A stretch of 62,730 bases of DNA, the filler included, from Basidiobolus ranarum (taxonomy: Eukaryota), in NCBI GenBank assembly GCA_040143965.1. It is 8 parts of 8 records of this genome, joined end to end, with 100 filler letters (N's around TTAATTAATTAA, not from the genome) between each part and the next. Parts side by side here need not be neighbours in the genome. Positions count along the whole stretch, not along the records: positions 31,475 to 39,230 come from JASJQH010007945.1; 7 more parts are not named here. One strand, written 5' to 3'. How positions within the stretch are numbered: position 1 is the first letter of the stretch; each line of letters opens with the position of its first letter. Made by a program: the position numbers and the translations under genes. The notes under the pieces were generated by a model, which had not been told where the DNA came from, did not search any database, and worked only from the letters and a program-made list of their open reading frames with translations. Positions 1 through 62,730 of the stretch are shown piece after piece.

Positions 1-231
1 CTAAGTAAATTCCTTATGAGAATAATGGATAATATCTTAGTGAATTATAAGATAACCAAGTACTAAGCTATATATGACTATATAGGTGTTTAGGCAATGC
101 TAATTTCAACAGAAAGATAATACAACTAAATTCCGATTGAGAATAATGGGTGATATCTTTGTGAAATATGGAGTAACTAAATATTAAGCTATATGTGACT
201 ATATAGGTGTTTAGGTTATATTTGTTTCAAC
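1..231 (-). mobile_element. Two partial copia family-A LTRs (young copy 1-111 abutting an older copy 112-231)
   Basis: Both pieces end in ...TTTCAACA (111, 231) and match the LTR seen complete at 25093-25440 and 27756-28103. Confidence 0.85.
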
Positions 232-701
232 AGGATATTGGAGCTTTATCACCAAGGCTATTCATATATAGCAGCCAAAGAAGGTTACAATTTGTCAAGG
301 AGTATAAAGCCTGCCTAGAGAATATAAGTATATATAGAATCTAACAGTAGAGATGCTAAATACTGGTGACTTTGAGGGCTGTATGAATTTTTTATCTAAA
401 AATACTCAAACATGTTGCTTGAATTAAAATCATACTATTTATTGGGGATAAGTACTAATTGCTTATGTAAATTACACGTCAACGATTGCATTCATTTTCG
501 ACAATGACTGGCCTGCTAAAATCATCGGCTTTCATTTGAAGTCAGATAGGGATCTAAATAGTGTCGTCATTGATCGATCAATTTAGTAAATGTTGAAAAT
601 ACAATGTATGTAAATAATCACGCACAACCGGCCAAGATATATTCAAGTGAGGCTTCATATTGAGTCAGAATTCTCACCTCAAGAGTGGAACTAAGAATCG
701 G

Positions 702-1790
702 ATGACTTCTAGCAATATTCCACTTCTATCACGATTTCGTAGTACCGTCACTTCTTTATTTAAAGATGTTATTAGTGGAAGTCATTTCCATAAAGTTGTT
801 AAAAGCAATACCAGATCACCAAATAATACTACAGCCAAAGCCTTGAAGCTTGACAACAAGAAAAGCATCATTTCACAAGAGGAGTACTTTATACGACCTA
901 TTTATCTGGCACCGCGATATCCCATAGCTTTATGTCACGGTTTATTTGGGTTTGATACGATAGGACCACAACTTGTTCCTAACTTACAAATTCACTACTG
1001 GCGTGGAATCCCTGAGGCTCTACAACAGTTGGGTGCACGTGTGGTCATAACTAAAGTCTCAAGTATTGGAAGTATTCATGACCGTGCGCTAGCACTTGAC
1101 GAGGTATTAAAGAAAACTTTAAGTCAAGAGCATGTCAACCTAATAGGACATTCCATGGGTGGTTTGGATGCTCGATACCTAGTGACTCACCTTAAACCTC
1201 AAAATTATACAGTATCTTCGATAACGACAATTGGAACACCGCACCGTGGAAGTTCTTTCATGGATTTCTGTCGAGATTACACTGGTTTGGGCACGTTAGA
1301 GCAAAAGATAACTGAAGAGATGGAAAAGAATGAACCAAGCAAGTTCCAAAATACATCAGATTCGGTGTTCAAATTTTCAGGACAATTCATCACACCTTTC
1401 CTTCGTTGGCATAGATTCTTGAACTACGCAAAAAGTTGGCTAGATTATCCAGCATATTCTAATTTAACCACCGACTACTTGATAGATCATTTCAATCCTA
1501 ATACGCCTAACCATCCAGATGTCAAATATTATTCCTACGCCGGAGATCCTGAAAAAATGTCCATATTCTCACCTCTTCGAGGACCTTGGGAGGTCATTCG
1601 AAGTCGAGAGGGACCTAACGATGGACTAGTTAGTGTAAATTCGGCCAAATGGGGGGAGTTTGTCGAAACTGTCCCCGCAAATCATCTAGATTTGAGCAAT
1701 GTATGGAAACCGCAGCTTACTTCACCATCCTTCGATCCGATTGAATTTTATTTGCGCATGGCCACGTTTTTGAACAGACAAGGGTTTTAG
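702..1790 (+). CDS. Alpha/beta-hydrolase triacylglycerol lipase, TGL2-like
   Basis: Intronless ORF with LCHGLFGFD oxyanion motif, GHSMGG nucleophile elbow, TPHRGS, NDGLVS and NHLD; first ATG at 702. Confidence 0.88.
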   Translation: MTSSNIPLLSRFRSTVTSLFKDVISGSHFHKVVKSNTRSPNNTTAKALKLDNKKSIISQEEYFIRPIYLAPRYPIALCHGLFGFDTIGPQLVPNLQIHYWRGIPEALQQLGARVVITKVSSIGSIHDRALALDEVLKKTLSQEHVNLIGHSMGGLDARYLVTHLKPQNYTVSSITTIGTPHRGSSFMDFCRDYTGLGTLEQKITEEMEKNEPSKFQNTSDSVFKFSGQFITPFLRWHRFLNYAKSWLDYPAYSNLTTDYLIDHFNPNTPNHPDVKYYSYAGDPEKMSIFSPLRGPWEVIRSREGPNDGLVSVNSAKWGEFVETVPANHLDLSNVWKPQLTSPSFDPIEFYLRMATFLNRQGF

Positions 1791-1978
1791 ATGAAACACT
1801 GTACATATTTATGAACATATATATATACAATTCTTTTGTTCATCCTCACTGCTCCATAAAATCAAATGAATCATCATTAAACACTCCAATCGAGAACCTT
1901 AAATGCATATAATATTATATATTCCAAACGATACAGTTTATTGTTGTAGAATAGGGCAGATAACTATCTAAACGAGAA

Positions 1979-2530
1979 TTATTGACGGCTAGCGACCAAA
2001 GCCTTACGAGCAAGTTGACGCTTGTTGAGCTTCTTACCCTGACCATCATCTTCACGCTTGACAGTGGAGTCTTCCTCGGCAACGATGATTTCGATGTGAC
2101 AAGGGCTGCTCATGTAGGGATTGATTCTACCGTGAGCACGGTAAGTACGTCTACGTTGCTTGGGAGCTTGGTTGACTTGGACGTGCTTGATGATCAATTC
2201 TTCAGTGTCCAAACCCTTGTTCTCAGCATTGCTTTCGGCATTCTTAAGAAGACCCAACAAGAACTCGGCACTCTTAACAGGCCAGCGACCCTTGGTAGTT
2301 CCAAAAGCCTTGGCTTGAGCACAACGACCAATTCCACCGGCAAAACGACGGAATGGAATGCATTGCTTATGTTCCTTAACATCACCAAGATAACTGATGG
2401 CCTTTTGCAATTTCATACCAGAGATGGCAGCAGCGGCTTCACGGGTATTCTTGAAGTGAACACGAAGGTAGGAACCACGAGTTTGAGCAGACTTAGCGCT
2501 GTTGGCGGGGGTGGCGGCGTATCTAACCAT
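1979..2530 (-). CDS. RPL17: 60S ribosomal protein L17 (uL22)
   Basis: 183 aa with [18 protein letters not shown] and [22 protein letters not shown]. Confidence 0.98.
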
Positions 2531-3060
2531 ATTAAAATATCTGACCTACAATCATGCCAAAGATGAGTTAGAAAGCTTGCAAACAGGCATTCTGATCATT
2601 GAGAAGAAACAGAAATTGGATGGATGCCGAGATCCGTTCAATAGATACATTGCAGTCGAGATGTTTTACAGGAACTTTGGGTCAAGTCATGGTAACATTT
2701 CTTATTCGACAAATAGTATCTTCGAGATTTTCGTTTTAAAGTACACTAAAGAAATATATGGAAATTTACCTACAAAACTACGCTCCGAGACCGGAAAGAG
2801 AACGAGTCTTATGCAGAGTGATGAACTATATCTGAACATCCAGAAAATTTCTATTCATTAACTGGCTCGGTTGCGATGCTATGTTCAGTGATTTAAAAAA
2901 TTCATAGGATGATAAAGAAACGATCAAACCAAATTTGAAGTTAATCAAGAATAGTTGGTTAAAGTAATGTTACATAATCTATTAGATTGGTTAGAATACT
3001 CACTATGGACAAAAGTCTCTCAAGCAATAACTTTCCCCTTCAGCTCTATACCTATTCATA

Positions 3061-4402
3061 ATGGATCCTTTTTCACTTCACAATTGGGAAGACATTACTC
3101 CCATAAAACAAGATGACGGACCCAATCCCTTAGCACCGATAGCTTACGCACCTGACTGTATGTACTTTTTGGTATTCCTTTTAGTGGCTTGTATTTACGT
3201 TGTTTCAACTAGATGTGAATGCGATGGATTATTACCGTGCACTTGCCAAGGTAGAGGAAATATCTGAACGAGCTTTGGATCTAACCTCCTACATTATTGA
3301 GATGAATCCGGCTCACTACACTGTTTGGTATTGAAATACTACGAAATGATATCTTTCAACTGTTGAGTCGCATATTGAAACTGTCAATCTCTTCTAGGAT
3401 TTATCGTGAAAAGTTGTTGTTTGCTCTGAATAAGGACCTAACGGAAGAACTGGATTTCATTGACGAGTTCGCTGAGGAAAACCCGAAATGCTATCAATTA
3501 TGGTATGTAGCAGTTTATATGGCTCGTAGAGTATTATTTAAACTTTGAATAGGCATCATCGACAAGCTGTTGTGGATAAATTGGGGGACCCAAGTAGAGA
3601 GCTGAACTTTATCAATGGTATCTTGGCTGACGACTCGAAAAATTATCATGCATGGAGCTATAGGTGAGTTCTGTGTGTACTCTTTCTATTGATCACCCTA
3701 TTGATTTAAAGTTCACAAATATAAAAATTTAGGCAATGGGTTAATGCTCACTTCGAACTCTGGGACCAAGAGCTCAGCGATATCGACTCTTTGCTAGCAG
3801 CCGATATTCGAAATAACTCTGCATGGAATCAAAGATTCTTCGTACTTACCAAAGGGCCAAATAAGCTTACTACAGAAACCATTGAAAGCGAAATTCCGTT
3901 AGTATGAACTAGTTCAATAGACTTCTTGAACAGTAGGGACTTATATTCTTAAACAATCTAGCTATGTTATTTCTAAAATTCGTCTGGCGCCTCACAACGA
4001 AAGTCCTTGGACATACCTTCGAGGGTAGAAAGAATTCTATATCATTGACTGACCGATTGATCACTAACTGTTGATTGTTGTTTGTGGTTTAGAATCATTG
4101 AGTACACTGGATACGAAAAGCTAGATTTCATTGGGGATCTTTGTCAAGAGTTAAAGGATTCGCAATCTCCGTACATGTTCGGTACCTTGGTGGATATTTG
4201 TGAAAAGAAAGCGCGCAAAGGTGACAAGCAGTCAATTGATTTAGGTGTTGCTGTAAGTCATCTACTCTATGGTTAATTTTATGTAGTAAGGGAACTAACC
4301 TGTGTATCTTAGACGTGTGAAAGACTTGCCAACCATTTCGATATTATTCGAAAGAAATACTGGCTCTACAGAAAGGAGCACTTTTTATCTATTGCTTGCT
4401 AA
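3061..4402 (+). CDS. RAM2: Farnesyltransferase/GGTase-I alpha subunit (multi-exon)
   Basis: Spliced reading gives QDDGPNPLAPIAY..YVNAMDYYRA, NPAHYTVW, NPKCYQLW, SKNYHAWSY, RNNSAWNQR, PHNESPWTY, DIIRKKYW (PFTA repeats); about 7 short GT-AG introns; TAA at 4400-4402. Confidence 0.93.
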
Positions 4403-4588
4403 TTTGCCACACCTTGAACCCACTTGAAGCATCCATAAACGATGATTTAGTCCAATAAATCCAACTTATGTATAGTTTAAAAGATTGGTGTCTATTTTGT
4501 TACCATCTTAGCTTATAGCTGCTACAGTGAGCAGAGAACGGCACACTAGCTGTATGTACATACTACTTTGATATACTTGGAAGGTCAG

Positions 4589-5665
4589 TTATTGGGCCAT
4601 GGATTTATTTCTTGACAGGATTTCAGTTAATAAAGCAATGTAACAGAACTCGTATTGTTTTACAGTTTGAACCATACTTCGTCGTTGGGAACGCAATTTC
4701 ACAACAATATCGAAGACCAGATCGATACTGTGATCCGAAATTTTAGGTAGAAGCGATAATGCACTATTGATCGTACAAAAAGTCCCGGTTCTGCCACAAC
4801 CTGCACTACAATGTACAACCATTGGCCCACACTTGAAACCATTCTTGCCACTTTCTAGAGTGGATTCTTGTTGCTTCTGGTTCGTTAATTTAATCAAATT
4901 TAGAATGGTTTGTGGATGTGATTGAATACCATGATCTGGCCAGTCTAAGGTGTGATACTGGGTAACCGTAAGCTCTCCAACGCATCCTTGGGTGGGAGTA
5001 TTAAGAATAAGACGTAGTGTACGAACTACCCAGTTCTCTTCAGCAATATGATCTTCACGTAATAAATGCACGGTTAAACCTAATCCTGGGAAATATAATG
5101 AAAGTTGGGTGGAAGTAGGCCAATAAGGTTCACATTTTACTCGACCAGCTTCGAACACCTTAGTCAACATAACGATAACTTGAGATTTTTGTTTCCAAAT
5201 CAATTGTCAAAAATCCTTCACGGTATTCGGTTTAGGTCCTTGAGTGACTATATATTCTCGAGGACTATTAGGTAGTTGGATATAACTGGCATTTATATAA
5301 TCGCTATCGTTTATTCCCACTTTCTTTAACTTCACTCTATTACGGTCGTAGGGAACAATATCGGAGTATCGGTTTTTCGAAACATTGTATTCCTCGTAAG
5401 CATATAGATTACAATAAGGATGGTTGGGTGTATTGCATGCTTTCAAATGATTCCCTTCTATCTGGTTAATCTTGGCATATTTCTTTGAAAGTATACGTAA
5501 AGAGGGTTCTAAATCCTCAGTAACCTCTTGTAAAAATTGGGGTAGGTTCTTGTTTAGTGGTTGGTTTTTGGAGTTCCCTTTGGAAAAGCAAATAAACGGA
5601 TAATACCAACAGACAACCATTACGATTACTATCACCATCGACATCACCATAACCATAACCATCAT
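4589..5665 (-). CDS. Classical protein tyrosine phosphatase with one in-frame TGA (5207-5209); 5' end unresolved
   Basis: ORFs 5207-5665 and 4589-5203 share one frame: KNRY, DYINAS, TQGP, DF*QLIW, KCEPYWP, WPDHG, VHCSAGCGRTG, QRRSMVQTVKQY. Likely splice acceptor near 5578. Confidence 0.9.
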
Positions 5666-7059
5666 TGGTTAGAGATCGTCGAAAAAGGAGTAGAACCCAA
5701 TTATGGGATTCATTTGATTTCTCCATGAAAATCTATCAAGCCATAAGAGCAATAGAATCAACAAAAACCATTTACCGTGATTATATAGTTTTTACTCACC
5801 TAGCCCTAGAACCAACCTAATCTAACCCTAGCCCCCAGCCTACTGACATCATAACAATAACACTAGATAAATTATCTACATATCTCTACCGTAAACTAGG
5901 GATATGCTGAAGAATCACTACCCCTGACCCAAAGGTCTAATATAGGAGCAGTGAAAGATCTCTTGCTACATGTTTAATAACGCCAGATAAGCTAATATTC
6001 GATACGTCTAGTAGCCAATGGATTCTACGATTGACTGGGGTGTGACTTGATCTAGAGAACGGACGATGCTTATTGGGCACGTTTGCTGACATTGTTGTTT
6101 CTCCTCTCCTAGTGGGTGTATCTAAGGGTGTATCAGGTGAGAGATTCTGGGCCTAATAGTGATCTTCAAGTTGAACACTTCTAGAAACAACGGATCCAAA
6201 GAAGCGATTCTAGCGATCAGAGAGATTAAGATGATTCAAGCCAAGGTCCTTTTAAAATACCAGTTCCTGCTGAAACCATGGGACATTCATTTATGTGCAC
6301 ATGCGAAACATAGTCGAATCCAAGCCATTCTCACTGCTACATTTCAATTGTTAGTTTAACGGAATTTGGGCAATCCCATCAGATACGATACAAACCACCC
6401 TCCTAACCCTAACCCTGGCTCTTCCTCATTCCCATTCCCATTCCCTTACCTTTACCCGCATCCAAGGTATTAGGTATTAATCAAGTAACTCAAAGCTACT
6501 CATTCCCCCTAACCCCCAAATCTAGACGCTGCTAGAAACAAACGTGGTTGAATTTATGCTAATGGATGAGCACCCTAACCCTAATCCTCCATTACGTCGG
6601 AGTTCTGGTTGAAAGGAGTGTTATTGAATGTTACTATGTATGCAGCATTTAACTAAAGTATGTGTTCGATAGCTGGTATACATAACATCAAAGACGTTGG
6701 ATGCTTGACAGTATCACTCAGACTTTACTTGACTTAGTCCAGACTAGGAGTCTATCAAAGGGATCTTCTAAGATCACCCGATTTAAAAAGGTTATCCGAT
6801 AACATCTTACTACTCATTTGTACTGCAACTCCACCCCACTTCATAATATAACATCCCTTGGATCCGGATTTGATTTTTATGTAACCTATAAAAACCATGG
6901 TAACTCTGTATGTGAATGAGGCTTGTGAAAAATAGTTACTCCTCTTTAGACTTGGTGTTAGTAATCTTTCACCCTTCACAATATTTCTTTGCTTTGGTTG
7001 AAATTTCCTTTTCAATAACTCCATCGAGAATTTGATCAACTATATACCCTCCCTCTCAC

Positions 7060-7777
7060 ATGTATCCTACCTCCGAACCAGAGCCGGTGAAGTCTTCGAC
7101 TTGGCCAAAAAGAAGAGTGTCCCTACGCTCTTCTTCCTCCAACCCGCTCCTACAGACGCCCAGGTCTCCAGAGTCAGTTAGGTATGCCAAAGAGGCCACC
7201 GGGCATGGTTTAGAGAATGCCCCACCCACCCCAGAGGCCAAAAATTCAACTGAGCATTCTCATAAGCCAGCAGGGGAACTGAATGATCCATTTAAAAGTA
7301 CGAAAACAATCGTACGAAATGTGACCAAGGATGGAGTCAAAGAGGTTGTAAGGTCTAGAAAGCCCATATTATCTATACCTATTCCCCCACCACTGGTACG
7401 AAAGAAGAGTGGTGAGGTGGTAAAATCGGCTTTAAAAGGAAGAGTTCGTTCTATGCCCACAACCCCTACTAAATTTGTCCACTTCGGTGCCAAGTTGGAG
7501 CATGTTAAGCTATTTCAAAAGGAACAAAAACCCGAGTCCATCTCCAATCCAGTCTCGGACGACGAAGATGGTTATTCCTCTGACGATGACACAGAGTATG
7601 AACTTACTATAAGACTTCCCAACTTCCCCCCTCCCATCTTCTCTAGGTCTATCTACAACTCCAAGACCATCTCGGTCGATAAAATCTTGTTATCAGAGGA
7701 CAAACAAGACCTCATGGGTACCCTTCAAATACAAAATTTATCCTTTCGAAAGGTAGTTGCCATTCGATATACTTTTG
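7060..7777 (+). CDS. PP1 glycogen-targeting regulatory subunit (CBM21), 3'-truncated by contig end
   Basis: RKKSGEVVKSALK, RVxF-type KFVHF motif, and start of CBM21 (GTLQIQNLSFRKVVAIRYTF). Confidence 0.85.
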
Positions 7778-7877
7778 NNNNNNNNNNNNNNNNNNNNNNN
7801 NNNNNNNNNNNNNNNNNNNNNTTAATTAATTAANNNNNNNNNNNNNNNNNNNNNNNNNNNNNNNNNNNNNNNNNNNN
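7778..7877. other. Artificial contig spacer (N44-TTAATTAATTAA-N44)
   Basis: Identical 100-bp spacer with stops in all frames; recurs 7 times. Confidence 0.99.
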
Positions 7878-8228
7878 CCAAGATATTAGATGACTAATTC
7901 TGATAAAAGAAAATGTGATTGGATAGATAGATAGATAGATAAGTGAGTCATGCATCAGCTGAAGTCTTGGCAGTGAAAGATCATTGGTTATGAATCTTGT
8001 GACTCATATTGACTTGTGTCTAGGCAGATGACTCAGAGGTTAATACTGATTGGATAATGATCATGTGATAGGTCATATGATCTGATAGAAGGGATAAGCA
8101 AATAGATAGTTAGTCAGGTGATAGGTCACATGATAAAGTCACTGGATAAGGTCAGGTGACTAGTTAGCAAGAATGATAAACTAAACAGATATTCATGCAA
8201 GTTGTATAGATATGGCGTAAGTTAAACA
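7878..8228. repeat. Probable LTR remnant of another retroelement family, with a (GATA)n tract
   Basis: Repeated TCATGTGA/TCACATGA/GGTCAGGTGA motifs, GATA microsatellite at about 7922-7941, ends ...AAACA; almost no CpG. Confidence 0.35.
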
Positions 8229-9138
8229 ACTTTGTATGTTGGTGCACAACAAGATCCCTCTTAGTAAACCCTTTGTAAATAATGCGTATATGTACAGGCT
8301 AAATATTGACTAGGTTACCAGTACTGGGGTATTAGTTGAGTACCACTAGCAATACCTCTCCACTGGAAATTCACCAAGAATCAGCTTTTTTGTAGAACAT
8401 ATTTTTGAATTCTGGCACTTGACCCATATATCATACTTGTAAGGATAGGCATACCATTCCTCTAAAATATAAAAGACTCTATCTCCATCAATGACTTCTG
8501 TCCTCAACTTACAAAGAACCGTGGATAATGGGAATTGATTATATCTAATGAAATTAGCTATCTATTTTTGGATAAAACTCTAATATTTTGAGACTAAAAG
8601 CTCATGTACTTTTGAGGATTATCTCAATCTTATCAATATGGAATAGAGCATACCCAAATTCCATCCGAACTAAGGCTTTTTACAATGAGACAAGAGTAAT
8701 AATGATTCATAAGCCTTAGGGCTAAAGGACCCTTGAATATATGGCAAGCAACTTACTAACTTCACAGATGGATACACTTTACTAGGAGAGGTAGATCTAT
8801 CCTTAGCATAGACAATACAAGTGCTTTTCTTGCAAAGTGTACTAGGCATTTATTGGAAGTGAGATAATTTTTGTTTGGGCACAGTCTTTGTAACAAAAGT
8901 TACAGATATGTACTTTTACAATACAGTATCCCCTTCTGATATGTTGAGTGTATATTAAGTTGAAGTTTGAATAAAGTTGTTTTTTTAATGCAACATTTAT
9001 TCTATCTGCGTTTAATCCTCCCCAAAATCTGCATATAGAGCCAATAAAATATACGAAGAGCAATAGAAATAGCATTTGATTAAATAGGCTTAGTTCCTTA
9101 TGTTACGAGCAGCTTAGCAACGAATAAATTGGATCCCT

Positions 9139-10366
9139 CTACAATATACTATCCATCTTACTCAGCACATCTAGAACAGATGCCACCACTTCTAAGCTTC
9201 CCTTGGTATACCCACACCCTTCACATGCTTCATACAGACTTTTCGCGCTTCCATTCCCTGGCCACACTCCGAACATTCGAAAGTAATCCTCAACCTTGTC
9301 AAAGCATTTCTCCCTTTCTTCTAGATTCATAGACCACAATGCATTCTCCAGTACGTTGGCAGCGTATGAGCTACAAATTAAGGCGATTGTGCGTAATTGT
9401 AAAACGGGTTTAAAGTTTTCATCAAAGCGATCAAGGTTTGAAGTGACGAGTACCTTGTCCGACTTCATTAACAGTGAACTGCAGACTCTCTTTACGATCT
9501 CTTCTTTAATCACAGGATCGCTAACTGGGTGAGTAGCCATATCAAAGATGAAGAAACTTCGTTTTTCCGTTCGTAAGACTCCTTTATCGACCAAACCTTT
9601 GGCAAGACGTTCACGTACTTGTTTCAATTGATAATTCACTTTAGTCAAGTTCCAAGTTTCACCTATTAGCAGAGAAGAAAGTAATTTAATAACAGGGAGA
9701 GTGGATTTTCTTGACTGATTGTAAAGAGATATCAGAGCAATGGTGTACAGAAATGATTCGTTTACCACTCATATAATCGATCCAATCATTAATACTGAGT
9801 TGTTCGTTGGAGCTCTTCATCAGTTTAATGGTTTCATCCAAAAGTACTTCTCCTGTAAGACTTGAATCAACTAGTTCGACAAGTTTATCACTCAGCCTAG
9901 TATAAATGTAAGTGCCATCTTTTACTATTGAGATTCTATTGCGTAATGCCAATTCTAGCATAATGCAGCCACGTAAAGCGTAACTAATGTTATCGTTCCA
10001 AAAAGAAAGATAACCCTGAAATATGAAGTTAATTGAGTTAAGAATATTTAGTTCTCATTTCAAAAGGGTTATTTAACCTCACTTCTACCGGCAGTCGAGT
10101 AATATCCCTTTCCGTTAAGTGAAGGAGAGTGGAGGCTTATAAAAAGAAAATACCTGCTTATCTTTTAACCCCAGTAACAGTACTTCTTCCATGAGTGTAA
10201 GTTTAGGTGAAGCATGGTCAAAATCTTTTCCACTTTTTGGTGTTTTAATAGTGCTAACCGAGGGGGGACGGTGTAAAGTTTGTGATATTTCCTCTAAATG
10301 GTCACCTGAAAAACCAGGATTATTCCCTGCTACACGACGACGCTGTAAACCTCCACTTGAAGTCAT
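9139..10366 (-). CDS. VPS74: Golgi phosphoprotein 3 / Vps74 (3 exons)
   Basis: GLQRRR N-terminus, [66 protein letters not shown]. Confidence 0.96.
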
Positions 10367-11057
10367 GAATGTTTATATACAGATATTATTAGATTCAAAA
10401 CAAAAATATCCCCGGTTTATATTTCAGGCAAAGAAGTTCAATTTTAGGGTAGGTGAAGGGAAATATACAAAATAGCCCACAAGTTGTTTGCTTCAAGTGT
10501 AGTGAATCTAAAAGGTCTCAAAGGAACTATTCTAAGAGAATGGATTTTCTGATCGACTTTTTCAAGACAAATCGATCTTTTAAATAAAAATGAATCAAGT
10601 AACTGGTCAAAATACAACCGAAATCGTTCCCACAGCCGTCTTCCCTTCAAATTACCTAATACCACTTTCCATTAGCTAAAGAAGGCATGGTAGCTATTAC
10701 ATGGAAGTGTCAAAATATTGGTAAAGCCTCAGTCATTGGGTGTAGTTAACGGCGAGAAGAGGACCTGGAGTACACTACGTAATGAACTCGTTAAAGGAAA
10801 TACCTACGACATTGCAAGGCCATATTTGGTATATGGTAATACACAGGTTGAGTGCGATTTTTCTTGGCTGCATTGGCATACATGCCTCTAACGCCGTTAC
10901 ATGAAGTATGCCATGCATAGTTTGCATTGGTCTGAATTAGATCTATGATACATACGGCCACCAAGTATTAATAATACTCATTTCTAAATATAGTTGAACA
11001 TTTTATTAAAAATCCAAAGTAAGATTCATAATAAAAAAGAACGGATTACACCTAAAA

Positions 11058-13730
11058 TTAGAATTTAGTTCCCTTCTTCTTCTTCTTTGGCTTGCTCTTG
11101 GGCTTGGGTGCTTGAGTTGAGGGTGTAGGTGCTGCGACAGGAGCAGTAGGTGTGCTATTGCTATATGATGGAGTAAAATTTAGAACATTATCTTTTATAC
11201 TTGACTAGATATAGGTAACTTACGTTTTAGCTACACCGTGGATGTTTGCACTGCCAGTTCCGCCTAATCCACCACCACCAGCTGAAGCTGAGCCTTGAGA
11301 GGCGCCCTTGAGATTCTTTTTCTTTCCTTTTGGTCTGTAAGCAGCTCTCTCACGTTTAGGCAACCATCTTTCAGGGTCGGGAGTGACACTAGGATCATAG
11401 TTCTTAGGCAAAAGTGGCTTACGCTTACGCTTCTTCAACTTCTTATCTTCATTGTTAGCAGTCCTAATAAAAAAGTAAACTTAATAATCCACAAAATTTG
11501 CACGGCTATATATGGTCATGCATAACTTACTTTTTAGAATCGGCCTTAGAGAGTGTTTTTTTCACGTATGATTTCTTGACACCTGGTACTACAACTTCTA
11601 GACTATCAGAATCAATGTGGCTCAAAAGTCCACTTATAGGGGGAAGCGAAGATTCATATTTCTCAGCTAAAGACGGTTTGCATTCCGCATAAGACATAAT
11701 TAAACCAGCAATAGCCTGATAATCAGATGGGTCGGCCCTGACAAGTTTTTCAAAGTCTAGAGCTGCGTCTTCAGCACGGTTTGACTTCAACTTAAAGTTG
11801 GCAGTTTGCTTAATGATAGCAGCAGGAGGGTGGTGCTGAAAGTCAAGCATTAGATTCAAATTCATTAAAAGTTGACATGTACAATTATGTTGAATTACCT
11901 CATCACTAACTGATTGCCAAATCTCGCATGCATCATTGAGAATTTTAGCTCCCATTTCGCCTTGGCCAGATTGCTCAAGTAACCACACTTTAAGTCCAAC
12001 CAAACCTGGTCTATACTTCTGAATATCGTCCTTCAAAGTGTTGGTGTATGCTTCCAATGTCTGCAGTGCCTCAGTGAAATTAGATTGTAGAGCCTGTAGT
12101 TGGATAATGGCAAATTGAATAGCAAGAGAAGAGCTATCACCAGCTTGAGCCTAAGTTCCAAAATGTAAGTAATCTGCGGGTAAGCTAACTGAAAGATGTC
12201 AAAGCAATATTACCTGAAGTTCTTCCAAAGTCTTGGTAACGTTCTTTTGGGCAAGATGATTAGAAGCATTAATCAGATGAGGAATATCAGTATCAGGATA
12301 TACTGAAATTAATTTTTTGACAGTTTCGCGGCAGGCTCCATGCTTTGAAATCAATACAAATCATGATGTTAGAAATGTCCATACGCATATCTGTAGGAAG
12401 TCCCGGTTACCTTGTTCATATACAACATCAATAGAGCATTATTGATGGCAATGATTCTACGTTGAGATTTGAAGAGTTTCTGTTGAATATTATCAGCAGT
12501 GGCAACGCGTAATTTCTTGACAGATTCGAACAGGTCTTCCTTTTTCTTAATAGCAACCAAGTTATTAGCAGAGATGGCAACAACTGTAGCATCCGCATTC
12601 CTATCAAGATTACAAGTGATTAGAATTCGTTTAGATTAGAAACTAATGAAATGCTGCTTACTTGGTTTTCAAAACTGAAGAGTACATCTCAACAGCTTGC
12701 TGTGTTTTTCCTTGCATTTGGTAAACATAAGCAAGTTGGATAACAATAGAAGAAAGTTCTTGCTCTATTTCTTCCTCAGTATAATCTTCTCCACTGAGAG
12801 AAACACGGCACATGCCTTATTTCAAATGTTAGTTGGGTTTCTAAAATTTCAAGTTAAAGCTACTTACTGCGGGCAGTTTCCAAAAGAGTTTCAGCTTTGC
12901 CGAGATCACCCTTGGCAACCCAAATGCAAGCAGAATTGAATGCAAGCTCGTAGGTTTGACAGGGATCAGTAATAGCATACTAAATAGTAGATAAGAATTA
13001 CTGAACTCAGGAAATACCAAAAACATAACACGTTACCTTATCATCCAATTTCATTCCTGACATCAAGATAGCCCCCTTGACAGCATTATAATTAGTCAAG
13101 ATATCAAGATATTCTTCTTGTTGCTAAATAAAAATGGAATCTCGGTTGGTTGAGCCAATCATAGGATACCCAAAGGCTATATACACAAACCTCGCTAACT
13201 TCCTGTAGAAGATTGTAGTAGATCTCGATACAGCTAATATAGTCTTCCATTCTATAGGTCTATAGATAAAAATTAACAAGATGATGCTAAAGCAAGTACA
13301 TTTCAAACCACATTACAATTTGAGCCTCTAGATGCCTAAGTGAGAATTCTTGAGATTGGGTTTCCTTTAGAGCTTGTCTAACAATCTTCAGAGCTTCCTC
13401 TAATTGATGGTCTCTGTATAAGCAGTAGGCCTTTTCAAACACAAGTGCTTTAATTTCAGCATTTTTGGTAGTTTCGAAAACCTTCAAAGCTTCTTTATAA
13501 TTTTCAAGACGAATCAAAGTTACGATCTTCACGTGAAGTGCGTCACGATCTTCGGGATTGAGCTTTAAAACTTGACAGATGTTAGCATATTTTTAAAAAG
13601 AATATAGATGTATACCACTATTCCATGACTTACTTTTATTACAAACTTTGGTAGCTTTCTCGTATTCGACGAGATTGAGAAGTCTCTCGAGCTCACTGAA
13701 GAGCAAAGTGAGGCTATCGTGATCAGGCAT
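11058..13730 (-). CDS. SRP72: Signal recognition particle subunit SRP72 (about 12 exons)
   Basis: TPR region (FEKAYCLYR, HLEAQI) and C-terminal RNA-binding motif KRKRKPLLPKNYDPSVTPDPERWLPKRER; ATG at 13730, TAA at 11058-11060. Confidence 0.95.
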
Positions 13731-14562
13731 TTTGTTAAGGAAAGAAGCCAGGAACTACACTTTCGATGATTTTGAAAGTTTTTAATGACGATTTAGAATT
13801 TGGTGACATGAATTTAAAATTGATTTGATCGTAGCCCAATTGTGTTGGTCAGTAAATTTTATCAGTGTTGCTTATAGGCTATATTATGAGCCACCTTAGA
13901 GTTTGAGTGACATAAAATTACAACATATTGTTAATCAAAAACCTAAAGCATACCTCGTCTCTTCTGCTTTTTTAGATTTGAGTAAAATACAATGTAATGC
14001 GTTAAAGCCTGGCCACATCCGAAAATCAAAGATTTATCATGAAACTCATGAACAGCATTACTTCAACTATGATTAAAACCAGAAAAGCAGTTACTATTAG
14101 CAGCAAAATTTAGACTAAAGACAAGAGTACTTCTTTAGACTAATCCTATCTTTGCTCTCCAACTACAAACGAGATATATTGAGCTCCTTCAAAGGATGGA
14201 GCCGTAAAAGTAAAACCAGATCCGCACAGTTGATTACTGTAATATAATTTAGATGACTTAATGCATAGCAATACAACATTGTCAGAAGTATTAGCTGCGA
14301 CTAAAGGCTAACCATAAACCTTAACAGAAAATGACTTGCTTCCAGTTCAATAGACACTCAAAGCATTTTCTGTAGCGCTTATAACTGAATCACTTTTTTG
14401 CATGCATTTTCCAAATGGCAATATCTGCATTCACTTCATGATTCAACTTGGTATTAATCACATAGAATAAGTAGAGCCCAAATAACTATATAAGATGTTA
14501 TGAAGACTATTCCTCTGCTCCTGGTGATGTTACAGAAATGAAAATAATAACATTCATCAAAC

Positions 14563-14892
14563 TGTTGAAATTAGCATAGCCTAAACACCTATATAGTCAT
14601 ATATAGCTTAGTATTTAGTTATTCCATATTTCACTCAGATATCACCCACTTTTTTCAAGAGGAATTTATGTAGAGGTTCTCCGATATATATATTTTTTAA
14701 ATATGTCCTGGAGGTCCCAAACTTTGCACACATATTTCTGGAACCTTCCTCAAAGCATTGTGCATGTTTATTTGGATTTATCTTGACAAAACTATAAATG
14801 TTAACTCTCCACTCAATAAATCAATAAGTGAAAACAATCAATTATTCCAGTTCTCCAAACCACTTGGAACAAACTCCTAAAATACTTCAATA
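14563..14892 (+). mobile_element. Solo LTR, copia family A
   Basis: TGTTGAAATT...TTCAATA termini; flanks CAAAC/CAAAT (5-bp TSD, 1 mismatch). Confidence 0.85.
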
Positions 14893-15286
14893 CAAATAGG
14901 TTCTATTAGAGTGAATATTTCTGATAGCTTGACCGATTGTGTATAAAGAGATGAGTAAGAATGGGTTTGAATCAAAATCTTAGAAATTGTGATTAAAAGC
15001 GAGTGGCGCCTACTATTGATACTCACATATCGGAGATTTGCGATATTGACAAAACTCTGGAATGCGTAGAAACACTGAATAGCTTCTTTTTACTGATGGA
15101 CATATAATCAGATTTATAGAATTTGTATTTGACATTAGACAATACATTGGAGTCATAGCAGGTTTACTTTCTTATTTATATTACAACCCAATCAGCTTGC
15201 TAGTCTTCCCAAGCACAAAAAAGCTACAGAGAGAACCTGGCTATTCAGAATGGGTAGGCTATATGAGTTTTATGTTAGAATATAAC

Positions 15287-15650
15287 TGTTGAAGATAGCG
15301 TTGCCTAAACAACTATAGAGTCGTATATAGCTTAGTAAATAGTTATCCTATATTAAACTAAAATATCACCCGTGATTCTCAACTGGAATTTACTTTGAAC
15401 ATTTTTCACAACTTATAAGTGTTAAAGTATTTGGGAGCCTGTTGGAAGTGGTTTGGAGAGTTAGAGGAATTGGTGGTTTTCACTTATTGATTTATTTAGT
15501 AGAAAGTTGACATTTATAGTTTTGTCAAGATGTAGACAAACTAACATGTAGAATGTGTTAAGCACGATCCCCGGAACCTGTGTGCAAAGTTGGGGGCTTC
15601 TAGCACAAGTTTGAAAAAAAGCTATATATGTGCGAACTTCTTAGTTGGGA
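15287..15650. mobile_element. Family-A LTR (+, 15287-15419) interrupted by an opposite-orientation family-A LTR (15420 to contig end)
   Basis: TGTTGAAG start at 15287; TGTTAAAGTATTTGGGAGCC (reverse LTR end) at 15420. Confidence 0.85.
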
Positions 15651-15750
15651 NNNNNNNNNNNNNNNNNNNNNNNNNNNNNNNNNNNNNNNNNNNNTTAATT
15701 AATTAANNNNNNNNNNNNNNNNNNNNNNNNNNNNNNNNNNNNNNNNNNNN
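15651..15750. other. Artificial contig spacer
   Basis: N44-TTAATTAATTAA-N44. Confidence 0.99.
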
Positions 15751-18186
15751 GAAGCGCACCCAACACAATTGCTCATCTCACTTACTGATATTGGTAGAAG
15801 AAGTGGTGAAACCACTGGAGAACATCACAATGCAAGCTACCAAGGTACAAAATAAGGCATAGGGAGGATAGCTGCTATCCCTCGAGTCGTTGGCGTTACG
15901 TCTTTCCTCGGACATTATGGAGTAAAGCTGCTAGTTGTAGGAATAGAGTTCCGAAGGCAGTTTGTTTTTCTAAAGCCTTAGAAAAAGCTGTATTTGTTTG
16001 ACTTGAGGTGGGTCAACTGGTTACTTTTAATTGTTCCTGATCCCAGACGACCTGGTATTTGAATTCCCGAATGCTCTATTTTGGATAAAAATGCCACCCG
16101 TCTCGGTAACTAATTGGGTAGGTTATGGTCGGAGATCGAAATCGGGCCTGTCTCTCTATATTCTTAACCTTATTTGGATACTTCCTCTGGCCCATATAGA
16201 GCACATCTATCTCATTATGGAAGGTACATCTCCTATTCCGGTTCTGCTCAGGGTGGCTTTAGTTTCAAGCAACAACAAAAAAGGATTTTATTATACTTCC
16301 TTCGTCCGAAAGTGAAACATTTCCTTCAATTGTAGACCGAGTGTCTGGTATGATCTTTAAAAACTTCACAACAGCATGCTACCCCTCTTTTCGATCTGCT
16401 TATGGAGATCCTTGAATGATCTAGAGTGGCAGCAAGGTTACGGAACCTACCCGATCCACTTAAAATTAAGGATTCATATATAGTATCCTTTGGCTTCATC
16501 ACCATTGGCTAGCCAGGATCTAAAGACAACAAGATGAAACACCACAGTCATATTGGGTTATGTCAACTAACTAGGATAGATAGTTGTATTTGTCCCGCTT
16601 AATAAGTTAAAATATACCGCGTTTCAATTTTCGGCTCAAATATTCAAGAGTTGACAAAACAAAACTTGCTTATATCATCGTGTCAATAAGAATATCAATG
16701 ATCTTGTTCATGACCAGTTTCTCGACCAGTATTTATCTGGAATTATTTATTATATTATCTTACGTGTTTGAGTAACTCAAAGGCACGCGCATCTGTTTGC
16801 GTATCTTATGCTGTCTACCAACTCCATCTTGGGGAACAGTTTGGATATCAACTGGCTCCTGTCGCCCAAAGCTGGCGGCGAGTATGGCTCTTGTGACCTG
16901 GTACCAGACTGCTGTTGGATTTGGTACAGTCGTATTTATTCATTATACAGAGAGGAAGATCTGATAAGGGTGGTGCACTATGAATCGCTAACCCTCAATT
17001 TATACTTTCTTGAGAGATTTTTGGTAAATGAAGACACAAATGGAAATAGGAACACAAACTAGTATCATAAGGTAAACTTTTATTTTAAGTATTTTGTTGC
17101 GTTTAAAATTTCATTAATCAGTTCATTACCTTATCTAATCTTTTCTTTGTTAGCCTTCACTAAATATCCGTTTTACTGCATCTTCTGCTCTTTACTCCCC
17201 AAGAAATCTTACGCATGCAATGCTCTGAGTGTATTGCCCAAATCTGGATGAACGTAGTACGCGCATTTCCTATCCAAGGAGAGACAACGAACTAATTGGT
17301 ATCTCAACTTCTAACTGGAACATATCCAACGCCATTGTTACTTTTAAGTTGAAAGTTCATGCAAATCTATCACTTTTCCGGATTATGAATAGAAATGATT
17401 TTACTTGTATCAAATATCAGCTGAAGCTTCCAAACCAAACTTCGCACCTACATTCATACCCAAGCTAGAACAATGAATTTCTGCATAAAGGAGGCCATAT
17501 CCCGAACTTATGTAACTAATTGAGATGTGTTCCTACATCTCTGTGAGAGATTGTAGCCAGCGTAGTCTTAGTGAAACACCAGATAATTTGACTACCCAAT
17601 GGCTCTAGTATTTGAGCAAATTTTGGAAATGTTGGCAAAAGAACGCGTTCATATATAAACCATCATACCTACTTTTATGTGGATTCATTAACCACTAAAC
17701 AAGCAAATAGTATCTAGAGTTGCTAGATGGTACTTGAGTCAATGATACATTAATCCATCTTAGGGTCATCTTCTCTGACAATTCTATTACCAACATTTCA
17801 ACACAGAGATAATTACTCATTTAGGGATACCAAGACCTTTGCAATAATTATACCATCGGATATGCGCTACAGAACTAGAATGTTGCTAACAAAACACTAG
17901 CATTCAATGAAGGTAATAGTAACAATAGTGAAATGAAAGCAATTATGGAGCAAGTGGAATGGACCAATACAGCGCTGATATTAAAAGTTCAATAGTTCCT
18001 ACTCACTAGTTAGTATCAACAGGAACCAATCGTAGCGGCCCAAGGTAATGATGGCAGAGCCTGCTGCATATTGAGTCAAAATAAGGTCAGCAACAATATC
18101 ACGGCTAATTCAATTCGAGTATGCTTAATAGATGAACCATGCTTTACTTTGAAGAAAATGTAGCAATTCTGTTTTTTTGTGTGTCT

Positions 18187-18860
18187 TGTTGAAATTTGCC
18201 TTGCCTAAACACCTATATAGTCATATATATATAAGTGTTTCTCATACTCTACTTCACAAGATATCACCAATTATTTTCAATCCAAATGTACTGTGAATAT
18301 TGGTACCAACTTAGAAGTTTTCAAATATATAAATTTTTCAAACTAGTGCTGGAAGCCTCAGCCTTTTAACACATATTGCTGAAACCCTTACTAACACATT
18401 CAATGCTTTAGTTTATTCATGTCTTGACAAAGTTATAAGTGTCAACTTTCAACACAGTATTTCAACAAATAAATACCATCAATTTCTCTAGTCCTCCCAA
18501 CCGCTTCCACAAGGCTATCAAAGCTTGTTAACATGTTATGACCCCCAAGCTTGCACTCTCTGTAATGTCCACTTCTCAAATTTCCAGAACATTTCCCACC
18601 TCTGAAAAATTGGATGGAACCAATTTTCAAGCTTGGAATATTAAAATGAAATGCTGTGGCAAGAAAAACTGCTGTGAGATACTGTTACCAAAGTAAAGCA
18701 AAACTGTCTGAAACCAAACTTCAACTCCTCATCAAACAAGAAAAAAGTGCCTCTAATATGATTTGACTTGATGTTAAAGATAACTTGCCATTTGAATGTT
18801 CAAGGGCCAAAACTGCCAAGAATGTATTGAAAGCCTTGGAAGACACCTATTCAAATATTC
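18187..18860 (+). mobile_element. 5' end of a copia family-A element: 5' LTR (18187-18533), PBS, degenerate gag
   Basis: TGTTGAAATT...TTAACA, then TGTTATGACCCCCA (copia-type PBS), then ATG 18565 MSTSQISRTFPTSEKLDGTNFQAWNIKMK (copia gag N-terminal motif). Confidence 0.85.
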
Positions 18861-20195
18861 TAATTATACCTGGTAAAATATTGATCCTACTATTTAGCAT
18901 GCATTATTTAATTTCCAACAATTTTTGCAAAAAACTAATTTTTGAATGGCAAATTACTGGGTTCACTGCTATAAGATTTCAAATTAATATATATGCCTAT
19001 ATTTAGGTATTTTAGGCTTTATATTCCAGCCATAATGAAAATCTAAAAGTACAAGAATCTTTTTGTGTTTAGTCTCTACATATGCACATACTTCACTGAT
19101 CAGACATTGCTCAACAACACCAATTTGCTTTACCAGCAAACTATTGGTGAAAAATTGCTAAACATTTGAAATTTAGAGCAGCACTGACACTTGGCAAATA
19201 GCTGACTCTTGATACCATTTACAATGCAAATATGCTCTTGGATATTGGCAAATTTCTGTCAAGAATTTAGCCAAAATATCCCCAACTTGCAGTAAACAAA
19301 TGTCCTGCCACAAGTAGATGTGTCATTACTGGAATGGATTACCCCATGGCTAAATCAATAATACTGCAAGTCTTGATCTATCTTACCAAGTAATCTGTAT
19401 TGCAGCTTTCCTAGATATACTGTCACATTATCACATGAGCAAAATAGCTCAAATCATAGAGATACTTGCTCTGTGTCCATGGATTAGGTTTTGTTGCTGT
19501 TATTGTGCTCAAACAATGTCAAAACCCATGAGGACATTGAAAAGAGCAGAGTGTTGTAATGTTAATATAGTCTAGAGTCTCCTTAACCCATTGCACTACA
19601 TCCATCCCTAATTTTGTTGATACATTGCTAATCAGAGTGGTATATAGTAATACTGATGATTTCACATTGAGCATCATTTCACCACAGGTATGCTCCATTG
19701 GGAATTTGCGGAATATATAGAAAAGGTCTTTTATCTCTGAGCATTGTGAGAGATGTAGTAGGGAATGTATTTAAAACTGGCATAGATTCAGTCTATCTTC
19801 TTTAAACCTTTAATAAAGTTCTTCATATCCAATTACCAAATCTTTGCACAGTTGCTGTATCTGCCTGATATCTGCCAGTGTAAGTTGATGCTGTAAAAAT
19901 ATGTTAGCCATATTGATAAACAACTCCAAATGTTGCCAGTATTTATCACACAGATATCTTTTTAAGATTCCACTTGAATATATACAAATCCAATACTCCA
20001 GTCTTTGCATTGAAATAAATGCTCAGATGGCTAGATATTGATGGGAGTCCTGGTAAAATATGATGGTGTCTTGATGTTTCCAAGCATTTTCCCAATTGAC
20101 TCAAACATTGAATTCTTCTAGTATGGTTCATTCAGTTTGAATGTTTGCTATATTGCTGAGTAAGTAGTATTGGAATATTGCTAAATAGTAAGTGC

Positions 20196-20477
20196 TATTG
20201 ACATTATTTAGGGAGAAATATTGGTCTGGCCAGGATTTGAACCTGGGACCTCCTTCACTCTAGCAAGGTGCTCTAACCACTGAGCTACCAGTCCTTGTAT
20301 GCTATGCCTATATTGCTAGGGAACCTTAACCTAGTCTGTCAATGTATGGTACTTTGGCATTTCAGCTATACAAGCAACTGATTGGCCTTAGACTTTGTGT
20401 TCAGATGCAGTCACCATACTCCATATTTTCCTCTTTGGGAATTACTGCTTGTACCACAAGTCACCAGACTTTCAACA
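20196..20477 (-). mobile_element. 282-bp solo LTR (family C) containing a tRNA-like gene
   Basis: Minus-strand termini TGTTGA...TCAATA; perfect TSD AGTGC at 20191-20195 and 20478-20482; removing it restores the transposase frame MHL|LFSNI. Confidence 0.85.
20222..20294 (-). tRNA. tRNA-like sequence/pseudo-tRNA, apparent anticodon AGA but short variable loop
   Basis: GGACTGG-TA-GCTC-AGTGGTTA-GAGC-A-CCTTG-CTAGAGT-GAAGG-AGGTC-CCAGG-TTCAAAT-CCTGG-CCAGACC-A: 73-nt cloverleaf with A and B boxes; one mismatch in the acceptor stem and one in the anticodon stem. Confidence 0.75.
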
Positions 20478-22879
20478 AGTGCATAGTGCTTAATGGGAAG
20501 CTCTGGCTCCAGCTGATCCTCTTTAGCAATATAATCATAGGCTTATGGCTAATCCCAAGTTTGATAGTAGACTGACTATTTGGTGAATTGATATTAGTGC
20601 ACATGTTCAAATCTGACTGGGCTCTTGTTGGTATAATCATGGAGTTTAGTGTTGTACTTGGATAGTAGTAATGAGAATGCCTGGCAGAGTAATTGCCATT
20701 AATTTCTCAAAATTTACAGCAAGATAGTGCATTGTGCCAGTGAAAACATCCAAGCTTACTGATGGCAGGAGTGTCACCAATACATGCAATGATGTTAGCT
20801 TTAAAAAAATATTCACCCATTTGATCCCCATTATATAACCATTCAAATTCCATATTCAATGGCTCCAAGAAGCTTTCTAGCTACTCAAGCAGCAATGAAT
20901 TGTTAATCCACTTGCCAAATGTGTTCCTTTCTAGCAATAGTGCAGGTAAAGAGATTTCAATCCCTCAATAATGTAGGTAATCAATAGTTGAGCAAAGTTC
21001 AATAGAAACATCATCAAGATGTCAACTTTCAAAATGCCTAGTTTGCCAGCTATTGAACACCCCTTCATAGACAATTTGGATAGAATTATTACAACAAGGG
21101 AATCACAGGCAGAACACCATGATATTTGTATGCAATCATTAATGCAGCATTTGAAGCTACTAGTCATCAGTTAGAGTCACTCAACGATGATACAAATCTT
21201 TAAGATTCTGTGCTTGAGCTACATCAACATGCTGCTCTCTCCATCCATTCTCATACAGGATTTCATTCAATCCCACACCATACATATGAACATCACCATG
21301 ACAATCTAACAGAGTGGAATATGTGTTGGACCATTAAGCCTGCACAACAACCCAAAATTGCTTTGGCACATGAAATTTGAAATCTCATAAGAAAACCAGC
21401 AAACCAAAAGGCTCTCAATGTCAGATCTGCTGTCACTGGCTTTGATGATGAATGGTTCAACATTTTGGAAACTTTGCAGAATGTTGCCCAAAATCACCTT
21501 GATTTGAGCCAATTTTGCAGAAACCACAGTGCAGGTGTTACTTAGAAAGTTGTTTGCTTATTTTATGTGGCTTATCCTGGGCTTTTGCAAGCAAATGGTA
21601 ATTTGTCTAGTAAAGGCCTCTTCATGAAACATCTCAAAAATGTCAATAATTATTGACTTGGAAAAGAAAGAAAAGCAGCTAAAGATGTACCCAAGGAGCA
21701 GGAAGTTTGTAAACCCCAGGGAAAAGCTAAGGAGCCAGTGATTTCAGGCTCTACTGTCCCATTTATCAAATTCTTCACACCGTTACAAGGATCTGCATTA
21801 CCAGACTTAGATATACTGGCAAAAAGGCTTGATTTTACCATGCAACCTAGTAAACCAGCTGGAAGAGTGCAAAAGTCAGAAGTGTATCTAACACCTGGCA
21901 CCTCTCAACAAGCTAAAACACCAGCAAATAAAACTCATAGCATTCCAACCTTAAGTGATACTTTTCAAAGTGTCAAAATTAGCCTCAAACTTAAAGGCAA
22001 GCAAAAAGCCACCCAAACACTGCAAAGCACACTGAGTAATGTCACACTACAACAATGTATAAAAATAGTAAAAGTGCTTGTGGAGGATTTCCAAAAGTAT
22101 AATGAGAAAAATACAGTGCAAGTGCACAGAAAGTGGCTTTGTAAGAAGAACATTCAACTTGATATTCAGTGTGGTGTTGACTGTGCAGTTATCTAGGAAG
22201 AACTTAACACAGAGTGACACAATATCTCAAGGTATCTGCCAGATAGCTGGAAGAACATTGATTCAGCAATGTTAATACAATGGTGGGCTTTGTTTGAGAT
22301 ATGGATATAAATTTGTGTTGGATATGAGCTAAATCTTGGGTATCAAGAACTCTGTAAAAATATTTGGAAGAATACATTAGAGAAACTAGGGATTTCAAAG
22401 GTGACAAATCAGCATCAAAGTAGTAAATATGCAAAATTTGAGTTATGTTTTTTGCACATGTGTTGATACATAGTTTTCTGAGATTGTAGCCAATTATGTG
22501 TAACTGTTTTACAAGATCTTGAAATATCACTCCTGAAACCAAAAAAATTGATCAAAATCAAATCTAACTTGATGATTTTATGACATCAAGTAAATGGTCA
22601 ATCCAAAATGGATTGTGATGGTTTACTTAAAATTACTATCCCCAAATTTCTGTTAGGGTATATATGTATTTATGCAATGCTAATTTCAACATAACCTACT
22701 CTCTGCCATTACATAGCATGTCACTGCTATTCTTCAAGTCTCATAATAGTTGAATCAGCTCTGTTAATATTTTCTGCTTAAACAGTTCTGAGATTCTGCA
22801 CTTAACTGTTTCTTGGGTTCAGTAAAGTTCAAGACTTTCTCTCTACTTTTCTCTTGAACATAACACTCACATAATACTT

Positions 22880-23513
22880 GATATTCTGAAACTTGTCCAA
22901 CAGATCCTAAATTTTGCACACATTTTCCTGGGACCTTCCTGAACATATTTAGCATGCTAGTTTTCATTGACTTAATCACAAATACATCAATTATTGAGTG
23001 AAAGCTATCTATTTTCTAGTTTTCCAAGTCACATCCAAAAACTCCCAAAAAACCTTAATATATACTGTGTCACTATGGAAGAATTGTTAAAGTATTTGGG
23101 AGCCTGTTGGAAGTGGTTTGGAGAACTAGAGAAATTGGTGGTTTTTAATTGTTGACTTATTGAGTAGAAAGTTGACATTTATAGTTTTGTCATGATGTAA
23201 GTGTTAAGATATTTGGGAGCCTGTTGGAAGTGGTTTGGAGAGTTAGATGAATTGGTGGTTTTCACTTATTGATTTATTGAGTAGAGAGTTGATATTTGTA
23301 GTTTTGTCCAGATGTAAGCAAACAGATGTGTAGAATGTGTTAAGAAAGGTCCCAGGAACATGTGTGCAAGGTTTGGGGCTTCTAGCACAAGTTTGAAAAT
23401 TTTATATATCTTCAAACTTCTAAGTAAATTCCTTATGAGAATAATGGATAATATCTTAGTGAATTATAAGATAACTAAGTACTAAGCTATATATGACTAT
23501 ATAGGTGTTTAGG
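22880..23513. mobile_element. Cluster of family-A LTR pieces (old + fragment to about 23060; reverse LTR from 23085; nested reverse LTR from 23202)
   Basis: Repeated TGTTAAAGTATTTGGGAGCCTGTTGGAAGTGGTTTGGAGA-like starts at 23085 and 23202. Confidence 0.85.
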
Positions 23514-23613
23514 NNNNNNNNNNNNNNNNNNNNNNNNNNNNNNNNNNNNNNNNNNNNTTAATTAATTAANNNNNNNNNNNNNNNNNNNNNNNNNNNNNNN
23601 NNNNNNNNNNNNN
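23514..23613. other. Artificial contig spacer
   Basis: N44-TTAATTAATTAA-N44. Confidence 0.99.
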
Positions 23614-23968
23614 CTCCCAAAGATGATCTGAACACAACCCCAGTGTTACCTTACTGTATTTCCACCAAAATGTATAAATGCTTCATTTCTGGACAATACA
23701 TAATTATCTCACAAAAGCTATTCACAACTCCACTTTTCTAAAGTTCCTCCAAAGAGCCCATATTTTCCCAATAGAATTAAGCAAGAAGCTACTTGCCTCT
23801 GTTCACCACAACAAAATGGAGTTACTGAAAGGGCTAACAGGATTGTTATGGAAATGGCAAGATCTATGAGAAATGCACAATATTTTTCTCATAAAATTTG
23901 TGTACAATCTGTTGATATAGCTGTATATCTAAAGAATAGGAGTTTTACTGGAAGTCTGTCTAACTTTG

Positions 23969-24315
23969 TATTGTGATTGTCATTGCCTAAGCACCTGTAT
24001 AGTAATATATTGCTTATTATGTAGTTATCTATATTCCACTATGATATTACTCATTATTCTCAATTGGAAGTTGCTTAGAAAATTTTTACCCACTTTGAAG
24101 TTCTCAGAAATATAGTTTTTTCAAACTTGTGCTCAAAGGCCCAAATTTTGCACACATGTTCTTGGGATCTCCTTCTACACATTCTACACGTAGATCTGCT
24201 TACATTGTGACACAAGTATAAATGTCAATGTTTTACTCAATAAATCAATAAGTGAAAACCACCAATATTTCTAATTTTCCAAACCACTTCCAACAGGCTA
24301 CCAAATACTTTAACA
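23969..24315 (+). mobile_element. Solo LTR, copia family A
   Basis: 347 bp ending TTTAACA; TSD CTTTG/CTCTG; the integrase sequence resumes after it. Confidence 0.85.
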
Positions 24316-24520
24316 CTCTGCACTATATCAAGCTTGGCTTGGAGTTTAACTTGTTGTGAAATATTTGACTCAAATTAAAGCCTGTAGACTTTATGATACT
24401 GAAACTTCAAACTTAGACAAGTCCAGGAATGTTTTGTTTAATGAAAATAAATAATGGTAGCCCAAAAAAACCTCTGATTATGACAAAAATCAATTTTCTT
24501 CTGACCCAATCATTCAAGTT

Positions 24521-24836
24521 TGTTGGAGGATTTTTACATAATGGGGGTAGACTTTGTATAGTAGAAGCAACTTATGATAGTGTGTTTTAGTTACCTTATT
24601 CTTAAGAGTATATGGTGACATGGATAGTGGAAAAGTAAATCAATTGTTTGAGATATTTAGGAGTTTGTGTAATAAGAGATAATATGCAAGTGGGGTAATA
24701 AGACATACTTGATATATAGATATAGAGGTACACCTATTTAGAGTATAGGTGCTATTCATACATTGCTTTCTGTTTCTGATACATGGAATGTAACTTAAGT
24801 TAACCAAGATGTTGAATAAATATTAATTATCTCACA
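24521..24836 (-). mobile_element. Solo LTR, copia family B
   Basis: TGTTGGAGGA...CTCACA, similar to 28275-28590; TSD AAGTT/AAATT. Confidence 0.85.
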
Positions 24837-25092
24837 AAATTGATTCAAACTAAAACAATGAAGAAAATAGCAATCTAGAGGACTTGTCAATCAAAATCAG
24901 TCTACTGAAGTGCCTGAAACAATGCTAGATGCTGTAGTGACTTTATCCCAAATCTGGAGATCAAATTCAATCAGAAATATATCCAATGATTAAATCATGG
25001 AGTCCCAAATTTTAAAAAATTTCAGATATCTGCGGTGGCTGATGAGTATCAAGCTTTGACTAATCATCAAACTTGAAATTCAACCATCTTAT

Positions 25093-27755
25093 TGTTAAAA
25101 TATTTGGGAGCCTATTGGAAGTGATTTGGAGAATTAGAGGAATTGTTGGTTTCCACTTATTGGTTTGTTGAGTAGAAAGGTGACAATTTTAGTTTTGTCA
25201 AGATGTAAGCAAACTGACATGTAGGATGTGTTAAGGAAGGTCCAAGGATCATGTGTGAAAAGTTTGGGGCTTCTAGCACAAGTTTGAAATATCTATATAT
25301 CTGAGAACTTTTAAGTTGGTAAAAATATTCTAACTAAATTCCAATTGAGAATGATGGCTAATATCTTAGTGAAATAAAAGATAACTAAGTACTAAGCTAT
25401 ATATGACTATATAGGTGTTTAGGCGATGCCAATTTCAACACTCTCCCTCTACTAAATAGTCATATAAACTAATCCTAACAAAGGTCTAAATTTCTCAAAT
25501 TTCTGTCTAGCTAAAGGTTTGGTTAATATATCAGTAATCATATCTACTGTGGAGCAATAAGTTAAGTCAATCAACTTACTTTCTATAGTCTCTCTAATGA
25601 AGTGATACTTAATATCTCTATATTTACTTCTATTATGAAACATGGGATTTTAAGCTAATTTGATCCAACTTTGATTATCTTGAAATATTGTAGTTGGTGA
25701 GTTTTGAGAATAACCTAGATATGTTAAGAGTTTTCTTAATCATGTTGCTTCTTTGTTACTTTGCAGGCAGCCATGTATTCTGCTTCTGTTGTTGAAAGTG
25801 CAATTGTAGGTTGTTTCATTGAATTGCAAGAAATAGCTCCATTGCAGCAAAGAAATAAGTATCCTGTCGTAGATCTCCTGTCTTCAATATTTCTTCCCCA
25901 ATTTGCATCTGAATATCCCATCAGAGCAAATTTTGATCCAGAATATGTTTCTTTTGAGCACAGATCCACAGTACCTTCAAATAACTGAAAATCTGCTTAA
26001 CTGCTATGATTTGATCAGATCCACAATTTTGAAAATATTGGCATATACCTCCCACAGAATATGCAATATCTGGTAGTGTTCTAGCCATGATATACATCAA
26101 ACTACCAATCATAGATTGATAAAGAAATTTCTGGCTTTAATTGAATCCACAAACATCTGATTTGAACCATTTTTAGTCAAGTTAAGATTTGTCTCCATTG
26201 AGGTAGATACTGTGTCACATTCTTCCATTTTAAGCTTCTTTTGTATATCTGGGATATATTTACACTGGTTTAAAGTTATTGTTTTGGTATTTCTATCTAT
26301 CTTAATTTGGATTCCAAGATAGTATGTCTGTTCACCAAGATCAGTCATTTTGAATTTGGCAGTTAAGCTGGATTTGGTTTCTTGTAAGTCTTCAAGTCAT
26401 TGGTTGCTATAATAAGTTTGTCTATATATAAGGCTAATAAAGCTAGGCTTGTTTTATCTGGCCTGAAGTAGATACTATAGTCAGCGTTACTCTTTTTGAA
26501 TATGAGTGTTTCCAAAAAAGCATCTATCTGGCTATTCCAAGCTATTGGAGAGTGTTTTAAGCCATAGAGTGTTTTCTGGAGTCTGCAAACTTTTTTAGCA
26601 CTTTCTGGGCCAACAAATCCATCTGGCTGGCTCATATATATCTTCTCAGGAAGCTCACCATTCAATAAAGCAGTTTTATGTCCATTTGATGTATAATAAA
26701 CTGATATTTGGCTGAAATTGCCAAAATCAATCTAATTGAATTAAACTTTGCTACAGGAGCAAAATTTTGTGTATAATCTATTCCTGGTGTTTGAGAATGG
26801 CCTTTGGCTACTGGTCTAGTCTTTTACCATTCTATATTGCTATCATAGTTGTGTTTAACTTTAAACACCCATTGCCAGGCAACTGCCTTGCTATCATCAG
26901 GTAAGTTGGTTAAAATCCAAGTTTGATTATCAATCATAGCCTGGTACTCATCACCCATGGCAGATTGCCAGAATTCTGTGTGCAGGTCATTCAGGGCCTC
27001 TTTTATAGTCGAGGGTTCATGTATCTGAGCTGTGCAGGCATAGGCCCAATTTTGGGACTTATAGATACAGTAATCAGGGCAAACATTGATCCAACTTGAT
27101 CTCCTGGTTTGGGATAAAGGTACTACAACTTCTGGCATTGTATTGGGCCCTTCAGCAGGCAAACTGTTGCTTGAAGAGTCCACAAGAAAGCTATTTTCTT
27201 CATTGTTTTGATTTGATTCAATTTGAATGAATGGTTCAGGAGTTAATTGATGTTGGTCATCATCTGAGGTCATTTTGGGTGAAAATTTTACATTTTTATT
27301 AAACAAAACATCCCTGGACCTGATTAACTTGGAAAATCTGGTATCATAGAGTTTGTAGGCCTTAGTTTGAGTCCAATTGCCCAGAAATAAGCATTTCTTA
27401 CTTTTTGGATCAAATATTGATCAGTTTTGAATCATGGTTTTTACATAAACAATGCATCCAAAGATCCTCAAACATTTTACATCAGGTTCAACTCCAAACC
27501 AAGCTTGATATGGTGTAGAGTTGGACAGACTTCTAGTAAAACTCCTATTGCTCAGATTTACAGCTATAGCAACATATTCCACCCAAAAGTTATGAGATAA
27601 ATTTTGTGCATTTATTGTAGATCCTGCCATTTCTATCATAGTCCTGTAAGCTCTTTCAGCAACTTCATTTTGTTGAGATGAATAGAGGGCAGTCATTTCT
27701 TGCTTAATTCCATGACCTTTGCAAAAGTGCTTAAAAAGTGTTGAACAATATTATC
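25093..27755 (-). mobile_element. Ty1/copia retrotransposon family A, 3' half (INT-RT-RNaseH-PPT-3'LTR), frameshifted
   Basis: QQNEVAERAYRT (INT), EPSTIKEAL..WQSAM, IYMSQPDGF, LYGLKHSP (RT), GYSDANW..RRSTTGY, ALSTTEAEY, DILTKPL (RH); PPT AGAGGGAGAG abuts the LTR at 25093-25440. Confidence 0.95.
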
Positions 27756-28274
27756 TGTTAAAGTATTTTGCAGCCTGTTGAAAGTGGTTTGGAGAATTAG
27801 AGGAATTGATGGTTTTCACTTATTGATTTATTGAGTAGAAAGATGACATTTATAGTTTTGTCAAGATATAAGCAAACTAATGTGTATAATATATTAAGGA
27901 AGGTCCCAGGAACATGTGTGCAAAGTTTGGGGCTTCTAGCACAAGTCTGAAAAATCTATATATCTGAGAACTTCTAAGTTAATAAAAATATTCTAAGTAA
28001 ATTACAATTCAGAATAATTGATAATATCTTAGTAAATTTTAAGATAACTAAGTATAAAGTTATATATGACTATATAGATGTTTAGGCAAAGCTAATTTCA
28101 ACACTCTCCCTCAATTAAATAGTCATGTAAACTAATCCTAATAAAGGTCTAAATTTCTCAAATTTCTGTCTAGCTAATGGTTTGGTTAATATATCAACAA
28201 TCATGTCTTCTGTAGAGCAATAAGTCTATTAACATATTCTCTATAATCTCTGTAATGAAGGGATGCTTAGTATC
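27756..28274 (-). mobile_element. Second family-A copy: 3' LTR (27756-28103), PPT and RNase H tail
   Basis: Near-duplicate of 25093-25620, including CTCTCCCTC and the TKPLARQKFEKFRPLLGL-coding tail. Confidence 0.9.
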
Positions 28275-31222
28275 TGTTGGAGGATCTGGACATAATGCGG
28301 GTAGACTCTGAGTATTCAAAGCTGCTTATGATAGTGTGTTTTAGTTACTTTATTTATAAGAGTATATGGTGACTTATATAGTAGAAAAGTAAATCAATTG
28401 TTTGAGATATTCAAGAGTTTGTGTAATAAGATATAATAGATAAGTGGGGGTAATAAGGCAAACTTGTTATATAGATATAGAGATATTCCTATTTAGAATA
28501 TAGGGGCTATAGATATGTTGCTTTCTGTTTCTGATATATCTATCATAACCAAAGTTAACTATGATGTTGAATACAGATTAATTATCCAACTCCTTCCCTT
28601 AATTCTTATTCAACATTGTACTTATATTCACTAATGCCTATTCCTGCTCTTAACTTCTCAAAGCTTGAAGTTACAAGTGGCTTTGTTAGTATATCTGCAA
28701 GCATGTTTTCAGTATTACAATAAATGAAGTTCACCTCTTTGTCTTGAACTTGCTCTTGAATAAAACAATACCTTATGACAGTATGTTTCATCCTTGAGTG
28801 ATGCACAGGATTTTTGGTGATCTGAATACAAGTAATATTACCTTGATATATTGGGGTAGGATTTACTTGATCATATCCTAGTTCCTTGAGAAGACTCCAT
28901 AGCCATATAGCTTCTTGAACAGCCATAGAGCTTGCCATATATACTGCTTCTGTAGTTGATAATGCAACAATTTGTTGTTTCTTGCTAATCCAGCTTATTG
29001 GCCCACCTGCTAGCTTAAACACTTATCCAGTTCTGGATTTATGGTCTTCTGTACTGTTAGCCCAGTCTGCATCATCATATCCTTCCAAAGTAAGTGACAT
29101 CTTGTACTGCTTACTAAATGGAATGCATGATTTATTGTTCCTTTCAGATAGCATATTATCTGTTTCACAGATATCCAATGTTCTATTGCAGGATTCTCCA
29201 TATATTTGCTTACTATGCTTACTGGTGTAGCAATATCAGGCCTAGTACCAGTTGTTGCATATATGAGACTTCCCACTGCACTATGGTAAGGAATATGTCT
29301 TTTGATTTCAATGTCTTCAGAGGTCTTTGGTTCCATATCCTTAGTGAGTTTCAGCATACATGGTGGATTTGAAGCTGTTTACATTCTGGCATATTGAATG
29401 TGTTTAAAACATCTCCAATATATTTTTCTTGTGTAATACAGAGTGTTCCAATAGTAGAATTTTGATGTATTTGCATTCTAAGATAATATGCTAGTGATCC
29501 AAAATCTTCCACTTTGAACCTGGTAGATAGCCAGGTCTTAGTTTGTTTCATCAGATATGGGCAATTACTAACTATTATGATATCATCAACATAGAGAGCA
29601 GTTATCACTTTGGTGGCTTTGATAGTCTTGAAGTATATGCAGTGATCAGCTTTTCTACAACAGAAAACATGTTTCATGAAAATCTGATCAATTTTGGTAT
29701 TTCATGTACAAGGAGCCTGTTTCAGATCATATAGACTTCTCTGTAGCTTGCATACTTGATGTTCTTTTCCTTTTGCAATTTATCCCTCTGGTTGATCTAT
29801 GTATATATCTTCATCAATTTCTTCATTAAGAAATGCTGTCTTGACATCCATTTGTTCAATCAGCATTCCTTGGTGGGTAGCAATGACTAGGATTACTCTG
29901 ATCAAGGTAAACTTAGCAATAGGAGAAAATGTTTCATCATAGTCAATGCCATGTTTCTGAGCATAGCCTTTTACTACTAATCTTGCTTTGTACTGGTTGA
30001 TAGATCCATCTGAGTTAAGTTTCAGATTCAGCACCCATCTATTACCAATAGTTTCTCTTCCTCTAGGTAAGTACACAAGGATGCATGTGTTATTCTGGAT
30101 TAGGGAGTTAATTTCATCAGCAGTAGCTTTTCTCCATTCTGTTACTTCATCAGATTTCAAAGCTTGTGTCAAATTTTCTGGTTCAGAAAATGCTACATGT
30201 GCAGATATATTGCACCCTTTGTTGGAATTGAAACTGTTGATTTCATGCTCTAATTTGAGACATCCAGAGTCCTTGGTAGAATGGTCAGATGTTTCACTTA
30301 TAGGATATTTCTGATCTCCACTCAGTAGGATTTCCAAGACCTGATTGCCTGAATTTTGTGATTGATTGAATACTTGTTGCAATTGATTGCATACTTCCAA
30401 TAATTGATTGCATCCAATGTCAGCCAAATTGAGAGTAGGATATTTCTTAAGTATGTGATTGGTCAGAGAATTATTGTCTTTTTTCTGAGCCCAATTTCCT
30501 GGATCCTGATTGGTTGGAAAAATATCCTTTTTCTGATTACCATATTTTTCATTGGCAGAGATAATAAGATGACTTCCAGGAGTTGGTTCCAAATTATCAG
30601 TATCCTCAGAGTAATTATCAGGTTTTCTGGTATAAATTGGTGCACTTCCAGTGCTGCCTAATGTTTTAGTACTCATATAGCTGCTTGATTCCAGAATATC
30701 ATATAATAGTTTGCTCTCCTTGGTTTCAGTACTTGTAGTGAAGTTTGAGATAGGATTATTGCTTGTTGATTTTCTGCTAGAAATATTCACCACAGAGATT
30801 GGTAATGATTTGAGCTTTGTAATATATTCATTGGTGGCTGATGTTTTAGATCTTGTCCCAGATGTGATATTTTCTAAATTTGGATAATGTTGATAGATAG
30901 TTTCAGATTACAAATTTGGCCTAATTCCAGTATCTATTTCCAATGTATCATTTTCCAAGTTGGTTTCAGTACTTGTTAGCTCAAGATTGGTCTCAGAACT
31001 TGTTAACTCAGAATTTGAGTCATTGAGAAATTGGTTTTCAGCCAAAATCAAATTTTCTTGATCAGAAGATTTGAGATTTTCTTCAATGAATATAGTATTT
31101 CTAGAGTTAATGATTTGATTTGTGCCAGCAATTAGGAGATGGTAGCCTTTGTTCTGATATCCTAATAGGGTACATTTAATTGCCTTTTTGTTCAATTTGC
31201 TATGCTGAGGTTTAGGAATATG
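28275..31222 (-). mobile_element. Ty1/copia retrotransposon family B, 3' half (INT C-term, RT, RNaseH, PPT, 3' LTR 28275-28590)
   Basis: KAIKCTLLGY, KARLVVKGYAQKHGIDYDETFSP, QMDVKTAFL, LYVDDI, TRPDIA, ISWISKKQ, LADILTKPL; PPT AAGGGAAGG next to the LTR. Confidence 0.95.
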
Positions 31223-31374
31223 TGTTGAAGTTTATTGTCTTTATCATATTTATTATCTCTATTTTTATACACCTAACTATTTCATATATCACATATAAGT
31301 TAGTTAACATTACTTAGTCAAATATCACTTAGCTGAAAATCGGAACATATATTATATATATATGTGAATAATGT
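31223..31374. mobile_element. Start of another LTR-like insertion, truncated by contig end
   Basis: Abrupt TGTTGAAG start interrupting the family-B integrase; AT-rich. Confidence 0.5.
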
Positions 31375-31474
31375 NNNNNNNNNNNNNNNNNNNNNNNNNN
31401 NNNNNNNNNNNNNNNNNNTTAATTAATTAANNNNNNNNNNNNNNNNNNNNNNNNNNNNNNNNNNNNNNNNNNNN
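31375..31474. other. Artificial contig spacer
   Basis: N44-TTAATTAATTAA-N44. Confidence 0.99.
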
Positions 31475-31563
31475 CAACTTTCTACCCAATAAATCAATAA
31501 GTAAAACCACCAATTCCTCTAATTCTCCAAACCACTTCCAACAGGCTCCCAAATACTTTAACA
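31475..31563 (+). mobile_element. 3' end of a family-A LTR
   Basis: ...CCAACAGGCTCCCAAATACTTTAACA. Confidence 0.9.
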
Positions 31564-34021
31564 TTAATGTTGGCCTTCTTAAAGAAGTCTTTTTGTCCCT
31601 CCTCACTAACTATAAGTTAGGCAAATAGAAAGCTTCAGCTGATTCAATAGCCTTCAAAGTTCAAATACTCTAGTATCAGGATAAGTAGTTTCAATGCTAT
31701 TCTTACTAACTGGTAAGCTTGAAGTATCCTCATCAGATAGTTTCTTATGAAGTGGCAAAAGTTGTTACTGCTTATCAGATCAGGGTCAACCTTCAGTTTA
31801 GAGACAAAGTTCAAATGTTTTTTAGCTTACTCTTGAAGAAGAATGAAACAATCAATGTGTTTAAGAGCAGAATAAAGAAAGGGGGAGGCAAGAAAGTTAC
31901 TAAGGTAGCTATAAAGACAATAATAGAGCATATTAATGAGGTCAAGCTTGCTATTTTGTCCAGAACTATTGGATATATAACAGATGAATTTCTCTCCTCA
32001 GACAATTTGAATGTAATTCAAATTCTTTTTGGCTTGTATTTGAGAAATAATTAAATTACACAAGAATCAATCTATTACAGCTGCAAAAGCAACTCTCAAA
32101 AGCACATAAATACATGTTAAAGTATTTGAGAGCCTGTTGGAAGTGGTTAGGAGATTTTGAGAAATTGGTGGTTTTCACTTATTGCATTCACATTTAAAGT
32201 TTTGTCCAGATGTAAACAAGCTAACATGTAGAGTGTGTTTAGGAAGGTCCCAGAAACATTTGTGCAGAGTTTGGGGCTTCAAGCACAAGTTTGAAAAAAT
32301 CTATATATCTACAAACTTCTAGGTTGGTAAAAATATTATCAATTGCAATATACTAGAAGTTCTCAAATATATAGATTGGTCAAGCTTGTGCTAAAAGCCC
32401 CAAACCTTGTATGCATGGTCCTGGTGTTGAAATTAGCTTTGCCTAAACACCTATATAGTCATATATAGCTTAGTACTTAGTTATCTTATAGTTCACTAAG
32501 ATATTATCCATTATTCTCATAAGGAATTTACTTTAAAGTTCTCAAATATATAGATTTTTCAAACCTGTACTAGAAGCCCCAAACTTTGCACACATGCTTG
32601 TGGGACCGTTTTTAACATATTCTATATGTTTGTTTGTTTATATCTTGACAAAACTATAAATGTCAACTTTCTACTCAATAAATCAACAAGTGAAAACCAC
32701 CAATTCCTCTAATTCTCCAAACCACTTCCAACAGGTTCCAAATACTTTAACACCTGGGACTTTCTTTAGCACATCTTACACACTAGTTTGTCTATATCTT
32801 GACAAAACTATAAATGTCAACTTTCAACTCAATAAACTAACTAGTAAAAATCACCAATTTCTTTAGTTCTCCAAACCACTTCTAACAAGCTCCCAAAATA
32901 CTTTAATAATATGCAGACAGTCAAGTAAGTGGAAAGCTCTCCAAAATAAGCTAGTCAACTGCTTTCTATTAAGAAGGAACTTCATACCATCCTAAATGAC
33001 AATCAATATGTATATTTTAAATATTTCAATTTAAAAAAATTCCATCACCACCCACTAGATAAAGAAGTAGTATGGGGAACTGAAATTGACCTCACATCAA
33101 AAGTAATGAAGCCACAAGGAAAAAGAAAGTCAATGAGGTTTAGAGGTATGATTTACACAGATGGTGTAGGTGTGTTGGTGTTAAAGCAAAACCACAATAC
33201 AAAGAAGAAAGGTGGTGGTGGCAGTACTGCCAAGTCTCTTGCTTCAGAAGAGGAGTTTCAGTATGTGGAGAAATTGGAAAGAGAAGAGTTGTTGGACAGT
33301 GTTGGTAAATGTGTGCTAATTGATCCTGGACGTCATAATTTGCTATACTGTATGCACAAAGAAAGTACCGCTGAAAACAAAATGGTTTACCAATAAACAA
33401 GAAATCAAAGAGCAATTGAAACAAAATGCAGAAAATTCAGGAAGCTCAGATAGAACTTAAAGACAGACCAAGTCATCGCAGCTGAGCTTTCCCTATCATA
33501 TTTGAAATCTTTAACTGGCAACAAAGACAAGTTTGCCAAGTATCTTCAAGAAAAAATCAAAATGCTAGCCAAATAAGGCTTCCAGTTGTACCTCCTTGAC
33601 GAGTTTAAAACTACAAGTCTGCGCCCTACTTGCCAGAACGGTGAACTGGAGAGAGAGAGAAAGGTATTCTATTGTATACAATCACTTCTAAGGTAAACGC
33701 TTTTTACATGCAAGTAAAAAATTCCGAATTCAAACTTAATTTCTGCTCTGGTGCAAAGCCACAGTGTTTAAAGGTCGTGACCAATACTACTGAGGCAACT
33801 ACTGAAGATTCTCACCATCATCTTTGGAATCGTAGCCTGACTGCTACTCTAAACTTTAGACATATCCTTTTTAACTTGCGCTCAAATGGGCAAGACCAGA
33901 AGGGTTTTACAGATTGAAGGAACCTCTCTCCACCGGGTATAAAAGAATGGTTATCTCGTCAGCCAGCCGCAATCGATTAACGAAAAATGCAAATAATCCT
34001 CAGTTGTTATCGCAACACTAA
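31564..34021 (+). pseudogene. Fanzor1 (eukaryotic TnpB-like RNA-guided endonuclease) relic, interrupted by LTRs at 32115-32908
   Basis: Collinear motifs: EVFLSL, QIVSYE..KVVTAY, SIYYSCKSN..KH, NCFLLRRNFIPS, FRGMIYTDGVGV, CVLIDPGR.NLLYCMH (RuvC-I), LLDEFKTTSLRPTC, WNRSLTATLNFRHIL (RuvC-III, D lost), RPEGFYR; multiple stops and an internal deletion. Confidence 0.82.
32115..32908. mobile_element. Inverted pair of family-A LTR 3' halves with a nested solo LTR (32425-32752, TSD CCTGG)
   Basis: Starts TGTTAAAGTATTTG and ends TACTTTAATA; the inner LTR TGTTGAAATT...TTTAACA is flanked by CCTGG at 32420-32424 and 32753-32757. Confidence 0.88.
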
Positions 34022-34599
34022 ACATCTGATACAGAGTAAGTCTTTGGACACTTCTTCTTTTGACATGTGTCTTCACTTATCTCCAACTTATTGTGATCGT
34101 CTCATATGTTTTGCGAAATGTCTAATTGATTGCTTTAATTCGTCACATTCTAGATTAAAACACGATAAGGAATACGATCATGGGGGATAGGAGACATGCG
34201 GGCTAGATAGGATTGAATTTCTATGAAAGAACAAAATCAGGTTCGAAAGGAAGGATTTTACTTAGCTCTTTTAATGGTGACGTTAAGAGGATTTGTGAAT
34301 AGTAAATGGTTCATTTCAAAATGGTGAAGATATTTAGAAATAGCAAATGTTTGGATAATTGAGGCGGGAGCGTCCGAAGATCCGTGGATCCGTAGATATA
34401 CCACAAGAGAAGGAATTTGCGAAGAAATCCCTGAAAATGGAACAACGCCACCCCAACCCACCTTGATTTGGTGGGGAGCGGGGGTGGACATACCTTCGAT
34501 GATTGTGTGTAGAATGCATTCTTTCTTGGAATTACATATATGGTAGGTATAGAAATTTCAAATTGAATAAAATTAAAGCATCTTTGGATGTGTACAAAG

Positions 34600-35887
34600 T
34601 TAATATTTATCATCGTAGTGGTTCTCTGTATCCACTGAAAGTCCTTTCACCTCCCATTGATCAGGTTTATAGTCTACTGTGTATTCCAGATCATCCTTCG
34701 TAATTGAGTCCCAGTATTTATAAATCATCATCACCGCAAATAATGTGCACAATACGGTGAAGAATAATCCGTCAATATAGTGGGAGATCAGGGTGCATAT
34801 CTCTGTGGTAAAGCCCAGAAGGATAACTTGTCCGACAACGAATGAGAAGGCTGCCATGATAATCTCGCCTACAATTAGTGGTGGTTAGCCTATGATTACA
34901 TACTTCCATATCCAAAATCCTATTACTTACCTAAGGGCCAACGATCGGTCAACGTATTGACGACAAGAATTACTTGTAGAATAAAGTATATCAAAAGAGC
35001 TGCCCCATTAAAGATGAAGTAGAAAATCCAAAGTATGATTGGGTTCTGTGAGCTCAACACCCCAGAACTACCGAACATATCTTGAAAAGTGGCGATAGAG
35101 ATGAAGAAGATCAATCCCCAAACGAGCAATGATGAAATACGGATTGACTAAACGAACCGGGTTCCATTTGAGTATATTTTGTAAACATATGAATCATAAA
35201 CCCATGAAGCTTACCCATAAAGACAAAGGAGTACCATCTTCAGCAAATTGGAACCCAACAAACCCGTTCAGCAACAAACACCATACAGATGCGGTTATCA
35301 GGCCAACATGCGCTGCAGTAAACCACTATAATTTGGTAATTGGAAGTAACAGTGATAAGTAAACTACAAGGCTGCATTGATAACATCCAGATGTACTTAC
35401 AGGATACACTATAGAAGAAATAGGAATAATCCCCCCGATCAGTAACAGTTCCATGAGTACCGTTAAAGTGTACAAGTAAAAAAAGCACAGCATCTCTTGA
35501 CGACCTGTGAGTTGGATAAAGAACATTAACACTTATCAAAAGAATCCCAGGCTATGGCCTAGTCAAATATTAACTTACCAACTGCAGTATATTTAACTCG
35601 AATGTTGTAAATCATAACTACTGATATGAGTATAGCGATGATATAAGCAGCCAGTGCTCCTTTTTGTTTGAAAAAACCGAATTATTAGTCAATCGAGCAT
35701 GCCAAGATACAAAGTTTCAAAGTCTATTATTACCAGGTTGAAATATTAAAAACCCGGCAAAGTCCAAGTTACGTGAAGAGCATTGCGGGATTGTACGGGA
35801 TGCTTGCGAGCCAACCAGAGGACATACCGTAAAGGCAAGTGTACTGCAAAACCTCTCGAAGCTCCCAAACTTGAATGCGGCCAACAT
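34600..35887 (-). CDS. CHS7: Chitin synthase export chaperone (multi-exon)
   Basis: [76 protein letters not shown]. Confidence 0.95.
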
Positions 35888-38284
35888 TGGATATTAGAGT
35901 GAGTTTACGATGGTGAAAGTAAAGCTGAGAAGGTAAGGAAAGGTGAAGGAATCTGTGAGAGATCGGTTCGAGAGGAGAGCACCTAAAATGAGCAAGTCAA
36001 GGCACTTGATGGAAGTGGCAAAGTCCAGCCGTATCGAACGAAGATAGCGGTGTGAGAACGACTCAAGATTCAATGAATAGTGAGATGAGGTATACGATTA
36101 ATATATATTGGGACAGTTAAACTGAAAGCGAGGGCAATAATTGGAACAATATGAATAGACAACAGCTCGACCCAGCTTCTGATGGCGCATATCAGAGCTT
36201 GCTGACACCTGCCAAATTGGGTATCAATAGAAGTTTTGAATGAATCTGACTCCGATCTCCAATTCTCCCTAATTAGCCAGAAATAATATGATCAATGACC
36301 ATGACAATAGGTTATAATATATTAACACGTCGATAGGGAAAGAATTTCTAATGATAATGCCAATATCCCTTGAAACGATCAACGGCGAAGTCAATGCCGC
36401 ACCAACTCCAACAATACTATTACAACCCATTGCCAATCGCACTATCCCATGTAGGTCATTATGCGAAGAGTCAGTTATGGTGGCCAACAGCTACGAGGTA
36501 ATTGTGATTGAGAATGTCCAAGATTAAGTCGAAGTTACATCATTTCTGGAAATAGATTAAAATAGACATTGCTAAATTTAGCCAAATATCGCTCATTCCT
36601 GCTCTATATTAGGATCACTTATATACGAGAGATTGGAAACATGTCTATGATGAATTATTCAGGGAAATGGAGGTGCATGATTGGTCAGCTTGATATTGGC
36701 TTTAAGCTTACAACATCGATGATTATTGGATCCAAATTGTGACGATACTGCTGGGATGCCTATAAAGGAAAATATGGGAGAACCTAGGTTTCCTAGTGCA
36801 AGTGAGCAAAGTCATTGGTCTCCACAAGACAAAAGCATGAGGTCATCAATTCCTGATTATCTACATTGGACAAGGCTGTGTAGGTATCGTCAGGAAGTGG
36901 GTTACGTAAATCTGACCAAAAAGCAGGAGCAGAGTTGGATACCAACTGTCTTGTGGGTGCAGCAGAAGTATGGCCAAGCGATGGAGAACTGGGCTTTGAT
37001 CCACATTCAGCTCGAGTCCCCTAACCCTCGATAACTTGGCGTTTTTATATTAGCCAGGAATTACAATCTTTGTTATTCTGGCATTCCCAAATCTGGTATA
37101 ATGATTATATCTTGTCGTTGGGCTGATTTACGAAGTGTCTTGCTGGCCACTCACAACTCATAAAGTCTATATATATATATATATTATAGGCTCGGACTTT
37201 CTTTTACACGACTTCCCATCATCAGGCAGACTAGATGGATGTATCGGGTGGTGCTTGCAATCTCAGATATTATTTCCATGATACAGTTATAATTCATACC
37301 AGTGTGTATTTAGAGCATCAAGTCTTGTGTGATCGGACTTTCTTGTCCACTGCAATATCGTTTGTTACCTAGCTGACACTGTTTCACTCAGGTCAGACCT
37401 GGCTTTTATCCGCCTGATGGATGGCTCCTGATGTGATGGTAATTGTACCTGGGAATAGTCATCGGCATCGTCATCAGCCTTGTTTCGAAGGATTTCTGCC
37501 ACTTTTCAAGGCGTTGGAAAGAGATGCCTTTAGTGTGTGACAAAGTCTTTATCAAGTTCCTCATCGTTCAAGGGTTGAGGGTAACATACAGTTGGGGCTG
37601 AGTAATGATGTGCATTTCATTGCATATCGCTGCAAGAGAATTCACTGGTTACCTGATATCTAGTCAGCACAGCCATTTGGTGCTCTATATTGGCCATGAT
37701 CATTCGCTCATATAGTTGAGGTGATGTAACCCATTTATTAATATATTGGTGACTTGTGTACATCACTTGGGGATTGAATTACCTTGTAATGAGATGGCTT
37801 GCATCCATGGTAACCGACCAAGGTGAAAGACTGAGTTTCATGTGAATCCAATTTAGATGCTCTCTATTTATCGGAATTGTTGTCTTTTTTATACTGTGAT
37901 AATGGAAAGGAGACAGAGAGATGTTCGAGTTAGAAACTAATGGTTTTCATGCCAACAGAAATGGTGGTTTCAAGGTTTTGTAGTATTAAACTGAAATCTA
38001 TGGCGGGGATGATTATTGAATAACAAGCGGTAGGTGATGAAAAAGTTGCAAGAACTCGTCTAATTACTGGCTAGTGGGCAAGTGGTGCTCTCAACGAGAC
38101 TTCGCATGGAGTAGAGACTATTTCATAAATAGAAGCGGTGCAAAGAAACTGTAGAGCCAACTCGTCAACATGATAGTAAATGGTGATTAAGAGATTTGCT
38201 CATCTTACTGTATTGTAGAAGTGAAATGGTCGATATAGTAGGTATATTTTTGCAGTATATATAGAATATTTCTGATGGAGTTTT

Positions 38285-39230
38285 CTAGCTAGACTTGGTA
38301 GAATATTGCGATATCCGCATCGTGCTAGACTCTCGTTTTGAAGAGGTTCTCCTCGGTATACTACTACTAGTACTACTTCTCGAAAACGATGCTGCTTCAG
38401 ATGGCACAATATCCTTTGATAAACATGCTATTGGTAAGGCACCCTCTCCACCTCGCGTTATATTACGGCCTACCCCCCAGCCATCCTCGAAGGTCATCAA
38501 AACCATAACTTTGTCGTGTGGTAAGATTCGTAACTCATCTGGCAGTGTAGGTTCGTAGGGATAAACACAAGTATACGTCGGTAAGGATGAGGATACAATA
38601 GTAGCACAGTCAGTCTCCAAAGTAGAGCTCCGTATTTTAGTGCTAGGGAGTATACTCAAGTCAGAACCTTTAAAACTCTCTCCAACATCCATTTGTTGTC
38701 GTTTCTTTTTGAAATAGAGCCAAACACCAGTGACCAAACCAATGATACCTAAGCATCCTATCACAATGGGAACGATTAAGATAAGTTGATTTCTAGAACT
38801 AGATCTAGAGTTCTTGCATGACCGAACATTCTCCGAATTACAACATGAAGCGCGAGGGTTAATGGTGCAATATACGCAGAGTGCTGGAAGATCCTGGGGA
38901 AGTGAATAACCTAAATTAACAGAAAAGATTGAGTATTTCTTCCTAATTGTGAAATACTAAACAGTGGGGAAATTTCATACCACAAACAGTTTGTGCTGAA
39001 TCTTTCGGCAGAATGCATTGTCCCTGAGTGCCGTTAGTCGGTGAATGATTGCACCAGGCTTGTGTTAGGTAAGCTTGCTTCGAAGCAGTGTCTCCAGGAG
39101 ATTTACATGCGGTATCGTTACCCCATAAAAATTGCCAGTCGATAACAAATTGATTGCAATCACTTTGGCAAGTTGGGGGTACTGGGTTTTTTGAGTTACA
39201 CAACTTCGAAGAGGCATCCTCTAAAAGATT
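38285..39230 (-). CDS. Single-pass membrane protein with Cys-rich ectodomain and cytosolic SH3 domain (5'-truncated)
   Basis: Cys-rich exon, intron about 38911-38980, TM helix followed by KKKR, SH3 (YPYEPTLPDELRI..FEDGWGVG..EGALPIACL). Confidence 0.85.
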
Positions 39231-39330
39231 NNNNNNNNNNNNNNNNNNNNNNNNNNNNNNNNNNNNNNNNNNNNTTAATTAATTAANNNNNNNNNNNNNN
39301 NNNNNNNNNNNNNNNNNNNNNNNNNNNNNN
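39231..39330. other. Artificial contig spacer
   Basis: N44-TTAATTAATTAA-N44. Confidence 0.99.
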
Positions 39331-40832
39331 TTCCCAATTTAAAAGCCAAACAAAGCTCGATTAATTCCATGTATCCCTACTCCCGGCCTTGTAATTTGCT
39401 GGCAGTGGTTACATAGCCAATCAGTATTATCTTCTCTGGTCATCTATGTAACGTTATACACGCTAAATCTCGTTAACCTTGATAGCACGCTGTACAGTCC
39501 GGCCAACCTTTCCATTAAAATCAATTTTTTTTTGCTAGCAGCATTGTTGTGCTTCCACTGATCCAGACATTTCCTTCAGAGGGTCGATAGAAATGTGAGT
39601 CCCAAATATATTTGGGAACATCCTCGTTGCTCTGGAGTTAAGTGGCAGGAGATGCAATATGATGCTTGTTTGTATGCAGTCACTAGGTTTACTATTTCAT
39701 AATCACCCAACCATCAGTTTGCATCGATCTGGTCGAGGTAGTACAGCACAGAGCAGTTGATTGGCGCTTCGAAATAGATCATTCAATTATGGTAATTTGT
39801 AATTAATTAACGGCTTTTAACACGTTTTTGGACCCGGGTGTTTAATAATTCTTCGACTTGCAGTGAGCGCTATCGAATGTGATTTGCCTGATACCCTTAC
39901 CAATCTCACTCCGATGGAGTACCTTGAAATTAACGGAACAAGTCTTACAATGACCCAAACTAACTCCCAAAGTAGCAATGCGGTTGATGCATATGCAATA
40001 TAAACAGTGAAGCAACCAGTAAAGAGATGGATCTCCAACCTTTGATGTCTAGTGCAACTCTTGGGGAACCATTCCAGTTTCTCTCTATATAGTCCCAGTA
40101 TGTAGATTATCTTTACACGTGTTGAAATGGCAACTAGATATAGTGCTCTGTATTGTAACCAGGATATGAGGCTTGGCCGTTGGTCGTGTAACTTGAGAGA
40201 TGAGATCCATTCATTCTGGGCGGCGGATACGCTGATATTGGAGGTGCGTCCTTACAATGGACATTTGTTGTTGAGCCTTGGTCTGGGGAAAAGGTAGGGC
40301 GATCTAATTAGGTGTTTGGAGGGATCAAGTGGTTACAATGACAATGTAACGCGAGATATTGCATGCTTATGTAGGATCTCTCTTTGTTGGCAATGGAGGG
40401 AGGCGTAGAATGTGAAAGCTATGTTAGCTGCTCATACATATCTACTTAATCAGTAACAAACAGTCCTTCCAAGCACATAAATTTTGCACATCTACCCGAG
40501 CCTCTTTTCAGGTCTTGGAAGGCCGCTTAGGCACGATGACATCGCTATCTTTCGTGGCTTACAATCCTAACTGGCTCTAGATTAGCTTACTGCTTCTGAA
40601 TCTTTGGGGATGGGATGAATGTAAGTTCCCCTGCTCATATTTGTGCCACCGCACTTGATTTAAATAATCTGTGATGGTGCCAAGTTCTATGCATCAACCT
40701 TTCATAGCATAATACTGGATTTATCCAAGGTTAGTCAAAGTTGACGAAAACTCTTCAAATCGCTCCTCTTCTGTTACCCTTCTTGTAACTTATACAGCCC
40801 ATTTCTTCCATTTGGAGTAGAGGTAGATAGAT

Positions 40833-42508
40833 ATGCACAAGAAAATAGCCTTACTGCTTGTTACTGCATCATTTGCTGGGACAGCTTTCTCCTTCGGCCA
40901 AGCTGAGTTGGCCGGAGAAAGCCTGAACCTTTCAGTCAATTTCTACAATTGCCCCACTACAAGACTTTCCTACAGTTTCTTGCAGAATCTTTCTAGGTCA
41001 GTCTCTTCCAAGACCAAGATCGTCTTTCCTGGGTCTAGTGAATACACGAAAGCACTTCATCATTGGTCTGAAACTGCTCAAGTACAGTCGGCTGCTCTAG
41101 TTCAGCCAATCAACTCCGAAGATCTTTCTAATATTGTAATTTCTTTAGAACGCTTTTTGTCCTGATTTCCCAAATATCATACTTAACTACTTTCTCTAGA
41201 TCACTTTAGCTTCTTACTATAACGTTGACTTTGCTGTTTCCTCTGGCGGGCATAATAATGATGGGGCCTCTAGCACCAAGGGATTGCTCATTGATCTATC
41301 CCGATTTAACAAAATTCTTCTCTCCAATGATAAAAAGACTGTATCTGTAGGAGCTGGACTACGCTGGGGTGCAGTCTATGATCACCTTGCTGCGCCCAAT
41401 ATCTCCTTGGTTGGTGGACGTGTCAGCTCAGTAGGTGTAGGTGGATTTACTCTAGGGGGTGGTTACGGATGGAAGACTGGAAAGTATGGACTTGCTGCTG
41501 ATAATATCATTAAAGCTGAGATGGTACTTGCAAATGGTAGAATCGTTACTGTCTCGCCAACGGAAAACGCAGACTTATACTTTGGTTTACGTGGTGGTGG
41601 TGGTCAATTCGGAGTGGTCACTAACTTTGTGTTTAAGGCTTTACCACAAGAAAACCAAGTATTTTCGGGATTCTATTTCTATAGTAAGGAACAGGTTGAA
41701 GTAGTAGCTGAAACCATGGAAAAATGGGTAGCTGCTAACAAAGATGAAAAAGCAAATATAATGTTAATCTTTGCTAAACCACCACCCAGTTATGATGTAA
41801 GTGGATATTGCCTTTTTTTGGCCTTAAATGTTCTTTTTGCTAAGAAATTATCTTTTGTTGTTTGTTAACTAGCCTATCCCCGTTTTGCTTGTATGGTATG
41901 ATGGCCCTGCCTCTGTTGGTAAAGCTGCATTCAAAGCTTTTCAGGACCTCCATCCTCTTGACGACACCACAGCCGATATGTCTTTTGCCACTGGCAATAC
42001 TTTACAAGACGGGCTTGTAACTGATGGGGATCGTAAGACCATGTCTTCAGTTGCCTGGGAGACGATCACACGCAATAAGATTCTCGAAGCATATAAGTTC
42101 TATGTCAAATTCACTACCACAGTTCCTAATGCTGCCCAGTCCTCAATTTTGATCGAGCCAGTTTTCAGTGGTTCATTCAGAGGCATACGTGATGAGGAGG
42201 CAGCGTATCCACATAAGAAAGTGCTTCATGTGATAGGTTTGGTTCCTCGTTGGACTGCTTCTAACCAGGACTCACTGATCAAACAGTGGATGAAAAAAGG
42301 AACCGCCCTCCTAAGAGCTCAGGAGAGAAATAATATCGTCTATCCAAACTATTCAATATACGATGAGCCGTTAGTCAATATGTTTGGCAGGAATCTCTAC
42401 AAACTCACCACTATAAAAGCCAAGTATGATCCCAGATGTATTTTCCGTCATGGATTTGTCTTCCCCACTCAAAGCTGTCGTCGCTGCCCAACCGCTGCTT
42501 CCTGGTAA
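40833..42508 (+). CDS. Secreted FAD-linked oxidoreductase, berberine-bridge-enzyme/VAO family (3 exons)
   Basis: Signal peptide, SGGHN (covalent-FAD His), VGVGGFTLGGGYG, DLYFGLRGGGGQFGVVT, BBE tail YPNY..IKAKYDP; introns about 41137-41199 and 41797-41872. Confidence 0.92.
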
Positions 42509-42920
42509 GCTAAGTAGATAGGCAAAGCACTCGATATACTATTTAAACCTGGTCAAGTTAACTGACTCAAAAGTAAGAGTTTCAATACGTTGCCTCGTAC
42601 ACTGCAATGTTCAAAGTTTTGTATCTCAATCTGGTCATGGTATCAAATAATATATACTTATAATTACAACTGTTGATTTTTGAAAATCTGAGATTGAAGC
42701 GCATTCACATGTTTTTTATAAAGGTATTGATTTTATCATTTTAAAGAGAAAGCTTAGCATTTTAATCAGTTACGTATTTGCAACGATCATATTATATATC
42801 ACGTCGAACCAAGAATTCTATACCCAAGCTGTTATCCCTATGGATTTGGGGACATTTATTTGCAATTAGAGTTCATTTCATTATACATTTTTGATAGCAC
42901 ATTGACCTGAAGTTATACTT

Positions 42921-43151
42921 TTAGTCTAACTTGCGAGTGATATTCTCGAGCTTATAAGCGGTTTCTTTGTGCGTAGTATCATTTTCAATCAAGAATCTTG
43001 GCTCTTCACTGTTGGCTTTAACTTGAACTGGATTATCTCCGACTACCTCACTATGAACGATCACTTTCGTAATTCTCCCAGTACTTACTGTAGCAGCAGT
43101 GCCGACTGGATGGTACTCCACATGATCTCCTTCTCGGTATTGTTCACGCAT
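42921..43151 (-). CDS. Hva1-type TUDOR-domain (DUF2945-like) small protein, paralog 1
   Basis: 76 aa MREQYREGDHVEYHPVG..STGRITKV..KANSEEPRFLIENDTTHKETAYK. Confidence 0.75.
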   Translation of the reverse strand: MREQYREGDHVEYHPVGTAATVSTGRITKVIVHSEVVGDNPVQVKANSEEPRFLIENDTTHKETAYKLENITRKLD

Positions 43152-43733
43152 ATTATCGCACGTTTGCTGGAAATTAAATTGACTTAAGGGAATTACACAA
43201 CCGTAGTATTGGTGTTGAACCACTGAATTTATACCTTTCGGTGTTTGCTTAGGGATCGTGGTTTAAATAAGCCACTCTGACCTCATCACCCAAGAAAAAT
43301 ATGCAGAGGAGTCTATATCTAATGATGTAACTGCAGTGGAGTTAGTCATAATAGAGGGGATCATATATGGATGCACTATTCATTATGCTTGCGTGTAACT
43401 GAGGTGTTGTACATCTTCTTAGCAGGGTAACAGGAAGATTAAATCATACATATGCTGACTGTTTCTATCTACCTGTCAAACATTCTTCCGTAGTTGGCAG
43501 TTTGAAGGTAGACAAATGGACCTGACAACATCCGTCTTATTGTGGCTTGTTTATCAAGCGATGTCGTGTCAATCGGTCGAACGCACGACCAACTCATCCG
43601 CTTATATTATAAACACTGAAGTACCCAGATTACTAGATAATGAATAAGGCGCCCACCGTGAGATGTTCACTTTATTTCTAGATAAAACATAAGCTTAATA
43701 GAGATGATGTACTGATTACGCAGCAGACACATA

Positions 43734-43964
43734 TTAATCGATTTTTCGAGTTATGCTCTCTTGTTTGTAGGCAGTTTCTTTGTGAGTGTTGTCGTTCTCA
43801 ATCAAATATCTGGGTCTGTTCTCATCAGCTTTGATCTCTACTGGGTTATCGCCTACAACCTCGTTATGAGTTAGAACCTTGTTAATTTTACCCGTGCTTA
43901 GTTGTGGGGCAGTCCCGACTGGATGATATTCAACGCGATCTCCCTCTTGATATTGTTCAGGCAT
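43734..43964 (-). CDS. Hva1-type TUDOR-domain small protein, paralog 2
   Basis: 76 aa MPEQYQEGDRVEYHPVG..STGKINKV..KADENRPRYLIENDNTHKETAYK; gap-free alignment to paralog 1. Confidence 0.75.
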   Translation of the reverse strand: MPEQYQEGDRVEYHPVGTAPQLSTGKINKVLTHNEVVGDNPVEIKADENRPRYLIENDNTHKETAYKQESITRKID

Positions 43965-45719
43965 GTTAGGTAGCGATACGATTGGAAAGATAGGTGGTGA
44001 ATGAGGGATGGATGGTAGAACTCTACTCTTCTTATACTCTAGTACTTGCTTACGCTTAATCCTATCTGGGGGATCGTCATTAAAACATGACATCTCGTTG
44101 GGAGAACACTCACCAGCTACTTCGTTATGCTTACGGCAGATGATGTCAGTCGGAGAGGTCATTATCCAAGATTCAGATGTGAGTGGCTCTTGAAGCTTAC
44201 ATTAATCCTTGGTAACCAACTACCCAATCTCGTCTAGACGATCACTCACAGTGTGAATACATCCAAACCAAGATTTGGATTATGCGTGGATAGATATTGA
44301 CATCACTTTGCATCAACATTATTATGAATAGCAACCATTCGATCACCTCACGTGAGCTCTGGCTCAGTATATCCCATTAGGAATTCGGGCTGTGAGAGTC
44401 AGTATACTGTGATAATACATCTATGCAGATAGTTGCAGATTGGATGTGGATCGCAGAGGTATGTGATAATGGCGTCCAGTCAGCTCCAGATATTTCTATC
44501 ATCATTATCACCAAAAGGAATTCAATTGTGGTAAGGTTGTTGCGGGGGCCTAGATGTCTTATTTGGGAGACCTTACTTGCCATTTCAAATTAGGTACTTT
44601 CGGTAATCGTCTGGAGCTTTATGCGTCCAATACTTACTTCCATTTATAATTATGTAATGAAGCTACTGCAACGAAGAAAATCAATAGAAATGCTCATTTG
44701 ATACTTAATTACCGACTCTTAAGGATATAGTCATCAGTAGAATCCTTGGAAACTCAAGAAATACCCATACGAAATTAGTGAGTATATTAATGCTGTTTTG
44801 CCATGAAATTGGCAAATATGAGAGTGGCGTGCCCTTCCCAAAAATAGGTCAAGAGTTGCTACTTTCACCACACCGCATTTATTGGAGTAATTTCCATGCA
44901 GCGTGTAATACTTGGCAAACATATTTGAACTTGATATTAACTTAGCTTCTCAGGAGAACGTGAACCTTTGAAGCTATCGTGAATGCACCACATGTAACTT
45001 GCCTTGATTGCTTACTCTAACTTGGAAAATATCCATCCTAAACAGAGTGTCAACATGGAGTTATTCTGTGAGACAGGTAATAGACTTGCACTCAATTTGT
45101 ATTCTTTTCTCACTATGACTATTTTACATAGCAGTTTTTTATCCAATTCTTAAATAGCTTTCTTTGTTCTATTGGGCTCTAATATATGAACTACACTAGC
45201 ATCTTGTGTTTTCATTTGGAAAATGGGCTTTGTTCTTAGTTCAATTCAATACTATTGTGTTGAAAATCCAATTGTTATGGCCTTAAACTTACATACATTA
45301 TATTATCATAGTTAAATCAGTAGTTCATGACCAAAATTCTGTTGTCTATTAATGCAAAATCACCTCAATAATAAAATACACTAATTGGCTTATTCTAAAT
45401 TAACTTTGGTGTTGTTGTTGACTTCCCTACATGATTCAACACAAGTCTTGCTATGATTTTCTTTTCACTCAACTGGAAGCCATTGCTTTTATGGCATATA
45501 TTGTTTTAGGTACAATAATATTGATAGTAAATCTCCAGCATAATAAACACTCAAACTCTCCTCAGTGTAACAAAAAGTCAGAATAGCTGTCATTGATATC
45601 AAAGTACTCCAAAGGTTTGATAAATATGGGAGGAATTTCATTCAAAGCAAATTGCACATTGCATCCAGCATTGGATACATTAATCTATGTTACAGTAGCG
45701 GGCTAGAGATTTGGTTCTC

Positions 45720-47030
45720 TTCAAAGTCATCAAGTCATTGGTTGCTATAATAGGGTTATCTATATTTATGGCTAATAAAACTGGGTTTGTCTTATCAGGC
45801 CTGAAGTAGATACTATAATCAACATTATTTGTTTAGAATTTGAGTGTTTCCAAAAAAAGCATCTATCTTGCTATCCAAGATCTTGTAGATTGTTTTAAGC
45901 CATAGAGTGTCTTCCAAAGATTGCAAGCTTTTTTAGGGTTTTCCAGGTCTACAAATCCATCTGGCTGGTTCATATAGATCTCTTCATCAAGCTCACCAAT
46001 CAAAAAGGTGACTCTAACATCCACTTGATGAATCATCTGCCAATGTTTAGCAGAAATTGGTAAAATCAATATTTTTGAGTTAAACTTGGCTACAGAAGCA
46101 AAAGCCTCTATATAATTGATGTATGGCAGTAGCCTTTGGCTACTGGTCAAGCCTTGTACCTTTCTATATAGCCATCCAACATGAATTTTACTTTAAATAC
46201 CCATTGGCAGCAAATTACTTTTCTATTATCTAGTAAGTTAGTTAAAATCCAAGTTTGATTATTAATTGAAGACTGGTACTGATCAGCTAATGCAGATCTT
46301 CAAAAATTTGTTTGAGGGCTATTCTGAGCCACTTTTGTGGTGTGATATTCATGTAATTCAGCAGTGCAGGTATAGGCCTAATTTTTGGGCTTATTGTCAT
46401 GATTCTGATCTTGGCATACACATCCATTGCAAATAGAACTCTTCTATTACTAGATTATGACATCATATTTGCTGTGTGATCCTTTCTTGGCAATCTTGTG
46501 TTAGTTCATCCAGGTTACCTTATATGGAAGTCATGTTCTTTGGAACATTCCATGAAACCTAACCAATCATGACATCTCACAAATAGTGTATTTCCACCAA
46601 GACCTTTCATGAAAGGTCACCTGATTGTCCCTACACCATCCCTCTTGTATTGGTCCTTGTAGTCCCCTACACCCTGACACTTGAACTTGCCACAGTATAT
46701 TCTCTATTTGGTATATTATGTTTCATCTTGCAATATCTATATAAGCTCCTTGTTTTCCTTGATCAGACCTCAGTCTGATCAATGCCAGTTATCAATAAAG
46801 ATTCTTGCCAATGTATCTTCCCTCTCCAGTCTTGTCTTGTCTTGTCTTGTGGTCTATACCCAAGTACTTATTGGGAAAATATGGGCTGTTTGGAGGAACT
46901 TTAGAAAAGTGGAGTTGTGAATAGCTTTGTGAGATAATTGTTTATTGTCCAGAAATAAAGAATTTATACTTTTTGGTGGAAATACAGAAAACTAACACTG
47001 GGGTTGTGTTCAGAACATCTGTGGGAGTAA
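45720..47030 (-). mobile_element. Decayed copia family-A RT/INT fragments with an intervening LTR-like block (about 46470-46865)
   Basis: QVDVRVTFLIGELDEEIYMNQPDGF..LYGLKQS; 46870-47030 is the reverse complement of about 23614-23770; the middle block has TATATAA and AATAAA. Confidence 0.8.
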
Positions 47031-47072
47031 AATGAGCTATCTTTAGGGCAATTTGGACGAGTTTGAAATTTC

Positions 47073-47172
47073 NNNNNNNNNNNNNNNNNNNNNNNNNNNN
47101 NNNNNNNNNNNNNNNNTTAATTAATTAANNNNNNNNNNNNNNNNNNNNNNNNNNNNNNNNNNNNNNNNNNNN
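47073..47172. other. Artificial contig spacer
   Basis: N44-TTAATTAATTAA-N44. Confidence 0.99.
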
Positions 47173-47488
47173 CCAAACTGGTATGCGTGGTGCTTTCGGT
47201 AAGCCTCAAGGTACCGTTGCCCGTGTTAACATCGGTCAAATCATCTTCTCTATCCGTACCAAGGACAGCAACAAGGCTGTTGTCATTGAGGCTCTTCGTC
47301 GTGCCAAGTACAAGTTCCCCGGTCAACAAAAGATCATTCTTTCCAAGAAGTGGGGTTTCACCAAGCTTACTCGTGAAGAATTCGTTGTTGAACGTCAAGC
47401 TGGTCGTCTTCAACCTGATGGTTGTTATGTTAAGTATATTAGCGAACATGGTCCTCTCAAGAATCACTTCAAGAGAATCTCTGCTTAA
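47173..47488 (+). CDS. RPL10: 60S ribosomal protein L10 (uL16), C-terminal half (5'-truncated)
   Basis: [44 protein letters not shown]. Confidence 0.97.
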
Positions 47489-48100
47489 GATTTTTACTCT
47501 ATTCTTGATAAAATAAACTATGAACAATTTAGCTGGAACTTTGTCACTTTAAACTTTAATTATGTTTTATGCGCAATGCTGCTACCTAAGCATATCCATG
47601 GTATGTTCATCAACATGGCGGTTTAGCAAGTAGGAATCTATGGTAGGCTACGCTTGCAATGAATCTAACGTTTAAATCAAATAAATTACCAGATTGTTGA
47701 ATGAATTTTGCATCATTGATTTTAGTTGCTGGGTGATCATGATTTTTTTCTACTAGATCACATTTTGGATGGATCCAATTGTGCGAGTCAATTTTAGAAT
47801 AGCTATGCCAAAAAAAGGAAGATAATATCTAAATAGGAGAATTGACGGACACTGGGGTCTAACAATAAAAATTTGAATCGATTGTAGGAACTATCTTTCT
47901 CTTCCCGCCGTAACTTGGAATTTGTCTCCATAGTAAAGGTCAGTCCCATACTATACTTATCCAACGTCGATTTCTATCAATCCATCGTTCATTAGCGTAC
48001 ACGTTTAGTTCTTTTGACTTGAAATCACCTTCTATAGTTATGTCTATACTGTTGATATCTAATTCATTTATTGTTGAACATTTCTAGCTACCTAGTCAAC

Positions 48101-48544
48101 ATGCTTATCTCCAAGCAAAACAGAAAAGTTATCTACGAGAGCCTTTTCAAGGAAGGCGTTATGGTCGCCAAGAAGGATTTCAATGCTGCCAAGCACGATG
48201 AACTTGATGTTCCTAACCTTCAAGTTATCAAGGCTTTACAATCCCTCAACTCTCGTGGTTTTGTTAAGACCCAGTTCTCGTGGCAACACTATTACTACTT
48301 CTTGACCAATGAAGGTATCGAATATCTTCGTGAGTTCTTGCACTTGCCTGCCGAGATTGTCCCTGCTACCATGAAGAAGACTGCCAAGCCCGTTGGTATT
48401 CGTCCTCGTCAAGAAGGCGATCGTCCTTTCAGAGGTCCTCGTGGTGACCGTGAAGGTTACAGACGTCGTGATGATGGTGCTAAGAAGGAAGGTGCTTCCG
48501 GCGATTTCAAGCCTGAATTCCGTGGTCGTCGTACTGAACAGTAA
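48101..48544 (+). CDS. RPS10: 40S ribosomal protein S10 (eS10)
   Basis: [52 protein letters not shown]. Confidence 0.97.
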
Positions 48545-48778
48545 TTTCCCTACGATTTAACTAGTTTCCTCGTCCCACTAATACCAACTGAGAATATGAG
48601 ATTTTTCGGGCACGTTTACTTATGACAAGTAATTCTGAATATACAATAAACCCCAGCTTTTGTCTGATCTCTTTAGTTCTTGATGTGTGTTTGAATGCGT
48701 TTTTAAAGACATTTATTATTTCATTAATTTTATAATTTAATATTTCTAACCTAAATATTGCATGCATGAAAAATAGAT

Positions 48779-50391
<1,613 letters not shown>

Positions 50392-50694
50392 ATTTTAAGA
50401 TACGTTGAACTGTAGAGGAGAGTGGAACTTTTACACTTTGTGTTATATTTCTAGCTCTTACTTGAACGCACAAGTTTCGTAGTCGTCAAATTTCTTAGAG
50501 AAAAAAAATACTCAATAAAGAAAAAAAAAGACTGATTTACATTGTGAATCAAGTATTGTTTGTTTATTTTGTGGTTTAAGAATACCTGCTCGGAGATTCA
50601 AACTCCGACTGGAATCTAAACACTTAGCCGATATCGATTGAAGTCGCGATTTCTTATCTCAAACCTTTTCCAAGAAAGCGTGTATAGAATACAA

Positions 50695-53385
50695 ATGGAA
50701 GACGTTTCAGACAACAGTGCCACAGGGCTTAATAATGTCGCTCACGATACTAAGTTAGATGAGTCTGTTGATAATATGAATACTAATAAGGAAGGAGGGC
50801 ATTCGATCACTTCTGCTCACCAAAGAATCGTTGAAGAGTTTCAATACTTATTGGAAAAAAGTCAGCAGCTATTTGCTGGTTTAAGGTAGAGGGTTGATCT
50901 ACATTTGAAGCTTGTTGATTAATCGGCTTTTACATTGCAAATTAAACACGCTAAATTGATGTAGAGAACTATCCCCAACTGGTGGACGTCAATGGCAACC
51001 ATACTTTCAACGCACTTTTGAGATATATACCAAGGTAGGCTTTTATAACTATCTTAGAATTCCATACTAAACTGCCGGAATGTAACAGCTTGTTATTGTT
51101 AGTTATGGAAATTTCAGCAACAGCACAGGTATTGAACAGTAGATCTCGGTGAAGCGTTTGGTTTATTATTGTAACTTACGTATTTGCATGTCAAGAATCG
51201 TTCTTGAAAACAAAGACAATTATGGCCTAAAGCGATGGGAGGTTGGAGAAATTGCCTCGAAAATCGGACAACTATACTACCATTACTAGTAAGTTCAATA
51301 CAATGTACTGATTACTTGGTAAATCTGAATTCACATATTATTTCGTAGTTTAAGAACCAGTGAAACAAATTATCTTCAAGAGTCCTATGTCTTCTATGAA
51401 GCTATTCGCGAAAGGGCGTATTTCAGGGATGTTCTCGATTCAAAAAAGTAAGCTTGACATAACACCTTATGTTTGGTATGTTTGCTCTAATCATCTATTT
51501 GTAAATTAGTACCGCATTGATGATCAAGAAGTTAAGATATTACGCACGTTTTATTGTGGTTTGTCTTCTGCTTAACAAAAGAACATCTGTGCGGAAGCTT
51601 TTATCTGAGTTAACTATGCTGGTGGATGATTACGCCAAAACCTTCAAATCTTCGGATTCTTCGGAGTGGCAGTTGGTTCTACAAGAGATATCCACATTCT
51701 TGGAGGTATGTGAAATCCAAGCAATTCGAATGAATTACAGTCAACTTTAACGCAATGATATATAGGCCGAGAGACACCTTATTCCTGTTACTCCAGAAGG
51801 AGCCGCTCTTCCTTTTTCCAACAGACTCGGATTGGAGAAATTCGCCCGTCCTGAGAAAGATGGACCTAAAATGAAATTACAAGAAGCAATTCTAGTTGGA
51901 AACTGTCAGACTCAGGTAACGATTGCAAACCAAAAAATCCATCCTGAACCGTTTATATTTATATATCTCTTTTCTACAGATCAAGTTTTCAGAGCTTACA
52001 TTAGATATGTATAGAATGTTGCAGTCCCTCGGTAATTATAAGATTCATTGCCCCTGTTTCTCTCCATCGTTATTAAACTTAGTTGCTTATTAGAAAGAGA
52101 ACCTGTTGGCTCAAAAACTGCGGTTGCAAATCCCGAATCACAACCCCGCGAAGAAGGGTCACTTGAAGATCAAGTAAACGCCCCACCTACAAGCGCTAGT
52201 GACAAGACACCTGCTCGTAGAGTGAATCCTCACAAGTTCTTGTTGTATCGCCCCAACTATAGCCAACTTGTTGTATACCTTGCCAATGCGTTCAAGGTAC
52301 AGCTGCATATCTCAATGTTACGATCTTTCTTTTACTTATAATCGTCCATCTATTTCAGGAAATCAACGAAAACTCTGCATTGCTACTGTATCTGTCGGCA
52401 GATGGTGTCCAACTCGACCCAACCGAAAAAAATTGTGAGTCATTTTATTCGCATCATCGAATCTTTTATGCACTGCTAACTCTACCGCTATAGTGTACAG
52501 TGGTGGTGTTACAACTGCCTACCGTAAGACTTCTGATGAGTCCGATGTTAATGCGTTGATTCATTGTCTTCATCCGGAGGATATTACCCCTTTCACTAGG
52601 AAGCCTCTTTTCTTGGTTGTTGACAGCAGTAATAGCAGTGCGTTTAAGGTTGGCATTTACGTCGCAAGTATTAGCCACACTATCATGTTATAACATTATT
52701 ATTTAGAACGTCCTGACTCCCTTCAATCAGCCATTCATGTGTTTGCTGTCTCCCACCGAGTGCCCGATTAAAGGTAAGTTGGTTAGTTTCGTTAGTGTCA
52801 CCGAAAGAAACGGACTAACCCTTGGTAATAGATATCTCTCAAGTTGGAAATCTTTTCACCTTGTTTTTACATTCTCCTTTGCTTGGCTTCAGTTTTGTTT
52901 CTCAGAATACTCAAGTTACTTCTCAGGACTGGGCTCAATGTACAGAGCTTGTCTCTTCTCTTGAGGACGAGATCTCCGAGCTTTTGTTGACTTCGCAGTT
53001 TGGTAATTAAGGCTATAAAATTGTGTGTTCTATGGGCAATTTCTAAGAGATATTCTATTCTAGGTAAAACCAACAAGTTCCTCCAAGACGATTTCCTTCG
53101 TAGATTTATTGTCCGCTTTGTCTTCTGCTACGCCGTCTTTACTTACCACATTCGCTTCAATGAATTTGCAGTATGACTTTTTTATTCTCCAACTTGTGTT
53201 ACCATAGTGTTAACTCTAAATCATGTGTTTAGCATTTCCCCACCGCCTCTCCAGCGATTCCTGAAGATATATTGGCTTCACCTAAAATCATGCAAACGAT
53301 CAGAGAACTTGCCCAACTTACCGACTCGATGTCACACTATAACTTCCCCAAAGATTCCACTTCTGAAGTTATGGATCAAAGTTAG
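50695..53385 (+). CDS. SCAI: SCAI (suppressor of cancer cell invasion) homolog, highly spliced
   Basis: LLEKSQQLFAGLREL..WQPYFQRTFEIYTKLWKFQQQHR, YGLKRWEVGEIASKIGQLYYHYYLRTSET, KKLRYYARFIVVCLLL, KFSELTLDMYRMLQ, NPHKFLLYRP, PFTRKPLFLVVDS. Confidence 0.92.
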
Positions 53386-53572
53386 ACAGTTTATTCAAAT
53401 GTTCACTGCCAAAGGGTATTTCTTTTTATTGTGGTCACTCTGCTGGGGTGTTAGTTTGGTATAGTTTTGTTAATGTAAATTAGATCAGTCCCTTGAAATG
53501 CTCTCAGTGCTGACATTTCATTTATTTGTTCACTATATTCAAAAATAAAAATAGACCATGTACTCGTTCAAA

Positions 53573-54412
53573 CTAGTAATGTTCGGGGAATCTTTCTGAG
53601 AATGGAGCCAGTTGACGACCATCTATATCAGTGAAGTTGTACATTCTCGCGATTTCACCTACTTCCCAAAACTTGCCTCCCATCTTTGAAATGGGTTCAT
53701 TGGAAGATGCCAAGGCCACTACGGCACGTCCGATATAATTTACAGTTTCGATATCTTTTCTTTCACTTTCGGGTATGTTCGCATCTACCATACGCTCTGT
53801 CATCATCCAACCTGGTGCCAGAGCCAAAGCTGTGATGCCGTGCTTGGATAAATCTGAATTCATACCCAAAGTCATTCTTGTGATTGAGGATTTGGCCACA
53901 TCGTAAAAGAGGTTTCCATGATACTTATCTTTTATAGGTGAACTGATGTTAACAATGATACCTTTCTTATGAGGTAGCATAAGAGCAGAGGCTAAACTCG
54001 CAGCTACCACGTGCGACCTTACACCAACTTCAAACATCGTATCCCAGTGTTCCATTTGTAACTCCCAAAAAGGAGCAATTTTTACCTCGGTTTCATAACC
54101 TGCCCACGCATTGTTCACTAATAAGTCTAATTTACCTTGCTCTAGCTTAATTTTGTTAAATAGAGCCTTCACCTGTTCGTCATTACGGTGGTCACAACAA
54201 ACTGCTATACCTACACCACCAAGGGTGTTCACTTTCTCAGCAGTCTCCTCGATGGTTTCACTACGACCTTGGGTAGTTTGACCGGTTCTACTACTTCTTC
54301 CGGTTACGTACACAGTACACCCTGCCTCCCCCAGACATAAAGCTATGCCTTTACCAGCTCCTCGAGAGGCCCCGGTAACCAGTGCGATGCAACCTTTTAG
54401 ACTTCCAGACAT
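53573..54412 (-). CDS. Short-chain dehydrogenase/reductase, DHRS1-like
   Basis: TGASRGAG Rossmann motif, VYVTGRS, CDH, LVNNAW, YDVAK catalytic motif; intronless. Confidence 0.93.
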   Translation of the reverse strand: MSGSLKGCIALVTGASRGAGKGIALCLGEAGCTVYVTGRSSRTGQTTQGRSETIEETAEKVNTLGGVGIAVCCDHRNDEQVKALFNKIKLEQGKLDLLVNNAWAGYETEVKIAPFWELQMEHWDTMFEVGVRSHVVAASLASALMLPHKKGIIVNISSPIKDKYHGNLFYDVAKSSITRMTLGMNSDLSKHGITALALAPGWMMTERMVDANIPESERKDIETVNYIGRAVVALASSNEPISKMGGKFWEVGEIARMYNFTDIDGRQLAPFSERFPEHY

Positions 54413-54903
54413 GCGAGGGATAATTCGGATATAGTTTCCAAATAGTGCAGTCTTTTATTGCCACCAATGATTACGTATATTTTCCATGATCATTAGCAGG
54501 GGAAAAAAAAGAAATTTCTGGTCCCGAGTCTAATTGCTGCCTAGAGATCGGGTAGTAGGGGAATTTTTTTTCTTCCAGAAGAATAAATTAATACGAATGA
54601 TTTCTCCATTATTCTCCCTCTTCAACATCCTCGACTACCATGGTAAGTAAAAAAATCTTCTAATATTGATACGACCTATGTGATTCATCCATCTATGCTG
54701 CCACTTCCCGGTGAAAATGTACACATTCATTAAGTTTTTCTTTGATATTTCTAGTCTCATCGTAAATTCGAGGCTCCTCGTCACGGTTCTTTGGGTTTCC
54801 TTCCCCGTAAGCGTTCCAGAACTCACAGAGGAAGATGCAAGTCTTTCCCTAAGGATGATGCTTCCAAGCCTGTCCATATGACTGCCTTCTTGGGTTACAA
54901 GGC

Positions 54904-55003
54904 NNNNNNNNNNNNNNNNNNNNNNNNNNNNNNNNNNNNNNNNNNNNTTAATTAATTAANNNNNNNNNNNNNNNNNNNNNNNNNNNNNNNNNNNNNNNNN
55001 NNN
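54904..55003. other. Artificial contig spacer
   Basis: N44-TTAATTAATTAA-N44. Confidence 0.99.
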
Positions 55004-56356
55004 AGCCCTATTTATAAAAATAATCGAGCCAGCGCAGAGTAGCATTATCAACATACGACACACCAGGAAATTCATCAAAAATCCAGAATATGGTACAAGT
55101 AATGTGGAGCCTAAATCGTGAATTGCGAGCAGAGCTCCAGCGGTAATCGGATCTTTTCCTAACCACTTTTTTTGGAAGAAGTCAGAACCTGGTTTCATTT
55201 ATCAGAGGAAAGGGTTAATTTAGAACAAAATACAGTTAGCTCAGAAGGTACTTACCAACATTAATCAATGGAATGGTTGATCCATAGAAGCTAAAATAGT
55301 CATGGTCATTAACTAATCCACGACAAAAGTAGTTGTGTTGTCGGTTACTTACCATATCATTACGAAGCATAGAATCCAAAACTCGGTAGGGAAACGATAA
55401 ATATCCGAGAATTTCATCTGTTGCTCCAGGCGATCACCAGGACGAGAAGAACCATCTGAAAAGCCAGAGAAGCAACTACTACGTATGTTTCCATTTTCTG
55501 GTATACCAATGAATTGTCCACTGAATCGTTTGTTACCGGAAACACTCATCACTAACTTCTGACGAATCTTAATCTTCACTCGAACTTCTCCAGCATAGTC
55601 AGCCAGAATAAAAAGTAATGCACAAAATCCAGAGAATACGCACATCGCAAGTCCAAAACATGAGGCGACATTGACACCACCATGCTTCTCAGCGATGTAA
55701 GGACTAATCAGGTCGTTAAACACCGAGCCCAGTCGTGCAAAGCATAGATTAATTCCGAGGGCAAACCCAAGCTCTTTGGTGTTGAACCAATGAAATGTGA
55801 TTCTCGCTTGAGCAACACCTAATGACTCCCCACCAATGCCTAACAGCAATCGGCCCAGGAAGATTAGAGGAAACATATGCATCGCCAAACCAACGGTAAA
55901 TAAGAGTTGCCCTAATATAACCACTCCTGAAAGAATAATGAAGATTTTTCGAGTTCCTGGAAAGGTTGATGATGAACTGTTAGAGGAGAAGGCTCTGATG
56001 ACAACGTAAGGCGAAGTGTAAACATGTACCGTGAGCATCGATAATTCGACCCATAGCAAAAGGCAGGAAAATGTTCGGGATGGAATATACCACATACATC
56101 AGAGCCAGCTGATATTGCCAGGCGTGATAATCGATGCCTAAATGATCCATCATTTGTCCGTTTAGAGCGGCTGGCATATCATAGGCCTAGACAAACAGTG
56201 TGAATTCAATATCTTGAAAGGTTAGGAAAAAAGACCAACACTTACGAAGTAGTTTCCGGTTAAGGAGAGAGCGCTTAGGCCTAAAACTATCCAACGTCCG
56301 TAACTTCCGGATGGAGTGGAAATCTCGGCTGAGTTAATAGGCTCATTACCTGACAT
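55004..56356 (-). CDS. MFS transporter, MFSD1-like (3'-truncated)
   Basis: GNYF|AYDMPAAL, YSIPNIFLPF, GRLLLGIGGESL, WFNTKELGFALG, ARLGSV; several GT-AG introns; ATG at 56356. Confidence 0.9.
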
Positions 56357-59300
56357 AACTGACGAAGTATCGTAGACAATATGGGGTTGTTGACAAAAGT
56401 AAAGGTTGTGATATTTATGACGACGGCTATTTCCGACTAGTATGTATTAAGCTAAAGAAAATGGGATGAATACTCAAAACTAGTTGAAGAAAAGGCAGCA
56501 TAAACAACTAGGGTTGGTAGAATAGTTAGCGCTATGGAATTGTTACCTTATTACAAGAGACAAACGCGCTTTATAAAAGGGTTGAGAGGGTAGAGAATAT
56601 TTACGCAAAAAGGCAATATGTTCAAAGAGACTTGACACCTTTAAGTCTTTATACCTAGGGGAGTTTTTGGTTAAATAAAGTAATAAGCAGATGAAACGTA
56701 AGCACGAGGTAAAAATGTGCTTCGCAAGTTAAGGTTTTTTAAGGGTAAAGAAGGGATAGAATAGGATAGACTGCGAAAGGAAGCAAATTAAAAGGTTTTA
56801 GCTGTGCAAAGAGATTTGAAGCAAAAGTGACGAAAAAAGGGAGTGGATAGCAGAGGGGATACCGATGATGATATACAATTCAATAGAAATATTACCAAGC
56901 CATCGAATTACCTGTGCCTGCTAATTTGTAACCAATTACATGTTTGCCTATTTAGTTAAGAGTGTCTCTCAAAGAAGTAAAACCAGTTTAATAACTAACG
57001 GCCCAATTTGGCAATTACCATTTCAATATCCAAGGACAGAGAGTGTGGGAAGCTTATCCAATTGGTTTCAGCTCCTTTTTAGTGAAGCTAATCTTGACCC
57101 TGTAGCCTTTATGTGGCTAACACAACATATCCAATATATTGTTTCAGGAGGATCTTGATTGTTGTTAGCGACACAAACTAAATATTTGGACCCGCGAGGG
57201 AGCACTTCGCACCCATGTTTGGAGATGCACTTTCCTAGCGAATAGAGATGCCGAATGTAGTCATGCCAACCTGAGGATTTCCCCTCCAAAACCTGAATAA
57301 AGTCTGTGTCAGTCTCTGACCTTCAGCTATCGTATTCTACTGGTGGAAGTGGGGATGAGAAATCCAAAAATGGCCGAATGCAATGATATCGAAGATAAGT
57401 GGCCGACACGGACTCGGTGAATGCAAGGATCACCCAGCTGAAGTGTAGAAGAATCTTTCCAAGAGCTAGTCACAAAATGCAGGCTCTGCTTTGTTGATGT
57501 AATCTGTTGGTCATTCGAGTGTCGAGCAAGCAAATAGAGTGGCGAGCTGTAGAGCAGTTCATTCATGCTCAAGTAGAGGTCTGGATTGTAGGAACTCAAT
57601 CGGACTCGCCAATCGGGCAATATCCTCAGAGTGCCAATAAAGCACCCCAATTTTACGAGCTATACTATGGGGCTTTCGACAAAGTCTGAGCGCATTGTCC
57701 TCCCCAACAATGTCTATGATTGTAATTCAATCAAGACGAGACAGGTTTTGAAAATCATCTGCTCACCAAGTACGTGTTTTCGATGTTAACCTCAAAAAGA
57801 AGCGTATTTGAAGAGACGATGAGGTTGGTGCTGGTACTACCAGGCGGTGCTACCAAGATCACGTCTGTATCTATCTTTGAGAGCAAGCAGCTACTTGTGA
57901 GCTAAACTTCTCAGTATAAATTGCTTTCAAGATCGTAACCTCTTACGTGACACCAAGCAGGTCACTTTTTTCTTCCAGTTGCCTTTTGTAAGTGAAGAGT
58001 TTAAGGCTACATAGGAAAGCATTCTCCGGATTGAGCGTCGCAGCGTAACACTTGATGCACCCCTCCTCATGCGCATGTGTTGAGATTTGAACTGATAGTA
58101 ATCCAATATGTTGATGTAAACTGGAAATAGCGAGCTCCGCTCCACAGGTAACGTCAGGTTTATATGGAGGATAGGTTCTATGAATTTCGAACAAGATGGG
58201 ATATATACAGAAAATCCCTTATCGAATAATCATCCAATAACTAACAAATCAGGAGCTGCAGGTTGATTGAAAAAGTGGTGATTCAATGGGGAGGTACTCG
58301 TAACCCTCTGCATCCTTATTCTTGGATGTGTGAAATTGAAAGTAAAGAGTTTAATACTAAGTAGACTTTTTCACGTCTGACAGGTTTGTCCACCATACGT
58401 GTCAAAAAGTGCTACTACTAGTTTCCTGACAACAAAAGGACATTAAAAGTGATTGATTCTTTAAAATCACTGTTCATTTTTGTGGGCAAACTGACTTCAA
58501 AGTGCCAATGGTAGAAAGAATATTGTGCATATGTAGTTGTCGCATTCCAAATGTTTTTCTTTGATGTATATTATCTTAAGGCTGAATTAAACTTACTCTT
58601 CTCAAGCCGGGCCGACTACACTTATGGCAGATTTTTAACATGTAGTAACAACTTCTGCTTACTAAGACTCTTGAAATAGAAGTCGTTAAAGCTTCGCACA
58701 AATTCGACCTTTTTAATAGATTAATGAGCTAAGGCAAATCTACCAGGGTATGTATTACTCCTGACAATATGTAGTATCTCGTGAATGATGGTAAGGTAGA
58801 CTGTAATTTCTTCATCGTCCTCGTTTTCATTATCTTATACTCTTCTCAACGTCGAAGCGTTTACTAGTGACTTCTTCATAGTCTTGTACTAGTACGCATG
58901 TCTACTGTTATTCTTTACTTGCTACCCTTGTGATATCAAACTCACTGTAATATCATGCGTTCAGCACACCATGCAAAGTATAAAGTAAACTACCCACTAT
59001 TAAAGAAAATGCTTAGTTTTACAGCACCGTAGATACTGCAAATAAATTTGGGGAAGCATGGTTACTGTAGCAGGTGATATCAAGGGCTTGCATTAATGAT
59101 GCATACCAAATAGATTCCTTACCTGATGAAACTAGCTTTAAGGTACCCTTACCTTTAAAAGGTATCCTATATTATCAAACTTAATTACACGGTGCATTTT
59201 CATTTTCTTCGGCCATTTGAATGATCAACCTCAGCAACGGGGCGATCAATGACGAACTTTTTAATCATCTAAAATGCCACACATTGCAAAGATATATGTT

Positions 59301-60018
59301 GACAGAGTAAGAAGTACGCAGAGCTTAATGTGCAGTTTCTGCAATGGAATATATATTATGCGTCCTCTTTGTCTACATATTACAAATGGAAGATGCGCAA
59401 ATGTCACAAAAGTTACTCATGTGACAGACTGCAAGAGCATATGGGATTGGAGATTTGATCTAAATCTAATATAATTGAAATAATTCTACTTTACAATGAT
59501 AATCTTGACATTTCACAGAAAAGCTTTGGGCTTCATGGATATCGTCACTGTAGAGCTTATATATCCTTCTTATCTTTTCTATAACTGAAGAATTAAGCTG
59601 TGATACGTTTTTAGTTTTCAATGTTGTGAGTAATTCGCCTGTGCCATGTATTATTACTACATATTATGAGTATTATATGTATGCAATTGGATGGGAGAAA
59701 ATAGTGCAAGATAAATAGTCTACTATGTGCTATTGGGGTTGGCTTAAAGATTCGTGGTAGTTACCAAGTCAATTTTATTCTGTATTTTTGAGACTACGTA
59801 TGGGCTACAGTGAATTAGGGTCAAAAAAAAAGCCTCGGTTTATACCATAGGCTAACTAACACACCATTTTCCAAAGTAATCACAGCCCATCATTTGTTGA
59901 CAATTTAAAATAGGTTATTATATATAATCACTTTCCTAGAATATACTATCTTACACCTAGATATATAAAAATGATTATCAAAATGGCTATTTCATCTGTA
60001 ATCCAAGTCATCATCTAA

Positions 60019-60033
60019 ACGCGTATAACGCGA
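60019..60033. promoter_or_regulatory. Tandem MCB-like boxes (ACGCGT, ACGCGA) upstream of H2A
   Basis: ACGCGTATAACGCGA about 190 bp before the H2A ATG in CpG-poor DNA; reverse CCAAT (ATTGG) near 60108. Confidence 0.55.
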
Positions 60034-60211
60034 TTGTTTCGTCGATCCAAATTAACCAAACGAGTGATGAAATAAAAGTTTGGATTTTCATTTCCATTTC
60101 AAACGTGATTGGTTGCTAATCTTCATAGCTGTACTCCATAAATATCTAGCTTATTCATTAACTTTTAACCAATTCTTTTCAAACACCAACTGTATCACAT
60201 ATATATCAACC

Positions 60212-60610
60212 ATGTCAGGCAAAGCAGGAGGAAAGAGCGGAAAGGCCATTACTGGTGGATCTAAGACCCGTTCTAGCAAGGCCGGTCTTCAGTTCCCTGT
60301 AGGTCGTATTCATCGTCATTTGCGTAAGGGGAATTATTCTCAGCGTATTGCTGCTGGAGCTCCAGTTTATCTTGCTGCCGTTCTTGAATACCTTGCAGCA
60401 GAAATCCTCGAGTTGGCTGGTAACGCAGCCCGTGATAACAAGAAGACCAGAATCATTCCTCGCCACTTACAACTTGCCATTCGTAATGACGAGGAGCTGA
60501 ATAAATTACTCAGTAACGTGACCATTGCACAAGGTGGTGTTCTTCCTAATATTCACGGTAGCTTGTTGCCAAAGAAGTCTAAGAAGGAAGGAGAGTCTCA
60601 AGAACTCTAG
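60212..60610 (+). CDS. HTA1: Histone H2A with C-terminal SQEL (H2A.X-type) motif
   Basis: [47 protein letters not shown]. Confidence 0.97.
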
Positions 60611-61416
60611 AGAATCCATGATAAAAACTCGTGGAACCATTCCGTTTCTGTAAATATTTTTAAATGGGCTGAGATGTTTCAACTCTTATTGGTAGTTAAT
60701 TATTTTGAAATGATAATAAAGGCACGTTACTCATAATTGCTAGTTACACCTACTACATTGCTAATTCATTTAGAATATCTCGAATGATTAGGCACTCTTA
60801 CATCTTACATATCTTGCTAGTTAAGATTTTGTGTCAGGAGTCGTTTTCATTCATTCCCCAGTGTATTGGATAGGTATCCGATCATGTCAATACACTCAAT
60901 AAAATATCATAATTCTGTGATGTGCGATAACATATGATTGTCCCTTCAAATATTTATTTTTATATTCTAGATTACACTATGTCAACTATCACTTGTTTGA
61001 TTTCTACCACATAACTTTGCATGATTCTTTTAGCAGAAGTCAAGGACACTGCTTAAGGTTAGGTTAGAAATTAATTACTGAATATCAACACTGACTTGCT
61101 ACAAGATGGTGATACGAGTGCATGTTTCAACGGTTACCAGGTGTATAGGGTTCATGTAACCTCCGAGAAAACGCGTGTTACAACCAACTCAACCCTGATT
61201 CCCAGTGATATAATAGCAATATTTTCGTAAAGTATGCAAAGAATTTTATTCTTATATTTTAAGGTGTCACCAGTGGGTGTATATTATTATAACTTCCTTC
61301 CTGTTCGAAGAAAATGATTTCATATGATATTGATTAGTGAAATTTGTAACAGTGTGGTTGTTTCTGACCATCCGAATGTTTGGATTTCGTATTTATGGTG
61401 GCTTGGTAAGCGGTAT

Positions 61417-62673
61417 TTACTCGCGTTCGAAAATACCGCACATTCCCATACCGGTACCAATGCACATACTGACAGCACCAACCTTCTTTCCTTGTCTCTT
61501 CAATTCAGGAAGTAAGGTGGCGATTTGACGAGCTCCTGTACATCCCAAAGGATGTCCAAGGGCAAGAGCTCCACCCTTAGGGTTAACCTTCTTACGGTCA
61601 AGGTTAAGTTTCTCCATACAATAGACGGCTTGGGAGGCAAATGCCTCGTTCAATTCAATAATATCAAGATCTTCAACTCTGATACCAGCCTTTTTGACAG
61701 CAGCAGGAATAGCGAAAGCTGGTCCAACACCCATGATGTTGGGTGGGACACCAACGACAGCGGCAGAAATGAATTTACCGAGGATAGGAAGGTTAAGCTT
61801 CTCGGCAGTCTTACGCTTCATCAATAATACAGCGGCAGCACCGTCTGATACTTGGGAGGCGTTACCAGCAGTGGTGGTTCCGGTCTTGGAGAAAGCGGGT
61901 TTAATTTTGCTCAATGTTGCCAAGTCAACTCCCTTACGAATACCATCATCGGCTCTAACGGTGATTTCCTTCTCATTACCATCCTTATCGGTGGTGTTGC
62001 AGGTGACTGGAATGATTTCTTCATCAAATAAGCCATTTTGTTGGGCTTGAGAAGCCTTGAAATGGGACTCAACAGCCAATTGATCTTGCTTCTCACGGGT
62101 GATGTTGAATTGCTTGGCAACATTCTCAGAGGTGATACCCATAGGAACTAAGCAGTCAGCAGCTGCTTTGACAGCACTAACTTTGTCAGATACGGTATCA
62201 GGGCTGGCAGTTGGTCCATAATCCAAAGTCATAGACTCAGTACCGGCACCGATACCAATATCAATCAAACCAGATTGGATGGCACTGGCAATTTGAACGA
62301 CAGCCTGGAGGCCAGATGAGCATTGACGATTGACAGTCATGACAGCGGTTTTCTCGGGGATACCAGCATACAAAGCTGCCATTCTAGCGACGGCGGCACC
62401 TCCACCTCTTGGGAGAACATTACCAACAGTAACATCGTCGATTAAATTGGGGTCAATTCCAGTTTTCTCAAGAGTAGCCTTCAACACAGCACCTAACAAT
62501 TCCTCAGCGTGTACATCCTTGAAGCCACCCTTTCTGGCACGGGTGATAGGGGTACGTAATGCGGAAACAATCACAACGTCATCAGGTGACTTGACACCGA
62601 TTTTGGTGGGGGTAGGGGTGGTGGAAATGTGGGATGCAATCTGTTCAAGTCTTTGGCTAGAGTTGGAGGACAT
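61417..62673 (-). CDS. POT1: Peroxisomal 3-ketoacyl-CoA thiolase
   Basis: PTS2-like RLEQIASHI, VNRQCSSGL, NEAFA, GHPLGCTG, SMCIGTGMG; intronless. Confidence 0.95.
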   Translation of the reverse strand: MSSNSSQRLEQIASHISTTPTPTKIGVKSPDDVVIVSALRTPITRARKGGFKDVHAEELLGAVLKATLEKTGIDPNLIDDVTVGNVLPRGGGAAVARMAALYAGIPEKTAVMTVNRQCSSGLQAVVQIASAIQSGLIDIGIGAGTESMTLDYGPTASPDTVSDKVSAVKAAADCLVPMGITSENVAKQFNITREKQDQLAVESHFKASQAQQNGLFDEEIIPVTCNTTDKDGNEKEITVRADDGIRKGVDLATLSKIKPAFSKTGTTTAGNASQVSDGAAAVLLMKRKTAEKLNLPILGKFISAAVVGVPPNIMGVGPAFAIPAAVKKAGIRVEDLDIIELNEAFASQAVYCMEKLNLDRKKVNPKGGALALGHPLGCTGARQIATLLPELKRQGKKVGAVSMCIGTGMGMCGIFERE

Positions 62674-62730
62674 GGTTGATAAATTGTTCAGATAAAGGTA
62701 GTGTAGAGATCTGGAGTTCTATAGACGAGA

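Follow-up and report, generated by a model that had tools for sequence, protein, structure and literature searches.

A decayed Fanzor1 transposon, broken by Ty1/copia LTRs, in the fungus Basidiobolus ranarum

Introduction

A row of short, stop-interrupted reading frames lies at the start of one contig of the Basidiobolus ranarum assembly. What did these frames once encode, do they still encode anything, and how did they reach this fungus? They resemble Fanzor1, a TnpB-like RuvC nuclease of eukaryotes; in its intact form it takes a guide RNA from the 3' end of its own gene and cuts matching DNA. Here, we analysed a 62.7-kb stretch of DNA (the window) that includes this contig, which is 7,756 bp long (31475-39230). 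The window strings together contigs sorted by size, and the linker ahead of this one (N44-TTAATTAATTAA-N44) ends at 31474.

The ancestral family is bacterial TnpB (IS200/IS605, IS607), which has the signature D..[TS][TS]xx-C4 zinc finger..RD (PMC3627910) and a guide RNA that comes from the right end of the transposon (PMC10432273, PMC10530073). In contrast to TnpB, Fanzor1 is bigger, has introns and is carried by eukaryotic TIR transposons. It uses an alternative RuvC-II glutamate (PMC10530073). Fanzor1 has been found in Spizellomyces, Allomyces, Rhizopus, Mucor and Phycomyces (PMC3627910, Table 1), and the Rhizopus families were named 'ROr' by Bao & Jurka 2013 (PMC3627910). The mechanism and structure of the family are already solved, and the nearest intact Rhizopus relatives are in public databases. 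A literature search found no paper naming both Basidiobolus and Fanzor. The locus described here therefore adds a further phylum to the hosts known for the Mucorales Fanzor1 subfamily.

Results

Identity of the locus

We conclude that 31564-34167 is almost certainly what remains, after decay, of a non-autonomous TIR DNA transposon with a Fanzor1 as its sole gene, and that no protein can be made from it (Table 1). The first-pass annotation had read the locus as Fanzor1 from the peptides FRGMIYTDGVGV, CVLIDPGR, LLDEFKTTSLRPTC, WNRSLTATLNFRHIL and RPEGFYR, and had proposed a profile check by HMMER. All of these peptides were present in their assigned places, and the identity held. Translated with its stops read through, the core (32950-33696) was compared with solved structures by phmmer. 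It matched Fanzor1 of Parasitella parasitica (9cf0, E 3.2e-38) and of Spizellomyces punctatus (8gkh, E 9.6e-14), and these were the sole PDB matches at E<=1. The full-length Rhizopus arrhizus relative P0002 matched the same two entries at E 1.6e-140 and E 3e-50, and it matched the window core at E 3e-74 (tblastn), far above chance. Pfam gave no family at E<=10 for six window fragments and the read-through core, and the relatives reached only 14-22 bits against PF07282 (TNB zinc ribbon; cutoff 26.3). The family was thus assigned by similarity to solved Fanzor1 proteins rather than by a curated profile.

Scanning 1.84 billion representatives with HMMER gave 508 matches at E<=0.001. The 16 longer relatives found (437-2000 aa) were all of the Fanzor1 family, and all 14 with a source name came from Rhizopus or Helicostylum, as the earlier label of a Mucorales-like family had suggested. 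The best full-length match of the window gene was to the Rhizopus arrhizus/delemar relatives (69% aa, 70-78% nt). Of six loci from a scan of metagenomes, four (L001-L004) were informative; we set aside L005 and L006, which matched weakly (best-segment identity 24% and 42%). L001 is the Rhizopus-type DNA copy to which we compare the window copy below. Within the window itself there was a single Fanzor1 copy (tblastn, four relatives as queries).

Intact siblings elsewhere in the genome had been hoped for. This hope was disappointed among the relatives found: the four from B. ranarum, annotated as proteins on other contigs, were all fragments (158-204 aa), at least two of them with internal deletions, and none of the 16 longer matches came from Basidiobolus. 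These four siblings are the nearest relatives of the window copy (65-79%), nearer than the majority of Mucorales proteins (best 69%). That an intact copy survives elsewhere in the B. ranarum genome would be a bolder reading, less likely than the transfer proposed below.

PpFz1 of P. parasitica (9cf0-9cf3; Xu et al. 2024, PMC11423790) is the closest solved, biochemically validated relative. PpFz1 and the window family have the motifs TDGVGV, GKCVL(I/M)DPGRRDLLYC, L(L/I)DEF(K/R)TSS-CxxC and WNRD in common. Unlike the dead window copy, PpFz1 is intact; its DNA cutting uses a 5'-ATN TAM (PMC11423790). PpFz1 also has about 100 extra RuvC residues (chain 986-1092 versus 365-375 of P0002) that are missing in the Rhizopus-type relatives. 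This insertion is probably the FRI domain described in PMC11423790, and a deletion in the window copy spans the point at which it lies. SpuFz1 (8gkh) has the same RuvC-TNB architecture as the window family. It is far more distant from the window core than is PpFz1, and its omega RNA and TAM (CATA) differ (PMC11423790).

Table 1. Features of the Fanzor1 remnant and the LTR pieces around and within it
Feature	Position	Strand	Basis
Ty1/copia LTR 3' end (..CTTTAACA), opens contig	31475..31563	+	blastn, 88-96% over 89-94 nt to other LTR copies
Fanzor1 N-terminal (REC/WED-side) part	31564..32114	+	P0004 residues 65-247, P0002 residues 1-131
794-bp insert, pieces of one Ty1/copia LTR family only	32115..32908		blastn, pol-gene context
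Fanzor1 WED/RuvC-I core	32909..33564	+	68% over 170 aa to P0002 (tblastn); phmmer to 9cf0, 8gkh
Site of in-frame deletion, ~81 codons (P0002 residues 353-433)	33564..33565	+	tblastn segments and alignment
RuvC-II alternative Glu and first half of zinc finger	33565..33692	+	phmmer, tblastn, alignment to L001
Decayed intron remnant, 58 nt	33693..33750	+	43/58 identical to L001 intron
Second half of zinc finger, RuvC-III, C-terminal tail	33751..34021	+	tblastn, translation
Gene end and 3' UTR, putative omega RNA region	33994..34071	+	77% over 60 nt to L001
Right terminal inverted repeat of carrier DNA transposon, ends ..TTAGATTAAAACACGATA	34072..34167	+	matches both L001 TIRs

Intron, 3' end and carrier transposon

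The Rhizopus arrhizus/delemar elements (P0002, P0003, P0171) share intron position, 3' UTR and TIR terminus with the window copy, in hosts of a different phylum. Genes of this family have one short intron each, at the same position in the window copy and the Rhizopus-type copy. In L001 the intron is 59 nt long (4038-4096, GT..AG), and splicing it out gives P0002 exactly. Both splice sites are mutated in the window copy (donor GTAAGT to GTAAAC, acceptor CAG to CTG). Part of the change of frame near 33667-33761 is thus this intron remnant and not a mutation. The first-pass annotation had seen neither the intron nor the right TIR, the contig boundary or the non-Mucorales phylum of the host.

The gene end and 3' UTR can also be aligned to L001 (34/47 aligned 3' UTR positions identical), and this segment is short by ~23 nt relative to the Rhizopus-type copy. 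In PpFz1 the omega RNA begins at the 3' end of the gene, and its published start has the word GTTATCGC in common with the window 3' UTR (compared by eye; PMC11423790 Table S3). By its position, the segment would be where the guide RNA (omega RNA) of the family is encoded. When the putative guide-RNA regions of the window copy, L001 and L002 were folded one sequence at a time, they did no better than shuffles (z -0.16 for the window copy, -1.39 and -0.01 for the other two), and we claim no RNA structure. An Rfam search of the whole contig gave four chance-level matches only, all far under gathering scores, and independent guide-region sequences were too few for covariation.

We found that the gene was carried by a eukaryotic transposon. 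The right TIR of the window copy is homologous to both TIRs of L001, the arms of which are 135 nt long and 89% complementary. It aligns to L001 4484-4585 (+) and 1818-1721 (-), with 66/96 positions identical, and is ~39 nt shorter. Similarity among the four ends breaks off at the TIR terminus (..AAAACACTAT). The contig lacks the left end of the element, and a search for it elsewhere in the window matched only the right TIR. No target-site duplication was recognisable at the ends of L001, in contrast to the 9-bp duplications of the MuDR-like ROr-4 (PMC3627910).

Phylogeny and probable horizontal transfer

How did the element come to be in Basidiobolus? Our preferred reading, held with moderate confidence, is that horizontal transfer carried a Fanzor1 TIR transposon across fungal phyla, between the Basidiobolus lineage and a Rhizopus-like fungus of the Mucorales, and that in Basidiobolus the transposon multiplied (at least five copies seen) and died out. 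The alternative is vertical descent, in which Basidiobolomycota and Mucoromycota inherited the family from their common ancestor and transfer is unneeded. We consider vertical descent unlikely, while granting it a real chance. Among early-diverging fungi, Fanzor1 is an old and widely distributed family (PMC3627910 Table 1), and copies from Coemansia and Bifiguratus were found here. In addition, there are many paralogous families per Mucorales genome, so that ancient paralogy and loss can yield a conflict between gene tree and species tree.

The tree argues against vertical descent. It had 38 rows and was rooted on Coemansia. These rows were an earlier set of 49 (without a non-Mucorales outgroup) minus 18, plus seven. 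Rows left out were the long-branched P0039 and P0041, P0042 (identical in the kept columns to P0199, which was retained), P0024 (near-identical to P0209, likewise retained) and 14 near-duplicate Rhizopus and Helicostylum rows. The five Basidiobolus rows formed a group (99/97) within a clade of 22 rows (100/99), in which all other named rows were from Mucorales, and this clade was itself nested within further Mucorales rows. Forcing Basidiobolus together with Coemansia cost 52.8 lnL (p-AU 0.004, for a group picked after seeing the tree).

Distances point the same way. The path from the window copy to the Rhizopus copies was 0.48, and that from R. arrhizus P0002 to R. microsporus P0007 in the same tree was about 0.4 (branches summed by hand). 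The cross-phylum distance is thus of the same order as a distance within one genus. The alignable non-coding parts described above (intron, 3' UTR and TIR) also speak against vertical descent. Because the Basidiobolus copies are nested among Mucorales Fanzor1s and these parts can be aligned, horizontal transposon transfer is likely. The element would have come into the Basidiobolus lineage from a Mucorales-like donor and decayed afterwards. In the paper on the PpFz1 structure, horizontal transfer had already been raised as a speculation for Mucorales Fanzor1 (PMC11423790, discussion).

In quick trees the Basidiobolus clade appeared as sister of R. arrhizus/delemar (SH-aLRT 81). In the careful tree this grouping dissolved into a polytomy, and we therefore claim no specific donor.

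Nested phylogeny, together with the alignable intron, UTR and TIR, makes the locus a testable case of cross-phylum horizontal transposon transfer. If true, it would be concrete evidence for horizontal spread of RNA-guided-nuclease transposons among early-diverging fungi.

Decay of the gene

The LTR piece that opens the contig cuts off approximately the first 64 codons of the gene. Fanzor homology begins at about 31563-31564, at residue 65 of P0004. The first-pass annotation had set its left limit at 31564; the pseudogene does begin there, and the limit itself is the end of the LTR fragment, which starts at 31475. The N-terminal part matches P0002 at 52% (E 9e-31, tblastn) and P0004 at 39%, and its DNA is 71.7% identical to L001. 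Five in-frame stops (31626, 31671, 31686, 31707 and 32052) interrupt it, and 3 nt are missing near 31881. When the 794-bp insert is excised, as had been proposed, ..KHINT runs on in frame into ICRQSS.., and the joined stretch is colinear with relatives (KHIKAYYRLSS). The WED/RuvC-I core beyond it has four more in-frame stops (32993, 33032, 33394 and 33451). A frame-shifting 1-nt deletion lies near 33056, where the alignment to L001 DNA (77% identical) has a 1-nt gap.

A deletion between KYLQEK and KMLAK had also been predicted, and it is there. The tblastn segments stop at P0002 residue 352 and restart at residue 434 on overlapping window coordinates (33564/33559), and the gap spans columns 506-588 of the alignment. 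It takes out the strand with the canonical RuvC-II position (..LGNWSAG.. in relatives). Downstream of it, the frame is stopped at 33574, and 32 nt are missing near 33653 and another 4 nt near 33685. After the intron come deletions of 2 nt (right after it), 1 nt (near 33889) and 6 nt (near 33951), and the terminal TAA is at 34019-34021.

The catalytic residues are partly kept. SpuFz1 uses D383, E541 and D606 (PMC11423790). The RuvC-I Asp (IDPxxRD; GAT at 33322-33324 in CVLIDPGR) aligns with D383, and the Glu of LLDEF (GAG at 33601-33603), the alternative Glu before [TS][TS], aligns with E541. The third catalytic Asp, aligned with D606, is lost: RuvC-III WNRD has become WNRS (GAT to AGC). The C4 zinc finger, CxxC...CxxxxC in relatives, is broken. 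Its first Cys is now Arg (TGC to CGC), the second and fourth are kept, and the third is apparently lost, in a region that aligns poorly owing to the 32-nt and 4-nt deletions. Zinc-finger loss is a lesion of the window copy and not of the family. Both substitutions, Cys to Arg and NRD to NRS, had been called correctly from the sequence.

In total, the locus has ten in-frame stops, at least four frame-shifting indels, the ~81-codon deletion, the LTR block and mutated splice sites, and no single open frame is present in the window copy after splicing. We therefore class it as a Fanzor1-family pseudogene and not as a working member. It might be argued that the locus still works, either with its stops inside unrecognised introns or through a 148-aa ORF (32950-33396) kept as a domesticated fragment. 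The family does possess an intron, the RuvC-I Asp and the alternative Glu are kept, and gene callers have annotated similar short fragments as B. ranarum proteins. However, conserved aligned residues have turned into stops (Y to TAA at 33394, E to TAA at 33574), stops fall within 170 gap-free colinear residues, part of the RuvC fold is gone, the splice sites are mutated, and the start has been cut off by the LTR. We regard a working gene as very improbable. The dead copy itself is of no consequence as a gene.

Host contig and LTR insertions

The remnant adjoins ordinary host genes on a B. ranarum contig. An ORF on the same contig (38285-38953, minus strand) matches a B. ranarum protein at 100% identity, which places the host outside Mucorales. 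A foreign, Mucorales origin of the Fanzor part, through misassembly onto this contig or contamination, is hardly credible: the assembly is very fragmented, with ~7.7-kb contigs that break in repeats, but the junction to host DNA, from the TIR end at 34167 onward, lies in unique sequence, the nearest relatives are the four annotated B. ranarum proteins on other contigs, and the LTR family that interrupts the pseudogene recurs on at least five other contigs of the window.

The insert consists of LTR pieces, as had been supposed, by blastn and by the flanking pol sequence. It comprises an inverted 3' piece (about 32115-32337), a roughly full-length LTR (32424-32752, plus strand) and another 3' piece of 154 bp (32755-32908). 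We could recognise no target-site duplication at this block. The insert is Ty1/copia LTR, as identified by its TG..CA bounds, polypurine tract and RVT_2 pol. The LTR unit TGTTGAAATT...CTTTAACA (TG..CA) occurs twice on the minus strand, at 28104 and 25441, each time directly after the polypurine tract gagggagag and the end of pol. The DNA between these two copies encodes RVT_2 (E 4.3e-23) and a retroviral SH3-like domain.

Identity of the gene

The first-pass annotation had read several short ORFs, with the stop-interrupted frames between them, as one gene for Fanzor1 (a eukaryotic TnpB-like RNA-guided RuvC nuclease) split by LTR insertions. We found that its observation and interpretation were essentially right. 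Every peptide it quoted was present in the window where it had been placed, with the Asp codon GAT at 33322-33324 and the Glu codon GAG at 33601-33603. tblastn with four relatives gave a single colinear match set, 31563-34000 (+), that changed frames, and no second Fanzor1 copy in the window.

We translated window 32950-33696, writing X for each stop (P0001, 249 residues), and searched three ways. Longer proteins included 16 relatives, headed by P0002 from Rhizopus arrhizus (577 aa; E 1e-80, 69% identity). Among 1.84 billion representatives there were 508 matches at E<=0.001. Exactly two of all solved structures matched: the Fanzor1s of Parasitella parasitica (PpFz1; 9cf0, E 3.2e-38) and Spizellomyces punctatus (SpuFz1; 8gkh, E 9.6e-14). 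P0002 matched them at 1.6e-140 and 3e-50, respectively. Pfam gave no matches on the window pieces and only sub-threshold PF07282 on the relatives, most of which bear the precomputed label PF26935.1. The window copy is a dead member of a known, structurally solved family. In PMC3627910, the family signature is D-x(125,275)-[TS][TS]-x-x-C4 finger-x(5,50)-RD, and Fanzor1 families are listed for Rhizopus, Mucor and Phycomyces.

The SpuFz1 catalytic residues D383, E541 and D606 (PMC11423790) aligned in the P0001 and P0002 structure searches with the IDP Asp, the LLDE(F/Y) Glu and the WNRD Asp. The Fanzor hallmark, according to PMC10530073, is Pro or Gly at the canonical RuvC-II glutamate, with an alternative glutamate ~45 residues downstream. 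The corresponding spacing in P0002 is 34 residues, from the Gly of ..LGNWS.. to the alternative Glu (manual count).

Damage to the gene

We scored lesions against P0002, another relative (P0004) and a Rhizopus-type genomic copy (L001). The internal deletion, the zinc-finger change and the RuvC-III change that the first-pass annotation had reported were all present. The ~81-codon deletion removes the strand bearing the canonical RuvC-II position. Still intact are the alternative Glu and the Asp of RuvC-I.

Lesions of the Fanzor1 copy and linkers in the window
Feature	Position	Detail
N-terminal loss, ~64 codons		behind LTR fragment 31475-31563 and contig end
In-frame stops, n=5	31564-32114	
LTR block, 794 bp	32115-32908	
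In-frame stops, n=2	32909-33055	
1-nt deletion	near 33056	frame shifted
Stops	33394 and 33574	in place of conserved Tyr and Glu, respectively
Further stop	33451	
In-frame deletion, ~81 codons	33564	P0002 residues 353-433
First zinc-finger Cys to Arg		TGC to CGC
Deletions flanking intron		32 nt and 4 nt before, 2 nt after
RuvC-III motif WNRD to WNRS		
1-nt deletion	near 33889	
6-nt deletion	near 33951	
Linkers N44-TTAATTAATTAA-N44, n=7	7778-7877, 15651-15750, 23514-23613, 31375-31474, 39231-39330, 47073-47172, 54904-55003	

When the 59-nt GT..AG intron of L001 (4038-4096) is taken out, exactly P0002 results. One of the apparent frameshifts in the window copy is intron remnant, not mutation: window 33693-33750 holds 58 nt left of this intron (donor now GTAAAC, acceptor now CTG). 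P0004 reads into the intron (..HGLLRYFYT).

The insert is built from a ~330-350 bp repeat unit, TGTTGAAATT...CTTTAACA: one approximately full-length copy, a piece in inverted orientation and a further piece, with no recognisable target-site duplication at the insert. At least five other contigs in the window carry the unit, often at their ends. In two cases in the window it lies directly 3' of a polypurine tract and pol gene end, and the domains encoded between those two copies are RVT_2 (E 4e-23) and a retroviral SH3-like one. We therefore assign the insert to Ty1/copia LTRs, in agreement with the first reading.

Those two copies of the LTR, each after a polypurine tract and pol end, lie at 25093-28104 (minus strand). 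A stop-ridden pol (RVT_2, retroviral SH3-like) occupies the 2.3 kb separating them and has an abrupt start just past the first LTR. The region consists of copia elements, nested or truncated, whose high-copy family also terminates several contigs.

The seven linkers separate eight pieces, of which the seven complete ones shrink steadily from 7,777 to 7,731 bases; the window is thus a set of size-sorted contigs of a fragmented assembly, and features on opposite sides of a linker are not neighbours. The Fanzor1 remnant lies at the left edge of the fifth piece (31475-39230; 7,756 bases), and sequence left of 31475 is no true neighbour of it. On the same piece, the product of ORF 38285-38953 (-) matches a partial Basidiobolus ranarum protein at 100% identity. 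This host gene encodes a membrane-anchored SH3-domain protein, with a 41%-identical paralogue in B. ranarum.

Carrier transposon and putative guide-RNA region

L001, found by scanning metagenome contigs, encodes P0002 (99.6-100% identity over two exons). Its terminal inverted repeats (TIRs; 135 nt, 89% complementary) are at 1721-1855 and 4446-4580, with Fanzor1 the sole gene of the 2.86-kb element they bound. Window 34072-34167 aligns to both TIR arms. In a four-way alignment, similarity stops at a common terminus, ..TTAGATTAAAACAC(T/G)AT(A), beyond which all flanks differ; the window element therefore ends at ~34167. From stop codon to element end there are 146 nt in the window and 219 nt in L001.

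One surplus T in a T-run of L001 (2415-2430) gives a stop after ..INVDFF and splits ~115 N-terminal codons (MEPPLKIITVKSS..) from P0002, whose annotated start is an internal Met. Either L001 is also broken or the T is a homopolymer sequencing error. Sixteen bases past its right TIR terminus, L001 4596-4612 (ATAGTGTTTGAAACAC) resembles the left TIR start (ATAGTGTTTTAATC) and may mark where another element begins next to it.

Omega RNAs, the Fanzor guide RNAs, come from the gene 3' end and abut the right end (PMC10432273 and PMC10530073). We infer a guide-RNA region at the 3' end of the window gene. The window 3' UTR is alignable to L001 (77% over 60 nt), and the word GTTATCGC is common, by eye, to the window stop-codon region and the start of the published 71-nt PpFz1 omega RNA (Table S3). 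Bases flanking GTTATCGC could form a hairpin, with stem sequences differing among PpFz1, the window, L001 and another metagenome-scan locus, L002. Single-sequence folds of the putative region were no better than shuffles. The window lacks ~23 nt present in L001 where the PpFz1 scaffold 3' end corresponds.

Relatives and likely horizontal transfer

Closest to the window core were four B. ranarum proteins (79, 78, 71 and 65% identity), each of 158-204 aa, at least two of them (P0173, P0020) with internal deletions. None of the 16 longer matches to P0001 was from Basidiobolus. The intact siblings that the first-pass annotation had envisaged were thus not seen among the relatives found, which is weak evidence against them. 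Many of the family's annotated "hypothetical proteins" seem to have been called from broken copies. One relative, P0005, has an additional Pfam label (PF01282.26) and departs from the family alignment at its C-terminus.

We built a careful maximum-likelihood tree (38 rows, 254 core columns) with three Coemansia proteins as root. In it the four B. ranarum rows grouped with the window copy in a single clade (99/97), within a larger one of 22 rows (100/99). The remaining named members of this larger clade were R. arrhizus/delemar, R. microsporus and Helicostylum, and it was itself nested among further Mucorales rows (97/83 and 97/89). No single Mucorales lineage was picked out as nearest. Forcing Basidiobolus with Coemansia outside the Mucorales rows cost 52.8 log-likelihood units (p-AU 0.004, optimistic since the group was picked post hoc). 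Non-coding parts of the window and Rhizopus-type copies were also alignable (intron 43/58, UTR 34/47, TIR 66/96 identical). Together, nesting and non-coding similarity favour, as the likely history, a transposon that passed horizontally between the Basidiobolus lineage and a Mucorales-like fungus, the main alternative being ancient paralogy with losses. In the literature searched, Basidiobolus and Fanzor were not mentioned together in any paper, and none of the papers listed bore on transposable-element transfer between Basidiobolus and Mucorales. The window copy itself is of low functional interest; the host phylum (Basidiobolomycota; Mucoromycota for Rhizopus) and the likely cross-phylum transfer add modestly.

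PpFz1 (9cf0) has ~100 extra residues (chain 986-1092) between two stretches matched by P0002, whereas P0002 lacks them. These are probably the cyclophilin-binding FRI insertion of PMC11423790, so not all Rhizopus Fanzor1s would have FRI.
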